A DNA stretch of 64,000 nt from Candidatus Woesearchaeota archaeon (lineage in GTDB: Archaea > Nanobdellota > Nanobdellia > SCGC-AAA011-G17 > UBA489). How positions within the stretch are numbered: the stretch's first letter is position 1; each line of letters opens with the position of its first letter. The notes under the pieces are model-generated. The model was not told the DNA's origin, made no database searches, and was given only the letters and a program-made list of their open reading frames with translations. Below, piece by piece: positions 1 to 64,000 of this stretch. The stretch lies in the NCBI GenBank assembly GCA_018302985.1, contig JAGVZA010000014.1, positions 7,184-71,183 on the forward strand. The letters run 5' to 3'. The translations under genes and the position numbers were made by a program.

Positions 1-42
1 ATTTAGACCTTGTTTGTTAGACCGTCTTAGACCGAAAATAAG

Positions 43-606
43 TTATTTCTTTTTTATAAAGACGTTGTAGGTTTTTCCCTGGCGTTCTCTTTGTACCAAA
101 TTCATCCTATCTAGTTGCAGAAGAATTGCCGAGACTTTTGCTTTGCTCCAATCAAGTCGAAATCGCAGAGAATCCTGTGTAATTTCGCCAGCTTTTTGTA
201 CTTCTTCCACCATCTTCTTTTCATCTGGAGATAATGCACGCTTCATAATCTCTACTTCATTTTCTTGCTTGAGAGAGTTTCCTTTCATCAGCAACCAAGC
301 AGCAATACTAATTATAATTGCCAAAAGAGTTGCAACTAAATTTAATACTATTTGTTCTTGATTTGAGAAAGTCATTATATGATCTCCCATTCTCACACCA
401 TGAGCAGGAATATTTGTCTTGATCAAGACAGGACTCAGTATCCATATAAAAAGCAGGTAGCAGCCAACCATAACAACAAGAATAAGTCCTATTTTTGTTA
501 CATAATCTAATGCTTTGATTTTTGTTAAGAAGCTCATCTCTTTTTGGTATATTTTTCTTTTTAAAAGGTTTTTGAATCTAGATATTTTGTATAATAAATC
601 ACTCAT
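43..606 (-). CDS. Membrane protein with C-terminal winged-helix (MarR/AsnC-like) domain
   Basis: Two hydrophobic helices, then LSPDEKKMV...ITQDSLRFRLDWSKAKVSAILLQLDRMNLVQRERQGKTYNV, a typical wHTH. Confidence 0.65.
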   Translation of the reverse strand: MSDLLYKISRFKNLLKRKIYQKEMSFLTKIKALDYVTKIGLILVVMVGCYLLFIWILSPVLIKTNIPAHGVRMGDHIMTFSNQEQIVLNLVATLLAIIISIAAWLLMKGNSLKQENEVEIMKRALSPDEKKMVEEVQKAGEITQDSLRFRLDWSKAKVSAILLQLDRMNLVQRERQGKTYNVFIKKK

Positions 607-664
607 TATCTTAGCAGGCTTTTATTGTTCATCGAAGATCTACCAAAATAACTTTTTTCGTTAG

Positions 665-2623
665 TTACTTTTTTGATGCACGTAATTTGAGTCGTCGTAA
701 TAAATTTGCATTCGTTACTACAGTAATCGAGCTTAAGGCCATAGCTAATTCTGCAATCACAGGATGCAACAATCCTGCCATAGCAACGGGAATAGCAATC
801 ACATTATAGGCAAACGCCCAGAAGAGATTTTGTTTGATCTTGCTAAACGTTTTTTTAGATAGGGTAATAGCTTCCACAACGCCAGTCAAAGATCCTTTAG
901 TCAAGACAAGATCACCAGCTTCAATAGCTATATCAGTTCCTGTACCCATGGCAATGCCGACATTCGCTTGTTTCAGTGCAGGCGCATCATTAATGCCATC
1001 GCCAACAAAAGCAACCATGCCATAGCGTTGTAATTCTTCAACTTTTTTTGCCTTCTCTTCTGGTAAGACTTGAGCAATCACTTGATCAATGCCTACTTGT
1101 CGAGCAATAGCTTGTGCTGTCACAGCATGATCTCCTGTAATCATCACAGTAACATAGCCTTCTCGCTTTAACTCTTGCAATGCAAAGAGAGAATCTTCTT
1201 TAACTGCGTCAGCAACACCGATCACGCCAATGACTCTTTTATTCTCAGCAACTAGCATGACAGTTTTGCCGTTAGATTGATAAGAATCAATAGTCTCTGT
1301 TACTTTAGCAAGAGGAATGCGTTTATCTTGAAGCAAAGCAACATTGCCAACAAGAACTTGTTTTGTTCCAATGATACCTTCAACACCTTTACCGCGAATG
1401 ATCTTGAATTGTTTCACAGGTTTGTAAGTATGTAATTGTGCTTTGGTAACTATAGCATGTGCTAAAGGATGTTCGCTCAATTTTTCCAGACTGGCTGCTA
1501 TTTCCCAGAGATGAGTTTCAGGAACTAAGCTATGGACTGCAGTAACTTCTGGTTTTCCTTTGGTGATAGTGCCTGTTTTATCAAAGACAATAGTCTTGAC
1601 GTCTTTCATGGTTTGAATTGCTTCTCCTTTTCTAATGAGGATGCCGTGTTTTGCTCCAATGCCCGCGCCGACAGTAAGAGAAATAGGAACAGCTAAGCCA
1701 AGTGAACAAGGACATGCAATAACTAAGACTGCAATAGCAATGCCTAGAGATAGTCCAAGATCGCCGCTAAAATACCACCAAGCGCCAAAGGTCAATAAAG
1801 TTAAAACTAAAATCACAGGAACAAAAATACTAGTGACTTTGTCTGCAACTTTCTGGATAGGAACTTTTGTGCCTTGTGCTTCTTCTACTAAATGAATAAT
1901 ATGTGCTAAGAAAGTATCTTTCCCAACTTTAGTTGCTTGAACATAGAGAACGCCATCTTGATTAATTGTTGCTCCAATAACAGGATCTTTAATTCTCTTT
2001 TCCACAGGCATACTTTCACCAGTGACCATGCTTTCATCAACTGCGCTGCCGCCTTTGACAACGATGCCATCAGTAGGAATTTTCTCTCCAGGTTTGATGA
2101 ACAAAATATCTCCAAGCTGTACTTGATCAATAGGAATCTCAAATTCTTGATTATTGCGAATGACTCTTGCTTGTTTTGCTCCAAGTTCTAGAAGTTTTCT
2201 AATCTCTTGTGTTGCTCTGCCTTTTGCTCGTGCTTCAACATATTTTCCAGTAATAAAAATAGCCATAATCATAGCTGCAACACCAGAATAATCTTTAGTT
2301 GGTAAAAAGAAAGTTAATACTCCTGTGAAATAAGCAATAACTGTTCCTAAGGCAATCAACGAATCCATACTGAAATAAAAAGTAAAGAATCCTCTAAAAC
2401 CACTCCATACAGTGGAAAATCCTACAATAAAAATAACCGGGAATGCTAAGCCAAGAATAACCCAATTCATAAGAGTTTCAGGTAATAAAAATATTCCTAA
2501 AAGTCGATCAGCAAACATCAGAACAGCAATAGGTATGGAAAAAATCCAAGCCCAAATAAGCTTTCTCATCCAGCTGCGAATTTCTGGATCATCTGGAAGT
2601 TCACTATGAGTATGGTCGTGCAT
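665..2623 (-). CDS. copA: Copper-translocating P1B-type ATPase (no N-terminal HMA domain; His-rich N-terminus)
   Basis: [24 protein letters not shown] and MxxSS motifs all intact. Confidence 0.93.
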
Positions 2624-2647
2624 GGTTGTTAGTCTCCTGTTAGGTAG

Positions 2648-2872
2648 TTATGCTTTTTCAAAAGTAATCTGTGTTGCTGTATAACCTGCTTTTTTCACTG
2701 CTTGTTTTATATCTGTCTCTGTTACTTGGTCTTCACAGTCAGCATAGCCTTTTTTCATTAAAACATTGACGCGAATATTTTTGACTCCGCCCATTTTAGT
2801 TAAACTTTTTTCAACATGTGACGCGCAAGATGCGCAGTGCATGCCTTCAATCATCATCGTTGCTTTCTTCAT
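2648..2872 (-). CDS. copZ: HMA-domain copper chaperone
   Basis: GMHCASC motif; start placed at ATG 2872 behind a GGAGG SD-like site; adjacent to copA. Confidence 0.88.
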   Translation of the reverse strand: MKKATMMIEGMHCASCASHVEKSLTKMGGVKNIRVNVLMKKGYADCEDQVTETDIKQAVKKAGYTATQITFEKA

Positions 2873-2877
2873 GGTAA

Positions 2878-3093
2878 TTATTTCCTCCATTGCTTAGTCT
2901 TGTGTTGCAGTTGTTGTGAAAACCAAAAAGTACCTAAAATAAGGAAGATCAGAACAGGTATCCAAAAAAAGAGCATACCAAAGCCCATAAATCCATAACC
3001 AGTACATCCAAAACCTCTAGTGCTGTTGCCGAAGAGAATAAATAAGACAAGTAAACCAACAATGCCCCAAGCTAAGGAAGAGTTATTCTGCAT
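2878..3093 (-). CDS. Small two-helix membrane protein of the copper operon
   Basis: 71 aa, hydrophobic, GxGFMGFGM segment; overlaps neighbours in the co-oriented cluster. Confidence 0.6.
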   Translation of the reverse strand: MQNNSSLAWGIVGLLVLFILFGNSTRGFGCTGYGFMGFGMLFFWIPVLIFLILGTFWFSQQLQHKTKQWRK

Positions 3094-3451
3094 CTTGTTT
3101 CACCTCTCGTAAAATATGGATACAATGCTGTGACATGTGATGGTCAATGAGTTGCATTAAAGGTAAGATAGTTTTTTCATTAAGCATATAATAGCGATAT
3201 TTGCCATCGACTTCAGTCTTGACAAAACCGCATTTCTTCAAGCGTGCAAGATCATGGGAGACTGCTGTTTGATCTAAGTGTAGTGCTGCAGCAAGCTCTG
3301 TGACATTTTTCTTGTCCTTTCTTAAAATATTAATAATCTTCAGTCTGGATTCAGAAACTAAAGTACCAAAGAAAATTTTGTAGGCTCCATAAATCTCAGT
3401 TTCATCAAATCCTTCTTGATGGCAATGTTGTAATATGGTTTTATTAATCAT
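3083..3451 (-). CDS. ArsR/SmtB family metalloregulator
   Basis: SESRLKIINILR...VTELAAALHLDQTAVSHDLARLKKCGFV...GKYRYY HTH; Cys/His at both ends. Confidence 0.9.
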   Translation of the reverse strand: MINKTILQHCHQEGFDETEIYGAYKIFFGTLVSESRLKIINILRKDKKNVTELAAALHLDQTAVSHDLARLKKCGFVKTEVDGKYRYYMLNEKTILPLMQLIDHHMSQHCIHILREVKQDAE

Positions 3452-3491
3452 ATGAAAGTTAGATACATATGTTATATATAAAGGTTGCGAT

Positions 3492-4838
3492 TTAAAAGAA
3501 TGTCCATGTAAAGTATGCTAAAAAACTCATAAGGAACGCTCCAGCGAGGGAAATCAGTAGTCCGGCCTTGAGCAAGTCCTTGATATGCACATACCCGGTA
3601 GCATGTGCCATCGCAGTAGGTGGTGTTCCCATGGGAAGCACAAAGTCTAAACTGACGCCTATAGAAGCAGCAACAACTAAGTTAGTCATATCTGTGTTAA
3701 GCACTGTAGCAAGTGCAGTAATAATAGGAATAAAAACAGAAGAGGCGGCAGTATTGCTCAGAAAGCTAGTAAGGAGTATGCCTGCAACACCCATGACTAA
3801 AAGCACTATAAAATAATGTTGAGAGACCAATGAGGCTCCAAGGAAATGAGAAATGCTATCGTCCAAACCAGAAGTGTCAATGGCCATGCCTAAAGCAATA
3901 CCTCCTCCAATCAAGATGAGGGAGTCCCAGCCAATCTTATGAAAATCTTTAGTATTTATCAGATTGAAAACTGACAAGAGCACTACAGGAACTAAAGCAA
4001 TAACGCTGCTATGAAATCCATGCAGACTCTCAGTTATCCAAAGAAGCACAGTGAGTGATAATATTGCTGCGACTTGTATTTGTTTTTTGGTAAAAGGATG
4101 CACATGTTTCTGCATTTTCAAAAAATGTCTTTCAGAAGGGAAAATCTTGCGAAGGATATACCAAGTGATCAACACCATGAGTATCATGAAAGGAAATCCT
4201 CTCAACCCCCACTCAAGGAAACCAAACGTGATGTCATGTTCTGTCAAGAATTTCTGTGCTATAATATTAGGAGTGCTTCCGATAAGTGTTCCAATGCCAC
4301 CAATAGTCGCGCCATAGGCAACTGCTAAAATTAATGATTTTCCAAATTGAGATTTAATAGGCCTCATTCTGTTTTTTGCTAAGATAAACAGTGCAATAGG
4401 CATGGCAATAGCTGTAGCTGCGGAATTACTCATCCACATAGAGAGAAATGCTGTTGCAGTGAGTACGCCAAGTAAGACCATAGAAGAAGAAACGCCAAAT
4501 TTGCCAAGAAGCTTATGCGCTAAATATTCATCAAGCCTGTGCTTATGCATCGCAATAGCAAGGATAAAACCACCAAAGACTAGTACAACAACTTTGTCAA
4601 AAAACTGGGCAAAGACTTTGTCTGCAGGAAAGCGTCCAAAGACAATAAGTAATAAGGCAACAGCCAATGCAGTGGCATGCAAAGGAATAACTTCTGAGAT
4701 CCAAAGCACCAGAGCAAAGCCAATAATGGCAATAGTCATCTGTGCTTGGTTAGAGAGTCCTAAAGGAAGAAGAGCAAGAACACTAAAAAGCAATAGAGCG
4801 CTCAGAAGAATAATCCCTCGTTTGTGATGAGTCTGCAT
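3492..4838 (-). CDS. DASS/SLC13 family anion:Na+ symporter
   Basis: About 12 TM helices; SMWMSNSA, GTLIGSTPN, SFLSNTA, LPMGTPP motifs. Confidence 0.9.
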   Translation of the reverse strand: MQTHHKRGIILLSALLLFSVLALLPLGLSNQAQMTIAIIGFALVLWISEVIPLHATALAVALLLIVFGRFPADKVFAQFFDKVVVLVFGGFILAIAMHKHRLDEYLAHKLLGKFGVSSSMVLLGVLTATAFLSMWMSNSAATAIAMPIALFILAKNRMRPIKSQFGKSLILAVAYGATIGGIGTLIGSTPNIIAQKFLTEHDITFGFLEWGLRGFPFMILMVLITWYILRKIFPSERHFLKMQKHVHPFTKKQIQVAAILSLTVLLWITESLHGFHSSVIALVPVVLLSVFNLINTKDFHKIGWDSLILIGGGIALGMAIDTSGLDDSISHFLGASLVSQHYFIVLLVMGVAGILLTSFLSNTAASSVFIPIITALATVLNTDMTNLVVAASIGVSLDFVLPMGTPPTAMAHATGYVHIKDLLKAGLLISLAGAFLMSFLAYFTWTFF

Positions 4839-5054
4839 ATAATCCCCTCTTTTCTAGAGAACTAAGAGAAGTCTCTCTTTAAGAATATTATTGTTGTTGA
4901 AAGAAGGTAAGCTGTAAAATAAACATCTGAAATTTTGAACAAAATTAATATCTCTTAATTTTTATTTCAATTCTACTACTTGTGAATTTCCTTCTAAAAG
5001 AGTAGGAGTTAATTTAGAATTAGGAGAAATAAATAGCTTAATCTAATAACAATA

Positions 5055-5822
5055 TTATCTCTTTGAGATCTTCCACAACTCTTCAAAATATTTTCTAAAA
5101 GAATCAGCCGTTTCTCTATCTTTAACTAGAATAATAATAGGTTCTTCTCTTCTGAATAGAATAGCAGTTATATTTCTAAAAATTAATATTTCTGTTGGTG
5201 TATAATCAAAAAGAAACCTTTTGTTATAAGTCTTTTTTAGATTTTTCTCAATTTTTGCTATGTAGTTTCTTGCGCTTTCATTGAAAATTGTTTTTATTTT
5301 AAGTCCTTTTTTAAATGCAATTCTTCCATATTTTGTATAAAACAGTTCTAATTTTCTTTCTTCTTTGCTTGTTCCAGCGCCGATAATATGAACTTCTTCA
5401 TTCTTTTTTGCCATATCTAAAAAACTAATAAAAACAGTCTCTATTCCTTTCCATCCCATAAATACTTCTACTTTTACGCTTTCCGGAATATTTTCATATT
5501 GTGATTGAAACTCTGGCATAATTTTCTCTAATTCTTTTTCTTCTTGTAAAATTTCTTCTTGTTTTTTACGAAGATAATCTCTAATTCTAACTGGCGGACC
5601 TCCCATAAAGTGTTTTACCCCATTTTTTATAATAATGCTGCATAATCCTTTATCAATTAATTTATCAGTTATTTCATAAATTTTTGAAGGAGCAATTTTA
5701 GATTCTCTGATAAGATTGCCTTTTGAAGAAGTGCCTAACTTAATCAGAGCCAGATAAACTTTTATTTCTGACTCCGTCAATCCAATCTTTCTAAGGAAAT
5801 TATAACTTATTTCTTCTTTCAT
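5055..5822 (-). CDS. TrmB family transcriptional regulator
   Basis: IGLTESEIKVYLALIKLG...KIYEITDKLIDKGL HTH plus C-terminal effector domain; ATG 5822 follows GGAGGTGA. Confidence 0.88.
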   Translation of the reverse strand: MKEEISYNFLRKIGLTESEIKVYLALIKLGTSSKGNLIRESKIAPSKIYEITDKLIDKGLCSIIIKNGVKHFMGGPPVRIRDYLRKKQEEILQEEKELEKIMPEFQSQYENIPESVKVEVFMGWKGIETVFISFLDMAKKNEEVHIIGAGTSKEERKLELFYTKYGRIAFKKGLKIKTIFNESARNYIAKIEKNLKKTYNKRFLFDYTPTEILIFRNITAILFRREEPIIILVKDRETADSFRKYFEELWKISKR

Positions 5823-5878
5823 CGTCACCTCCAAAGGGGGGGCTCTTATTTATAAATTTTTCCTTAAGATTTTACTTA

Positions 5879-6373
5879 ATGAATGAAGAAAAAGAACCAA
5901 ATGAGATACTAGTAAGTGGATTAGAATTAGCTCTGCGTCCAGCAGACGAAAGAGACATAGGTTTTTGTTACGAGTTAATGAGTCATAATATGAGGGATTT
6001 GTTTGATAGGAATACGCAAGAAAAATGGTCAAGAGCTAAATTTAGGTCAGGGTTTAGACCAGATAGAATTACAATAGTTGAGCATGAGGGAATGTCTGTT
6101 GGATTTTATGATTATGAAATTGTTGAAGCTAAATGGATATATGTACATAATCTTCACTTATCTAAAGATTATCAAACGGGCGTCGGCACCAAAATAATTA
6201 GATTAATAGAACAGGCAGCAAGAGATCGTAGCGTTAAAGCTGTAATTGCGAAGGTTTTTGCTGAAAACTCAAGAATTATTAAATGGTTACAAAGGAAGGG
6301 GTATAATCTTGGTGAGAAGATTGAACCAGAGAATTCTTATTGGGTGAAAAAAGATTTGCAGGAGATACAATGA
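5879..6373 (+). CDS. GNAT family acetyltransferase
   Basis: LRPADERD N-terminus; LHLSKDYQTGVGTKII acetyl-CoA motif A; ATGA overlap with yhhQ. Confidence 0.85.
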   Translation: MNEEKEPNEILVSGLELALRPADERDIGFCYELMSHNMRDLFDRNTQEKWSRAKFRSGFRPDRITIVEHEGMSVGFYDYEIVEAKWIYVHNLHLSKDYQTGVGTKIIRLIEQAARDRSVKAVIAKVFAENSRIIKWLQRKGYNLGEKIEPENSYWVKKDLQEIQ

Positions 6374-7026
6374 GATATTTTAGCATTATATCTTCAATAT
6401 TTGTAGCAGTTTTGATGGTTTCAAACACAATAGCAACAAAATTGTTCTCTTTAGGTCCTTTTATCTTTACTGGAGCGATATTTGTTTTTCCCATTAGTTA
6501 TATCTTTGGTGATATTTTGGTAGAAGTTTATGGATATAGTCATTCAAGAAAAATAATATGGACTGGTTTTTTTGCACTTATAAGTATGTCAATTATTTAT
6601 TGGTTAGTTGGTCTTCTTCCACCAGCACCCGGATGGGAAAACCAAGAGGCATATGTTGCAATTTTAGGAGTAGTTCCAAGAATAGTAATTGCTTCGATAA
6701 TAGGTTTTTGGGTAGGAGAATTTTCGAATGCTTTTGTTTTGGCGAAATTGAAGGTATTAACATCTGGAAAGCATTTATGGACTAGGACAATTGGCTCCAC
6801 AATCGTTGGACAAGGAGTAGATACAATCCTATTTACATTCATTGGTTTTTTTGGTATAATCCCGAATCGAGTTTTAGTAGCAGCAATTTTATCAGGCTAC
6901 ATTTTCAAGGTAGTTTATGAAGCTGTTGCTACCCCATTAACTTATAAGATAGTTGGATTCTTGAAGAAAAGAGAAGGAATTGATCACTTTGATTATAAAA
7001 CAAGCTTCAATCCCTTTAAATTTTGA
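6370..7026 (+). CDS. yhhQ: Queuosine/archaeosine precursor transporter (VUT/YhhQ family)
   Basis: SNTIATK, GAIFVFPISYIFGDILVEVYG, RIVIAS, LWTRTIGSTIVGQGVDT motifs. Confidence 0.9.
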   Translation: MRYFSIISSIFVAVLMVSNTIATKLFSLGPFIFTGAIFVFPISYIFGDILVEVYGYSHSRKIIWTGFFALISMSIIYWLVGLLPPAPGWENQEAYVAILGVVPRIVIASIIGFWVGEFSNAFVLAKLKVLTSGKHLWTRTIGSTIVGQGVDTILFTFIGFFGIIPNRVLVAAILSGYIFKVVYEAVATPLTYKIVGFLKKREGIDHFDYKTSFNPFKF

Positions 7027-7098
7027 TAGTAATCTGACACCAAATTTACAGCACAAAAGAGAGCAAACTTTATATGGACTCAAGAACTAGGTAAAGTA

Positions 7099-7299
7099 AT
7101 GTGTCTCGCGATCCCTGGAAAAATAATTAAGATAGAAGATGATGATGCTATAGTTGATTATATTTCTGAAAAAAGAGTAGGAAAAATAGTGGAAGGAACT
7201 TACAAAGTGGGTGATTATGTTATTATTCAGGGCGGATTAGTTATTGAGCAAATACCAGAAGAGCAAGCAAAAAAATGGTTGAAAGCATTGCCAAAATGA
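7099..7299 (+). CDS. hypC: Hydrogenase maturation chaperone HypC/HybG family
   Basis: MCLAIPGKI N-terminus and KVGDYVII; conserved His replaced by Gln. Confidence 0.88.
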   Translation: MCLAIPGKIIKIEDDDAIVDYISEKRVGKIVEGTYKVGDYVIIQGGLVIEQIPEEQAKKWLKALPK

Positions 7300-7805
7300 C
7301 TCCAGAAGATCTTTTTCTCAAATATGCCTTTCCATGCACTATTGTGAAAGTGGCAAGAAAAGAAATCACGCAGCAAGAATATGAGTCTCTTGAGCAGGCA
7401 GCAAAAGAAAATCAGCCAGTGTCAAGAGAAAGATTAGAGAAGACTTATCCTGCTGCTGTAGCAAGAATGAAAGCAGTAGCAAAGGAGAAAGGGCAAGTCT
7501 ATTTTTCTGAGGAAAATATTCGTGATTATTTTTTAGGCAGACATAATGAATTGTTGCGAGGAACTTTCAAACCAACTAAAGAGCAAGGACCTGCGCTTGA
7601 TGAGAATCTCCCTCAAGCTATTCGAGAACTTTGTCTTATCACAACAGGAAAGATAGTGAAAAAAGGAGAAGCATTTTATGTAGTAGAATTTGCTGCTGGC
7701 AAAGAAACAAAGCGAAGAGCAGTATCTAATATGCTTGCGTCTGATGCAGAGATAGGAAATGTAATTAGAATGCATTATGGTTACGCTGTTGAAAAAGTGT
7801 CTTGA
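7296..7805 (+). CDS. Hydrogenase-cluster protein with C-terminal HypC-like OB fold (DUF6390-like)
   Basis: ATGA overlap with hypC; LFLKYAFPC N-terminus; C-terminal C...GKIV...EIGNVIRMHYGYAVEKV. Confidence 0.6.
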   Translation: MTPEDLFLKYAFPCTIVKVARKEITQQEYESLEQAAKENQPVSRERLEKTYPAAVARMKAVAKEKGQVYFSEENIRDYFLGRHNELLRGTFKPTKEQGPALDENLPQAIRELCLITTGKIVKKGEAFYVVEFAAGKETKRRAVSNMLASDAEIGNVIRMHYGYAVEKVS

Positions 7806-8683
7806 TGTGTTTTCTTTCGTTCCAAAAAATAAAGCAATAAACTAATACCGCTTATAAGAAGCAGGCTGCCAAAGAATTCTGAGAGTGAAAGTGTGTGAGT
7901 CACAAAAATAAAATTAAGCAAGGTTGTTACTGGACTTCCCAAGAGAAGAATAGCAGTGGCAGTAGTGATCTTCACAGTCTTGATGCCGTTGTACCAAGTG
8001 TAAGTATAACCAAAGAGTAAAAGTGAAGTAAAGACAGTCCATAAGAGTTGCTTACCAGTGAGCTGCATAAGTTGACCTAAATCTTGGGTGAATGCCAAGA
8101 AGAGTAGGATGAACAGAGAGCCAAAGAACATGCGGCCAAAGGCTACAATTGTTCCAGAAACAGTTTTAACAAGGTCTTTGGAAAGAATGTTTTCTACTGC
8201 CCAAAAGACAGTTGCTAATAAGATCAATAACTCTCCAGTGCCAAAAGAGAAAGTCTGTAGTTTTAAGAGAAGGAAATTACCTGCAAGAAGTAAGAGCGCA
8301 GAGATAAAGACAGTTTTATGCAGTTTCTCCTTCAGGAAAAAAAGAGCAAGGACTGCAACAAAGATAAACATAGTCTTATGAACAAAAGATCCTGCTGCGC
8401 TGCTAGTTAAAGAAAGTCCCTTGAAGAATAAGAGAAAAGGAATGCTGCCTCCAACAAGACCTATAATAACCAGTCTTCCCCAGTGTCGTAGAGAAAGGGT
8501 TTTCAAAGTGCTGAATTCTCGCAGGAGTAATAAGAGAGAGAAAAGAAAGAGTGTTGTCATAATATTTTTTAAAAAAGTAAAAAGATAAGGCTGAACCATC
8601 GACACAGAAAATTTATTGAGAAAAATAGAAAAGCCGCTGATCAATGCAGTCGCAAAAACTAACCACACCCCTTTAATAGTCAT
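7781..8683 (-). CDS. DMT/EamA family transporter
   Basis: 10 TM helices in two repeated halves. Confidence 0.88.
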   Translation of the reverse strand: MTIKGVWLVFATALISGFSIFLNKFSVSMVQPYLFTFLKNIMTTLFLFSLLLLLREFSTLKTLSLRHWGRLVIIGLVGGSIPFLLFFKGLSLTSSAAGSFVHKTMFIFVAVLALFFLKEKLHKTVFISALLLLAGNFLLLKLQTFSFGTGELLILLATVFWAVENILSKDLVKTVSGTIVAFGRMFFGSLFILLFLAFTQDLGQLMQLTGKQLLWTVFTSLLLFGYTYTWYNGIKTVKITTATAILLLGSPVTTLLNFIFVTHTLSLSEFFGSLLLISGISLLLYFLERKKTHQDTFSTA

Positions 8684-8776
8684 AGAATGAAAAAGGAAGA
8701 TACATTTATAAATATTGCTACACTTTCTCTTTAGATACTACTAACTTTTTATGGTAGAAAGAGATGAAAAAGAGAG

Positions 8777-9700
8777 ATGAAAAAAGAAGTCATCGTGATT
8801 GGTTGTGGTCCTGCAGGTCTTTCTGCAGCAATTTATTTGGGAAGAGCAAACATCGATACTTTAGTTCTAGGAAAACAAAAAGACAGCCAAGTCATGAAAG
8901 CTCATCTTATCATGAATTATTTAGGTTTCCCAAAAGGAATAACTGGTGAACAGCTCCTCAAAAATGCTATGGATCAGGTAAGAGTATACAATGTTCCCAT
9001 CCTAGAGAATGAAGTGATTAATGTCGAGCAAGATAAGGAGTCATTTATTTTAGAAACAGAAGATGGCAAAGTGTATGAATCTAAAGCGCTTATCATTGCA
9101 ACAGGTACGCCTATTAAGCTTTCAGGCATAGAGAATGAAGAAAGATTGACCAGCAAAGGTGTTCATTATTGTGTAGAATGTGACGGTCCTCTCTATCACA
9201 ACAAGAATCTGGCAGTCATTGGTAATGGGAATCATGCGGCAGAGGAAGCTATCCTTCTTTTGTCCTATACTAAGAACATAACTATAATTGCAAATGCAGA
9301 TCGATTTGAAATATCTTCAAAGTTACGAGACCAGATAAAGAAGAACAAGATTCCTATGATAACAAAATCAGTAAAATCTTTCGACGGAGAAACGAAAATA
9401 GAAGGCATAACACTCATGGATGGTCAGAAGATGAAGTTTGATGGTGTCTTCATGGGTTGTGGAGAGCTCTCTGCTTTTGACTTTTCTGCGAAACTCGCTT
9501 TAACAATCGAAAATGATTCTTTGATTGTAGATAAAAATGGCATGACTAGTGTGAAAGGTATTTTCGCAGCTGGTAATTGCATTTCAAAGTGCAGGCAAGT
9601 CGCGAAGTCTGTCGGTGACGGATGTAATGCAGCCTTGTCAGCTATCAGGTATGTGCGCAACAAAGAAGTCTATCAAGATTATGCAACAAGCAAGAATTAA
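8777..9700 (+). CDS. trxB: Thioredoxin reductase-like FAD-dependent disulfide oxidoreductase
   Basis: GCGPAGLSAA, IIATG, CVECDG redox motif, GIFAAGNC. Confidence 0.88.
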   Translation: MKKEVIVIGCGPAGLSAAIYLGRANIDTLVLGKQKDSQVMKAHLIMNYLGFPKGITGEQLLKNAMDQVRVYNVPILENEVINVEQDKESFILETEDGKVYESKALIIATGTPIKLSGIENEERLTSKGVHYCVECDGPLYHNKNLAVIGNGNHAAEEAILLLSYTKNITIIANADRFEISSKLRDQIKKNKIPMITKSVKSFDGETKIEGITLMDGQKMKFDGVFMGCGELSAFDFSAKLALTIENDSLIVDKNGMTSVKGIFAAGNCISKCRQVAKSVGDGCNAALSAIRYVRNKEVYQDYATSKN

Positions 9701-9827
9701 CAAGGAATGGCATCAAGATCATAAAATGCCTAAGAATCCAACAGTGGAGCAAAGAAGCAGTTGGCATGAAGAACATCAAAAATATTGTTCCTGTAGGCCT
9801 ATGCCTAAAACAATAATCAAAACATGA
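9681..9827 (+). CDS. Small His/Cys/Trp-rich protein (48 aa)
   Basis: INKEWHQDHKMPKNPTVEQRSSWHEEHQKYCSCRPMP; fills the gap between trxB and the ferredoxin gene. Confidence 0.6.
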   Translation: MQQARINKEWHQDHKMPKNPTVEQRSSWHEEHQKYCSCRPMPKTIIKT

Positions 9828-9838
9828 GGTGGCAAGTG

Positions 9839-18957: not shown

Positions 18958-20784
18958 CTACTCTAAGCCGACTTCAGACCACAAAGTCCAGTCTTTGGAA
19001 GGAACCATGTCTCCAACTAAGAAGCCGGGTGATTGAGGTACACTACCGAAGTAAGATCTTTCAATGTCGCTCCAGCGTGCATACTGGTTATCAACTCTAT
19101 AAACTGGAGAATTAAGTACATTCATAGCGCCAGTCCAGGAAGTATGATGAAATCCTTCTTTTTGTCCGCCAACTTCCGCGATATATTTTCCTGTATAACC
19201 AGATTTTTCTAATTTCTGTACAAATTCTTCTATAGGAACATTACCTTCACCAGGAGACAAGTGTTCATCATGGTACCCGAAGTTGTCATGAATATGCACA
19301 TTACCAATAATGTTATTTTTTGATAATTCGCTAAACTGCTTGCTCATCCATTCTTTGAACTGTTCATCACTGCCTGTGAAATATTTCTTCCAGAAGTTTA
19401 AGTGGCCAACATCAAAAGTACCTTGAATATGATCTTCTGCAATTTTTCTCGCTTCTGCTTGCTTCATGCCTCTTTGTTCAACAAGGCGTTTGGCCATTTC
19501 TTCTCGTGATTGTTGAATAATTTCTTTATACTCTTTTGGATGGCTACCATAACTTTCAGGACTCCAATTTTCAGGAGAAATGAATAAGGGTCTTTCCAAG
19601 TGCTGTTGCTTCTCTAGGTCATAGGCATGCAGGGCAGATCTCGCCAAACTATCTTTGATTTCGTCTAGAACATATTCTTGTGCAGGCTTCAATTCTTCTG
19701 TTTGTTGCTTGAGTTGATAGAGTTCACGATCACGGGAGGTGGCAATCTCTTTATGAGCTAAATAATTTTTTTCTCGTTCTTCTTTTAAGCGTTGGAGAAA
19801 ATTTTCAGGTTTTTCTAGATATTCTTTAACTTCCTCTTCTTCATAGAGTTTACCTCTTTCTTGTCCAGGCAGCATACCTCTCTCTTGCAATTCTTTTCTC
19901 AGCATCTTTCGCGCAAAATCTACATTTTGTCCTTTTTTTTGTATCTCTTCAAACTCTTCTGTCATTTCTTTAAGTTTTTCAAATTGTTTTCTTTCTTCTT
20001 TTGCTAGAATCCAGAATCTATCGCGCTCTCCCCTCATGAGTTCTTCTTGGTGTTTAGTATACGAGCCATAAACATTTGCTAGTTTGACAGGTTCATTAGC
20101 TTCTTTTGCTCTTTTCTGTTCGTCTTCCAAAAGATCTTTAAAAGTTCTAGTTGTTCTATCAAGCTCACCCTTTTCATTAACAAAAGAGTGAATAAAAGAG
20201 TGGTCTAAAGGAATATTAATTAGTTGTCCAGTTTTTTCATTTACTAGTTGAATAGGCATTCTCTCTTTTTCTTTGGAGTACATCAGGAATTTGTCATCTG
20301 CTTCAACAAGTGCTCTAGGTAGTTCTCCATGTCTGGAACCAATATGCACTACTACTGCGCCACCGCCAGCTGCTTCCGCACCAAATTCTGTCGCTCTTCT
20401 TATCTCATGCATGGATTGTTCTTTCTGTTCTCTGCTAAAGCCTTGGCCTGTGAATCCGGAGAGTGGTCCTAAATCTGGAGCTGCATGCGTTGATATTTCC
20501 ACTTCGTTAAGCCTTGCCAATTGGCGCATTTCTTCTCTTTCATTATGTCCATAACTTTCTGGAGTTCCACCTTGTCCCCGTTGACCTTTGCCTGTACCAA
20601 AAAATGCTAACTCAACACTTTTAGCGCCGCGAAAAATATTAACTTTTAATCCTTCATCAACTTGACCACCATGAGAAATACCTAATTTTAAAGGGTCTAA
20701 AGAAAAGTCACCTTCCTTAATAGGTCTTCTATCCAGCGAATGCCAATAGTTGCTAGTTTCCATCTCTTTTCCTCTTTCCTCCAC
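18958..20784 (-). CDS. Xylose isomerase/AP endonuclease 2-like TIM-barrel protein with large coiled-coil insert
   Basis: STHAAP, VVVHIG, ISPENW, TFDVGH, VHIHDN...DEHL.PGEG, IAE metal ligands; Glu/Lys-rich central insert. Confidence 0.75.
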   Translation of the reverse strand: MEERGKEMETSNYWHSLDRRPIKEGDFSLDPLKLGISHGGQVDEGLKVNIFRGAKSVELAFFGTGKGQRGQGGTPESYGHNEREEMRQLARLNEVEISTHAAPDLGPLSGFTGQGFSREQKEQSMHEIRRATEFGAEAAGGGAVVVHIGSRHGELPRALVEADDKFLMYSKEKERMPIQLVNEKTGQLINIPLDHSFIHSFVNEKGELDRTTRTFKDLLEDEQKRAKEANEPVKLANVYGSYTKHQEELMRGERDRFWILAKEERKQFEKLKEMTEEFEEIQKKGQNVDFARKMLRKELQERGMLPGQERGKLYEEEEVKEYLEKPENFLQRLKEEREKNYLAHKEIATSRDRELYQLKQQTEELKPAQEYVLDEIKDSLARSALHAYDLEKQQHLERPLFISPENWSPESYGSHPKEYKEIIQQSREEMAKRLVEQRGMKQAEARKIAEDHIQGTFDVGHLNFWKKYFTGSDEQFKEWMSKQFSELSKNNIIGNVHIHDNFGYHDEHLSPGEGNVPIEEFVQKLEKSGYTGKYIAEVGGQKEGFHHTSWTGAMNVLNSPVYRVDNQYARWSDIERSYFGSVPQSPGFLVGDMVPSKDWTLWSEVGLE

Positions 20785-20829
20785 TAATCTTTCAGTCTTT
20801 TATAGTTTTCTATGAGAAATAATGGGTAG

Positions 20830-21210
20830 TTATTGATCTAATAAACCTTTAAGCTTGTCTATTGACTTTTTTCCTTCTCGATATTCTTCATAGCGTTTCT
20901 TAGCATCTTCTTCTGTGCGTTCTTTAAGCATATTATACTCTCTTCGCATTTTTTCATGGTCACTTGTTGAAGAATTTACTCCAATGAATTCAACTAATAC
21001 TAAGGGAGGGTAGCGATAATGTTCAACGTCTATTACTTGTATCATAACTCCAGTTTCATTCGTAAGAAGAGTATATTGTCGGAATAACACTTCATAAGAA
21101 TCGCCCAATATTCTTTTTATTGTGATAGTTTTACCTTCTATAGTGCAATCTCTAGAAGAAGCAGAACTTATTTTACTCAACAATCTTTCCAAAGATATAT
21201 CTTGTGTCAT
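20830..21210 (-). CDS. Hypothetical protein
   Basis: 126-aa ATG-started ORF. Confidence 0.6.
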   Translation of the reverse strand: MTQDISLERLLSKISSASSRDCTIEGKTITIKRILGDSYEVLFRQYTLLTNETGVMIQVIDVEHYRYPPLVLVEFIGVNSSTSDHEKMRREYNMLKERTEEDAKKRYEEYREGKKSIDKLKGLLDQ

Positions 21211-21279
21211 ATATTTTTTAGTATAAACATATCTATTTATAGTTTTCTATCAGCCAAAAACGTTTTAAAGAACACTAAA

Positions 21280-21612
21280 ATGCTCAAACATATGCAAATG
21301 GAAAGATTTGACGTTACAGATTTGTTTACAGATGAATGTACTCCGGCAAGACTATGTCTGATAGATTTAGCGGATGCTATCTTCTTTACTCAAGACAAGG
21401 CATGGAGAGAAGCACATACACAAGCAGTAAGAGAAATATTTCAAGATGCAGTAAGAGTCTTGGAAGTCAATTATGAAACGCAAAGAATTTATGCAGTGGT
21501 TGATACTCCTAGGGGAGTTGCTATAGCTGAGGTCTGTACTCTCCCTATGACTCATGTTTGTTTTGAAAGACAACAACCAGTATTCTTTCCAAGAAGTGGT
21601 AAATATAATTAA
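21280..21612 (+). CDS. Hypothetical protein
   Basis: ATG 21280 in the 21202-21612 frame. Confidence 0.55.
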   Translation: MLKHMQMERFDVTDLFTDECTPARLCLIDLADAIFFTQDKAWREAHTQAVREIFQDAVRVLEVNYETQRIYAVVDTPRGVAIAEVCTLPMTHVCFERQQPVFFPRSGKYN

Positions 21613-21623
21613 AAGAAAAAAAG

Positions 21624-21745
21624 TAGCGCGGGGTGGATTTGAACCACCGACCTCTACCCAAGTTTTTTTAGAACTTTTCGGGTGTCTCTAGTCCAGTTAG
21701 GATCTATATGAGCCCGACGGACACTCCTGACTGTCCTACCGCGCT
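21624..21745 (-). tRNA. Initiator tRNA-Met(CAU) with two introns (37/38 and 43/44)
   Basis: Minus strand folds to a 75-nt cloverleaf (AGCGCGG/CCGCGCT, A1-U72, TCGGG/CCCGA, CAT, GGTTCAAATCC) after removing 21684-21706 and 21654-21677. Confidence 0.9.
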
Positions 21746-21767
21746 AAGCAGAGTGAGTTTAGTATCG

Positions 21768-21780
21768 TTTTTAAAGGTTT
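21768..21780 (-). promoter_or_regulatory. BRE/TATA-like promoter of tRNA-iMet
   Basis: Minus strand AAACC-TTTAAAAA about 23 nt upstream of the tRNA 5' end. Confidence 0.55.
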
Positions 21781-21817
21781 CCCAAAGAGATTTAAAGGGT
21801 TCTAGTATTTTCTGAAT

Positions 21818-22171
21818 ATGGGAATCCAAGTTGAATTTAATCCAGACCTTGCATTAAGAGACATGGAGGAGCATCGTCAGGGAAGAAGATCCATAGAAGA
21901 ATGTATCCCGGAGAATATACAAGAAGAGGGAGCATATCCATTTCTCAAAAAAGGTCAAAGAAACTATTGGATGTTGGGTGAAATACCTCTTGTAAGAACA
22001 GATGGGATCGGAAATTTATCTCGTCCTTTAGCCAGCATTGTAATTCTAGAAGCTACACATTTTAGTAGAGATGGAGAAATGTACACAAGAGGAAGATATC
22101 TTGTGAAAGACGTTTTTGACCCGAACGACAAAAAAGTACAGTTTGAAGGTTTTGAGCGGCGCGACTATTAG
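21818..22171 (+). CDS. Conserved-looking hypothetical protein
   Basis: MGIQVEFNPDLALR...LKKGQRNYW...EIPLV; clean ORF between two tRNAs. Confidence 0.7.
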   Translation: MGIQVEFNPDLALRDMEEHRQGRRSIEECIPENIQEEGAYPFLKKGQRNYWMLGEIPLVRTDGIGNLSRPLASIVILEATHFSRDGEMYTRGRYLVKDVFDPNDKKVQFEGFERRDY

Positions 22172-22192
22172 TTACTCTTAAGAAAAAACAAG

Positions 22193-22290
22193 CGCCCAGG
22201 GCAGGATTTGAACCTGCACATCCTTACGGACACAGGATCTTTACAGAGACTATAGCAATCCTGCGCAATACCAGGTTATGCGACCTGGGC
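22193..22290 (-). tRNA. tRNA-Ser(GCU) with 14-nt canonical intron
   Basis: GCCCAGG/CCTGGGC acceptor, CAGGA/TCCTG stem, GCT anticodon, long variable arm, G73; intron 22239-22252 in a BHB (TTGC/GTAA). Confidence 0.92.
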
Positions 22291-22745
22291 ATAGAAGAAA
22301 CGCTTTCTCAGGTCTAGTAATAGGGTATGCTCTAACTTTCTTGGCGAAAGAAGAAATCAAGCCAGGTCAGAAATATTTCATGTGGTTAGAACGACTTTTC
22401 AGGTTAACCATTATTCTAGTTTTACTGTGGAGTATAGGAACAGCAAAAGCTATGATCCTTCCTTTTATTTTAGGTATTATTATTGGTTTTTTCCTCAAGT
22501 TACGGTATCTGTATTTAGGAATAGGTCTTGCAGCAGCTAGTGCTTTGTCTCTAGAACTGTTTGTGCTTATTGCAGCGCTTATCTTGGTCTACGGTCTTCC
22601 TTATGGAAGTATATCTTCAAAACTCAAATTGCCTTTGCATGCTGTTTTCTTTTTTATTCCTGTGCTCATTATGCTTTTTTTTAGTCCAAACAACACAGCT
22701 AGTCTTTTGGCTTTTGTTGCTGGCGCTTTAGTTTTGCAGAACTAG
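22278..22745 (+). CDS. Polytopic membrane protein (start uncertain)
   Basis: Five to six hydrophobic helices; the only upstream ATG lies inside the tRNA-Ser 5' end. Confidence 0.6.
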   Translation: MRPGHRRNAFSGLVIGYALTFLAKEEIKPGQKYFMWLERLFRLTIILVLLWSIGTAKAMILPFILGIIIGFFLKLRYLYLGIGLAAASALSLELFVLIAALILVYGLPYGSISSKLKLPLHAVFFFIPVLIMLFFSPNNTASLLAFVAGALVLQN

Positions 22746-22791
22746 AAAATATATAGGAAAATTAATATAGTCTTACTCAAGACCTTCTAAT

Positions 22792-23223
22792 ATGTTTCGA
22801 AGAGTAGCACTCATTATATTTTATGACAAACAGGGAAGAATATTATTGCAAAATAGAAAAGAAATCAGTAAATATGGAGAAGAGTGGGGATATTTTGGTG
22901 GAGGCATAGAAGAAGGAGAAACACCAGAAGAAGCACTAATCAGAGAAACAAAGGAAGAATTAAATTTTGATCTCAAGAAATATACTTTTATAGGTATAAT
23001 AAAAACAGAAGATCAAAGAGGAATAATTGAAAGACACGTATTTATCTCGCCTTTACCAAATATGAAATTATTTGATCAAAGAGAAGGTAAGAGTATGCAA
23101 TTATTCTCTCTGGATGAAGCTAAGAAAGTAAAAAGTGTATTTGGTGATGACCAAGTAATCAAGAAGTTAGAGCAAATGGAATTTCCACCGCCAAAACCTT
23201 TTAAACCGCTTACATCTTTCTAA
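22792..23223 (+). CDS. NUDIX hydrolase
   Basis: GGGIEEGETPEEALIRETKEE Nudix box. Confidence 0.92.
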   Translation: MFRRVALIIFYDKQGRILLQNRKEISKYGEEWGYFGGGIEEGETPEEALIRETKEELNFDLKKYTFIGIIKTEDQRGIIERHVFISPLPNMKLFDQREGKSMQLFSLDEAKKVKSVFGDDQVIKKLEQMEFPPPKPFKPLTSF

Positions 23224-23228
23224 AAGCT

Positions 23229-24722
23229 ATGAAAAAGCCAGTATACACTATTCTAGACTGTTACACTGACGAGCCAGCAGGACTTGGTGTTCCACCCTAT
23301 TTAGGCACTTATCCTAGATATCTCGCTGGTAAATTACATCCAGAGCAAGTCAACTACATAACTATTGATGACTTACGCTTAGTCAAGAATTATCACAATC
23401 GCAAACCACAAAATGAAATTGTCACCAACATCAAAATATATAACACAACTAATCAAGATATTCCAGATATTTTAGCAAATACAACACACTTAGTAGTTAT
23501 TCTCGGTATCCAAACGCCTGGTAAATATCTCTCAGCTGTTCCTGGAAGTATGAAAGAAGTAGTCTCGTTAATTACTGATCTCCACTGTAAAAAGATTCTC
23601 ACAGGTCCTGGTATTTTCGGCACACAATTGATCGGAGGTCGTAAAGCAGAATCAGTTCCTGACGGAATATTTGATGAAATTTGGAATGCACACTTCAACT
23701 TCAAAGAAATTAAAGACTATGCTCTCAAAGGTGCTTATATTGTCAAAACTATTCCGCAAAAACGTATTATAGAAATTGAAACTGGACGGGGATGTACCTT
23801 TGGCAAATGTTCCTTTTGTACTGAACCTATAAAAAATAAAGTAGAGTTCAGAGATCAAGAAGACGTAGTAGAAGAAGTAAAACTCTTGCATTCTTATGGC
23901 TGTGAATTTTTTCGTCTAGGAAAAGCAACTTGTAGTCTAAGCTATAAACATGGAGACGTTAAAGAGTTAGAAAAGTTATTCAAGCCCTTGTCAGAATTAA
24001 ACTTGAAAGTCCTGCATATCGATAATGTCAATCCTGTCTACGTCAACGAAGAAAGAACAAAATTAATCGTAAAATATTGTACAGAAGGAAATATTGCAGC
24101 ATTTGGTGTGGAATCATTCGATAAAAATGTTGTCAAAGAAAATACGCTTAATTGCACGCCTGAAAACGCGTATCGCGCCATAAAAATCTTAAATGAATTC
24201 GGATCGCAACGTGGTCCAAGTGGTATGCCTTATTTTTTACCAGGTATTAATATTATTCTCGGCTTGAAAGGAGAAACCAAGGAAACTCTCCAGGAAAATT
24301 ACAAATGGTTAAAGAAAATCTACGATGATGGATTAATGATGAGAAGAATCAACATTAGACAAGTAACTATCTTCGAAGGAACAAAAATGAATGAAGTAGG
24401 CTACAAATATTTCAAAAAAAATAAAAGATTATATTTCTCCTTCAGAAAGAAAATTCGTGAGGAAATTGATCTGCCTATGTTACAGCGTGTTATCCCCTTA
24501 GGAACTGTCTTAAACGATGTCTACACAGAAACCCATCAAGGCAATGTAACCTTTGCTCGTCAATATGGAACCTATCCTATTATTATTGGCATGAAAGGTC
24601 GTTTCCCTCTAGGTGAAAAAATAAGTGTTAAAGTGACTGGGCACATGCTGCGCTCTATTACTGGAGAACCAATAGCTCCTCTACAAACTATTCCTATGCA
24701 TGAAGGAAAGAGAATAAAATAA
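23229..24722 (+). CDS. Archaeal radical SAM protein with C-terminal TRAM-like domain (COG1031-like)
   Basis: DCYTDEPAGLGVPPY; EIETGRGCTFGKCSFC (CX4CX2C); FARQYGTYP; terminal beta-rich domain. Confidence 0.8.
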   Translation: MKKPVYTILDCYTDEPAGLGVPPYLGTYPRYLAGKLHPEQVNYITIDDLRLVKNYHNRKPQNEIVTNIKIYNTTNQDIPDILANTTHLVVILGIQTPGKYLSAVPGSMKEVVSLITDLHCKKILTGPGIFGTQLIGGRKAESVPDGIFDEIWNAHFNFKEIKDYALKGAYIVKTIPQKRIIEIETGRGCTFGKCSFCTEPIKNKVEFRDQEDVVEEVKLLHSYGCEFFRLGKATCSLSYKHGDVKELEKLFKPLSELNLKVLHIDNVNPVYVNEERTKLIVKYCTEGNIAAFGVESFDKNVVKENTLNCTPENAYRAIKILNEFGSQRGPSGMPYFLPGINIILGLKGETKETLQENYKWLKKIYDDGLMMRRINIRQVTIFEGTKMNEVGYKYFKKNKRLYFSFRKKIREEIDLPMLQRVIPLGTVLNDVYTETHQGNVTFARQYGTYPIIIGMKGRFPLGEKISVKVTGHMLRSITGEPIAPLQTIPMHEGKRIK

Positions 24723-24738
24723 TAAACTGTTTGCTGTG

Positions 24739-25512
24739 TTAATAAGGATTTTTCCAGAAATAATTAAAATATTTCATAAAACTCTGCTTGATCTTATCAG
24801 ACTCTAAAATAAAGGCAAAAGATTGCTGGCTCCATAATACTTGTGCAACTTTATTGCCAAAAATAATAATGACCATGGGAACATACATGTCTTTTGGAAG
24901 AGTACAATATTTGTAGTAAGCTTGTTTATGTTTTTTGATGTTAGTAGGCTCAAACCCTTTCAAAGAAGAACCATAGCTGACTAAATCATGCATGACATGT
25001 TTATTTTCTATTCTTCGAGTCATCCAATGTTCAAACCAAATTTGTAGATTTTGAGGAACTGCTTGATAGCCTTCGAAGCTATTGCCTCCAAGCCAGAAAG
25101 ATTCTTTATAATCTAGGATTTCTTCAAACAAAGATTTAATCGCTTCATTCCCTCGAAAAACTTCTGCCTTAATATCTGGTTTCGAAAGTTCAAAGAGGTT
25201 TTTAATACTAGGAATTTGTTCTTCCAGATCTTTTAATTTTCTCTCCCTTTCTTTGATCTCTTGCAGAAGCTTATTAGGATGTGTACATTGATAGGTTCTT
25301 TTTCCTTTTTCAACAGTATAAGAAATCAATCCTGCTTCTATGAGTTTGTTTAAGATATCATAAATATTTCTTCTTTCTATACCTGTTTTTTCTTGGATCT
25401 TGTTGAGAGTAGAAATACCTAAGTCTAGAACAGCAGCATAAACCTGGATTTGTCCGCTACTGAGTCCCAATTCTTTGAGATTGTCTAGATTCATGGTATT
25501 GTACAACACCAT
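24739..25512 (-). CDS. TrmB family transcriptional regulator
   Basis: LGLSSGQIQVYAAVLDLG...RRNIYDILNKLIEAGLI HTH. Confidence 0.88.
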   Translation of the reverse strand: MVLYNTMNLDNLKELGLSSGQIQVYAAVLDLGISTLNKIQEKTGIERRNIYDILNKLIEAGLISYTVEKGKRTYQCTHPNKLLQEIKERERKLKDLEEQIPSIKNLFELSKPDIKAEVFRGNEAIKSLFEEILDYKESFWLGGNSFEGYQAVPQNLQIWFEHWMTRRIENKHVMHDLVSYGSSLKGFEPTNIKKHKQAYYKYCTLPKDMYVPMVIIIFGNKVAQVLWSQQSFAFILESDKIKQSFMKYFNYFWKNPY

Positions 25513-25583
25513 AAATATTTAAAGCTATCTTTTGATAGTATACTACTAACAAGTAATAATAAAAACAACAAAGGAGACAAACA

Positions 25584-25898
25584 ATGACACAAACAAAAAA
25601 TTTAGCATCTTTGGTTTTAGTAGGAGCAATGACCTTGGCAGGATGTGATAAGATGGAGAATAGTAACCCCTCAAAAAATTATTCTAGTATGACCTTGTTC
25701 ATTACAACTGCAAAGGAAGTAATTATAGAACCTCATTATGGTCTAGATTCAATGATTATGGACGGAATTATTGTTACGAGATTTGCTTCTGGTAATGGAT
25801 TAAATGTGCCTAATATAAAAGAATCAACTGTCTATACTAAAGGCTCTCCAGAATATGCATCTTTGCGTCCTTTACTAACTGTAACAAAGGAGTATTAA
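25584..25898 (+). CDS. Putative lipoprotein
   Basis: Signal peptide ending TLAGC. Confidence 0.6.
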   Translation: MTQTKNLASLVLVGAMTLAGCDKMENSNPSKNYSSMTLFITTAKEVIIEPHYGLDSMIMDGIIVTRFASGNGLNVPNIKESTVYTKGSPEYASLRPLLTVTKEY

Positions 25899-25900
25899 AA

Positions 25901-26203
25901 ATGATACAAAAACAAATTGAAATGTTAGTAACTAATGGTCAAGGATTTTACAAACCATCAAATAAAGCTGAATTTAGAACTGTAGCAGGTGAAAAGGCAT
26001 CTTTAGATATGCAATTATTTGGTATGGAATTGCAAAGACATTCTCCATCAGCAGATACTGAGTATATGACTGAGTTTAAGAAAAGCACAAAATATAGGTT
26101 GTATACAGCTATGAAGGAATTTGTTGATAGGATTACTGCTCACCAAGAAAAGGAAAAGCTTTGGGCAAAGCAATATGAAAAAACACTAAGAAGAATGAAC
26201 TAA
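25901..26203 (+). CDS. Hypothetical protein
   Basis: 100-aa ORF 2 nt after the previous stop. Confidence 0.6.
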   Translation: MIQKQIEMLVTNGQGFYKPSNKAEFRTVAGEKASLDMQLFGMELQRHSPSADTEYMTEFKKSTKYRLYTAMKEFVDRITAHQEKEKLWAKQYEKTLRRMN

Positions 26204-26266
26204 TTTTTAATGATCCTAAGGATAAAACCCACATATTTAAATAACATTAGAGCAAAAGGAAAGTCT

Positions 26267-26989
26267 ATGACTCTCTACCTAATTGGTCTAGGTCTCCACG
26301 ATGAACGAGACATCACTCTCAAAGGCTTAGATGCCATCAAAGCATGCAAAAAAGTCTACTTTGAAACTTACACTTCTAAATTGAATACAGCACAGCATAA
26401 TATGGAAAAACTCTATGGAAAAAAGATAACTGCTATTCCTAGATCATTTGTAGAGGAAGACGCTGATAAATTGTTAAAAGAAGCAAAGAAAGAAGATGTA
26501 GCTGTCTTAATTGTCGGTGCTCCTTTAGCTGCAACTACCCATATTGATTTATTCTTAGAAGCAAAGAAACAAAAGATCCCTGTAGAAGTCATTGAAAATA
26601 GTTCAGTCTTAACTGCAATAGGTATCACAGGATTATTTTTATATAAGTTTGGGAGAACAACAACCATCCCACTCAATAATGAAAAAATTACTAGTCCTTA
26701 TGATATAGTTATGGCAAATCAAAAAAATAAAATCCACACTTTATGTTTATTAGATATTCAAGAAACAAGTATGATGACTGCGCGTGAAGGTTTAGACTAT
26801 CTAATTAAACAAGGATTAAAAAAAGAGACTCTTGTTGTTGCCTGTGGTGCGCTTGGTGCTCCTGATCCAGAAATAAAAGCAGGCAAAGCAAAAGATCTTG
26901 TTATCAAACGTTTCCCACAATGCATTATTGTTCCAGCAGATCTCCATTTTAAGGAAGAAGAAGCTTTAGAAGCTTGGAAAGAGAAGTAA
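26267..26989 (+). CDS. dph5: Diphthine synthase
   Basis: LYLIGLGL, YFETYTS, ATTH, LFLYKFGRTTTIP, HTLCLLDI, PQCIIVPADLHFKEEEAL. Confidence 0.95.
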   Translation: MTLYLIGLGLHDERDITLKGLDAIKACKKVYFETYTSKLNTAQHNMEKLYGKKITAIPRSFVEEDADKLLKEAKKEDVAVLIVGAPLAATTHIDLFLEAKKQKIPVEVIENSSVLTAIGITGLFLYKFGRTTTIPLNNEKITSPYDIVMANQKNKIHTLCLLDIQETSMMTAREGLDYLIKQGLKKETLVVACGALGAPDPEIKAGKAKDLVIKRFPQCIIVPADLHFKEEEALEAWKEK

Positions 26990-26995
26990 ACTCTA

Positions 26996-27241
26996 ATGAA
27001 AAAAATAATTCAAGTAACAGTCAAAACAAACACTCCAGAGACTAAAATAACAAAGCAAGAAGGAGATAAATGGAGAATGGATGTGCATGCGCAACCAGAA
27101 AATAATAAGGCAAATTTAGAGATTATCAAGTTTTTATCAAAAACATATAAAGCAAACGTCACTATTACTTGCGGTCTGAGATCTAAGGAAAAGACTATTT
27201 TGATTCTAAATGCTAAAAAAGATCCAGATCAAAATGTTTAA
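26996..27241 (+). CDS. DUF167/YggU family protein
   Basis: VTVKTN...V.AQPENNKAN.EIIKFLSK...V.I..G..SKEK. Confidence 0.85.
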   Translation: MKKIIQVTVKTNTPETKITKQEGDKWRMDVHAQPENNKANLEIIKFLSKTYKANVTITCGLRSKEKTILILNAKKDPDQNV

Positions 27242-27317
27242 ATCTAAAGGTTGATCAAATTGAATTTTCGCGATGTCCATATAGAAGAACCTCCATTAAT
27301 TCTATAGCTTTCCAGTT

Positions 27318-27827
27318 TTAAGATGCTTTCTGATGGCCAAAGTCAAACAAAGGCACAATAGAATCTTCTAGCACATCACCAGTCTTTGCATCTATGCGTA
27401 CGTTCACCAGTTTAAAGCTGTTCGTCAAGAAGCTAATGTTCCACAAAGTTCTAGTAATAGTTTGTAACAACACTATAGTCTTAGAAGGCTTTTCAGTCTT
27501 GTATTTTTCTTTTTGTAATTCTTGGGCAACATGCAATGCTTTTTTGATGTCTATAGCCACAGTTTTCAAATCCAATGCTTGTACAGAATCCTCTGGTTTC
27601 TTGAACACAGCAGAGTCTTTCGTTGCTAATTTCACCTTATCATCTACAACAAAGGAAGTAATGCTATCGCCTTTAGGATAATAAAAGTCCAGTTGCCACC
27701 AATCCACATCCTGTCCCTCTATGATTTTGAAAAAACTAGACAAGTAAGCAGCAGGATGATCTGCTAGCCACGCTTTGAAGGTAGGAGAGTCTTGGACATG
27801 TTCTAAAGTTTTCTGTAAATTATGCAT
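27318..27827 (-). CDS. Hypothetical protein with C-terminal PepSY-like segment
   Basis: LWNISF...VRIDAKTGDVL; overlaps thrS stop. Confidence 0.65.
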   Translation of the reverse strand: MHNLQKTLEHVQDSPTFKAWLADHPAAYLSSFFKIIEGQDVDWWQLDFYYPKGDSITSFVVDDKVKLATKDSAVFKKPEDSVQALDLKTVAIDIKKALHVAQELQKEKYKTEKPSKTIVLLQTITRTLWNISFLTNSFKLVNVRIDAKTGDVLEDSIVPLFDFGHQKAS

Positions 27828-29985
27828 CTAAAATCCTCTGAGAAATCTTTTCTTGTAAGTCCTTGACAAAAGCATCTACTTGCACACCAAACTGTACTTT
27901 TCCTCCTCGGGAACGCACTGCTAAAGTTTTCTTCTCAACCTCTTTATCTCCAATTGTAACAATATAATTAACTCTCTCTAGTTCAGCATCTCTAACTTTT
28001 TTCGGAAGTGTTTCTGGTTTATCATTGAGTTCTACACGAATGCCTGCAGCAAAGAGTTTGTCATAGACTTCTTTTGCAAAAGAAATATGATCATCAGTAA
28101 CAGTAATCAATTTGACTTGCACAGGACTTAACCACAACGGGAATTTGCCTGCATAATGTTCAGTCATCACACCAATAAATCTTTCCATGGATCCAAGCAT
28201 AGCACGATGAATCATGACTACTGGATGTTTCTTGCCATCAGATCCTTCATAAACTGCATTAAAGCGCTTTGGTAGTTGGAAATCTAGTTGAAGAGTTGCA
28301 CATTGATGTGATCTTCCTAGAGCATCTTTGATATGAATGTCTATTTTAGGTCCATAAAATGCTCCTTCACCTACTGAAATTTTATAGGGAATCTTACTGT
28401 TCTCTAATACTCTTTTCAAGAGAGATTCTGCTTTGTCCCAGAGTTCTTTATCTCCCATTGCGCTTTCAGGTCTGGTGCTTAGTTCAAGACTAAAAGGAAG
28501 TTTAAAGATCTCATTGTAAATATAATTAACAAAATCAAGTACCCTGTTCATTTCTTCTTCAACTTGTTCCATAGTGACAAAAATATGACCATCATCTTGA
28601 GCAAACTTGCGAACTCTCGTCATGCCACCCAATGTTCCTCGAACTTCATTTCTATGTAGGAAACAAAAATCAGCAAGACGTAAAGGGAGATCTCTGTAAG
28701 AATGTGATGTGCTGTTGTACAGTGCTAGATGGGAAGGACAATTCATAGGTTTCAAAGCAAACTCAGTATTATCTACATTAAGGACAAACATATTCTCTTT
28801 ATAATGCTGCCAATGGCCACTGGTTTCCCATAAAGTTTTGTTAAACATCTGAGGGGTAATAACTTCTTGATAGCCACGTTTTCTGTATTGTTCTCGTAGC
28901 AACTGCAAGAGTTCATTGTAAATAATAGTTCCTTTAGGTAAAAAGATTGGGCTTCCAGGAGATAGCTCATCAAATTGAAAGAGTTGTAATTCTTTACCTA
29001 TTCTTCTATGGTCTCTTTCTTGCGCTGTTGCCAGCTTCTCTAAAAAGTCTTTTAATTCTTGTTCAGACTTAAACGCATGGCCTAGAATTCTCTGGAGCAT
29101 GACATTGTTGCTGTCATTTTTCCAATAACTGCCGCTAATATTTTCCAAGCTAAATGCTTTGACTCCACCAGTTGTTAACAGAACAGAGCCAGGCAGTAAA
29201 AGATTGAAAGATCCATAACTAAATGCTTTAACTTCTTTCTTATAAGCTTGTAACAATTCATTTTGGAAAGGATGTTCAGCTTTAACAATACCTTCTTTGA
29301 TAGCATAATTCTTCTTGACAAAATCATCCATCTTCTTGCCTATTTTTTGCAGATCAGTGTGAGTAAATTTAACATTAGCAAAATCAACAGTAAATGCATC
29401 TTTCTGTGACAGAGCTAAAATAGGGATTGCTTTGGGAAAGAGTTCATGTACCGCCCATGCTAAAATAAAAGAGCCAGTATTCTGTAAAGAAGTATTGTGT
29501 TGTAAATCTAACTCTAAAGCTTTAGGTTTCAATGCTGCATCTTTCTTGATAACAGCTCCTGGTTGGCTTAAATCAATACTCCTGGATAATTCTGAGAGAG
29601 GATGTCCTTTGCAGCGCCATTCAAAAGATTTGTACCAGCCAAAAGGTGCTCGAATGACAGTGTAACCTTCTTGTATCAGAAGTTTTTTTGCATCATCTAA
29701 GATGTGTACAGCAATAGTAGGATTAGCTAATTCAGAGCTTAAGTGTGCATAAGGATATATCACAAGATTTTTTGCTTTGAGTTGTTCTGCAATGTCTTTT
29801 GCTTCAGCAACAAGGCGTTCAGTAATCTCTTTCTCATGAGCTTCATCTTTTTTTTCAACAGAAGTCATAAGCACTAAGCATTCTTTGACCTCTACTTCTT
29901 TTTCATCTACTTCTTCTGCGTTCTTCAAGGCTTTTTTAGTAGGCTTAAACTTCAGATAATCAGCATGAATGGCTAAGATCTTCAT
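27820..29985 (-). CDS. thrS: Threonine--tRNA ligase with archaeal editing domain and degenerate bacterial N2 domain
   Basis: RDHRRIG, KPMNCP, LHRNE, QCATLQLDF, MIHRA; N-terminal YPYAHLS, APFGWYK, CKGHPL. Confidence 0.95.
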   Translation of the reverse strand: MKILAIHADYLKFKPTKKALKNAEEVDEKEVEVKECLVLMTSVEKKDEAHEKEITERLVAEAKDIAEQLKAKNLVIYPYAHLSSELANPTIAVHILDDAKKLLIQEGYTVIRAPFGWYKSFEWRCKGHPLSELSRSIDLSQPGAVIKKDAALKPKALELDLQHNTSLQNTGSFILAWAVHELFPKAIPILALSQKDAFTVDFANVKFTHTDLQKIGKKMDDFVKKNYAIKEGIVKAEHPFQNELLQAYKKEVKAFSYGSFNLLLPGSVLLTTGGVKAFSLENISGSYWKNDSNNVMLQRILGHAFKSEQELKDFLEKLATAQERDHRRIGKELQLFQFDELSPGSPIFLPKGTIIYNELLQLLREQYRKRGYQEVITPQMFNKTLWETSGHWQHYKENMFVLNVDNTEFALKPMNCPSHLALYNSTSHSYRDLPLRLADFCFLHRNEVRGTLGGMTRVRKFAQDDGHIFVTMEQVEEEMNRVLDFVNYIYNEIFKLPFSLELSTRPESAMGDKELWDKAESLLKRVLENSKIPYKISVGEGAFYGPKIDIHIKDALGRSHQCATLQLDFQLPKRFNAVYEGSDGKKHPVVMIHRAMLGSMERFIGVMTEHYAGKFPLWLSPVQVKLITVTDDHISFAKEVYDKLFAAGIRVELNDKPETLPKKVRDAELERVNYIVTIGDKEVEKKTLAVRSRGGKVQFGVQVDAFVKDLQEKISQRILDA

Positions 29986-30065
29986 AAAGAAAACGCTTCA
30001 AAGAAACTATTTAAACGTTGCGAAGTCACTGAAATAAATTATAAGTAACTTAATCGCTATATTGC

Positions 30066-31100
30066 TTAAGCAGTTAATGAACGAATTGCTTCGCTATATC
30101 TGCGCATTCTATCAGTCAGAAGAACATTTGGTCGTTGATCTCCGCTTGTTCCTGCCATGGAGTTCTCAATAATACCAGGAATAAGACGACGTATTTGTGC
30201 ATAATGGTCGCGTCGAAGATCTAAATTTGCAGTAAGAATAGCACCCATAGATTTCCCTAAAATAGGTTTTTGTTGAGCAAGATTAAACAAAGATCCCCAT
30301 TGCCTTACATGAGCAATAGTATCTGCAATATCTTTCCTATCTGGAAAATAACCTGCATTAAGATCATCAGTAAGTTTGTCTAAATCTACAGGCTCTCCTA
30401 AAAGTAAAGTGTCTAGTTGTCTAAAACCTGGGCTAAAAACTCCGCTTGGTCCAGTAAAACCATCATGTGCAAAAAGATATTGACGAAATGCAGCAAAATA
30501 TGCTGATGTAAGTTTGTCAAAACAATGCATTAAAGATTGGGCCTTCTCAAGACTAGCACGAGCCTGTTCAAGTCTTTCAAAATAATGGGTGCTAAGGGTA
30601 AATCTTACAGAGCGGACTGCATCACTAAGTTGTGCTTCAATAAGTCCATGTAGAGTATAAAAGCTAAGTTCCGCAAGTCCAGCAACTCCCTGTGTAAAAG
30701 TGCGTGGATCAGAAGTAGGGTTATCAAAAATTAAAGCGCTATAAGTTATGATATTTGTTTGACCAGATCTTTGTGCTAATTGTGTTGCTAGAGATTGAAG
30801 ATGTTTGCCTTTAGGAAATTCATGACGCAAAAGGCTTTGTACTGCCATTTGAACATCTAAATGTGCAAGACGTACTGCATCATCTGAAAGAACAGGCAAG
30901 GAGACAGGAATAGTTTGTTCTATCGCTTGAGGTAGAATCTCTTTACAATCAGAATCTGCTAAAATAAAAGGGAGTCGCTTAACAACAAAATCACTAAATG
31001 CTCCCAATGGGCGATTAGGTGTTCGACAAAGATCTTCAAGACTTTTGTTAGGACTAAATAAATCATGTATGCTAAGTCCTTCAGGAATTGTTAAAACCAT
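30066..31100 (-). CDS. PrnB/IDO/TDO-superfamily heme protein
   Basis: PLG...LP, SLLRHE, FRQYL...GPSG, LRRDHY (proximal His), GTSG pattern. Confidence 0.65.
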   Translation of the reverse strand: MVLTIPEGLSIHDLFSPNKSLEDLCRTPNRPLGAFSDFVVKRLPFILADSDCKEILPQAIEQTIPVSLPVLSDDAVRLAHLDVQMAVQSLLRHEFPKGKHLQSLATQLAQRSGQTNIITYSALIFDNPTSDPRTFTQGVAGLAELSFYTLHGLIEAQLSDAVRSVRFTLSTHYFERLEQARASLEKAQSLMHCFDKLTSAYFAAFRQYLFAHDGFTGPSGVFSPGFRQLDTLLLGEPVDLDKLTDDLNAGYFPDRKDIADTIAHVRQWGSLFNLAQQKPILGKSMGAILTANLDLRRDHYAQIRRLIPGIIENSMAGTSGDQRPNVLLTDRMRRYSEAIRSLTA

Positions 31101-31135
31101 GAAAGAAGGCAGAAGAACGTGTTTAAAAGCTTTAT

Positions 31136-31573
31136 CTAAATGGTTAATTCTGGAACGTTTTCTGCTAATTTAGCTTCAAGAGCATTTGCAACATAGGGAA
31201 TCATGATGCCATGTGCAAAATTTCGAAATCCAAGTATAGTTGCCTTATGTTCATTTCCTATAGAGACTATTCCACTATGTCTGATCAGCATCATAGCTCT
31301 ATAATCCATCATTCTAGCCCAAACTCTTGCTTCATGCCCTGAACTCATACCAGGATAACCTTGAACGTGAACGACTCTAGTCGGATCTTGAATGAGCCTG
31401 TAAAATGCATGAACATCATGGATTTGATGTAAATCTAAAGTAGCAACATTGCTTCTTAAATAATGCTCGCCTACTTCTTGAAATAAGGCTGTAATTCTTG
31501 ATTGGCAAATATCTCGAAGTTGTTTGCGTTGTGCAAATTGTTTTGCGAGTATTTGATCTGTATCTTCAGTCAT
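31136..31573 (-). CDS. Hypothetical protein
   Basis: 145-aa ORF co-oriented upstream of the PrnB-like gene. Confidence 0.6.
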   Translation of the reverse strand: MTEDTDQILAKQFAQRKQLRDICQSRITALFQEVGEHYLRSNVATLDLHQIHDVHAFYRLIQDPTRVVHVQGYPGMSSGHEARVWARMMDYRAMMLIRHSGIVSIGNEHKATILGFRNFAHGIMIPYVANALEAKLAENVPELTI

Positions 31574-31711
31574 AATATAAAAAAGCTAAAATAAACTTTA
31601 TAAAACTTGTTGTTGGTGTTCTATAAATGTTTACATACATCTCAGATCATCACTACTATCTTAGAATGAAAATTCACGACAAGATTTTTATAGTATTAAA
31701 CTGAGAAAAAA

Positions 31712-32452
31712 ATGATGATCTTACCAGTAACTCAAATTGGTTCTCTACCACATCATACTGTAGCTGATGCAGTAACTTATAGTCGTAAACATCCCATTCC
31801 CTTTCTTCCAGAACGCTTAGTCAGCAATAGTGAATATATGCTCAGTCTAGTAAATGATCCTGGAAGACTAAGTTGTTTAGATGATTTTACAAAAGAGCCT
31901 TTTGTCGGACAAGTAAAAGTCCAATGTATTGGTCCTATGGCACTCATGCGAGAAGAGCGTTGTAATGCAAGAGAGGCAGTAGGAAAAATTAGAACCTATT
32001 TGGATACTATTTTTGATAGAATAAATGCAACAGGACAAAAAATACTATTTTTAGATGAACCTGGATTATCTCATACTGATACCATGCTCAGTGAGCAACT
32101 CTGGAGCACTATTTTTGATGCCTATGATGCAACACCAGGTATCCATAATTGCGGAAAAGTTCCATTTGAAGCTATGTTTCAATCAGAGGTTGTTCGAATA
32201 ATCAGTTTTGATGCAAGTAGATATAGGCAACAAGCAGAACAAGCACTCCCTAAACGAAATGGAAAAAGAATTGCCTGGGGTGTAAAGAGTATTGAAGATG
32301 TTCTAGAGTTCAAACCTGGAGACCTTATAACTCCTCCTTGTGGAGTAGCCTTCAAAGATAAACAAGCGTCTGTTCTGCATACTGTTCCTGAGTGTGAAGC
32401 TATCTATAGCAACTTAATGGACATTGCAACAAAACTGACGGCAAAACCTTAA
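31712..32452 (+). CDS. Core MetE-like (cobalamin-independent methionine synthase catalytic domain) protein
   Basis: TQIGSLPH, VKVQCIGP, FLDEP, GIHNCG and LITPPCG Zn ligands. Confidence 0.75.
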   Translation: MMILPVTQIGSLPHHTVADAVTYSRKHPIPFLPERLVSNSEYMLSLVNDPGRLSCLDDFTKEPFVGQVKVQCIGPMALMREERCNAREAVGKIRTYLDTIFDRINATGQKILFLDEPGLSHTDTMLSEQLWSTIFDAYDATPGIHNCGKVPFEAMFQSEVVRIISFDASRYRQQAEQALPKRNGKRIAWGVKSIEDVLEFKPGDLITPPCGVAFKDKQASVLHTVPECEAIYSNLMDIATKLTAKP

Positions 32453-32478
32453 TAAACTATAAGAAGTGCCTAAAGACT

Positions 32479-34443
32479 ATGCATAAAAGAGGAGTATTGA
32501 GTATTCTATTTGGACTTTTTATACTATTCTTACCCTCAGCTCTAGCACAAGTTACAGTTTCCGGTCCAGAACAAACTCTAGTCAATTTCGGTGATGCAAT
32601 AACGCTCACAGGTTCTATTTTACAAAGTACAGATATGAATGGATTTTTAAAATTCGAATTAAATTGTGGAGAAACTGATCTCTTAGCAACAAAATCTTTA
32701 AGTCTGCGAACTAATACAGCAAAGGAATTTACAGAAACTTTAACAATTCCTCAAACCCTGACTGGATCTTGTACTGTGCATACTTTCTTTGAAGAAAATG
32801 GTAATACTGTAGATGAGACAGAGTCAAGTACTTTCACAGTGAGTGATGCTCTCAATGCTCCTATCATCATGAATAAAGAATCTGTCCAATTAGGAGACAG
32901 TGTAAGTCTTTCTGGAACTATTACTAAGATGAATGGTGAAACTATTGAAGGTATTGGAAAGATTGCATTCAAGCAAGGAAAAAATGTTGTAATACAGGAC
33001 ACAGTAAAAATAACCAAGGGAAAGTTCTCTTATACTTATGAAACAGAAGATAATCCTGCAGGAACTTATGAAGTGCAAGTGGAAGTTACAGATGTCAATA
33101 ATAATAAACAAATAGTTACTTTTCCTAACTTTGTCATTCTTGGCAATGTTGGGTTGACTATCACTTTGAATAAAAATGAATTCTTGCCAGGAGATAAAGT
33201 AAAGATTGATGGCACTGCAAGAACTGGAGACTCTAGAATAACTAAGGGAACTGCATATATCACGCTTGACGGACAAAGGGAAGAAACAACTATTATTTTA
33301 GGTCTCTTGAAACACACTCTCACTTTGCCAATAGATATCAAAACTGGCGAACACACACTCACTATAAATGTTGAAGATGTTCATGGCAATAAAGAGACAC
33401 AGCAATTTGCTATTACTATCCTCGCAGTGCCGACACGTTTGGAAGTATTGACAAATCAAGAATCTTTCATGCCCGAACAGCAAGTAGCGCTTACACCTAC
33501 ATTATATGATCAAGGAAATGATGTTATTGCTACAGCTATAGAAGTAAATGTGTTTGATGCAGAAAGAGATATTGTTTTTACAGACACGATTCAAAGCACC
33601 GAGCAAACTTTATTCACTCTGCCTCGATCTGCAGCTCCTGGGTTCTGGAAAATAAAAGCATCAGCCATGGATGTTGAGACTCTCATCTCCTTCCAAGTGC
33701 AGGAATTCAAGGTCCTGGAAATAACACAGCAAGAATCTACTCTGTACTTTAGCAATACTGGTAATGTTCCTATTAAAGAAGTGCTTACGTTAACAATTAC
33801 TGATGGAATAGATAAAACAAGAACTAAAGATAAAAAAGTCTCTCTAGCCGTAGGAGAAAGTAAAAATTATGATATTGCTTATCTAGTAGGTAAAGGAATC
33901 TACACGGTACAAGTAGGTGATCAAACTTTTGAAAATATTACAGTAGAAAAAAGAAAATGGAACTTTCTACCCCTTATAGCAATTATACTGGGTGTAATCA
34001 TTATTTATTTCCTCATTAAACTTGTAGTCAATAGAAAACCCTTGCGTCATAAAATCCACCACGATCAACAAAAACATCACCTACAACCACACCACCCTCA
34101 AAAAATGCAGGAACAACAACCTATTGTTAGACAACGTTCTCAAGAATGGTATGAAGAAAAGTTGAAAAGAGATTTAGCAGAGCGCATGGAAGCACAAAAA
34201 AAGAAAGTCACCTTTAGCTTCAAGAAGAGAAAAGATGAGTATGTCGCATCGTTGAAAAACAAAAAGAAGTCTGCAGATATGTCAAGACCTTGGGTAAGAA
34301 AACCTATAAAGCAAGCAGAAGCAGAGCCAGAAGTATTTACTAACAGTCAAGAATTTTCTGATCCTTGGAAAACAACTGAAGAGCCTCCAAAGAAAGAGAA
34401 GAAGGAAGAGAAAGGCAGCAGTTTAATGGGAATGTTTGATTAA
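32479..34443 (+). CDS. Large surface protein with Ig-like repeats, C-terminal TM and charged cytoplasmic tail
   Basis: Signal peptide, Thr-rich beta repeats, TM at WNFLPLIAIILGVII, His/Gln/Lys-rich tail. Confidence 0.75.
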   Translation: MHKRGVLSILFGLFILFLPSALAQVTVSGPEQTLVNFGDAITLTGSILQSTDMNGFLKFELNCGETDLLATKSLSLRTNTAKEFTETLTIPQTLTGSCTVHTFFEENGNTVDETESSTFTVSDALNAPIIMNKESVQLGDSVSLSGTITKMNGETIEGIGKIAFKQGKNVVIQDTVKITKGKFSYTYETEDNPAGTYEVQVEVTDVNNNKQIVTFPNFVILGNVGLTITLNKNEFLPGDKVKIDGTARTGDSRITKGTAYITLDGQREETTIILGLLKHTLTLPIDIKTGEHTLTINVEDVHGNKETQQFAITILAVPTRLEVLTNQESFMPEQQVALTPTLYDQGNDVIATAIEVNVFDAERDIVFTDTIQSTEQTLFTLPRSAAPGFWKIKASAMDVETLISFQVQEFKVLEITQQESTLYFSNTGNVPIKEVLTLTITDGIDKTRTKDKKVSLAVGESKNYDIAYLVGKGIYTVQVGDQTFENITVEKRKWNFLPLIAIILGVIIIYFLIKLVVNRKPLRHKIHHDQQKHHLQPHHPQKMQEQQPIVRQRSQEWYEEKLKRDLAERMEAQKKKVTFSFKKRKDEYVASLKNKKKSADMSRPWVRKPIKQAEAEPEVFTNSQEFSDPWKTTEEPPKKEKKEEKGSSLMGMFD

Positions 34444-34908
34444 ATAAAGAAAATCTTGATTAGCTTCTAGTTTCTCATACTTTCCAAAAAATGTTTGTAA
34501 AAGACGTTCAAATTGTTTGAGTTTCGAAGATTTTTTTAAAAACGTAAGCGCAATAACTGCTTTAGGTTTAGCAACTCTCTGAATTTCAGATAACGCTTGC
34601 TGTAAGTCGCAATGATGTAATACAGTCAAAGAAATAATACTGTCAAAAGTTTTTGCAGCAAAAGGAAGTTGCTCAGCTTTCGCCACGTGTCGTTCTCCAA
34701 TGCCTTGATCTAACATCTTTTTACTAGGATCTACAGAAATAACAGTAAATTGTTTACCTAAATGTTTTGCAACAATGCACGTGCCTGCTCCAACGTCTAA
34801 GATCTTGCCATGAAACTGTGCATGCTGTAATAAGATTTGTAATTTGGTAAGTTGTTCTTCTGCATGAAGTTCATCATAACCGGGAGCTAGTCTATCGTAG
34901 TAGTTCAT
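34423..34908 (-). CDS. Class I SAM-dependent methyltransferase
   Basis: YYDRLAPGYD, ILDVGAGT, VDPS..ML, AEQLPFAAKTFD. Confidence 0.88.
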   Translation of the reverse strand: MNYYDRLAPGYDELHAEEQLTKLQILLQHAQFHGKILDVGAGTCIVAKHLGKQFTVISVDPSKKMLDQGIGERHVAKAEQLPFAAKTFDSIISLTVLHHCDLQQALSEIQRVAKPKAVIALTFLKKSSKLKQFERLLQTFFGKYEKLEANQDFLYLIKHSH

Positions 34909-34932
34909 AAACTAATGATCCAAAGAACATAT

Positions 34933-35190
34933 TTAAGGATTTCTTACTTGGCTACAAATACCTGCAACGCATTTGGTTTGAAATTTACCATCGATGCCAG
35001 TGCAAAAGTCAGGACATTGATCAGATATATTTACATAATTCACATTCCCATAAAAACACTGTCCAGTTGTAATATGAACACCGCAAGCACAATCACTATC
35101 TTGTTGACAGGAAGTCTCTAAGTTTTGAGGCGGAGATGATGCACAACCAACTAAAAAAATAGCACAAAGAGTTAGTATAATTAGTTTCAT
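34933..35190 (-). CDS. Lipoprotein with eight-Cys domain
   Basis: FLVGC lipobox, then 8 Cys including CQQDSDCAC and KCVAGIC. Confidence 0.7.
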   Translation of the reverse strand: MKLIILTLCAIFLVGCASSPPQNLETSCQQDSDCACGVHITTGQCFYGNVNYVNISDQCPDFCTGIDGKFQTKCVAGICSQVRNP

Positions 35191-35240
35191 ATATGTACAA
35201 AGAAAGTCAGATTTATAAACCTTTTGAGCTAGCCAAAGTT

Positions 35241-36098
35241 ATGGATTACAAGACCATTTCCCTCTACAAATATGTAAGCTTAGATGAGCCAGAAGTGCTG
35301 AAAGAGAAGCTCCGCAACTACTGTGAGGCTCTAGACATTCTAGGTAGAATCCTATTAGGCAAAGAAGGAATCAACGCTGCAATCTCAGGAAAAAAAGAAA
35401 ACATAGAGAAATTCAAGCAACTGCTCAAGAAAGATAAAAGACTTGCAGATCTTACCTTTCGTGAACTAGAGGCAGAAAAAAATACTTATCATAAATTAGT
35501 AGTGCGTGTTCGTAAAGAAATAGTCGTCTTTGGCAAAGAAGTCAGCTTCAAAAACAAAGCGCCCTATATTACTCCAAAAAAACTGAAGATGCTCTTAGAT
35601 AAAAAAACTGATGCTATTCTCTTGGACGCAAGAAACAGCTATGAAATAAAACTAGGCAAGTTCAAGAATGCTATCACTCTTCCTATAGAAACTTTCAGAG
35701 AATTTCCAGAGGCTATTAAAAAAGCAAAACTACCAAAAAATAAACCTATCATTTCCTATTGTACTGGTGGTATCCGTTGTGAAAAAGCAGCGACCTATCT
35801 CAAGCAGCAAGGATTCAAGGAAGTCTATCAGTTGAAAGGAGGCATCATCCAGTACATGAATGAATTCCCAAACACCTATTTCGAAGGAAACTGTTTTGTC
35901 TTTGACGATAGTTTAACGCCAAGTTTGAAAGTGAAGCCTATTACTACTTGCGATATATGTCATGCAACGTCTGACGTCATGATCAATTGTCATAATTTGG
36001 AGTGTGATAAATTATTTATCTGTTGTCCTACTTGTCAGACGAAAACAAAGAAACATTGCTCTCCGGCTTGTGAAAAAGCACCTAGACATCGACCATAA
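35241..36098 (+). CDS. trhO: tRNA uridine(34) hydroxylase TrhO (YceA rhodanese family)
   Basis: GRILLGKEGINA, LLDARNSYE, YCTGGIRCEK, YQLKGGI, FEGNCFVFD, C-terminal Cys cluster; ATG 35241 follows a TTTATAAA box. Confidence 0.88.
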   Translation: MDYKTISLYKYVSLDEPEVLKEKLRNYCEALDILGRILLGKEGINAAISGKKENIEKFKQLLKKDKRLADLTFRELEAEKNTYHKLVVRVRKEIVVFGKEVSFKNKAPYITPKKLKMLLDKKTDAILLDARNSYEIKLGKFKNAITLPIETFREFPEAIKKAKLPKNKPIISYCTGGIRCEKAATYLKQQGFKEVYQLKGGIIQYMNEFPNTYFEGNCFVFDDSLTPSLKVKPITTCDICHATSDVMINCHNLECDKLFICCPTCQTKTKKHCSPACEKAPRHRP

Positions 36099-36103
36099 AT
36101 GAT

Positions 36104-37204
36104 TTAAATTTTTGTAAGTTGCGGTTTCTTAGTTTCTTGTATCTTAGCAAGAAGTTCTTCTACAACACCATCACAAAGATGAGTATAATAATACTGGTCA
36201 AAGTGAATAACCGATTCATAAGCGTGAAGTACATCATTGAATTTCTCCTTAATTAACATCAAGAAATCACGTAAATCCTTGGCATTAACAAAAAACATCA
36301 TTAGTGACAGATCCCAAATACCTATCTGATCCATAAGTGCATAGAATCGTTCATCAGCATAGAGAAATTGTAAAAACTCTTGCTTTCTTTTCTGAGAGAC
36401 TGTGCGTAATTTTATGAGAATAGAAGTATATTGAAAATTCAACAAGTGGTAGTTTAAACGAAGAATAAATCCCTTGATAATGCCAGCACCAATCATTTTC
36501 TTGATTCTATAATCCACAGTATCATAGGAAATATTCAGTTTCTTACCTAAGTCTGTTAAAGATATGCGTGAATCTTCATGGAGTTCTTTCAAGAGTATAA
36601 CATCTTTCTCATCAATCTGATACTGTTCTTGTTTCTTGCTGGTAAGCTCTTTGTCATAAGGGAATCGAATGCTTTTGGTATAGACCTCTTTCCTTTTCAA
36701 ATCACGAATATATCTTTGACTAGTATGGACAAAGTTTTTGACAATAGTTACCATAGAATCATTGATATATTCCTTCAGAGGAGTAATAATGCTTTCGAGA
36801 AGGCTATCATACTTGTCTTCATATAAGGTAGAAAACATAAGAATTAATTCCCATTTACCTCCAGTTTCGATAACCCAATTGATAGGAGGATGTTGCAGAA
36901 GATCATGAATAATCTGTTGCATCTTCTCTTGAGACAGCGCATGAAACTGTAAGTAGATTGCATATCGATGAATGCCTAAAACTTTAGGATCAAGAACAGT
37001 AAACACGTCTGTGATAATATTCTGTTTTCTAAGATTGTTATATCTATAAGTAACAACTTCAGTGCTCGTCTTAAGAAACTTAGCTATTTGAGAGAGTGGA
37101 GTTCTGCTATTAATAGTTAAAATGTTAATGATCTCTCGATCTTTGTTATCTAAGACTATCTCTGGTTTATGTTCTAGTGCTCTAACTTCTGCTGGTTTTC
37201 TCAT
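36104..37204 (-). CDS. Tandem (double) Lrp/AsnC family regulator
   Basis: Two HTH-AsnC units: LDNKDREII...NSRTPL and IDEKDVILL...DSRISL. Confidence 0.88.
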   Translation of the reverse strand: MRKPAEVRALEHKPEIVLDNKDREIINILTINSRTPLSQIAKFLKTSTEVVTYRYNNLRKQNIITDVFTVLDPKVLGIHRYAIYLQFHALSQEKMQQIIHDLLQHPPINWVIETGGKWELILMFSTLYEDKYDSLLESIITPLKEYINDSMVTIVKNFVHTSQRYIRDLKRKEVYTKSIRFPYDKELTSKKQEQYQIDEKDVILLKELHEDSRISLTDLGKKLNISYDTVDYRIKKMIGAGIIKGFILRLNYHLLNFQYTSILIKLRTVSQKRKQEFLQFLYADERFYALMDQIGIWDLSLMMFFVNAKDLRDFLMLIKEKFNDVLHAYESVIHFDQYYYTHLCDGVVEELLAKIQETKKPQLTKI

Positions 37205-37278
37205 ATTTTAAAGAGTACGTATCTTATTTATATATTTTGCGTATTTATCAAGAAAATAGCTAGGTAATTTTATATAAT

Positions 37279-38871
37279 ATGTTAAATAAGCCCTATATGA
37301 TAGTCGACACTATAAAAGTAGTTCAAGAAGCTTCAAGGCTAGCAATAAAAGAGTTAGAAGGCATCTGTTTAGAAGAAGTACCTAGACTTGGCATTACAAA
37401 AACACATACTGATCTACTAGGAAGCCACACAGTTGTTACTTACCCCCCATTAGATGCATTAAGGGAAATAAATAGCGATCTTCTTTTTTCAGAGATACAG
37501 TTCCAAAATAGAATAGATGCCTATATGCATATTCCTTTCTGTGAATATCCTTGTAAATTTTGTCCATATACAACCATAGGGGTAAGAGGAAAAGATGGAG
37601 AACGAATTCCTGGTTATATAGATGCACTAAAAACTGAAGTAACAACTTGGGCAAAAAAACTTAATGAACAAGGAGCACAAGTACGATCACTCTATGTTGG
37701 TGGAGGAACTCCTTTCGCTATTCCGGAAGAGGATTTAGAAGATATTATCTCCTTTACTAAAAGAACCTTGCCATTTGTAGATCTGTCAGAAATTTGTGTA
37801 GAAACTTCTCCTCGTGCAACTCTCCAAGAAGAAGCAAAAAAGAAATTAGAAATGTTAAAAAGATTAGGTGTAACCAGGATGAGCATTGGAATACAATCTT
37901 TCGACTTTGAAAGTTTAAAAGACATGGCTCGAACTTTCCAAGGACATACTCCAGAAGATGAAGAAAGGGCTGTAAGAACTTTGCTTAATTCAGGTATTCC
38001 AAACGTGAATGTAGATATGATTCAAGATTTACCTATAAAATCAAGAGAGTATCTCGAGAGATTACAGCATGATTTACTAAAGATTGCTCAGTTAAGACCT
38101 CAGCATGTAACGTGGTATAATCTAAGATTAAGACCAGAAACAACCTATGCTAGACAAAAAGAAGGTAGGGTAAAACTGGTTACTGAAGAAGAAAGTCTAC
38201 ACACACGACTAACAATCTGGAATTTCATGGAGTCTATAGGATACGTAGTGCTAGAAGGAGATCGTTTTGCGTTAGCAGAATCCTATGAGGATCGATTTAG
38301 AAAAACAAGAGGATCTGTAACTACTGATTTATTGGGGATGGGTGTTTCAGCATATTCTCATGTGCAACCCGGCTTCTTTCAAAATACACGAGAAATAGGA
38401 TCGAATGTAAGAGCAGACTCTCAAAGAGCAATAGAAAAATACATGAAACAAGTTAGAGAAAAAGGTCATGCCATTACCTATGGATTTCCTTTAACACCAG
38501 ATGAATTATTAGCTGGAAAGCTTGCTTTAGGACTTAAAAAAGGAGTTTCACATGAAGAACTCCACGAGGCTTTAACATACGCGAGAGAATGCGGAGCGTA
38601 CAATGACATAATACTTCAACAGTCACATGAACTAATAGAAGCAGGTCTTCTAGAAGTTAGAGACGGAAGAATTCAATTTACAAGAAAAGGACGCTTGTTT
38701 GAAAATGAAATTTGTGCTAGATTTTACTCACCAAGAGTCATACATGCTGCACATGAGAGAAGAGGGACTCTAACACCAGAAATTACAAGTCAATATGAAC
38801 AATATAGGGGAAGACAAGAACTTGATCAAATAGCAGCAGAGCAGAGACCTCCATTTATATATCTTTCTTAG
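37279..38871 (+). CDS. HemN-like (class C) radical SAM enzyme
   Basis: YMHIPFCEYPCKFC, LYVGGGTP, RMSIGIQSF, NVDMI, LLGMGVSAYS. Confidence 0.85.
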   Translation: MLNKPYMIVDTIKVVQEASRLAIKELEGICLEEVPRLGITKTHTDLLGSHTVVTYPPLDALREINSDLLFSEIQFQNRIDAYMHIPFCEYPCKFCPYTTIGVRGKDGERIPGYIDALKTEVTTWAKKLNEQGAQVRSLYVGGGTPFAIPEEDLEDIISFTKRTLPFVDLSEICVETSPRATLQEEAKKKLEMLKRLGVTRMSIGIQSFDFESLKDMARTFQGHTPEDEERAVRTLLNSGIPNVNVDMIQDLPIKSREYLERLQHDLLKIAQLRPQHVTWYNLRLRPETTYARQKEGRVKLVTEEESLHTRLTIWNFMESIGYVVLEGDRFALAESYEDRFRKTRGSVTTDLLGMGVSAYSHVQPGFFQNTREIGSNVRADSQRAIEKYMKQVREKGHAITYGFPLTPDELLAGKLALGLKKGVSHEELHEALTYARECGAYNDIILQQSHELIEAGLLEVRDGRIQFTRKGRLFENEICARFYSPRVIHAAHERRGTLTPEITSQYEQYRGRQELDQIAAEQRPPFIYLS

Positions 38872-38912
38872 TAAAAAGAAACTTTTATATGCAGTAGCGT
38901 TAAAAAATAGGG

Positions 38913-39383
38913 ATGACATGGAAAGCTGAAAAGACTGGATTAACTAAAGAATTCAATTTCAATAATTTTGTTGAAGCAGTCGCATTCGTGGATAAAATAG
39001 TGCCTCTCGCAGAAGCAATGAATCATCACCCAGATGTTCTAATATATGCCTATAAAAAAGTAAAAATAACTCTATTTACTCACTCTGAAAAAAAGATTAC
39101 CAAAAAAGATTATATTTTAGCTAAAAGAATTGACCAAATCGAAAAAGACATTAAAAAAAATATAGAAAGAGTTGAAGAAATTATTAAGGAAGCGCATGAA
39201 GTAATAAGTCCAATAGAAATTAATAAAAGGCTTCCAGAAAAAATGAACGCTAATATCCTTCAAGGCATTCTTAGACATTTGCAAGAAAGTGGAAAAATAG
39301 AGTTTGCGCCAAAAGGTGTACTGTGGATTTGGGTAGAAAGAAAAGAACTTGATGCCTTAATAAAAAAAGGAAGAGAAATGTAA
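38913..39383 (+). CDS. Pterin-4a-carbinolamine dehydratase fused to a winged-helix domain
   Basis: FNNFVEAVAFVDKI..LAEAMNHHPD, TH, KDYILAKRID; C-terminal wHTH. Confidence 0.8.
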   Translation: MTWKAEKTGLTKEFNFNNFVEAVAFVDKIVPLAEAMNHHPDVLIYAYKKVKITLFTHSEKKITKKDYILAKRIDQIEKDIKKNIERVEEIIKEAHEVISPIEINKRLPEKMNANILQGILRHLQESGKIEFAPKGVLWIWVERKELDALIKKGREM

Positions 39384-39431
39384 AAAGAAAACAACCAATA
39401 TTGTTATAAAGGTAAAAGATATAGAAAAACT

Positions 39432-39818
39432 ATGGCAAAAGTCTATAACTATACAGTATTAATAGAACAAGATGAAGATGGTATCTATGTAGCTAAAGTT
39501 CCAGACATCCCTGGATGCTATACACAGGGAAAAACTGTGGAACAAGTCATGGAAAGAATTAAAGAAGCAATCGAAGTTTGTTTGGAAGCTGAAAAAGTAA
39601 CTTATCAGCCGTTAAAGTTTGTAGGTATCCAGCAAATTTTAGGGTTTCAACTTATTCATCAAAGTGGAAGTCATACTCGATATAAACATGCAGATGGTCG
39701 TCTTACTGTTGTTCCAGTCCATGGGAATGAAGATTTAGGAAAGGGGTTGCTCTCGGAAATTCTAAAACAAATTAAACTTGATAGAGAAGAATATGATAAA
39801 TTAAGAAGAAAAGTATAG
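39432..39818 (+). CDS. In-frame HicB-HicA fusion
   Basis: HicB (EQDEDGIYVAKVPDIPGCYTQGKT) then HicA (LGF..HQSGSH..YKH.DGR.TVVP.H...LGKGLLSEILKQ). Confidence 0.82.
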   Translation: MAKVYNYTVLIEQDEDGIYVAKVPDIPGCYTQGKTVEQVMERIKEAIEVCLEAEKVTYQPLKFVGIQQILGFQLIHQSGSHTRYKHADGRLTVVPVHGNEDLGKGLLSEILKQIKLDREEYDKLRRKV

Positions 39819-39823
39819 CTACA

Positions 39824-40771
39824 ATGTCCTTCCTCAAGAAATACAACTTCAAATCCAACTTATTCTTCTCGCCTATGGAGGCGTGTTCAGACGTAGCCAT
39901 GCGTACTCTCTGCTATGAGCAAGGCGCAGCTTTAACCTATATCGAAATGATTCGTGCTTATGCCTTAACAAAAAAGAAACAACGTTTTCTAGAAAAATTA
40001 GATCCATCTCCAAACATTCGTCAAGGTCTCCAGTTGGCAGCAGTCAAAGTCAATGAATTAAAGAAAACTTTAGTTATGATTAAAACAAAACAACAAGAAC
40101 AAGATCCAAGATTTATACATATTGAAACTATCGATCTTAACTTAGGTTGTCCATCTCCTGGATTAATCAGTGAGGGTGGTGGTCCAGCATTAATCAAACG
40201 AGCAAATAGAGTCAAAGAGCTTTTTGAAACATTAAGATCAACCTGGGAAGGTCCAGTATCAGCAAAAATGAGACTAGGTATGACTCAAATGGAAAAAGAA
40301 AAGAAAATCTATCTCAAAATCCTTAACGTTGCAGAAGAAGTAGGTATGGATTGGATAACAGTACATCCTAAAACAGTTAAAGATCCTTCTCGCGATCCTA
40401 TAGACTTGAGAGCTTTGCAAGAATGTGTAGAAAATACATCCACTCCCATTATTGGAAATGGTCTAGTAACAGACGAAGCATCAGCACAAACAGTGTTGAA
40501 GACAGGTGTCAAGGGCATTATGATCGCGCGTGCAGCAGTAGCAGATCCCTTCATTTTCAAACGACTCAAATATTATGAAGAGACTGGAAAAAAACTACAA
40601 CAACCAACAAAACAAGAATACGAGCAAGCGTTCAAGAGATATCTAGAATTAGCAAACCAAGCAAAAATTCCGCAATATTATATTGAGTATCATACCAGAA
40701 TGTTCCAGTTAAAGATCAATAATCAATGGGATCATTTCCACAGTCCTAAAACTATGGAACAGTGGACTTAA
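39824..40771 (+). CDS. dus: tRNA-dihydrouridine synthase family protein
   Basis: SPMEACSD, IDLNLGCP, VSAKMR, ITVHPKT, IIGNG, GIMIARAA. Confidence 0.9.
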   Translation: MSFLKKYNFKSNLFFSPMEACSDVAMRTLCYEQGAALTYIEMIRAYALTKKKQRFLEKLDPSPNIRQGLQLAAVKVNELKKTLVMIKTKQQEQDPRFIHIETIDLNLGCPSPGLISEGGGPALIKRANRVKELFETLRSTWEGPVSAKMRLGMTQMEKEKKIYLKILNVAEEVGMDWITVHPKTVKDPSRDPIDLRALQECVENTSTPIIGNGLVTDEASAQTVLKTGVKGIMIARAAVADPFIFKRLKYYEETGKKLQQPTKQEYEQAFKRYLELANQAKIPQYYIEYHTRMFQLKINNQWDHFHSPKTMEQWT

Positions 40772-40826
40772 TCACCGTATGTAAAAAGATAAAAGAAGTT
40801 TTAATAAAGGTTCAGAAACATCAGAA

Positions 40827-41090
40827 TTAATTTTTTCGTGAAAATCGGTAAAGAGCGCCTAAAGCAAGAACTCCAATACCTATAATACTAGCACCGATAT
40901 ATTGAGAGGCTTCATGTCTATAGATTCCTAAAGGCATTATTTCACGTGGTATTTCTGCGATCTCTGCTATATAATTAGGATCGGAATTTAAACTAGTGCT
41001 TTCAACCAACATCTCAACACCCAAAGCAATATTCAGTCCTGCAAGTACTACGTCTAATTTCGCAAGTGTGCTTTCTTCGGGAAGTTTCAT
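40827..41090 (-). CDS. Small membrane protein
   Basis: Two hydrophobic segments. Confidence 0.55.
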   Translation of the reverse strand: MKLPEESTLAKLDVVLAGLNIALGVEMLVESTSLNSDPNYIAEIAEIPREIMPLGIYRHEASQYIGASIIGIGVLALGALYRFSRKN

Positions 41091-41177
41091 AATATTGTAG
41101 TTTAAAGAAGGTTTTTAAGTCTTTCTATTATAACTACTATATAGTTAATAAATAAGGTATAATACTCTAAGAAAACC

Positions 41178-41201
41178 TTATAAATAAGCTACCAACTGGT
41201 A
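41178..41201 (+). promoter_or_regulatory. TATA box and downstream palindrome of the LAGLIDADG-suf operon
   Basis: TTATAAATA at 41178, then TACCA-AC-TGGTA at 41190-41201; ATG at 41208. Confidence 0.5.
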
Positions 41202-41207
41202 AGATAT

Positions 41208-41795
41208 ATGAAATCTCACATAAATCACCAATCTCTGGAAAACAGCCACAATGTAAGTAAACAATGGCTTCTAGGCTTTATAGAGAGTGCTGCAGTATTT
41301 AGTATTATTATCAAAAAAAGCAAAAATACTTTAGGGCAGCAAATTGTAGCAGATTTTACCATTAAATTACCAGGATCAGAAGTAGGTATCTTAGAAAAAA
41401 TAAAAGAAGTATTGCAAGCAGGTAATATTTACTATAGAAACAAAGAAACCAAAGATGAAGCAATATTAAAAGCAACAAAATTAGAAGAAGTAAAAAACAT
41501 TGTAAATTTATTCAAGCCGACAGATTTTCTCTCAGAGACAAAAAGAAAGAAGTTTGAAACATGGTCAGAGTGTATAGCTATCATAGAAAAGAAACAACAT
41601 TTAACAAAAGAAGGATTTCTCAAAATTGCATTATTGCGTGATGTGCTTAATTACAAGAAGAAGCAATGGAACAAGAAAAAGTATTGTCATGTACGTTTGG
41701 AAATTGATCCTTGTCATGTCTATCAAAAAGAAAAGAAACTCCCAGAGACTTGTCAACTTTGTTTCAAAGGGCATCTCAAGGAAGCAACACAATGA
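41208..41795 (+). CDS. Single-motif LAGLIDADG-fold protein, catalytically degenerate, with four-Cys C-terminal tail
   Basis: WLLGFIESAAVFSI, ILEKIKEVLQAG.I, K.KKFETW, HLTKEG; tail C-x8-C-x12-C-x2-C. Confidence 0.8.
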   Translation: MKSHINHQSLENSHNVSKQWLLGFIESAAVFSIIIKKSKNTLGQQIVADFTIKLPGSEVGILEKIKEVLQAGNIYYRNKETKDEAILKATKLEEVKNIVNLFKPTDFLSETKRKKFETWSECIAIIEKKQHLTKEGFLKIALLRDVLNYKKKQWNKKKYCHVRLEIDPCHVYQKEKKLPETCQLCFKGHLKEATQ

Positions 41796-43201
41796 CTGAC
41801 CAAGAATTCTGGAAGATTGATGCGGATTATTTTGAACATAAAGTTACTCAGAAGTATGAAATGCAAACAGCTCCAGGTTTAACAGAAGACACTATTCGTC
41901 AAATATCAGCAGATAAGAAAGAACCTCAATGGATGCTTGACTTTAGATTGAAATGCTTTGAGCTCTACAAAAAATTACCTATGCCTAACACTTGGCCAGA
42001 TGGTCCAGATCTCAAGGAATTAGATTTAGCTAGTATCTCTTATTATATCAAGCCAGGAACAAAAACAGAAAGTGATTGGAATAAAGTCCCGGCAGAAATT
42101 AAGAAAACATTTGAACGTTTAGGCATTCCAGAAGCTGAACGTCGTTCATTGGCAGGCGCTGGCGCGCAGTTTGAGTCAGAAGTAGTATATCATAATCTCA
42201 AGAAGCAATGGGAAGATCTTGGTGTTATATTTACTGATTGTGACGTAGCTTTGAAAGAACATGAAGAACTTTTTAGAAAACATTTCATGAAGTGTGTTCC
42301 TCCAACTTTGCATAAATTTGCAGCTTTGCATGGTGCAGTCTGGTCTGGTGGCACATTTATTTATGTTCCAAAAGGAGTCAAAGTAGGTCTGCCTCTCCAA
42401 GCATATTTCAGAATGAATGTTGCAGGTGCTGGACAATTTGAACATACTTTAATTATAGTTGATGATGGTGCAGAAGTAAATTATATCGAGGGCTGTAGTG
42501 CACCAAGTTACACAGAAAGTTCTCTCCATGCGGGTTGTGTAGAAATCTTTGTCAACAAAGGTGCTCGCGCTCGCTACTCATCCATGGAAAATTGGGCAAA
42601 GAATGTCTTTAATCTCAACACCAAGCGTGCAATCGTGGATGAAGATGGCATTATAGAGTGGGTCAATGGAAACATGGGATCAAAAACTACAATGTTATAT
42701 CCATGTTCAATCTTAAAAGGAAAAGGTGCACGTTCAGATTTCTTAGGCATCGCAGTTGCCTCCAAAGGTCAATTCCAAGATACAGGTGCAAAAGTAATTC
42801 ATGCAGCTCCTAACACAACATCTACTATTCGTTCAAAGTCTATCAGTAAAGATGGCGGCATTACAACTTATCGTGGTTTAGTACAGATAGCAAAGCAGGC
42901 AGCAAATGCAAAAGTGCATGTCCAATGTGATGCTTTAATGTTAGACGATCTCTCAAAATCAAACACTGTCCCTTACATAGATGTTGATAATAAAACCGCA
43001 GAAGTTGGTCATGAAGCAACAGTCTCCAAGATTGGTGATGAGCAATTATTTTACTTAATGTCCCGCGGTCTATCAGAAGAGCAAGCTCGGCAGATGATTG
43101 TCTCAGGATTTATTGAACCTATTATCAAAGCATTGCCTATTGAATACGCCGTCGAATTAAATCGATTAATCGAATTGGAAATGGAGAATGCTCTTGGTTA
43201 G
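41792..43201 (+). CDS. sufB: Fe-S cluster assembly protein SufB
   Basis: GAQFESEVVYH, AVWSGGTFIYVP, GQFEHTLI, YIEGCSAP, GHEATVSKI; ATGA overlap with upstream gene. Confidence 0.95.
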   Translation: MTDQEFWKIDADYFEHKVTQKYEMQTAPGLTEDTIRQISADKKEPQWMLDFRLKCFELYKKLPMPNTWPDGPDLKELDLASISYYIKPGTKTESDWNKVPAEIKKTFERLGIPEAERRSLAGAGAQFESEVVYHNLKKQWEDLGVIFTDCDVALKEHEELFRKHFMKCVPPTLHKFAALHGAVWSGGTFIYVPKGVKVGLPLQAYFRMNVAGAGQFEHTLIIVDDGAEVNYIEGCSAPSYTESSLHAGCVEIFVNKGARARYSSMENWAKNVFNLNTKRAIVDEDGIIEWVNGNMGSKTTMLYPCSILKGKGARSDFLGIAVASKGQFQDTGAKVIHAAPNTTSTIRSKSISKDGGITTYRGLVQIAKQAANAKVHVQCDALMLDDLSKSNTVPYIDVDNKTAEVGHEATVSKIGDEQLFYLMSRGLSEEQARQMIVSGFIEPIIKALPIEYAVELNRLIELEMENALG

Positions 43202-43209
43202 CAACAGCA

Positions 43210-44307
43210 ATGACACAGTTACCTTTGCCTCAACTAAAGTACGGATTGACAACATATGTTTCTCTAGAAAAATTCTCAGTAGATAAAGTAGCAAAGGCCG
43301 CTCTCACTGCTAGTCCCTATACTGCTCAAGGAGCTGAAAAGATACAAATACAAGATCTCAAAGAATTCTGGCAGTCACCAAGAGGAAAAGCAATCTTTCA
43401 AATTCTACAAAAGCAGCCAACTAATTTCATAGAAGACATCCAAAATAAAGCACTGCAGCAAGGAAAAGCAATTATCATTCCGACAAATACCATTTTAGTA
43501 AATCCAGTCTTATTGCAAAAGCATTGTACAACAACAGTAGATGCAGATACACTTATTATCATCGCAGAAAAAAACAGTCAATCTTCCATTGTAGAGTCAG
43601 TAACTTCAACAGCAGATTGTTATCTCAGAACGCAACGTTTGCATATTATTCTCGAAGAAAATGCACAATTATCTTATTGTAACGTCCAAAATTTAAATAA
43701 AAAGACTTATAATTTCATCAGCAAAACAGCAAACACAGGCAGACAAGCAAAAATCTACTGGATTGATGGTTGCTTTGGTAGCATATTCACAACATCCATG
43801 ATTCACACAACATTATCTGGAGAATTTTCTAGTATGGAAGCGGACACTATGTTTTTCTCGCAGCTAGAACAGCAATTTGATCTGGCCGTAGAAGCACAGC
43901 ATCTTGCTCCACACACAACATCAGACATGCGAACCAAAGGCGTAGGTAAGGATAGCAGTAAAACAGTCTATAGAGGCAACATCAAGATTCATGAAAATGC
44001 CCATAACAGCGTCGGATATCAAAAAGAAGATACTTTAATCTTAAGCGATAATGCAACAGTAGATGCCATTCCTAAATTAGAAATTGACAATCATGATGTT
44101 AAATGCAAGCATGGTGCTACAGTCGGTCAAATCGATCGTGAAAAAGTATTTTATTTAACATCCCGTGGATTAAGTGATGGAGAAGCGCAAGCAACTATCG
44201 TCCGAGGTTTCTTTGCTCCCATCATTCAAAAGATTAACGCAGAAGAATTAAAAGAACGTCTCCATGAAGAGATTGAAGAAAAAACTGCATTCCTAATCGA
44301 ACAATGA
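43210..44307 (+). CDS. sufD: Fe-S cluster assembly protein SufD
   Basis: Beta-helix repeats; IPKLEIDNHDVKCKHGATVGQID...FYL.SRG. Confidence 0.92.
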   Translation: MTQLPLPQLKYGLTTYVSLEKFSVDKVAKAALTASPYTAQGAEKIQIQDLKEFWQSPRGKAIFQILQKQPTNFIEDIQNKALQQGKAIIIPTNTILVNPVLLQKHCTTTVDADTLIIIAEKNSQSSIVESVTSTADCYLRTQRLHIILEENAQLSYCNVQNLNKKTYNFISKTANTGRQAKIYWIDGCFGSIFTTSMIHTTLSGEFSSMEADTMFFSQLEQQFDLAVEAQHLAPHTTSDMRTKGVGKDSSKTVYRGNIKIHENAHNSVGYQKEDTLILSDNATVDAIPKLEIDNHDVKCKHGATVGQIDREKVFYLTSRGLSDGEAQATIVRGFFAPIIQKINAEELKERLHEEIEEKTAFLIEQ

Positions 44308-45521
44308 AAACGCTAATTCCAAAAGAAATCAAGAATGATTTTCCTATTTTCAAAAGAAAGATCCATGGTAAGTCATTAGTCTATCTAGACAGTGCTTCCA
44401 GTTCACAAAAGCCAAAGCAAGTAATCGAAGCATTAAGCAACTATTATGAAAAGATGCATGCTAATATCCATCGTGGAATTTATACCTTGAGTGAAGAAGC
44501 TACATTAGCTTATGAAGATGCACACAGAAAAGTTGCTCGTTTGATCAATGCAAAATTCAAAGAAATCATTTTTACAAAAAATACTACAGAAAGTATAAAC
44601 CTCTTAGCATATAGTCTTGGATTAGAATTGAAGAAAGGTGATGAGATACTTTTGACAGAAATGGAGCATCATGCTAATCTCGTCCCATGGCAGCAAATTG
44701 CAAAACGTGTTGGTGCAGTTGTTAAATTTATCAAAGTGAATAAAGAGGGAGAATTAATAGTAGATGAGCAGCTTTTCACAAAGAAAACAAAAATAGTTGC
44801 AGTTACTCACATTTCCAATGTTCTCGGAACAATTAATCCCATTGCAGAAATTATCGGTAAAGGACATAAAGTAGGTGCGAAAGTTGTTATTGATGCAGCT
44901 CAAAGTATTCCACACATGCCTTTCGACGTCAAGGCGTTAGATGCAGATTTCGTTGCTTTCTCCAGTCACAAAATGCTAGGCCCAACTGGTATCGGTGTCT
45001 TATATGGCAAGCAAGAACTCTTAGAACAAATGACTCCATTTCTCTACGGCGGAGATATGATCAAAGAAGTAACTTTAGAAGACAGTACCTTCAATGACTT
45101 GCCTTGGAAATTCGAAGCTGGAACTCCTAACATTGCTGGTGGTATTGCTTTTGGAACAGCAGTGGAATATTTAACTAACATTGGTATGCATAACATCGAG
45201 CAGCATGATAAAGAACTTTTAAAATATGCTCATGAACAATTGTCCAAGGTAAAAGGAATAACTATCTATGGTCCAAAAGATCTAAAGAAAAAGTCAAGCA
45301 TCATCGCATTCAACTTTGAAGATATTCATCCTCATGATGTTTCTTCTATTCTAGATACAGAAGGTATTGCTATTCGTGGTGGACATCATTGTGCTATGCC
45401 TCTGATGAAAATATTAAACTTGCAGTCAAGCTGTCGTCTCTCATTGTACTTATACAACACAACCGAAGACATTGATGCTCTCGTAAAAGCTTTGGAAAAA
45501 GTCAGGAAGGTGTTCAAGTAA
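44304..45521 (+). CDS. sufS: Cysteine desulfurase SufS
   Basis: YLDSASSSQKP, NIHRG, MEHHAN, FSSHKMLGPTG, RGGHHCA. Confidence 0.95.
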   Translation: MKTLIPKEIKNDFPIFKRKIHGKSLVYLDSASSSQKPKQVIEALSNYYEKMHANIHRGIYTLSEEATLAYEDAHRKVARLINAKFKEIIFTKNTTESINLLAYSLGLELKKGDEILLTEMEHHANLVPWQQIAKRVGAVVKFIKVNKEGELIVDEQLFTKKTKIVAVTHISNVLGTINPIAEIIGKGHKVGAKVVIDAAQSIPHMPFDVKALDADFVAFSSHKMLGPTGIGVLYGKQELLEQMTPFLYGGDMIKEVTLEDSTFNDLPWKFEAGTPNIAGGIAFGTAVEYLTNIGMHNIEQHDKELLKYAHEQLSKVKGITIYGPKDLKKKSSIIAFNFEDIHPHDVSSILDTEGIAIRGGHHCAMPLMKILNLQSSCRLSLYLYNTTEDIDALVKALEKVRKVFK

Positions 45522-45522
45522 C

Positions 45523-45915
45523 ATGGACATGTATATGGAAGAGATTTTGGAACATTACAAGCATCCACGAAATAAAGGAACTATAACTAATCCAGACATT
45601 CAATTTAAAGATCAAAATACTTTATGTGGTGATGAAATCCAAGTCTATTTGAAACTAGATAAGAAGAAAATGATCACAGATATAAAAACTGAAGGAAAAG
45701 GCTGTGCTATTTCCCAAGCTGCAGCTAGTATGTTAACAGATGCGGTGAAAGGAAAAACTATAGAAGAAGCCAGAAAATTGAAAAATGAGTTTGTCTTTGA
45801 CTTGTTACAAATTCAACTAAGTCCAGTCAGAGTTAAATGTGCATTATTAGCCTTATTCGCTGTCAAAAAAGGAATCTACAAATATTTAGGAGAGCATTAC
45901 CATGACGAAGAATAA
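45523..45915 (+). CDS. sufU: SufU/IscU-type scaffold or sulfurtransferase
   Basis: ILEHYKHPRN, NTLCGD, GCAISQA, RVKCA. Confidence 0.92.
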   Translation: MDMYMEEILEHYKHPRNKGTITNPDIQFKDQNTLCGDEIQVYLKLDKKKMITDIKTEGKGCAISQAAASMLTDAVKGKTIEEARKLKNEFVFDLLQIQLSPVRVKCALLALFAVKKGIYKYLGEHYHDEE

Positions 45916-46642
45916 ACTCCTCATCCAAATCAAAGATTTAGAAGTAACTATTGACGGAAAAGAAATATTAAAAGGTGTTAATTTAGAAGTCAATGAAGGA
46001 GAAGTAGCTGTCTTAATGGGTCCTAACGGTTCTGGTAAATCAACACTCTCTTTTGCTTTAATGGGTCATCCCAAATATATAATCACCAAAGGATCAATCA
46101 TCTATAAAGGAGAGAATATCACAAAGATATCTCCAACAGAACGTTCCAAAAAAGGAATGTTTTTGTCTTTCCAATATCCTAGTGAGATTGCTGGAGTCAC
46201 TATTGCTAACTTTCTAAGAACTGCATTGAATGCGCGTCGCAAAGAAAAATTAAATCCTCTAGAGTTCAGAAAAATGTTAAAGGAAAAAATGAAAGAACTC
46301 CACTTTGACGAACAATTCGCTAACCGTTATTTGAACGAAGGATTCTCTGGTGGAGAGAAGAAAAAAGCAGAAATGCTTCAATTAGCAGTGTTACAGCCAA
46401 CCTTAGCTATTTTAGATGAAACTGATTCTGGCACTGATGTGGACGCGTTAAAAATTATTGGGAATACTATCAAAGCTATCCAAAAAGAAACCAAGATGAC
46501 TGTGTTAATCATTACGCATTATAATAGAATTCTCCAATATCTTGATGTAGACAAAGTGTATGTCATGGAACAGGGAAAAATAACTCGTTCTGGCGATGTA
46601 AAGTTAGCGCATGAGATTGAGAAGACTGGTTATAAAAAATAG
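45902..46642 (+). CDS. sufC: Fe-S assembly ABC ATPase SufC
   Basis: GPNGSGKS, NEGFSGGEKKK, ILDETDSG. Confidence 0.95.
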   Translation: MTKNKLLIQIKDLEVTIDGKEILKGVNLEVNEGEVAVLMGPNGSGKSTLSFALMGHPKYIITKGSIIYKGENITKISPTERSKKGMFLSFQYPSEIAGVTIANFLRTALNARRKEKLNPLEFRKMLKEKMKELHFDEQFANRYLNEGFSGGEKKKAEMLQLAVLQPTLAILDETDSGTDVDALKIIGNTIKAIQKETKMTVLIITHYNRILQYLDVDKVYVMEQGKITRSGDVKLAHEIEKTGYKK

Positions 46643-46704
46643 TCACTAACTAGGAAAGAAGAATAGCACTAACATTTAATAAGGAAAAAGAGATACATAA
46701 AATC

Positions 46705-47142
46705 ATGAAAAATGAACTTCAAGCAGATCAAGTAGACTTACCTCTAGATATCTCTGTACGTTTAGAATATGTTGCTCGACAGAAGCTGAACTTTCATGAT
46801 CATAAGGGCGATGGTGTCTATGACTTACAAAAACAAAGAGAATTGCAACAACATGGTACAAGAATGTTAAAATGGGCTTTGTTAGGTTGTTGGAAAGAGG
46901 GAGAAAGGTCGTTAGATGGGGTTGTCCAAGCCATGATAAAAGTAGGAGCAGCAGGAAATATTGATGAAGCAACAACACTCATCGAACAAATGGCTAGGAG
47001 ATCCTTTCACTTAGACACAGGAATTAGATATGATTTTAAAGGTTTTATGGGTCATAAATCTAAGTATGGTAAATGTCTTAAGGTGCATAAACAAAGTGAT
47101 GGAACTTATAAAATTGAACTCGATTCTTTTGAAATAACTTAA
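46705..47142 (+). CDS. Hypothetical protein
   Basis: 145-aa ATG-started ORF. Confidence 0.6.
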   Translation: MKNELQADQVDLPLDISVRLEYVARQKLNFHDHKGDGVYDLQKQRELQQHGTRMLKWALLGCWKEGERSLDGVVQAMIKVGAAGNIDEATTLIEQMARRSFHLDTGIRYDFKGFMGHKSKYGKCLKVHKQSDGTYKIELDSFEIT

Positions 47143-47146
47143 AAAA

Positions 47147-47827
47147 TTAACAAGAGGCTAACAGTTCTTCTCTTTCTGCAGGATTAGGAATTTCTATGCC
47201 ATCTACATAACTAAAAGGAAGAGTTTGTCCAGTAGGAAGCATAATATTTAGGCAGTCAGGATAACAGCAATCAAATACTTGTTTTTCTAAAATTTGTTCA
47301 TGAAATGCAATGACTAAGCCCTTTCTCCCTATAGCATTTTTCCAAAAAGTTTGTGCTTTCTCTAAAGGAATTTTACATCTGGTTGCAAAATCCAGATATG
47401 CTTCTAGAGGTTCAATAGAAGGTTTAGACAGAAGAGTAGTGAAATCAGCGACCTCGTCTACAGGATAAAATCCATGATGATTAAGATAAACAGCAAAAGC
47501 ATGATGTTGCGCGGCATCTTGAGCATTAGCAATTTCTTGATCATTGTCGCCAAACAAATCAGCTATGGTGGTATCATCAAGTATTTTTTGATAAAATGCT
47601 CTCTTTTGTGATGAATAAATTAAAGGTACTTGTCTTGCAAGATTAAGAGGGCTAAGATAAACAGGAATACAGGTTTGTGTTCCTTGTCTGGGAAGTCTTC
47701 CCATTGTTCCCATAAAACCTCCAGCTTCTATATCAAGTAAGAGTTCTTCAATAGAAATGCCTCTATAAGCGGCAGTTCTAGGTGTTCTGATACCTCTTTC
47801 AAGCCATCGCTGAATTGTTACTTGCAT
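47147..47827 (-). CDS. Hypothetical protein
   Basis: 226-aa ORF. Confidence 0.65.
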   Translation of the reverse strand: MQVTIQRWLERGIRTPRTAAYRGISIEELLLDIEAGGFMGTMGRLPRQGTQTCIPVYLSPLNLARQVPLIYSSQKRAFYQKILDDTTIADLFGDNDQEIANAQDAAQHHAFAVYLNHHGFYPVDEVADFTTLLSKPSIEPLEAYLDFATRCKIPLEKAQTFWKNAIGRKGLVIAFHEQILEKQVFDCCYPDCLNIMLPTGQTLPFSYVDGIEIPNPAEREELLASC

Positions 47828-47941
47828 AAGAAAAGAAGAATAAGAACTCTTTAAAAATTATACGGTTTATTTCGCTTAAAGCGGAAAGTTTCCGGAAAAA
47901 ACACAGTAAAGTTCATTAAGAAGTTTAGCTATAAAGGCTAG

Positions 47942-48199
47942 ATGAGAAAATATCTTCATGCTATAACTTTGGGAGTTGCTGTAACAGCTATAGGTATTGG
48001 TGGTTATTTACTTTACGCACAAAATCAACAATTAGAAGCAAGAGTCAGTAATTTAGAGAAAAAAGTAGAAGAATTAGTAACACCTTTAGGAAAGAAAGAA
48101 GTAATTATGCCTTCAGAACAGGATAAAAAGAAACCAAATATCTATCAGCGATTACAATCATTAGATAATAAAATTGGCGAATGGATAAGAAAACATTAA
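47942..48199 (+). CDS. Membrane-anchored coiled-coil small protein
   Basis: N-terminal TM, then QQLEARVSNLEKKVEEL. Confidence 0.6.
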   Translation: MRKYLHAITLGVAVTAIGIGGYLLYAQNQQLEARVSNLEKKVEELVTPLGKKEVIMPSEQDKKKPNIYQRLQSLDNKIGEWIRKH

Positions 48200-48816
48200 G
48201 CAGCTTTGGCAACAGTCTTCTCTAAGCCGGAAGTTTGATTTGCTTTCGCTGCAGCGAAGTCATGGATAGGAGCAGCGCCAGTTTTCACTTCATCAACAAA
48301 GCGTTGCACAGCATTCTTGACAGTGTATTTTTCTGCTTGTTTGAGATAATGATTGGTTAAATCCAAAAGACTTCCAGGTAAGAAGAAAGAAAGTCCTTCA
48401 TAGACAAGATTATACAAGAATCCGCGAAGATCTTTAGTCTTGCCAAGGTAATAAGCATTGTAAGCTAACTTGACTGGAGCTTCAGCTAATTCCTTGCCAG
48501 CAGATAATCCATAACCAATGCCACCCATGATTTTCATGTAGTCTGCAACAACATCCACAGGTACTAATAATTTATCATAAGTATCTACTATTTTTGCAAA
48601 GCGATAGAGATTGCGAGTATCATAATTGATGCCTTCAATATGTTGTCTTAAGCGTGCTTCTAAGGAGTCATATGCTTCTTTTGAATCTGCTCTAGCTAAG
48701 AGTGCTTTGACAGGTTCGTAAGCTTTAGCAGCTGCTAGTTGTTGCTCTAGATTGGGTGTATTAAATACTGGAACTGCCCATTTTCCTGCGTCCTTTAATT
48801 TGTCTAGTAAACTCAT
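48196..48816 (-). CDS. Hypothetical protein
   Basis: 206-aa ORF, last of a co-oriented run. Confidence 0.65.
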   Translation of the reverse strand: MSLLDKLKDAGKWAVPVFNTPNLEQQLAAAKAYEPVKALLARADSKEAYDSLEARLRQHIEGINYDTRNLYRFAKIVDTYDKLLVPVDVVADYMKIMGGIGYGLSAGKELAEAPVKLAYNAYYLGKTKDLRGFLYNLVYEGLSFFLPGSLLDLTNHYLKQAEKYTVKNAVQRFVDEVKTGAAPIHDFAAAKANQTSGLEKTVAKAA

Positions 48817-48820
48817 AGTT

Positions 48821-49192
48821 TTAACACTTATTTTGTCCTAAGGATTTTGAAAAAGGTAATATGCCTACTAGCTTGCCTTGTTTGGTAACAGGTATGGAAA
48901 ATAAATTCTTTTGAATCATGAAGAGATATGCTTTCTCTACTGGAGTTTCAGCATCTAAACTTTGAATAGGTTGAGTCATAATATCTTTTGCTTGTGTTTT
49001 GCTAGGATCTTTTTTTGCAGCAACCACGCGAGTGACAATATCTGTAGTAGAAATAATTCCAACAGGAACATCTTTCTCAACAACGAGAATTTGTCTGCAT
49101 GCTTTTGTGGAAAGAGCTTGAGCAACTTCAACTATAGTTGCTGTGCTAGCACAACTTAAGGGTTTTTGTAAAGAGCATGTTGCAATGTTCAT
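48821..49192 (-). CDS. CBS-domain pair protein
   Basis: VGIISTTDIV, AKDIMTQP, PVTKQGKLVGI. Confidence 0.88.
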   Translation of the reverse strand: MNIATCSLQKPLSCASTATIVEVAQALSTKACRQILVVEKDVPVGIISTTDIVTRVVAAKKDPSKTQAKDIMTQPIQSLDAETPVEKAYLFMIQKNLFSIPVTKQGKLVGILPFSKSLGQNKC

Positions 49193-49860
49193 GGTTGTTC
49201 ATCCTCAATTTTGTCTACTAAGCTGGTTCCATTCTGAGGAAATCGCTTTTCTAATGCAGCAACACGTTCATTTAAAGCTTGTGTTTCTTTCAAAACTGCT
49301 TGCTGGGTGCGTAAGATCTGTTTCTGTTGTTTTGCTTTGCGATAGTTGCCAAAGCCACGGATTGCTCCCCATAATCCACCTAGTAAAATACCCGTAGTTA
49401 AAAGTCCATCCCCATACTGGCTAAACTCTTGCTGATAAGTAGTTGGTTGCATTGGAGCGCGAGGTGCGACTTCTACAGTAACTGTAGTTTTAGGTTCGTC
49501 AATATATTTAGGTTGTTCCAAACCATGTTCTTCACGCCATTTTTTCTGTTGCTCTGGTGTTCTGCCGAGCATTTTACTCCAGATGTCGCCTTGAAATTTA
49601 TCAACTTGAATAATTGCTTCTCCAACTTTGCCGCCTTGTTCAACAATAACTTTGCCTACTTGTTGGTCTGCTTGAGCTGCAGCAGGAAGAACAACATTAT
49701 TGAATTGATCAAGAGCATAACCAATGCCTTCTAAGGCTTTTTTAGCTCCATAACCTAAGACTCCGCCAAGAGCTGCTCGAACACCCATGCCAAGAATATA
49801 GTTGACTCTTTCAGAGATATATCTTTCTTTTCGAGTGATAGTTAAGGAATGTTGTTTCAT
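49189..49860 (-). CDS. Hypothetical membrane protein
   Basis: Gly-rich hydrophobic segments at both ends, C-terminal coiled coil. Confidence 0.65.
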   Translation of the reverse strand: MKQHSLTITRKERYISERVNYILGMGVRAALGGVLGYGAKKALEGIGYALDQFNNVVLPAAAQADQQVGKVIVEQGGKVGEAIIQVDKFQGDIWSKMLGRTPEQQKKWREEHGLEQPKYIDEPKTTVTVEVAPRAPMQPTTYQQEFSQYGDGLLTTGILLGGLWGAIRGFGNYRKAKQQKQILRTQQAVLKETQALNERVAALEKRFPQNGTSLVDKIEDEQP

Positions 49861-49869
49861 TAGTAAACC

Positions 49870-50184
49870 TCAAAGGCGCTCATACATGCTGGTAACAGTA
49901 GCTGCAAAATCAGGAGGGCACACTGCTCGTGCAAGAGTAGGAACATGTTGTGCTAAAAGAGTAACTCTGGCTTGATCTCCAAAATGTTTATAGACTTGAG
50001 GACCTACAGTCGTAGCGCGAGCAACGAATTCATGAGGTGAGCAGCGTTCTTTAGGAAGTTTGTCAGCTAATGCTGTTGCTAAGCTATAAAGTAAAGGTGC
50101 ATGTTGTGGTGCATCTGTTGGAAAATCTCGTAAGCGTTGTCTAATAGAAACCATCGATATGGGTTGATGGGGGTTAGTAGTCAT
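49870..50184 (-). CDS. Hypothetical protein (paralog of 51214-51576)
   Basis: Similarity seen by eye (see findings). Confidence 0.65.
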   Translation of the reverse strand: MTTNPHQPISMVSIRQRLRDFPTDAPQHAPLLYSLATALADKLPKERCSPHEFVARATTVGPQVYKHFGDQARVTLLAQHVPTLARAVCPPDFAATVTSMYERL

Positions 50185-50300
50185 AGTAAGGAATCCTCCA
50201 GAATATAAAGGTAAAACTGCTATATAAACCTTTCTAATATAGTTACTTATAAGTAGTTACAATAAGAAAGCCTTATAAAGTAAACAAAGAAAGGAGAAGT

Positions 50301-50762
50301 ATGGTTTTGAAATACAAAGAAGTTAAGATGGGGCGCATTAGCACAGCTTGCTATCCATGTAACATAGAAACATTTGGAATAACGAATTGTGTAGGTCTAG
50401 GAATATTAAATCACAAGCTTCGAAAAGGATATGTCGGCCACCATTTTCCGCTCGTAAAAACACCAGAAGAACTTATAGATAGAGCATTAAGAGAAGCAAA
50501 AAACATAGGGGATTTAGAAATTGCACTAGCGGGAAATATACCTCTAAGTAAAGAAATAACGAAAATAGGAGGAGTTGATTTTCGAGAGAATTTAGAATCA
50601 TATAGGGAGCATAAAAGATGGTTACTGGAAATGGTCAAGAGGAAAGGAATAAATTTAAGTAGAATTCAAGATCATCTTCAAACATTCCCAAGTAGAAATG
50701 ATTATGCATTGATAGTTGATACAACAAAAAGAATAATCGTAGTTAAGAAGGAATCATATTAG
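50301..50762 (+). CDS. Possible CheD-like Cys-His deamidase-fold protein
   Basis: TFGITNCVGLGI.N.....GYVGHH. Confidence 0.5.
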   Translation: MVLKYKEVKMGRISTACYPCNIETFGITNCVGLGILNHKLRKGYVGHHFPLVKTPEELIDRALREAKNIGDLEIALAGNIPLSKEITKIGGVDFRENLESYREHKRWLLEMVKRKGINLSRIQDHLQTFPSRNDYALIVDTTKRIIVVKKESY

Positions 50763-50797
50763 TGTTAATATTTAAGTACAAGAAAAGTTAAATAACC

Positions 50798-51202
50798 ATG
50801 AGCACAGATAAACAATATTTAAGACAATTAAGTGAAACATGTAAACGTTCAGATGCTTACACAAGATTATGGAATATTGATACGCGTTTAGAGCGCGAGG
50901 GTGCAGATGATAGATTAAGAATGATTCTTCTTGAAGGTATAGTTCAATATGTTGCGAGAAATACAGTTCCAGAAGAAAAAAATTGGGAAACTATAGATGC
51001 ACTTGTAGATCTTACTGTTCCTGGAGTTAGTCTAGTAAATAGTCTCACTTTTATAACTGCAACACCAACAGGAGACTATGGAAGCAAATCTACTGATAAT
51101 CGTGTTCCAGCACAAGAAGAGAGAATTGAAGACCTGTTGACAGAAGGGCAATATGAAGAGCCAGAAGCTGAACTTTTAGATGATCAAGAGAAAGAAGAAT
51201 AA
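50798..51202 (+). CDS. Hypothetical protein with acidic C-terminus
   Basis: 134-aa ORF. Confidence 0.6.
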   Translation: MSTDKQYLRQLSETCKRSDAYTRLWNIDTRLEREGADDRLRMILLEGIVQYVARNTVPEEKNWETIDALVDLTVPGVSLVNSLTFITATPTGDYGSKSTDNRVPAQEERIEDLLTEGQYEEPEAELLDDQEKEE

Positions 51203-51213
51203 AGGATAAAGAG

Positions 51214-51576
51214 TTAATCTGTAGTGACTGCGCGATACCACTTCAGAGCTAGTTCTGCAAAATCTTTGGAATCTTCTGAACAAACTGTTTGAAGAAATCT
51301 TGGCATAAAATCATTTAAAAATCTAATCTGAGCTTTTTGAGATTTTTCCCCATTAGGTAATTTAAATTGAGAGCCATATTTTCTATCAAAAGTTGTCATT
51401 ACTAAAGCAGCGAAAGAAGCACCAGTAGTTTGATGTCCAAAGTAGGTTAATCGCAAAGCTAAATCCTTTCCCAAAGCATAGAGGCGTGGATCTTCTCCAG
51501 GCATAAGGGATTCTAAATGACATAAGCGATATTCTATATCTGCTGTATCTTCTAAAGGTGTTGTGTTGAAAGCCAT
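51214..51576 (-). CDS. Hypothetical protein (paralog of 49870-50184)
   Basis: Similarity seen by eye (see findings). Confidence 0.65.
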   Translation of the reverse strand: MAFNTTPLEDTADIEYRLCHLESLMPGEDPRLYALGKDLALRLTYFGHQTTGASFAALVMTTFDRKYGSQFKLPNGEKSQKAQIRFLNDFMPRFLQTVCSEDSKDFAELALKWYRAVTTD

Positions 51577-51819
51577 GGTGAACCTAACAATAAAGAGGAA
51601 AAGACCTATATAAACCTTATGGTTATGTAGTTACTTTAAAGTGACAATAGATAGATAAATTTAAATAGCATAGGAATGGTGAATACAAAAGAGAATAACA
51701 TGACTACAGATTTTAGTGGTAAAAGAATTGAAATATTTTCTAATGAAGACATAGCAAAAAATACACACAAGCATTACTAGCTATAGAACAAAGAAGAAAA
51801 AGATAAATACAAAATAAAA

Positions 51820-52743
51820 TTATTTCTTCTTAACTTTGATCTTTTCCAACAACTCACATGTTCTACAAAAGATCTTGGCTGCAGGTTCTCCACAGCTTTC
51901 ACAAGTGCCAATAGCTTGTTTCGTAGATTTAAATTGTTCTCGTAAAGACGGTAGAATCTCCAAGAAAGAATTCACAATACCTTGCTTTGTTCCGGGATAT
52001 TTTTGCTCCCAAGTATTCAACACTTCTCCTAACTGTAATCTAAATGCGCCTTCAGCATTCGGACATTCCACAAACGTTACTGGAAATTCTTTTAATATAG
52101 CGTACAAAGCAACTTCTTTTTCTGTCATGAAATATAAAGGTTTAATTCTGCGAACAAACTGCTTATGCATTAATGCTCCAGTCATCGGCCCTAATTTAGC
52201 GGATAGAGAAATATTTCCTTTAAATTGATTCATCAAGAGTGTTTGTGCCTCATCATCTAGGTTATGCCCTGTAGCAACTTTGGTAGCTCCCAATTCTCTT
52301 GCTCCTCTATTAATCAAATATCTTCTGCTAATGCCGCAGGCAGTGCAAGGATTCATCTTATGGTCTTTCAAATAACTATCTAGAGTAAAACCAAACATCT
52401 TTTTAAAAGAAAGAATAGTCAAAGGAATCTTATAAGTTTTACAGAAAGTTGCAGCGTCTTTTAAGGTCTGTTCTCTGTATTTTTCTATGCCTTCATCAAT
52501 AGCTAATGCCTTGACAGGGATATTTTGTTTTTGGCAATATTGATGCAGTAAATACAAGCAAGTCATGCTGTCTTTGCCGCCAGATAAAGCGGAGACAAGT
52601 ACATCTCCCTTCGTAAGCATCTTATAAGTTCTTATAGTTTTCAAAACTTTTTTTTCAAAATAGTGAAGATAATGTTGTTTACATAAAGGTGCATGATTTT
52701 GTAACACATATACTGGTTCAGTTTGACATTTCTTGCAGGTCAT
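51820..52743 (-). CDS. ttuA: tRNA 2-thiolation protein, TtuA/Ncs6/CTU1 family
   Basis: N- and C-terminal Zn fingers, SGGKDS, PCTACG, ATGHNLDD, VECP. Confidence 0.92.
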   Translation of the reverse strand: MTCKKCQTEPVYVLQNHAPLCKQHYLHYFEKKVLKTIRTYKMLTKGDVLVSALSGGKDSMTCLYLLHQYCQKQNIPVKALAIDEGIEKYREQTLKDAATFCKTYKIPLTILSFKKMFGFTLDSYLKDHKMNPCTACGISRRYLINRGARELGATKVATGHNLDDEAQTLLMNQFKGNISLSAKLGPMTGALMHKQFVRRIKPLYFMTEKEVALYAILKEFPVTFVECPNAEGAFRLQLGEVLNTWEQKYPGTKQGIVNSFLEILPSLREQFKSTKQAIGTCESCGEPAAKIFCRTCELLEKIKVKKK

Positions 52744-52836
52744 AAATCAGTAAAGAAACTGCCATTTATAAGCATTATAGAAAGCTAGAACTGTAGAAAG
52801 CTAATCTTCTTAAATGAATCTAAAACACAAAATACT

Positions 52837-53079
52837 ATGGCTCTAGATCATAAAGTGTTAACCAGAGAAAGAAGACTTGAAGAAGATCCTAAAAGTAAAT
52901 TAGATGCTTTTCATGCCATGCTTACAGAAGTAAAAAAGTTTTTTGAAACTAGAATTAGTGAATATACAAAACTACCAGGGTTTCAAAATAATAATGAAGA
53001 GCGGTTTCTAGAAGGCTATGATGTAAAATATGATACTCTACGAAATGTCATGAGAAGTAAATGCCCGGAATTTATATGA
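52837..53079 (+). CDS. Hypothetical protein
   Basis: 80-aa ATG-started ORF. Confidence 0.5.
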   Translation: MALDHKVLTRERRLEEDPKSKLDAFHAMLTEVKKFFETRISEYTKLPGFQNNNEERFLEGYDVKYDTLRNVMRSKCPEFI

Positions 53080-53082
53080 GGG

Positions 53083-53391
53083 TTGCAAAGAAGAACTCAA
53101 AATACACAAAGAATGATTCAGTATTGGTCTGAACATCATCAAAAGGGGATTCTTATTTATGGGAGAGAGAGATCTAATAAAGTTGTTATAGTGCATCTTT
53201 CAGGTTTAGAAGGAATTCTACACACCAATCACTTTATTCTCTTTGGACATGCAAATGAGATTACTCTTGTAGGAAATGTGCTTGATGGTTTTCTAAGAGG
53301 GCAACGTTATTTTGAGCCAGTAGAGAATACTATTAGAGTGGATTTCAAAACAGGGCATAGAAGATATGCAGATAAGATGCATGAAATGTAG
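53083..53391 (+). CDS. Hypothetical protein
   Basis: 102-aa ORF, TTG start. Confidence 0.45.
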   Translation: MQRRTQNTQRMIQYWSEHHQKGILIYGRERSNKVVIVHLSGLEGILHTNHFILFGHANEITLVGNVLDGFLRGQRYFEPVENTIRVDFKTGHRRYADKMHEM

Positions 53392-53412
53392 ACCAAAAAA
53401 GAAATATTCTTT

Positions 53413-53619
53413 TTAGCCGCCAGAAACAACGGATAAAATCTTTACTGTATCTTTGTCATGAAGTTCTTGAGTTTCAATTAAGACTTTGCTGTCTCTAGTC
53501 ACCAGAACAGTCACGGGATTTACAGCAAGTTTCTCTAAGAGGTGTTTTACAGTAGCTTTTGCTGGTAACTCTACTTGGGTCGTTTTCTTGGTTCGTTCAA
53601 TAAAAGCTTGGATTTGCAT
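53413..53619 (-). CDS. Ubiquitin-like sulfur carrier (ThiS/MoaD/SAMP)
   Basis: 68 aa, C-terminal VVSGG. Confidence 0.92.
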   Translation of the reverse strand: MQIQAFIERTKKTTQVELPAKATVKHLLEKLAVNPVTVLVTRDSKVLIETQELHDKDTVKILSVVSGG

Positions 53620-53704
53620 AGAACTACTCTCTCAAAGACGTTTTTAAGAGTTATCATCTAGAGAGAACAATAGATTTATAAATACTACTAAATAGTAACA
53701 GCTT

Positions 53705-54073
53705 ATGAAAGATCTAACAAAAAATTTCTTATGGGCTGCAGGTACAGTAGTTGCAAGTTACCTCAGTTACCAATTTGGTGCAATTTACCGTCCTTTTACT
53801 GGTGGGTCTATGTTTGTTTCAAATGGGATAATCAATCCAACACTCCGAGAAAGAGTTCAAACTAGAGCAGATCTAAATGGCAATTGTAATGGTCAACCTG
53901 ATGTAGCTGAAATGGTAGATATTTGGCAACGTGCTGGATATTCCTTAAGTTTCAATCCAGAACATCGTCTTGTTGCGCAACGAGGAACAGAAACAATTGT
54001 TTTTGGAAATGAATTCAAAGATCCTCAATTGAGTAATGCAGATTTAGAAAAAGTTCTAGCAAGTTATAAATAA
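53705..54073 (+). CDS. Secreted or membrane-anchored hypothetical protein
   Basis: N-terminal hydrophobic segment; EF-hand-like DLNGNCNGQPDVAE. Confidence 0.6.
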   Translation: MKDLTKNFLWAAGTVVASYLSYQFGAIYRPFTGGSMFVSNGIINPTLRERVQTRADLNGNCNGQPDVAEMVDIWQRAGYSLSFNPEHRLVAQRGTETIVFGNEFKDPQLSNADLEKVLASYK

Positions 54074-54074
54074 T

Positions 54075-56297
54075 TTAAATTCTAGGTTTATATCTTTTTA
54101 TCGACAACGAATTCAACACAACTAATAAAGAACTCAAAGCCATAGCTCCAGCAGCAATGAGGGGTTGCAATAAAAATCCTGTAAAGGGATAAAGTATACC
54201 TGCGGCAACAGGAACACCAACAACAGTATAAAGAAGTGCTCCAGAAATATTTTGTTTAATTTTTTTTACTGTCTGCATGCTAAGATCAATCGCAATCACA
54301 ACATCACGTAAATCATTTTTAATCAAAAGAACTTGTCCTGTTTCTGTCATAAGGTCCATGCCTGTTCCCAAGACAATACCAACATCAGCTTGTTTAAGTG
54401 CAGCAGCATCAGTAATACCGTCTCCCACTAAAGCAACAACTCGTCCTTGTGCTTGTAAGGTTCTTATGTGCGCAGCTCTATCTTGAGGTAAAACATTCGC
54501 TATCACTTGAGTAATCTGTAAATCAGTTGCAGTCGCTTGTGCTGTACCTGTATGATCTCCCGTTATCAGAACAACTTGCTTGCCTAACCGTTGTAAAGCT
54601 TGTACTACAGATCGAGCATACGCATTCGGTGCATCTACAAAACCAAGAACTCCTACTGCTACAGTATTCACTCCAACAATAAGTAAAGTTTTGCCTGCAG
54701 ATTCCATCGATTGTAAGCGAGCTTCTAGAGGTGTAATGTCAATACTTTGTTCATGCATCAGCTGTCTATTACCTACGGCTACTTTTTTGCCTAAATATTT
54801 AGCAACAATACCTTTACCTGCGTGCATTTGAGAGGAATGAGAGTCTGGAATTGCAATATCATGTTGTTGTGCGTAGGTAAGAATCGCTTGTGCTAAAGGG
54901 TGTTTGGAACGTTTCTCTGCTAAGGCAGCAAATTTCAAAACAGTTTTTTCATCCCCTTGGAAAGCTATAATATCAGTGACTGTTGGTTTTCCCTGAGTTA
55001 AAGTGCCAGATTTATCGAAAATTACAGTGTCTATTTGTCTAAGAGCTTCTATAGTATTTCCACCTTTAAGTAAAATGCCATGTTGAGCAGCTTTGCCTGT
55101 AGCCACCATAACTGCTGTTGGTGTTGCTAAGGAGAGAGCAGAAGAGCCAGCAAGAAGTAAAAGCGTTACAAAAGAGAAACAGGCAAAAAAGAAAGCAGGC
55201 GAAGGTCCAAATAATAACCAAACAAGAAACGTAACAATGCTTAACATCAACAGAAGAGGCATCAAAATACGTACAAAATTATCTGCAAAGAGTTGTAAAG
55301 GTGTTTTATGACTTTGTGCTTCTCGAACAGAAGAAATCATGCGTGATAAAAGTGTATCTTTGCCAACAGCTGTAGCTTGAATATGGAAAGTATGTTCTTT
55401 ATTGATACTCCCTCCAACAACTTGCATGCCTTTGCTTTTCTCTACTAGACTGCTTGTTCCAATGACTTTACTTGCATCAACAAGAGAACTGCCTTGCATG
55501 ACTAAACCATCTACTGGTAGAGGTTGACCTGCTTTGACTAACAAGATATCTCCGACAACAACTTCAGTCAGAGGAACTTCAAGCTGCTTGCCATGACGAA
55601 GAACTGTTGCTAAAGGGGGTTGCAATTTCAGTAAGGCTCGTAAAGAATCAGAAGTATGACGTTGAACTACAGCTTCAAGATATTTACCAAAGAGTACTAG
55701 AGTAATAATAAGAGACACAATAACATAAGAAAGAGAATATGCACTTACAGAGGAAAAGAAGACAAGGGGAAAGAAAGTTGCTAGTAAGCTATAAAGAAAA
55801 AGAATACTTATTCCTAAAGCAACAAAAGTATTTTTATCTACCGTCTTTCTCTGTAATGAATACCATAATCCTTTGTAAAAATCTAAAGCAGCATAAAATT
55901 GTATTGGCAGAGTAAGAAGTAAGAGGATATAGGATGAGATTAAAAAAGTAGGAACAAAAGTAAAAAGCTCAGGAAAACTAAGGAGAAGAAGCGCAAGAGT
56001 GAAGAGTACCGCGATAACTAATCGCAGTCGTAAGCGATGTAACTGGCGTGTTTCTATAAGCCTAATATCATGGTAATTGTCTTGTGCATCATGGCTAAAA
56101 GCATGGTAACCTAAGTGCTGCACTACAGTTTGAAAATCTTGAAAAGAGGCTCGTCCATCATGGTCTACTACAGCTTGTTCTGTGCCATAGTTCACTAGAG
56201 CTTGCTTAACTCCTACCACTTTTTTCAATTCTTGTCCTAAAGGTCCAGTGCAAGCATCGCAATGCATGCCTTTGATAGTAAAGGTTGTTTTTGGCAT
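54075..56297 (-). CDS. CopA-like P1B-type ATPase with degenerate catalytic and metal-binding motifs
   Basis: HMA GMHCDAC, DKSGT and HP kept; CPC>GSS, TGE>IGT, GDGIND>GDGITD, YN>YT. Confidence 0.88.
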   Translation of the reverse strand: MPKTTFTIKGMHCDACTGPLGQELKKVVGVKQALVNYGTEQAVVDHDGRASFQDFQTVVQHLGYHAFSHDAQDNYHDIRLIETRQLHRLRLRLVIAVLFTLALLLLSFPELFTFVPTFLISSYILLLLTLPIQFYAALDFYKGLWYSLQRKTVDKNTFVALGISILFLYSLLATFFPLVFFSSVSAYSLSYVIVSLIITLVLFGKYLEAVVQRHTSDSLRALLKLQPPLATVLRHGKQLEVPLTEVVVGDILLVKAGQPLPVDGLVMQGSSLVDASKVIGTSSLVEKSKGMQVVGGSINKEHTFHIQATAVGKDTLLSRMISSVREAQSHKTPLQLFADNFVRILMPLLLMLSIVTFLVWLLFGPSPAFFFACFSFVTLLLLAGSSALSLATPTAVMVATGKAAQHGILLKGGNTIEALRQIDTVIFDKSGTLTQGKPTVTDIIAFQGDEKTVLKFAALAEKRSKHPLAQAILTYAQQHDIAIPDSHSSQMHAGKGIVAKYLGKKVAVGNRQLMHEQSIDITPLEARLQSMESAGKTLLIVGVNTVAVGVLGFVDAPNAYARSVVQALQRLGKQVVLITGDHTGTAQATATDLQITQVIANVLPQDRAAHIRTLQAQGRVVALVGDGITDAAALKQADVGIVLGTGMDLMTETGQVLLIKNDLRDVVIAIDLSMQTVKKIKQNISGALLYTVVGVPVAAGILYPFTGFLLQPLIAAGAMALSSLLVVLNSLSIKRYKPRI

Positions 56298-56371
56298 CTA
56301 ACCATCACAGACAACTACACTTATAAAAGGATTTCTCTCATGAAGAAGTACTTATAAAAAAGAATGCTCAA

Positions 56372-56611
56372 TTAGTCTAGTTTCTCGATAATAATAGCAA
56401 TAACAGGACAGACTTCTGCAGCCATTTTATTGACGTCTAAGTCTTTCTCATCAATAATAAGCTCCCATCTTTTCGTCTTTGCGTTAAAGGTGCCGCCAAT
56501 AAGGTCAACTTTCCCATCAGGATGTGTTTTATAGAATTTTTCTGCGACACCAGCACAAGCCAAGACTCCAATACAGAGTTCGCGATCGAAGCTGATTTTA
56601 TATTTAGCCAT
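56372..56611 (-). CDS. Single-cluster ferredoxin, probably [3Fe-4S]
   Basis: DRELCIGVLAC...AAEVCPV. Confidence 0.82.
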   Translation of the reverse strand: MAKYKISFDRELCIGVLACAGVAEKFYKTHPDGKVDLIGGTFNAKTKRWELIIDEKDLDVNKMAAEVCPVIAIIIEKLD

Positions 56612-56643
56612 AGAAAAAATGCTAGGAAAGACACTTATAAATC

Positions 56644-57588
56644 TTACGCACCAAGATAACGTGTATACAAAGCACGTGCTTCAGTCTCATTTTTTGCTAC
56701 AATCAACACTCTTCCATCTGGAAAAATAGTTAAAGGCCCATATTTGACACAAGTACCTAAGTTTTTTGCTCCTCGTAGACGTTGAACTAAAGAAGATAAA
56801 GAAACTGCATGACCTCGAATCTGATAATATGAAGATCCACAAAACTTTAACACTGGACTGATATACTTACCTGATAAATAATCATAGGTTCCTTTGCACA
56901 CAGGACAAGAAGTATTTTTTTTAACTGTGAGTTTTTCAAAACTAGGAGTCCATGCATTAATATGGAATAAGTCTGGAGAGACTTTCTTGCCTAAAAGTAA
57001 TTGTAAAGTAAAAGAGACTTGTAAGCTGGCAATAATATGAGTAATGCTATTGATAACACCGCTTGTATCACACGTTTCCAATCCACCTACAGGTTTGAAC
57101 AAACAACGAAAACATGCTTGCCCAGGTAGAAATGCTTTAACATAGCCTTCATCTCGAATTGCTGATCCATAGACCCAAAGGAGTTTGTGTTTTGTTGCAT
57201 ATTCATTGATGAGAAATCTGGTTTCCATATTATCTGTGCCATCAACAATAAGATCTCCTTGAAGCAAGTGTACATTTTCATGATACACATCAGTGACATG
57301 ACTAACAATCTTAATGCCAGAATTAATTGTTTTCAAGTGAGTCAATGCAGCAACAGCTTTGGGTTGTCCAACATCAGCTTCAGTATACAAACTCTGTCTT
57401 TGTAAATTATGTTCTTCCACATAGTCTCTATCAATTAAAGTAAGTTTACCGACACCCGCTCTGCACAGTAGATCAGCGGCTACACTGCCCAAAGCTCCAA
57501 CACCAACAATCACCACATGTTTTTTGCTTAGTTGAAGTTGTCCTTGTTTGCCTATGTTCTTATACAGTTCTTGACGTGCATATCTCAT
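56644..57588 (-). CDS. ThiF/MoeB/UbaA family E1-like adenylyltransferase
   Basis: RYARQ, GVGALG, DRDYVEEHNLQRQ, DGTDN, ACFRC, TCDTSG, CPVC. Confidence 0.92.
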   Translation of the reverse strand: MRYARQELYKNIGKQGQLQLSKKHVVIVGVGALGSVAADLLCRAGVGKLTLIDRDYVEEHNLQRQSLYTEADVGQPKAVAALTHLKTINSGIKIVSHVTDVYHENVHLLQGDLIVDGTDNMETRFLINEYATKHKLLWVYGSAIRDEGYVKAFLPGQACFRCLFKPVGGLETCDTSGVINSITHIIASLQVSFTLQLLLGKKVSPDLFHINAWTPSFEKLTVKKNTSCPVCKGTYDYLSGKYISPVLKFCGSSYYQIRGHAVSLSSLVQRLRGAKNLGTCVKYGPLTIFPDGRVLIVAKNETEARALYTRYLGA

Positions 57589-57666
57589 AATAACTACCAC
57601 TTAATGAGGATTTTTAAAGATTGCCTAAAGGAAATACTTTTAAATGAACTAAATCAATGAAAAAGT

Positions 57667-58128
57667 ATGAAATTAAGAAATATCGTTTTAGGATCTGTCC
57701 TTGGTTCCAGTGTATTATATGGAGGCTTTTTAGGTGGAGATGTAATCTTTAGCAGTCTTCTAGAATCCTCTAAAAGACAAGTACAAGAACAAGAAGAAGC
57801 ATTCAAAGCAAGTGAAATACCAATACATGCAACAGTATTAAATGAAACTTATATCCCTGCTAGCGTAAATTTTGGATCTTTCTATGTCTTAAAAGTGCAA
57901 ACTAAAGAAGGAAGAGTATTAGGCATCAATGTGACAGATAGGCTTACAGGAATAACAAAAGAAAACTTAGACGCTCTCGTCTCAAAAGAATCAGAAGTTA
58001 GTTTTCCTAGTGGAAATCTCATATCTCAAAAAAGCAGTTATAGTTATCCTCATGGAGACGACACTTATTTTGCAGAAAAAACACAACTAGGAAACAAGCG
58101 TGTAGATAGAATTACTGTTTTGAAATAG
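57667..58128 (+). CDS. Secreted or membrane-anchored hypothetical protein
   Basis: MKLRNIVLG... hydrophobic N-terminus. Confidence 0.6.
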   Translation: MKLRNIVLGSVLGSSVLYGGFLGGDVIFSSLLESSKRQVQEQEEAFKASEIPIHATVLNETYIPASVNFGSFYVLKVQTKEGRVLGINVTDRLTGITKENLDALVSKESEVSFPSGNLISQKSSYSYPHGDDTYFAEKTQLGNKRVDRITVLK

Positions 58129-58168
58129 TCTTTTCTTAGTATGCTCTTTACAAATTAAAAGAATATAT

Positions 58169-60724
58169 TTATGCTTTATAATCGCTCTTGATAAACAATT
58201 TAGAAAACTCTAAAACAATAAAGCATGCTAGAGCCATACCTATGCTTTGCGCCCAGTCAAAAAATGTTAAAGGCACTACTTTAAAGGCGACACCGATAGG
58301 AGTATAGAGTAAAACAATGTGCATGCCTATGGAAACTAACGCTGCTAGATGCAGCCATTTATTGGAAAATAAATTAGTAAATGGCTTGGAAGATTTACAA
58401 TTATAAGCACGTAAGATTTCGAAGAGAATTAAAGTGGTAAGTGCAATGCTCCTGACTTCAGCTAGATCTTGACCAGCTTCATATTCGATAATAAAGACTC
58501 CCAACACTAAAAGAGTTCCAATAATTGCAGTATAAACAATATTTTGTTTGAGTCCAGTAATAATATGTTCTTTAGGGCTTCTAGGTTTTCGTTTCATGAC
58601 ATCATCACTAGGAGCATCAACCGCTAATGCCAGTGCAGGCCAGCTGTCAGTCATTAAGTTCAACCATAAGATCTGTAAAGGAAGTAAAGGAAGTGGCATG
58701 CCAATGAGGAGAGCACCAACAATAATACCTACTTCAACAGCATTTGCACTCAAGAGATAGTTAACAAATTTCTTAATATTATCATAGACAACTCTTCCTT
58801 GCTCTACAGCAGAGACAATAGAAGAAAAATTATCATCAGTTAAAATCATGTCAGCGGCATCTCTGCTCACATCTGTTCCTTTCAAAGACATAGCAACGCC
58901 AATATCAGCATTCTTCAGCGCAGGAGCATCATTTAATCCGTCGCCAGTCATCGCAACTATGTCTCCATTAGCTTGTAAGGCTTTCAAAATTTTGACCTTA
59001 TGTGATGAAGAAGCACGTGCAAACATCGTATATTTTTTCACTAACTCTTGCATATCTGCTTCAGTTGCAGCTTCTAATTCTGCTCCACTTAGAACTTGTC
59101 CTTCAAAACCAATTTGCTTGCCTATAGCTTCTGCAGTTAAGGGGTGATCTCCAGTAATCATGACAGCGCGAATACCTGCTTGTTTACACAAGGCCATAGC
59201 TTCTCTGACACCTTCTTTTGGAGGATCAATCATACCCATTAAACCAACAAAATGCATGTCTTCATCTTGTTTGATGGCCATGGCAAGAACACGTAAAGCG
59301 CTTTGTGCTAGTAACTCATTAGTGCTTAAGATTTTTACTCTATCTCTATCAATCAAGCGTCGTTTTTTTCCATCAATGATAATGCTAGTGCACATAGCAA
59401 GAATAACTTCAGGTGCTCCTTTGTAAAATGTAAACCCTTTGTGAAGAGTTGCCATATATTTCTTTTCAGCTTCAAAAGGAATCTCTCCAGTTCTTTCTAT
59501 TTTTTCATGAATGCCGCCCTTTTTAGCGGTATAAATCAAAGCCATCTCCGTAGGATCTCCAACAGTGTCAGTCGCGTTGTTGCAGGAAGCAGCAATATTC
59601 AGAAGTAATTTGAAATCTTTAGCTTCAACTTCCTTGCCTTGAATAGTAAAAGATCCTTCAGTGCTATATCCATAGCCTCCAACATCAATCAATTGATTAT
59701 TAACATACATTTTTTTTACAGTCATTTCGTTTTTAGTCAAGGTGCCGGTTTTATCAGAACAAATAACAGTAATGCTACCTAAAGTCTCAATGCTCTTGAG
59801 TCGTTTGACCAGAACTTTTCTTTTGATCATATATTGAACACTTAAGGAAAGACAAATAGTGACTACTGCTGGTAATCCTTCAGGCACAGCAGCAACAGCT
59901 AGACTAATTGCAGTCAATAAAGTTTCAAAGAATTCCATGCCGCGTAATAATCCAAATAAAAATATAAATGTACAAATACCAATCACTAAAAATCCCAAAA
60001 AACGTCCTAGTTGCTTTAATTTCTTTTGCAGAGGAGTAGTATGAGTTCCAACTTCTTGAACCATTTTGGCAATTTTTCCTAATTCTGTTTTCATGCCAGT
60101 TTCAACTACAATGCCTTTGCCAGTCCCGCGAACAACAATAGTACTGGAATAGAGCATATTGATTCTTTCAGCTAAATTAACCAGTCTAGGCAAAGTTTTG
60201 ACAAATTTGCTGCACGGAAGACTTTCTCCAGTTAATGCAGCTTCATTGGTTTGCAAATTATTAGCGTCAAAAATACGAATGTCTGCTGGAACTTTATCCC
60301 CAGCTTCAACAAGCACAACATCACCTGGAATTAATTCTGTAGAAGGAATCTCTTTGACAACACCATCACGTAGAACTTTAGCTTTTAATACAGTTAATTG
60401 TTGTAAGAGTTGGACAGCGCGTTCTGCTTTGTATTCTTGAAAAAATCCCAATAAGGCATTAAAGAAAAGAATTGCTAAAATGACATACGCATCTAAATAT
60501 TCTCCTAAGAGAAAAGAAACAATGGTAGCAAAAAGAAGAATATAAACAACAGTTTCCCTAAATTGCCTGAGAAAAATCTTCCAAGGAGGATCTCGGCGTT
60601 CTAGTTTAAGTTTGTTTTCACCATACTCAAGAAGACGTCTTCGTGCTTCTACATCGCTTAATCCATTAGTAGAACTCTGTTTGTCCCTAAGCACCTCTTG
60701 TACATCTTGACTATGATAAGTCAT
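58169..60724 (-). CDS. P2A-type (Ca2+/cation) transporting ATPase
   Basis: LTGES, PEGLP, DKTGTLT, KGAPE, TGD, GDGLNDAP, WLNLMTD. Confidence 0.93.
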   Translation of the reverse strand: MTYHSQDVQEVLRDKQSSTNGLSDVEARRRLLEYGENKLKLERRDPPWKIFLRQFRETVVYILLFATIVSFLLGEYLDAYVILAILFFNALLGFFQEYKAERAVQLLQQLTVLKAKVLRDGVVKEIPSTELIPGDVVLVEAGDKVPADIRIFDANNLQTNEAALTGESLPCSKFVKTLPRLVNLAERINMLYSSTIVVRGTGKGIVVETGMKTELGKIAKMVQEVGTHTTPLQKKLKQLGRFLGFLVIGICTFIFLFGLLRGMEFFETLLTAISLAVAAVPEGLPAVVTICLSLSVQYMIKRKVLVKRLKSIETLGSITVICSDKTGTLTKNEMTVKKMYVNNQLIDVGGYGYSTEGSFTIQGKEVEAKDFKLLLNIAASCNNATDTVGDPTEMALIYTAKKGGIHEKIERTGEIPFEAEKKYMATLHKGFTFYKGAPEVILAMCTSIIIDGKKRRLIDRDRVKILSTNELLAQSALRVLAMAIKQDEDMHFVGLMGMIDPPKEGVREAMALCKQAGIRAVMITGDHPLTAEAIGKQIGFEGQVLSGAELEAATEADMQELVKKYTMFARASSSHKVKILKALQANGDIVAMTGDGLNDAPALKNADIGVAMSLKGTDVSRDAADMILTDDNFSSIVSAVEQGRVVYDNIKKFVNYLLSANAVEVGIIVGALLIGMPLPLLPLQILWLNLMTDSWPALALAVDAPSDDVMKRKPRSPKEHIITGLKQNIVYTAIIGTLLVLGVFIIEYEAGQDLAEVRSIALTTLILFEILRAYNCKSSKPFTNLFSNKWLHLAALVSIGMHIVLLYTPIGVAFKVVPLTFFDWAQSIGMALACFIVLEFSKLFIKSDYKA

Positions 60725-60800
60725 AAGATTCTCGAGATTATTGGCTTTTTATATAGTTTACGTTAAAATGAGATATCTAACAAACATCAGATCTTCAGGA

Positions 60801-61841
60801 TTACAAAGCTATTATTTCAGCTAATTTTCTTTTTTTTAGGCTTCCTCTTGCTCGATCAGGATAATTTTTAAAGAACATATCATAACATCCACTAACAAAC
60901 CCATCATGGCTTATTCTAACGTCTCTAATAAGAGTTCTAGGTGCAGGAATATAACTTATGTAGATGTTTCCAAACCTAGTAAAGATAGTTGCATAATCAT
61001 CTATCATTAATTTTCCTAACTCTATTATTCCTCTTTCTACAAGTAAATCCATTAATGGTTTTTGTGTATCATAATCTACTTTTAATAAGAGTTGATCTTG
61101 ACTCCCCAGCCAAGCATTTGCTTCAGTTTTTAATCTTTCATAGGTATCTGTTACTTGTTCTTTAGTTATTCCAATGTCTTTTCCATTTTGGTTTATACTT
61201 ACTACATACGGAGAAACCATGAATCTTTTTACTCCTCTTTCTTGTAATTCTCCAATCATTTTTTTGATTAGAGAAACATCATTGTTTGCGCCCATTAAAG
61301 TAAAGCTGATGAATAATCTATCTGAGAAACTAGAGCCTTGACAGAGTATCTTCTCAATTGCAGATAGAGATTTGTCATAATTTCCAAAACCTCTAACAGA
61401 ATCATGAATCTCTCTTGTTCCATCTATGCTAATGTCTAAATATGTTGGATCAGCCTCAATTAACTGTTTTATTCTTTCATCGTCAAATGAAGTAGCATTT
61501 GTAACAAGACCATATCTTATTCTTGGATTTTCCTGCTTCTTTTGCTTTAAAAAATTTAAAAGTTGAACTGATTTATTCCATGCAAGAAGTGGTTCTTTTC
61601 CAACATTTCCAAAAGTTAAGGCGCCCAACTCCAAAGCTTGATTAAATATATTTTGCCATTCTTCAACTGATAAGGCATTTTTAGGTTCTTCATAACCAAC
61701 ATAACAATGTCTACAGCTTAAATTACAAACGTTATTAACAAAATAAGATATCTCTAATGGTCCTCTTATAAAATCTTGCCTATGCAATGTAGAAGACTTA
61801 ACATTTATACCCCCATTACTCCCAGAAAATCCTAATGCCAT
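60801..61841 (-). CDS. Radical SAM enzyme (SPASM/twitch-type core, truncated auxiliary domain)
   Basis: CNLSCRHC, GKEPLL, VTNA, ISIDG...HD.VRG; C-terminal ISHDGFVSGC with one Cys. Confidence 0.9.
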   Translation of the reverse strand: MALGFSGSNGGINVKSSTLHRQDFIRGPLEISYFVNNVCNLSCRHCYVGYEEPKNALSVEEWQNIFNQALELGALTFGNVGKEPLLAWNKSVQLLNFLKQKKQENPRIRYGLVTNATSFDDERIKQLIEADPTYLDISIDGTREIHDSVRGFGNYDKSLSAIEKILCQGSSFSDRLFISFTLMGANNDVSLIKKMIGELQERGVKRFMVSPYVVSINQNGKDIGITKEQVTDTYERLKTEANAWLGSQDQLLLKVDYDTQKPLMDLLVERGIIELGKLMIDDYATIFTRFGNIYISYIPAPRTLIRDVRISHDGFVSGCYDMFFKNYPDRARGSLKKRKLAEIIAL

Positions 61842-61843
61842 GG

Positions 61844-62062
61844 TTAATCTTCAATCTTTTCAGCTAGTCCACTCTCTCTTTTCAGATTTCTGTCTAAGTC
61901 TTCAAGAGCAGTTATAAGTTTTTGATATAGAGGTTTAACTTCTTGAGGGGCTATATCTTTAAGAGTCCGATATTTTTGTAAACCTGCTGCTATATCTGCA
62001 AGTTCAAATCTTCTGTACGCATCTGCAATTCCACCATTACTTCCTGAAATGCCTATTGCCAT
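61844..62062 (-). CDS. Small protein sharing its N-terminal motif with the adjacent radical SAM enzyme
   Basis: 72 aa; MAIGISGSNGGI vs MALGFSGSNGGI; stop 2 nt before the enzyme start. Confidence 0.8.
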   Translation of the reverse strand: MAIGISGSNGGIADAYRRFELADIAAGLQKYRTLKDIAPQEVKPLYQKLITALEDLDRNLKRESGLAEKIED

Positions 62063-62185
62063 AATTTATATAAGTATTAGTTAAATATTAAAATTCCTAT
62101 TGTATTTTCCTAAAAAAATAAAGATATTAAAGATTAAATTTAGTATAATAGAAACATTTATAAATTTAATGCGCACTGTTTAAAT

Positions 62186-63133
62186 ATGAAATTAGACACT
62201 ATAGACAAGAAACTCTTAACCTATCTTTATCATAATTACCGTTCTCCTTTAACAAAGATAGGAAATGAATGTAGAATCTCAAGGGACCAAGTTGAATACA
62301 GATTAGAAAAGTTTGAGAAATCAGGCTTAATAAAGAAATATCTTACAGTTTTTAACTATGCTTTACTAGGATTTAATGACTTATTTATTGTATATATGAA
62401 GACTAAAAATAAAGAAAAGGTAAAATTATCATTGCAAGCCATCAAAAATACCCTTTCGGTTGGAGATGTTGTTTCAAGTTTTGATATTTTTGTTAATTTT
62501 ATTTGTGAAAATAAGAATGAATTTGACTCGATATTTAGTTCATTTTTAGAAAAACATAAAGAGGAAATTCAAAGTTATGAGATATTTAATACAACTTATG
62601 CAGAGTTTTTTCCTCTAAAAGCATTTGGAAATCAAAAAAATGAAATTTCCTATAAGGCAGTAGAGCCAAAGCAAAAAATAGATCTGGATAAAAAAGAAAT
62701 CGATATTCTTAAAGAACTGGAAAAAAATGGAAGGTCTAAAATTATAGATATTGCTTCCAAAATAGGAATTTCAGGAGAATTAGCTTTGTATAAACTAAAG
62801 CAATTAAGAAAAAAAGAAGTAATCCTTGGAAATAGAATACAATTTGATATGCAAAAGCTAGGTTTTTACTTCTCAATTTTGAGATTAAAAGTAAAGAATT
62901 TAGACCAAATCTTAAAGGAAAAAATAAGACATTTTTGTAAAACTAAAAAATATACAAATGCTTTGATTTTTAGTATTTCAGACTATAATGTATTAATTCA
63001 GTTATTCTACCAGAATGAAGATGAATTAAGAAAGGCAATAAACGAATTAAATGAAGAGTTTAGAGAGTATATAACTCAAGATTCTTTGATATTGATTGAA
63101 AATGAAATGACTGCTAGGACAATTCCGTTTTAA
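62186..63133 (+). CDS. Tandem (double) Lrp/AsnC family regulator
   Basis: LDTIDKKLL...NYRSPL and LDKKEIDIL...NGRSKI units; divergent from the small protein/rSAM pair. Confidence 0.88.
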   Translation: MKLDTIDKKLLTYLYHNYRSPLTKIGNECRISRDQVEYRLEKFEKSGLIKKYLTVFNYALLGFNDLFIVYMKTKNKEKVKLSLQAIKNTLSVGDVVSSFDIFVNFICENKNEFDSIFSSFLEKHKEEIQSYEIFNTTYAEFFPLKAFGNQKNEISYKAVEPKQKIDLDKKEIDILKELEKNGRSKIIDIASKIGISGELALYKLKQLRKKEVILGNRIQFDMQKLGFYFSILRLKVKNLDQILKEKIRHFCKTKKYTNALIFSISDYNVLIQLFYQNEDELRKAINELNEEFREYITQDSLILIENEMTARTIPF

Positions 63134-63213
63134 ACTAGAACTATTGGAAAATTCGATTAATTCCAGCCATTTATCGTCGTTTACGTTCAACTAGTCTAGG
63201 AAATGGAACAGTG

Positions 63214-63954
63214 TTATTCTTCTGATTTATGAGCTATCCAAATGCTTTCAAAATACTGTCTAAAAGATGCAACAACTAAGCTCCCTTTTAATAAGAATAA
63301 AGACGGCTCTTCTTTCCATTGCACAATCGCAACAGCATGGGGAAATATAACAATCGGAACATAGGTTTTTTGAGGTAAATACTTGACTGTTGTTTTCTTT
63401 AGAGAGGTATAGTATTGTCCAATAGTCTCTTTCAGATCCTTATTCATAAGTACACGTTGAGTTATCTTTTTCTGAATTCTTCTGCGATTAAAATTTTTAT
63501 AAAATGTTCTGTAAGTTCTACTGGAGATATCTTCTCCTCCTCTTGCACCTAAAACCAAGAACTCATCTCCTGCTTTACTCTCTGCAAGCATTTGTTCATA
63601 AGCTGCACGTAATCCTTTATATCCCACAAACAGTAATGCTTCATCTTTTTCTTTTGCCGGTATTTTTTGTAGGAGTGTAGGTAGGGCTTCTTTTATTTTT
63701 TGATAAGTTTCAAGAGCATGTCTTTCCAAGATATAGGGGCTAGATGCCTGGTAGAGTCTTCTCTTTCCTCGTAGGAAAAAAACAACAAGTCCTTTTCTTT
63801 GCAAACTTTCCATGACATAGTATGCGGTGCTTCTCTGAATACGCAGTTTTTTTGCCATTTCTCCTGTGGTAGCATGATCAACTGCTAAGAGCTGTAGATA
63901 CATGCTGCTTTCTAACTCTGTTAGTCCTAGTTGTTGCAATAATGCTTCTTTCAT
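63214..63954 (-). CDS. TrmB family transcriptional regulator
   Basis: LGLTELESSMYLQLL...RSTAYYVMESLQRKGLV. Confidence 0.88.
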   Translation of the reverse strand: MKEALLQQLGLTELESSMYLQLLAVDHATTGEMAKKLRIQRSTAYYVMESLQRKGLVVFFLRGKRRLYQASSPYILERHALETYQKIKEALPTLLQKIPAKEKDEALLFVGYKGLRAAYEQMLAESKAGDEFLVLGARGGEDISSRTYRTFYKNFNRRRIQKKITQRVLMNKDLKETIGQYYTSLKKTTVKYLPQKTYVPIVIFPHAVAIVQWKEEPSLFLLKGSLVVASFRQYFESIWIAHKSEE

Positions 63955-64000
63955 ATAGTTGTCCAGTAGAATACTACAAATATTTAAATCTATCTCTTCT

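Follow-up and report, generated by a model that had tools for sequence, protein, structure and literature searches.

WhiA (DUF199) is a gene regulator with a LAGLIDADG fold that has lost its catalytic acids, and it also controls its own gene (PMC3384342). It is the only described regulator derived from a LAGLIDADG protein, and DNA reading was apparently passed to its HTH domain. The protein reported here is encoded in a window of 64,000 nucleotides (the whole stretch of DNA that was analyzed, from an ultra-small Candidatus Woesearchaeota archaeon) and resembles WhiA in that a LAGLIDADG fold without catalytic acids appears to be used for regulation. However, WhiA is a monomer with two LAGLIDADG domains and a C-terminal HTH thought to read DNA, and its beta-sheet surface is not like that of homing endonucleases, whereas the window protein has one domain, no HTH, conserved DNA-contact strands, a tail with four cysteines (Cys4), an archaeal host and apparently one target operon. 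When Pfam and NCBIfam were searched, the window protein gave no match to the WhiA family.

Among the regulators of Fe-S assembly, the cyanobacterial and actinobacterial SufR (COG2345) represses suf and binds a [4Fe-4S] cluster, and IscR (Rrf2) carries a [2Fe-2S] cluster (PMC6034842; bioRxiv 10.64898/2025.12.26.696629). The window protein shares with both a position at the head of or beside an Fe-S assembly operon, a palindromic operator in its own promoter and a C-terminal Cys module. It differs in lacking a winged HTH, an AT-hook and sequence similarity to either protein, and in its Cys spacing. Feedback by cluster occupancy is known for SufR and IscR and is only proposed here. We regard the window protein as an analogue rather than a homologue of these regulators, with Fe-S binding being inferred.

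I-TevI, the GIY-YIG homing endonuclease of phage T4, represses transcription without cutting, through an operator that overlaps its own promoter and to which it binds (PMC3384342). Binding at its own promoter is what makes this homing endonuclease comparable; in contrast to the window protein, I-TevI has another fold, is still active and mobile, has no sensor module and regulates only itself. The homodimers I-TnaI, I-CreI and I-Vdi141I and the monomers of the I-OnuI family have the same fold as the window protein. The target expected for a homodimeric LAGLIDADG endonuclease, a pseudo-palindrome of roughly 22 bp with a tolerant central four, corresponds to the footprint observed here. Unlike these endonucleases, the window gene is inherited vertically with suf, is not located in an intron or intein, has lost the catalytic acid and has gained a Cys4 tail.

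No paper describing a LAGLIDADG-Cys4 regulator was found in the literature searched, and for the regulation of archaeal Fe-S biogenesis the same search gave only the bacterial SufR, IscR and RisR, with nothing on DPANN. Archaeal control of Fe-S cluster biogenesis is hardly known, and this locus supplies a candidate regulator together with a candidate operator. If the reading proposed below is true, it would represent a second route of domestication, in which the LAGLIDADG saddle itself reads a palindrome as a homodimer, and a new kind of transcription-factor head that replaces the HTH regulator of sister lineages. It would also offer protein engineers a natural meganuclease scaffold that is nuclease-dead and can be switched by a ligand or cluster.

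Fold, motif and tail of the first suf gene

The LAGLIDADG-Cys4 gene (41208-41795, plus strand) is the first gene of the suf operon and encodes a single-domain protein of 195 aa. When the protein was searched against Pfam, LAGLIDADG_1 (PF00961) was matched over residues 21-122 (E=1.9e-12; 48.4 bits against a cut-off of 23.1 bits). This was the only family above threshold, with no HTH domain among the Pfam hits, and a search of the whole protein against NCBIfam gave no match. The AlphaFold2 model has pLDDT >90 over about residues 21-140, and its best Foldseek match is the homodimeric I-TnaI (5gkk; TM 0.85 on target). The nearest solved relatives of the domain are the halves of I-PanMI, I-OnuI and I-LtrI. 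The fold is thus shown, and the LAGLIDADG fold is not known to us in any role except that of a nucleic-acid-binding module. By analogy with other one-motif LAGLIDADG proteins, the protein is presumably a homodimer, an inference drawn from the fold.

Alignment to I-PanMI and I-OnuI places the LAGLIDADG motif at residues 23-31 (41274-41300, plus strand). It reads GFIESAAVF (G23 F24 I25 E26 S27 A28 A29 in its first seven residues), where I-PanMI, I-OnuI and I-LtrI have GFVDGEGSF or GFVDAEGCF. The acidic residue at position 8 of the motif binds the catalytic metal. In the window protein this position is Ala28 (41289-41291) and the Gly of position 9 is Ala29, so the D or E required of an active LAGLIDADG homing endonuclease is missing. 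The loss of the acid is shown; that the protein is nuclease-dead is presumed from sequence alone.

The C-terminal tail (residues 152-186, WNKKKYC160HVRLEIDPC169HVYQKEKKLPETC182QLC185F; 41661-41765, plus strand) is a candidate metal or Fe-S sensor module. Its cysteines, Cys160 (41685-41687), Cys169 (41712-41714), Cys182 (41751-41753) and Cys185 (41760-41762), form the pattern C-x8-C-x12-C-x2-C. Each of them is at least 90% conserved among 16 divergent representatives, and the only departure from the pattern is a C-x4-C in P0029. The tail has no confident fold in the AlphaFold2 model (pLDDT <50). No usable match to it was found in PDB or Pfam, and thus no homology to a known cluster site. A Cys4 site containing CxxC would suit structural zinc equally well. 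Stability and dimerization of the LAGLIDADG fold do not depend on such a tail, which I-TnaI and the I-CreI-type enzymes lack.

The TGA of the gene (41793-41795) overlaps the ATG of sufB (41792-41794) in the tetranucleotide ATGA at 41792-41795. The start of sufB (41792-43201) is confirmed by its first 28 residues, which are 100% identical to those of an ortholog. It is followed on the same plus strand by sufD (43210-44307), sufS (44304-45521), sufU/NifU_N (45523-45915) and sufC (45902-46642), all assigned from orthologous operons with Pfam labels. These four genes are tightly packed and therefore presumably co-transcribed. There is no intron inside the operon.

The promoter and its candidate operator

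The core promoter (41170-41185, plus strand) consists of a BRE-like AGAAAACC followed by the TATA box TTATAAAT (41178-41185). It lies in an upstream block conserved in 10 orthologous loci with the consensus AGAAAsCyTTATAAATAAG. With the center of the TATA box about 26 nt upstream of the ATG, the mRNA is inferred to be leaderless; this rests on archaeal promoter geometry alone, without transcript data. A scan for bacterial sigma-70 promoters and terminators is uninformative for an archaeon.

The gap between the TATA box and the start codon is filled by a 22-bp pseudo-palindrome, AAGCTACCA-AC-TGGTAAGATAT (41186-41207), which is the candidate operator. Its core, TACCA-AC-TGGTA at 41190-41201, is strongly conserved. 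When the ten orthologous loci were compared, the TATA box, the palindrome and the leaderless ATG were the sole upstream DNA that they share. In these close loci, the flanks of the palindrome are invariant and the central 2-4 bp are variable, the pattern expected for the 'central four' of a LAGLIDADG target. The distant ortholog lineages all carry related palindromes at the same position. An inverted repeat with arms of at least 5 bp, at the same position and related in sequence, was observed in 8 of 9 family lineage representatives, compared with a background rate of 19% among 641 upstream 30-nt windows of the source genome.

Perfect matches to the operator occur once per genome in each of three genomes. 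Matches with up to two mismatches were no more common in the three genomes than those of a reversed-pattern control, and a wider regulon was thus not detected. Because the operator is unique in these genomes, the protein looks like a local autoregulator. The footprint and its uniqueness are shown; binding of the protein to it is inferred. A look-alike with four mismatches (TATA + CTACTAAATAGTAAC + ATG, about 53672-53707) lies before the ORF at 53705-54073, which is about what is expected by chance.

The original prediction, made from the sequence of this stretch, had described the lost catalytic acid and following Gly (as GFIESAAV), the tail C-x8-C-x12-C-x2-C, the ATGA overlap and two palindromes, and these statements held with small corrections: the lost residues are Ala28 and Ala29, the four cysteines were located, and the conserved footprint has as its core TACCA-AC-TGGTA, which the prediction had placed directly after the TATA box. 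The range given in the prediction opens at 41178, where the TATA box begins; the ORF itself begins at 41208. Its second palindrome, TAACTA-N5-TAGTTA, held in part: TAACTA-CTATA-TAGTTA is present at 41131-41147 and is shared only with loci L002 and L019. It was rejected as a second operator, being missing from the other 8 of the 10 close loci, and probably belongs to the divergent promoter of an 87-aa ORF (40827-41090, minus strand).

Linkage, selection and the XRE-HTH-Cys family

In all 19 distinct loci (down to 43% identity), the LAGLIDADG-Cys4 gene is located immediately 5' of an Fe-S assembly gene, which is sufB in 14 loci and encodes a NifS-like desulfurase in 5, and an overlap of its stop with the start of the next gene is usual. 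Orthologs are without exception beside suf or nifS/nifU. When the identities of LAGLIDADG-Cys4 and SufB were paired by ortholog (82/96, 79/93, 76/87, 54/65 and 46/62%), the two were found to track each other, which points to vertical co-inheritance and not mobility. The gene is under purifying selection, with dN/dS of 0.04-0.14 at dS of 0.16-3.4. The DNA-contact strands beta1 and beta2 (conservation 0.72 and 0.65) are as conserved as the LAGLIDADG helix (0.70).

The original prediction had named linkage to sufB with invariant cysteines as a check, and orthologs unlinked to suf or without the cysteines, or a dN/dS near 1 indicating a decaying element, as refutations. The check was run and gave linkage to suf or nifS/nifU with cysteines at least 90% conserved; neither of these refutations was seen (dN/dS 0.04-0.14). 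Its idea of a suf-operon regulator built from a homing endonuclease is therefore supported, with the reservation that only the context suggests an Fe-S cluster in the tail and zinc is not excluded.

The family is small, with about 12 clusters at 50% identity when 1.84 billion representatives were searched; a scan of genome contigs gave only 4 loci. Motif position 8 is E only in basal members linked to nifS and is otherwise S, N, A, G or Q. The suf-linked members form a clade (21 rows, support 98/99) without an acid at this position, and the outgroups in the tree join among nifS-linked members with an intact GFIEGEG. One GFIEGEG-bearing member, P0040, has a perfect operator of the HTH type upstream (site AATTAACAGCTGTTAATT). 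The members that keep GFIEGEG could still cleave DNA.

In 42 of the 61 sampled genomes of the order, suf or nifS operons are headed by an XRE-HTH protein with a Cys/His tail (C-x2-[H/C]-x9-10-C-x2-C). No paper describing such proteins at Woesearchaeales Fe-S operons was found in the literature searched. Their genomic position is the same as that of the LAGLIDADG-Cys4 gene, and their promoters have the same layout of TATA, palindrome and leaderless ATG. The operators are related, TTAAC-N4-GTTAA in the HTH family and ACTTAAC-N4-AGTAAGT or CTACYA-N2-TRGTAAG in the LAGLIDADG family, and the C-terminal tails are similar (...C-x12/13-([ILV]P)xxC-x2-C[FLM]). The heads differ: the XRE-type HTH (PF01381) is present in the XRE-HTH-Cys family and absent from the window protein, which has a LAGLIDADG domain instead. 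As the operators are similar although the heads are unrelated, the operator could instead be read by the tail itself or by some further factor.

The two families are mutually exclusive across genomes. The XRE-HTH-Cys protein is missing from all four genomes with the LAGLIDADG-Cys4 protein (the source genome, G000, and three others; Fisher p about 0.005, from our own arithmetic on the genome counts). G000 is only 88% complete, and the missing HTH gene there alone would be weak evidence. Rrf2/IscR (PF02082) was found neither in the window protein nor in the whole genome G000, while the positive control was found in 14 of 14 control genomes.

When the profiles of both families were compared using hhalign, the sole match was tail to tail (E 2.8e-4, probability 41%). 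With tails only, the score was 18.9, a value that none of 300 column shuffles reached (the highest gave 13.2), but the probability was 7.5%. The similarity is short (28-32 columns), its hhalign probability is only 7-41%, and the two runs pair different cysteines. Convergence of the Cys motifs is possible. The exclusion of the XRE-HTH family, together with the resemblance of tail and operator, suggests that the head was replaced non-orthologously, with sensor and operator kept. Such a head swap is rarely documented, and plausible intermediates are extant here.

Proposed mechanism and rival explanations

The reading that we consider likely is that a domesticated, nuclease-dead LAGLIDADG homodimer acts as a local autorepressor of the regulator-sufBDSUC operon, with the Cys tail sensing Fe-S; that the protein binds DNA, in which direction it regulates and which metal it holds are all matters of inference. 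The protein would pair as a homodimer like other one-motif LAGLIDADG proteins, as inferred from the fold, and the conserved beta-sheet saddle of the dimer would read the 22-bp pseudo-palindrome at 41186-41207. A dimer bound there would have the TATA box on one side and the transcription start on the other and should keep TFB and RNA polymerase from being recruited, an inference from position. The Cys4 tail is the putative signal input and, somewhat more likely than not, ligates an Fe-S cluster supplied by the machinery that the operon encodes. By the feedback logic of SufR and IscR, the holo-protein would repress and the apo-protein would release. The LAGLIDADG domain would have displaced the DNA-binding head of the order's standard XRE-HTH-Cys family, with a similar tail and a related operator being kept.

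A bolder reading, which as a whole we hold only tentatively and would not favor, is that an endonuclease hijacked a transcription factor by homing into the HTH operator and then replaced the HTH head. A homodimeric LAGLIDADG endonuclease with TTAAC-N4-GTTAA as its homing target would have inserted at an XRE-HTH-Cys promoter. The HTH head would have been replaced, and the Cys sensor tail of the regulator kept or fused in frame. Catalysis would then have been lost, turning the endonuclease into a repressor, and protein and operator would afterwards have co-evolved in the series HTH-type, ACTTAAC-N4-AGTAAGT and CTACYA-N2-TRGTAAG. The intermediates may be the grade of nifS-linked GFIEGEG members, including P0040 with its perfect HTH-type operator. 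If true, this would give a compact natural LAGLIDADG head whose reading of DNA is under the control of a metal cluster.

The rivals bear on the autorepressor with an Fe-S-sensing tail. The strongest keeps the DNA-binding autoregulator and takes the Cys4 tail as a structural zinc site only (a zinc-ribbon-like dimerization or DNA-clamp element), which implies plain negative autoregulation or another signal without Fe-S sensing. In its favor, a CxxC knuckle closes the window tail, and that of the HTH family (CxxH/C...CxxC) resembles a zinc ribbon; no similarity to a known Fe-S sensor motif or family was found in Pfam, NCBIfam and PDB searches, and AlphaFold2 gave no confident tail fold. However, the LAGLIDADG fold needs no tail for stability or dimerization (I-TnaI, I-CreI-type), and a similar tail is found on two unrelated heads solely at Fe-S operons, of both SUF and NifS/NifU types. 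Because of that restricted distribution, a signal module fits better than a structural prop. We consider this rival improbable. For the tail itself, an Fe-S sensor, which is inferred from context only, is just slightly preferred to a structural zinc site.

The second rival denies a regulatory role. On this view, the protein either assists Fe-S assembly, with Cys4 carrying a cluster or sulfur, or binds RNA in the manner of a maturase, and a different factor reads the conserved palindrome. The gene is presumably co-transcribed with the assembly genes, and similar operators occur at promoters headed by the unrelated HTH protein, which makes a third, shared factor conceivable. However, the fold is known only as a nucleic-acid binder and the DNA-contact strands are among the best-conserved parts of the family. 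In addition, the HTH family has the standard layout of an autoregulator, and G000 has no HTH-Cys or Rrf2 candidate able to read the site. The operon is free of introns, and the palindrome is upstream of the inferred transcription start, so it would lie outside the RNA. This rival is regarded as highly improbable.

The weakest rival can be almost ruled out. It takes the gene as a selfish, free-standing homing endonuclease gene, either active or in decay, that happens to lie in front of conserved Fe-S genes (which are well-known intein hosts). In its favor, the domain is most closely related to homing endonucleases of the I-OnuI type, SufB and SufS of these archaea commonly contain inteins with LAGLIDADG endonucleases, and GFIEGEG is retained in basal members. 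However, the whole suf-linked clade lacks the catalytic acid, so that a homodimer would have no active site, dN/dS is 0.04-0.14 with divergence in step with SufB, the stop-start overlap and the promoter footprint are conserved, the palindrome beside the gene is intact and conserved with no disrupted homing site, and no mobile-element behavior is seen, the gene being always first in an Fe-S operon and not in an intron or intein.

LAGLIDADG proteins of roughly 170-200 aa in 20 of 401 genomes of the phylum were rejected as members of the family. They belong to another family, with an intact motif and no Cys tail (ADNQQERLD...GFVDGEGCF...ESSETIR), and are probably rRNA-intron endonucleases.

The suf-linked LAGLIDADG gene and its relatives

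The window protein is encoded by a 195-aa ORF (41208-41795, + strand) whose TGA stop (41793-41795) overlaps the ATG of sufB (41792-41794); sufB, sufD, sufS, sufU and sufC follow, tightly packed, as far as 46642. The source assembly is ~1.04 Mb in 24 contigs and 88 % complete, and close homologues of the protein are labelled Candidatus Woesearchaeota (DPANN group). Pfam gave a PF00961 (LAGLIDADG_1) match at residues 21-122 (E-value 1.9e-12). The nearest sequences were single halves of the meganucleases I-PanMI, I-OnuI and I-LtrI, and the top Foldseek match was the homodimeric I-TnaI (5gkk; TM 0.85 on target). Whereas those meganucleases read GFVDGEGSF or GFVDAEGCF, the window protein reads G23-F-I-E-S-A28-A29-V-F, with Ala28 at motif position 8, where they have the metal-binding acid, and Ala29 instead of the next Gly. 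It belongs to the LAGLIDADG fold family but, judging from this motif, is not an active homing endonuclease. Its tail, C-x8-C-x12-C-x2-C, comprises Cys160, Cys169, Cys182 and Cys185; structure prediction gave no confident model of this part.

When 5.8 billion proteins were searched, 33 relatives of similar length were found (42-95 % identical). An HMM run exhaustively against 1.84 billion cluster representatives matched only ~12 clusters through the tail, and all the remaining matches were two-domain I-OnuI-type endonucleases aligned over the domain only. W20, G23, F24, E26, Q45, F50, K53, K88, T90, C160, C169 and C182 are invariant in the family alignment and C185 is nearly so, the exception being the relative P0029, with C-x4-C.

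Nineteen distinct loci of the LAGLIDADG-Cys4 gene were recovered, and in most of them its stop overlaps or abuts the start of the next gene. In 14 loci it lies 5' of sufB-sufD-sufS-sufU-sufC, directly except in L002/L019 and L017, where an extra small ORF separates it from sufB. The inserted ORFs of these two lineages (6585-7040 in L002/L019; 3586-4065 in L017) are unrelated and without Pfam match; that of L002 encodes 151 aa and overlaps the stop codon of the LAGLIDADG gene. The other five loci (relatives P0029, P0032, P0033, P0040 and P0041) have the gene directly 5' of a NifS/IscS-like cysteine desulfurase, with NifU next in both of those reaching far enough downstream. The MAG carrying P0033 (GCA_964529655.1; L007/L013/L033) bears the NCBI title 'uncultured Methanosarcinales archaeon'; in the genome collection searched it (as G347) shares the class of the window's genome, which suggests a mistaken public label.

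Locus by locus, identity of the LAGLIDADG protein paralleled SufB identity (82/96, 79/93, 76/87, 54/65, 56/62 and 46/62 %), as predicted by vertical co-inheritance. The original prediction, a suf regulator made from a homing endonuclease, would have been refuted by relatives unlinked to suf or lacking the Cys, or by a decaying element with dN/dS near 1. Linkage held, all 19 loci being 5' of a suf or nifS-like gene, as did the conserved tail Cys, and pairwise dN/dS among ten close orthologs was 0.04-0.14. Thus, none of these sequence-testable criteria refutes it.

Promoter and putative operator

The 160 nt upstream of the gene were aligned for ten orthologs with 76-95 % protein identity and largely saturated synonymous sites. 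The sole alignable block, of ~40 bp (AGAAAsCyTTATAAATAAGCTACyAwnTrGTAAGATAyATG), consists of a BRE/TATA element, a 22-bp pseudo-palindrome and the start codon. The pseudo-palindrome (41186-41207), a putative operator, extends one of two palindromes named in the original prediction. Both were confirmed in the window; the second (41131-41147) is common to L002/L019 only and is probably unrelated. The TATA centre is ~26 nt from the ATG, therefore the mRNA should be leaderless, and the pseudo-palindrome fills the interval between them. Judging from this geometry, a protein bound there should keep the transcription initiation complex from assembling. Among the ten orthologs the flanks are fixed and the innermost 2-4 bp variable. 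We would expect this pattern at the site of a LAGLIDADG dimer, as such dimers contact few bases within the 'central four'.

Distant orthologs have cognate palindromes in the same position: ACTTAAC-N4-(C)AGTAAGT (L005, L008, L009, L022, L023 and L094), AAGTTAC-N6-GTAACTT (L007) and AATTAACAGCTGTTAATT (L093). Inverted repeats with >=5-bp arms were present in 8/9 lineage representatives of the family, against a background of 19 % of 641 upstream 30-nt windows in the window's own genome. Three gene-carrying genomes each contained exactly one perfect match to the operator consensus, and 2-mismatch matches in them were no commoner than matches to the reversed pattern, giving no sign of a wider regulon. 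The window protein therefore appears to be a regulator dedicated to its own locus.

A look-alike, TTTATAAATA-CTACTAAATAGTAAC-AGCTT-ATG (53672-53707), with the TATA-palindrome-ATG layout of the suf promoter, lies upstream of an ORF (53705-54073, +) for a 122-aa protein of unknown function adjoining a P-type ATPase. Its core equals the operator of the L011 ortholog; it differs from the 20-bp pattern at 4 positions, and chance alone should give about one such match placed at a promoter. At the distant ortholog locus L005, a 259-aa LAGLIDADG_3 gene (5093-5872) and an apparent tRNA 3' end (..GGTTCGAATCC..; about 5900-5950) immediately precede the regulator's promoter.

An XRE-HTH family with a similar tail

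Elsewhere in the order, the first gene of the suf or nifS/nifU operon encodes a 105-137-aa XRE-type HTH (PF01381) protein ending in C-x2-[H/C]-x9-10-C-x2-C, some members having a further Cys nine residues upstream. These loci (L057-L070, L087-L090; suf or nifS-nifU(-hesB) operons) are absent from the window. Their promoters share the layout of the LAGLIDADG loci: TATA box, palindrome (A)ATTAAC-N4-GTTAAT(T) and leaderless ATG. Of the 61 genomes sampled from the order, 42 have the HTH family, and the other genus sampled within the window's own family is represented among them. By inference, the HTH family probably provides the standard Fe-S regulator in these archaea. It was not found in the window's genome (88 % complete), which also encodes no Rrf2/IscR protein in the assembled part, or in three further genomes carrying the LAGLIDADG protein (0/4 vs 42/60 genomes; Fisher p ~0.005).

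The HTH-family motif includes [ILV]-P-x2-C-x2-C-[FLM], a close counterpart of the window protein's L-P-E-T-C-Q-L-C-F. In profile-profile comparison, the sole match between the two families was tail-to-tail (E-value 2.8e-4; probability 41 %), and the tails alone scored 18.9 against a maximum of 13.2 in 300 column-shuffled controls. The similarity rests on ~30 columns; a shared, or at least convergent, module is possible and suggested but not proven.

Proposed mechanism and origin

Every functional claim about the window protein is inferred, and there is no transcript evidence. As the fold suggests, the single-domain protein would act as a homodimer whose beta-saddle may bind the 22-bp pseudo-palindrome; conservation of beta1 and beta2 is on a par with that of the LAGLIDADG helix. 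Occupation of the site between TATA box and start would block initiation of regulator-sufBDSUC, a predicted negative autoregulation. By analogy with SufR/IscR, the Cys4 tail would be loaded with an Fe-S cluster by the machinery that the operon encodes, and the holo-protein would repress. Fe-S sensing was inferred from this analogy and from the restriction of the tail, which is found on two unrelated heads, to Fe-S operons. Sequence alone does not identify the metal; a structural zinc remains a serious rival, and we lean only slightly towards an Fe-S cluster.

The window protein is not WhiA, which has two domains plus an HTH, nor a member of SufR (COG2345), which it may resemble in working, or of IscR (Rrf2). 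It is built like I-CreI/I-TnaI-type dimers but dead. WhiA and I-TevI autorepression (PMC3384342) are precedents for endonucleases as regulators. Full-text literature searches brought up no account of a LAGLIDADG protein regulating Fe-S assembly, nor of either the LAGLIDADG-Cys4 or the XRE-HTH-Cys family. The protein would combine known kinds, a domesticated LAGLIDADG and an Fe-S-operon autorepressor, with an unusual inferred head-swap history.

The maximum-likelihood tree places the suf-linked proteins in one clade with good support (98/99); at motif position 8 they have S, N, A or G, and none has an acidic residue. GFIEGEG is kept in P0029, P0031, P0032, P0040 and P0041, nifS-linked wherever the context is known. 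Outgroups attached within the grade of these members; the rooting is tentative because outgroup branches are long. P0040 has both the intact motif and a perfect operator of the HTH type. Given this grade and this combination, the most economical history, subject to the rooting, is that a LAGLIDADG protein took over the promoter, operator and perhaps sensor tail of an HTH regulator at a nifS operon. It would then have moved to, or been retained at, suf, lost the catalytic acid and co-evolved with its operator.

A separate, well conserved single-domain LAGLIDADG family (L034-L048; 20/401 genomes of the phylum) reads ..ADNQQERLD.WIVGFVDGEGCFHV...LESSETIRQ, with the catalytic motif intact and no Cys tail. 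Without recourse to genomic context, we regard its members as likely rRNA-intron homing endonucleases. Inteins are common in Fe-S genes of these archaea (L005 8966-11614; L016 4292-5403; L072-L085): an 882-aa SufS matches both Intein_splicing and LAGLIDADG_3, and many genomes of the order have SufB reading frames of 830-1278 aa in which the match is broken into 2-3 pieces.

What the first reader, a model, noticed from the sequence alone, without database searches (positions are those of the whole stretch)
60801..62062. Small protein and adjacent radical SAM enzyme begin with the same 12-residue motif: candidate new peptide-modification system
Seen: the 72-aa ORF starts MAIGISGSNGGI and the rSAM enzyme encoded 2 nt downstream starts MALGFSGSNGGI (10/12 identical). 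The codons are ATG GCA ATA GGC ATT TCA GGA AGT AAT GGT GGA ATT vs ATG GCA TTA GGA TTT TCT GGG AGT AAT GGG GGT ATA. Six of the ten identical residues differ at synonymous positions, which argues for selection on the peptide rather than a recent DNA duplication. Similarity ends after residue 12. Known: rSAM enzymes with this SPASM/twitch-type core usually modify ribosomal peptides encoded next to them. Inference: the motif is the modification site (N-terminal core with a helical C-terminal follower) and the enzyme carries a copy of its own substrate (self-modification or autoinhibitory pseudo-substrate). Alternatively both termini dock on a common partner.
Basis: partly seen in the sequence, partly recalled or inferred. 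Interest (0 to 1): 0.9.

Follow-up and report, generated by a model that had tools for sequence, protein, structure and literature searches.

The report
Radical SAM enzyme with detachable peptide arm
A small archaeal protein and the radical SAM enzyme encoded 2 bases after it start with the same 12-residue arm, which marks a whole uncharacterised enzyme family in archaea and bacteria and sits on the enzyme, on neighbouring mini-proteins, or on both, so it is probably the peptide the enzyme acts on.

Summary
The 72-aa ORF (61844-62062, -) and the 346-aa radical SAM (rSAM) gene (60801-61841, -) share 10 of their first 12 residues, and 6 of those 10 use different synonymous codons. These are the only two copies of the motif in the 1.04-Mb genome.

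The motif MA[ILV]G[FWLI]SGSNGG[IV] is the hallmark N-terminus of an undescribed rSAM family. It is recognisable in 113 of 117 homologues from DPANN archaea and several bacterial phyla, and Gly7 is invariant.

The arm can be fused to the enzyme or carried separately:
- Bacteria carry it only on the enzyme.
- Archaea add 0-2 small arm-bearing proteins just upstream.
- Enzymes that lost the arm (three independent losses, plus an arm-less sister clade) all keep arm-bearing mini-genes upstream.
- No locus with readable context lacks the arm.

Arm variants follow the enzyme lineage. AlphaFold predicts a disordered arm on both proteins and a helical hairpin for the small protein. The nearest folds are peptide-modifying rSAMs (CteB, SuiB, SkfB), but there is no recognition domain and no auxiliary-cluster cysteines.

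Best reading (about 50%): the arm is the enzyme's substrate, in cis or in trans. The chemistry and the product are unknown. I found no description in the literature searched.

The parts
61844..62062 (-). 72-aa small protein: N-terminal arm plus helical hairpin. It belongs to a small family of about 24 clusters at 50% identity.
   Evidence: ORF. Homologues start MAxGxSGSNGGI and share Y16, D23, G27, K30, Y31, L56. AF2 gives H10-37 and H43-71 with pLDDT 90-95 in the middle and residues 1-9 below 50.
62027..62062 (-). Arm copy 1 (MAIGISGSNGGI) on the small protein
   Evidence: repeat D1.
60801..61841 (-). 346-aa radical SAM enzyme of an uncharacterised family that carries the arm
   Evidence: Pfam Radical_SAM 67 bits; no NCBIfam model reaches its cut-off. 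More than 200 homologues. AF2 pLDDT 91.7. Top Foldseek matches are CteB, SuiB, SkfB, ChlB, viperin-like enzymes and anSME.
61806..61841 (-). Arm copy 2 (MALGFSGSNGGI) fused to the enzyme
   Evidence: In alignment A1, G7 is invariant and M1, A2, G4, S6, S8, N9, G10, G11 are at least 90% conserved. AF2 pLDDT is below 50 for residues 1-8.
61704..61727 (-). CNLSCRHC (C39, C43, C46): radical SAM [4Fe-4S] cluster motif
   Evidence: Invariant in 117 sequences.
60885..60887 (-). Cys319, the only other invariant Cys, in the remnant of the SPASM beta-hairpin (ISHDGFVSGC)
   Evidence: It is also kept in the arm-less sister clade.
62063..62185 (.). 123-nt AT-rich divergent intergenic region, presumed to hold the promoters and operator
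   Evidence: The same divergent layout is seen in the archaeal loci whose upstream sequence is available; L012 is convergent instead.
62186..63133 (+). 315-aa tandem Lrp/AsnC-type protein (two HTH plus effector-domain units), a conserved neighbour of the cassette in archaea
   Evidence: Pfam HTH_24 and HTH_AsnC-type, two stretches each. Best PDB matches are the Lrp-type regulators FL11/PH1519 and LrpA. Present next to the rSAM in the archaeal-type loci.

Best explanation
The first 12 residues (consensus MA-[ILV]-G-[FWLI]-S-G-S-N-G-G-[IV]) form a flexible peptide arm that this radical SAM enzyme acts on. The arm can be supplied in cis, fused to the enzyme, or in trans, on small proteins encoded immediately upstream and probably translationally coupled to it. 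In the window both forms exist, so the enzyme would process its own N-terminus and that of the 72-aa hairpin protein. The segment after the arm (residues about 16-24; the helical hairpin in the small protein) would act as a docking follower.

Shown here: the arm's family-wide conservation, its interchange between fused and split forms, peptide-level selection, its predicted disorder, and the enzyme's kinship with peptide-modifying rSAMs.

Inferred: SAM cleavage gives a 5'-deoxyadenosyl radical that abstracts a hydrogen within the invariant G7-S8 core, with the single invariant Cys319 as a possible H-atom donor or relay. The product most likely stays on the protein (a modified N-terminus or protein-derived cofactor) rather than being released, because no conserved protease or exporter accompanies the cassette.
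For: 1. The arm is as strongly conserved as the best-conserved parts of the enzyme. G7 is invariant and eight other positions are at least 90% conserved in 117 homologues that share only 38-76% identity overall, spanning DPANN archaea and several bacterial phyla.
2. Selection is on the peptide. All four Gly codons occur at G7 and G10, and Ser8 uses both AGY and TCN codons.
3. The arm is interchangeable between cis and trans. Fused-only loci are L001 and 17 bacterial-type loci. Fused-plus-split loci are the window, L004, L007, L015-L018, L027, L034 and L041. Split-only loci are L008, L020 and L033, where the enzyme's own arm decayed by three different routes, plus the arm-less sister clade L012 and L097-L099. 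None of 35 loci with readable context lacks the arm. All 7 arm-less or decayed enzymes have arm-bearing mini-genes, against 0 of 18 loci without mini-genes (Fisher p = 0.003, not corrected for phylogeny; p = 0.06 within the main family).
4. Arm variants follow the enzyme lineage. The sister clade uses SGSKGG, L012 uses KGSMGG, and the split arms of L033 and the fused arm of its nearest enzyme relative L035 both read SGSGGG.
5. The only component common to the archaeal, bacterial and reduced-genome bacterial contexts is the enzyme itself, so the arm's conserved partner should be the enzyme.
6. In-frame tandem arms and multiple mini-genes recur, as in multi-core precursors.
7. The nearest sequence and fold relatives are peptide-modifying rSAMs: CteB, SkfB, SuiB, ChlB, anSME.
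8. The arm is predicted disordered on both proteins, and the small protein is a hairpin 'follower'.
Against: There is no direct evidence of any modification. AlphaFold does not place the arm in the active site (pLDDT below 50). There is no RiPP recognition element, no protease and no exporter. RiPP cores are usually variable, whereas this one is nearly invariant. A fused substrate implies one turnover per enzyme molecule, which is costly. In bacteria the enzyme is the last gene of a conserved operon with an Opp-like importer and a SIR2_2 protein, which hints at an imported substrate rather than self-modification. The complementarity statistics rest on few independent events.
Confidence: 0.5

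Rival explanations
1. The arm is a recognition handle (leader-like), not the site of chemistry. It docks on the enzyme and activates it or positions it. The modified residues lie elsewhere, in the follower of the small proteins or in another substrate. The fused arm would make the enzyme constitutively 'leader-bound'.
For: Near-invariance is typical of leader or recognition sequences rather than cores. The enzyme lacks an RRE, so another recognition mode is needed. The followers are also conserved: Y16, D23, G27, K30, Y31 in the main clade and [YF]-[VI]-[ED]-[LV]-F-x-x-L in the sister clade.
Against: In bacteria nothing but the enzyme follows the arm, so there is no obvious core. Followers differ completely between clades while the arm stays constant. 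Tandem arms with almost nothing between them would have no purpose.
Confidence: 0.2
2. The arm is part of the catalytic or regulatory machinery: a lid, an autoinhibitory pseudo-substrate, or a radical relay. The true substrate is a different molecule, for example a peptide brought in by the Opp-like importer in bacteria. The small proteins then supply or compete for this element in trans.
For: A conserved bacterial operon of ATPase, SBP_bac_5, two permeases, SIR2_2 and the rSAM occurs in about 18 loci from several phyla. Gene spacing of 0-2 nt suggests near-stoichiometric co-expression of the small protein and the enzyme. Gly7 and Cys319 are invariant.
Against: Archaeal loci have no importer or other candidate source of substrate. 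Tandem arms and up to three arm-bearing peptides per locus fit a substrate better than a single structural element. The arm is predicted disordered.
Confidence: 0.2
3. Both N-termini dock on a common third partner, such as the tandem Lrp-like protein, a targeting compartment or a protease, and the enzyme does not touch the arm.
For: The tandem Lrp/AsnC protein is a conserved neighbour in archaea and in some loci matches the window's copy more strongly than the rSAM does. Winged-helix domains can bind peptides in other systems (established knowledge of RRE/PqqD domains).
Against: No third gene is shared between the archaeal and bacterial contexts, yet the arm is the same in both. The Lrp-like protein matches ordinary DNA-binding regulators best and has paralogues in the genome. 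There is no encapsulin in the genome. The arm occurs only with this rSAM.
Confidence: 0.07
4. The shared start is a recent DNA duplication, gene conversion or annotation artefact with no functional meaning.
For: A 42-nt direct repeat exists at the DNA level.
Against: The repeat is 76% identical, with differences concentrated at synonymous sites. The same arrangement is conserved across phyla with free synonymous variation.
Confidence: 0.01

Closest known systems
Peptide-modifying SPASM/twitch radical SAM maturases (CteB for SCIFF, SkfB, SuiB for streptide, ChlB, anSME, PapB)
   Same: They are the best sequence matches in the PDB (CteB 3.9e-19, SkfB 1e-14), the best fold matches (TM 0.6-0.7) and the best NCBIfam matches (PapB, ScfB-related). 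The partner peptide is encoded directly upstream. A remnant of the SPASM beta-hairpin (DGxVxxC...GN[VI]) is kept.
   Different: There is no N-terminal RRE domain. There are no auxiliary-cluster cysteines, only C319. Every NCBIfam score is far below its cut-off. The candidate substrate is an invariant N-terminal arm, usually fused to the enzyme itself.
Borosins: fused (OphMA-type) versus split (SonM/SonA-type) enzyme and precursor pairs (bioRxiv 10.1101/2021.12.24.474128; PMC8429565, both found)
   Same: One family contains enzymes that carry their own substrate peptide and others whose substrate is a separate small gene. Tandem cores occur.
   Different: Borosin enzymes are SAM-dependent alpha-N-methyltransferases with the core at the C-terminus. 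Here the enzyme is a radical SAM enzyme with the arm at the extreme N-terminus, and no product is known. This is an analogy in architecture only.
Bottromycin-type precursors: N-terminal core followed by a C-terminal follower peptide (established knowledge)
   Same: There is no leader. The candidate core starts at Met1-Ala2 and is followed by a helical recognition-like segment.
   Different: No YcaO enzyme, methyltransferase or protease genes are present. The core is invariant rather than variable, and it is also fused to the enzyme.
Glycyl-radical enzymes with their activases, and the spare-part protein GrcA/YfiD (established knowledge)
   Same: A radical SAM enzyme acts on a Gly in a flexible loop of a protein. 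A small separate protein can carry the same Gly-containing element. One Gly and one Cys are invariant.
   Different: The GRE fingerprint RVxG[FWY] is absent, there is no GRE barrel, and the element is N-terminal. No radical has been shown.

Membership tests
Radical SAM superfamily (PF04055) | A CxxxCxxC cluster motif and a Pfam score above the gathering threshold | tested here: met
   C39-x3-C43-x2-C46 is invariant. PF04055 scores 67.1 bits against a 29.5-bit cut-off.
SPASM/twitch subfamily | A C-terminal domain with at least 3 extra Cys that bind an auxiliary [4Fe-4S] cluster | tested here: not met
   Only one conserved Cys (C319) lies outside the cluster motif in 117 sequences. Pfam SPASM scores 16.5 bits, below the 21.5-bit cut-off.
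SPASM/twitch subfamily | Overall fold similarity to solved members | tested here: met
   Foldseek top hits are CteB, SuiB, SkfB and anSME, with E from 1e-13 to 1e-8 and TM 0.6-0.7.
Named RiPP maturase equivalogs (PapB, ScfB, CcpM, NirJ, AhbC and others) | An NCBIfam score above the curated cut-off | tested here: not met
   The best score is 62 bits against a 340-bit cut-off (PapB). All 74 hits are far below their cut-offs.
RiPP biosynthetic system | A gene-encoded peptide next to the modifying enzyme | tested here: met
   The 72-aa ORF lies 2 nt upstream. Loci with such ORFs carry 1-3 arm-bearing mini-ORFs.
RiPP biosynthetic system | An RRE/PqqD-like recognition domain on the enzyme or a partner | tested here: not met
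   Only 28 residues precede strand beta-1, and no such domain is found in Pfam or NCBIfam.
RiPP biosynthetic system | A demonstrated post-translational modification and a released product (protease, exporter) | not testable with these tools
   No conserved protease or exporter lies in the neighbourhoods. The chemistry needs experiments.
Borosin-like fused/split autocatalytic systems | The same peptide is found fused to the enzyme in some members and as a separate gene in others | tested here: met
   Census of 35 loci.
Borosin-like fused/split autocatalytic systems | The enzyme is a SAM-dependent alpha-N-methyltransferase | tested here: not met
   The enzyme is a radical SAM TIM-barrel protein.
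Glycyl-radical enzyme and activase pair | The RVxG[FWY] fingerprint on the substrate protein | tested here: not met
   The arm reads A-[ILV]-G-[FW]-S-G-S. There is no Arg, and G4, next to the aromatic residue, is not invariant.
Prokaryotic viperins (pVip) | A strong match to pVip models and a nucleotide-related context | tested here: not met
   PADLOC pVip scores 44.8 bits and covers only the generic rSAM core. Viperin structures rank below the peptide maturases. No family member is found on viral contigs.
Siroheme decarboxylase (AhbA/B, NirDL) with AhbC/NirJ | The Lrp-like protein and the rSAM score above their equivalog cut-offs | tested here: not met
   AhbA scores 32.6 bits against a 140-bit cut-off, and AhbC 48.6 against 650. 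The best PDB matches of the Lrp-like protein are DNA-binding regulators.

The most novel reading that the evidence does not exclude
The arm is a built-in, replaceable cofactor carrier. The enzyme uses SAM once to abstract a hydrogen from the invariant Gly7 (or the adjacent Ser8). This creates a stable glycyl radical or another protein-derived cofactor on its own N-terminus, which then works with the invariant Cys319 in multiple turnovers on a separate substrate. The small arm-bearing proteins would be spare parts supplied in trans, analogous to GrcA/YfiD. That would make this a minimal self-activating radical enzyme, with activase, radical carrier and catalyst in one 346-residue protein.
Probability: 0.12. 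Interest if true: 0.95.

Novelty: new variant of a known kind. Interest (0 to 1): 0.75.

Why it matters
It would define a large radical SAM family that is unnamed in Pfam, NCBIfam and PADLOC. The family has more than 200 sequences in the database, is sparse but phylogenetically wide, and is kept even in 1-Mb DPANN genomes. Its substrate or cofactor appears to be written into the enzyme's own first 12 residues.

Natural fused, split and arm-less variants give a ready-made experimental design: express the enzyme, read its N-terminus by mass spectrometry, and complement arm-less enzymes in trans.

Whatever the chemistry turns out to be, an invariant Gly/Ser/Asn arm handled by a cluster-poor, RRE-less relative of the peptide maturases would be a new kind of substrate recognition. 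It could also be a new post-translational modification or protein-derived cofactor.

Tried and rejected
- Chance or a recent DNA duplication: rejected by the codon table and by conservation across phyla.
- An RNA element: there is no Rfam match apart from a sub-threshold snoRNA hit.
- An encapsulin cargo tag. I considered this because the arm is Gly-rich and the hairpin's top, non-significant fold matches are encapsulated ferritins. There is no encapsulin gene in the genome, and the ferritin ExxH residues are absent.
- Viral or defence origin: no family member occurs on viral contigs (best 26% identity), and the PADLOC viperin match is weak and generic.
- Alternative heme or heme d1 pathway (Lrp-like protein plus NirJ/AhbC-like rSAM): scores are far below the cut-offs.
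- Homology of the small protein's tail to the enzyme's linker: only a weak signal in the same register.
- AlphaFold docking of the arm: uninformative because confidence is low. Co-folding the pair is not possible with these tools.
- Literature: the motif strings give no hit, and the searches for RiPP, DPANN and SIR2 papers returned nothing on this family.
- Genome surveys: the family is rare, present in 2 of 401 genomes of the phylum and 1 of 401 of the order of G207.

Full report
**Observation.** On the minus strand a 72-aa ORF (61844-62062) starts MAIGISGSNGGI. A 346-aa ORF (60801-61841) follows after a 2-nt spacer and starts MALGFSGSNGGI. Ten of 12 residues are identical, and six of those ten use different synonymous codons. 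At the DNA level this is a 42-nt direct repeat of 76% identity confined to the motif. A six-frame scan of the whole 1.04-Mb assembly finds the motif only at these two N-termini.

**The enzyme.** The 346-aa protein is a radical SAM (rSAM) enzyme: Pfam PF04055 at 67 bits, with the cluster motif C39-x3-C43-x2-C46.
- None of the 74 NCBIfam models it touches comes near its cut-off. The best is PapB at 62 bits against 340.
- PADLOC gives only weak, generic viperin hits.
- In an alignment of 117 homologues only four Cys are conserved: the three cluster ligands and C319. An auxiliary SPASM/twitch cluster is therefore impossible.
- A short remnant of the SPASM hairpin survives (ISHDGFVSGC...GN[VI]).
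- The AlphaFold model is confident (pLDDT 91.7). Its nearest solved folds are the peptide maturases CteB, SuiB, SkfB and ChlB, followed by viperin-like enzymes and anSME. Profile search of PDB sequences agrees.
- Only 28 residues precede the first barrel strand, so there is no RRE domain.

**The arm is a family hallmark.** More than 200 full-length homologues exist, in DPANN archaea (Woesearchaeota, Nanoarchaeota, Pacearchaeota, Aenigmatarchaeota, Nanohalarchaeota) and in bacteria (Bacteroidales, Ignavibacteriales, Brocadia, Sulfuritalea, Methyloglobulus, Firestonebacteria, Pacebacteria).
- Almost all begin MA[ILV]G[FWLI]SGSNGG[ITV].
- G7 is invariant. M1, A2, G4, S6, S8, N9, G10 and G11 are at least 90% conserved, although the proteins share only 38-76% identity overall.
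- 97 of 117 carry the exact string SGSNGG, and 113 of 117 carry a recognisable arm.
- Across 44 non-redundant arm copies all four Gly codons are used at G7 and G10. Ser8 uses both AGY and TCN codons, which are two mutations apart. Selection is therefore on the peptide, and the arm is translated.
- The family is rare in genomes: 2 of 401 genomes of the phylum. It is absent from viral contigs.

**The small protein.** A profile of four small proteins found 24 clusters among 1.84 billion representative proteins. The short ones (31-106 aa; four hits of about 900-1,900 aa look spurious) carry the arm or a variant of it at or near the N-terminus. Many also share Y16, D23, G27, K30, Y31 and L56. AlphaFold predicts a disordered arm (residues 1-9, pLDDT below 50) on a two-helix hairpin (H10-37, H43-71; pLDDT 90-95 in the middle). 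Fold matches for the hairpin are not significant. Beyond residue 12 the similarity to the enzyme is at most a weak match in the same register around residues 17-24.

**Census of loci**.
- *Archaeal type:* a tandem Lrp/AsnC gene transcribed divergently, then 0-2 small arm-bearing genes packed 0-2 nt apart, then the rSAM.
- *Bacterial type:* an OppD-like ATPase, an SBP_bac_5 binding protein, two permeases, a SIR2_2 protein and the rSAM. No small gene is present, and the arm is always fused. About 18 loci from several phyla show this layout.
- *Third type:* L041 is bacterial (it carries a bacterial-type S15 gene) and L024, whose origin is not established, resembles it. Both have a divergent TrmB-like HTH gene; L041 also has a 59-aa arm-bearing ORF.

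The only constant across these contexts is the enzyme plus at least one arm.

**Interchange between fused and split forms.**
- The enzyme's own arm has decayed by three different routes: substitutions in L008 (MASGILGSDRS), a deletion in L020 (MALGLSGQVDLV) and complete loss in L033. Each time, one or two small proteins with an intact arm lie directly upstream.
- The reverse also occurs. L001, the window's closest well-assembled relative (74% identity), has lost the small gene and keeps an intact fused arm.
- A maximum-likelihood tree puts all but one of the archaeal-type loci in one supported clade in which the small gene looks ancestral. The three arm losses fall on separate branches.
- A sister clade at 32-36% identity (L012, L097-L099) is arm-less throughout. 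It is preceded by one to three peptides of 29-62 aa that start MAIG[ILF]SGSKGGI, or MAG[LC]KGSMGGF in L012.
- All 7 arm-less or decayed enzymes have arm-bearing mini-genes, against 0 of 18 loci without mini-genes. Fisher p is 0.003 without correction for phylogeny, and 0.06 within the main family.
- No locus with readable context lacks the arm. One 1.6-kb contig (L038) is too short to judge.

**Arm variants follow the enzyme lineage.** Position 9 is N in the main family, K in the sister clade and M in L012. It is G both in L033's split arms and in the fused arm of L035, the enzyme closest to L033 in the tree.

**Tandem arms.** In-frame tandem arms, each keeping its own Met-Ala, occur in several enzymes and small proteins: P0052, P0083, P0085, P0097, L027, L017, P0140 and L097.

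**Interpretation.** The arm's conserved partner must be something present in every context, and that is the enzyme. The evidence points to the arm being the peptide that the rSAM active site handles, in cis or in trans (about 50%):
- the arm is interchangeable between cis and trans;
- its variants are lineage-specific;
- it is present in multiple copies;
- it is predicted to be disordered;
- the enzyme is related to peptide maturases.

The invariant G7-S8 pair is the most likely target. The lone invariant Cys319 is a candidate H-atom donor or relay. No protease or exporter is conserved, and bacteria have only the fused arm, so the product probably stays on the protein.

Rival readings:
- The arm is a recognition handle, with the chemistry elsewhere (about 20%).
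- The arm is a lid, pseudo-substrate or radical relay for an enzyme whose real substrate is another molecule. This is suggested by the bacterial importer and SIR2_2 operon (about 20%).
- The arm docks on a third partner such as the Lrp-like protein (about 7%). The absence of any third gene shared across domains weakens this reading.

AlphaFold does not dock the arm. No modification has been demonstrated, and transcript data could not be consulted.

**Comparison with known systems.** The system resembles rSAM peptide-maturase systems, and in its fused/split architecture it resembles borosins (papers found). With its N-terminal core and follower it also resembles bottromycin precursors. It is not a member of any of these. 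It fails the defining SPASM/twitch test (auxiliary cluster), has no RRE, falls below every curated family cut-off, and uses a different enzyme class from borosins. The motif strings occur in no paper of the library, and the other four searches returned nothing on this family.

**Earlier notes of this scan.** Follow-up notes on five other genomes describe the same family with the same reading. I treated them as leads only, and I had already reached this reading.

**Verdict.** This is a real, strongly conserved and apparently undescribed variant of the rSAM-plus-peptide theme, with unknown chemistry. It is directly testable by expressing the enzyme and examining its own N-terminus.

Noticed in passing
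L003 811-7056; L013 2690-9089; L009, L010, L022, L023, L028, L031, L035 (same layout): Bacterial homologues of the rSAM are always the last gene of a conserved six-gene operon: OppD-like ATPase, SBP_bac_5 binding protein, two permeases, a SIR2_2-domain protein, then the rSAM. In L037 two other proteins (396 and 375 aa, one with a P-loop) replace SIR2_2. The function of this operon is unknown.
   Followed up: partly
L012 2735-2918 (-); L097 2744-3050; L098 1341-1590; L099 1352-1498: A sister clade of arm-less rSAMs (32-36% identity) is preceded by 1-3 short peptides of 29-62 aa that start MAIGxSGSKGGI or MAGxKGSMGGF and share a second helix motif [YF]-[VI]-[ED]-[LV]-F. In L097 MacB/FtsX-type ABC exporter genes lie convergently downstream.
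   Followed up: partly
L033 2755-4360 versus L035: The arm-less rSAM of an archaeal-type cassette (Lrp-like gene plus two small proteins) groups with 100/100 support with a bacterial-type operon enzyme. This suggests the enzyme gene was exchanged between cassette types.
   Followed up: no
window 62186-63133 (+); genome contigs C20, C10, C5, C17: The tandem (double) Lrp/AsnC protein next to the cassette has at least four tandem paralogues elsewhere in this 1-Mb genome. In some loci the cassette-linked copy matches the window's copy more strongly than the rSAM does (L015, L027, L033).
   Followed up: partly
window 56372-57600 (-): A ThiF/MoeB/E1-like protein (318 aa) lies next to a 79-aa ORF with several Cys that looks ferredoxin-like. 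No link to the cassette was found.
   Followed up: no
window 54075-56297 (-) and 58169-60724 (-): Two P-type ATPases, one CopA-like (740 aa) and one resembling Ca/Mg-type pumps (851 aa; not run against family libraries), flank the region. The second ends 77 nt downstream of the rSAM gene. This neighbour is not conserved in related loci.
   Followed up: no
L099 139-1144: In one sister-clade locus a fragment of the anaerobic ribonucleotide reductase NrdD and an NrdG-like activase lie just upstream of the peptide and rSAM genes. This is a single case and probably a coincidence.
   Followed up: no
window 61850-62035 (-): The top fold matches of the small protein's helical hairpin are encapsulated ferritins (EncB, EncC, Rru_A0973), with TM up to 0.8 but E above 0.4. 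The iron-binding ExxH residues are absent, and the genome has no encapsulin.
   Followed up: yes
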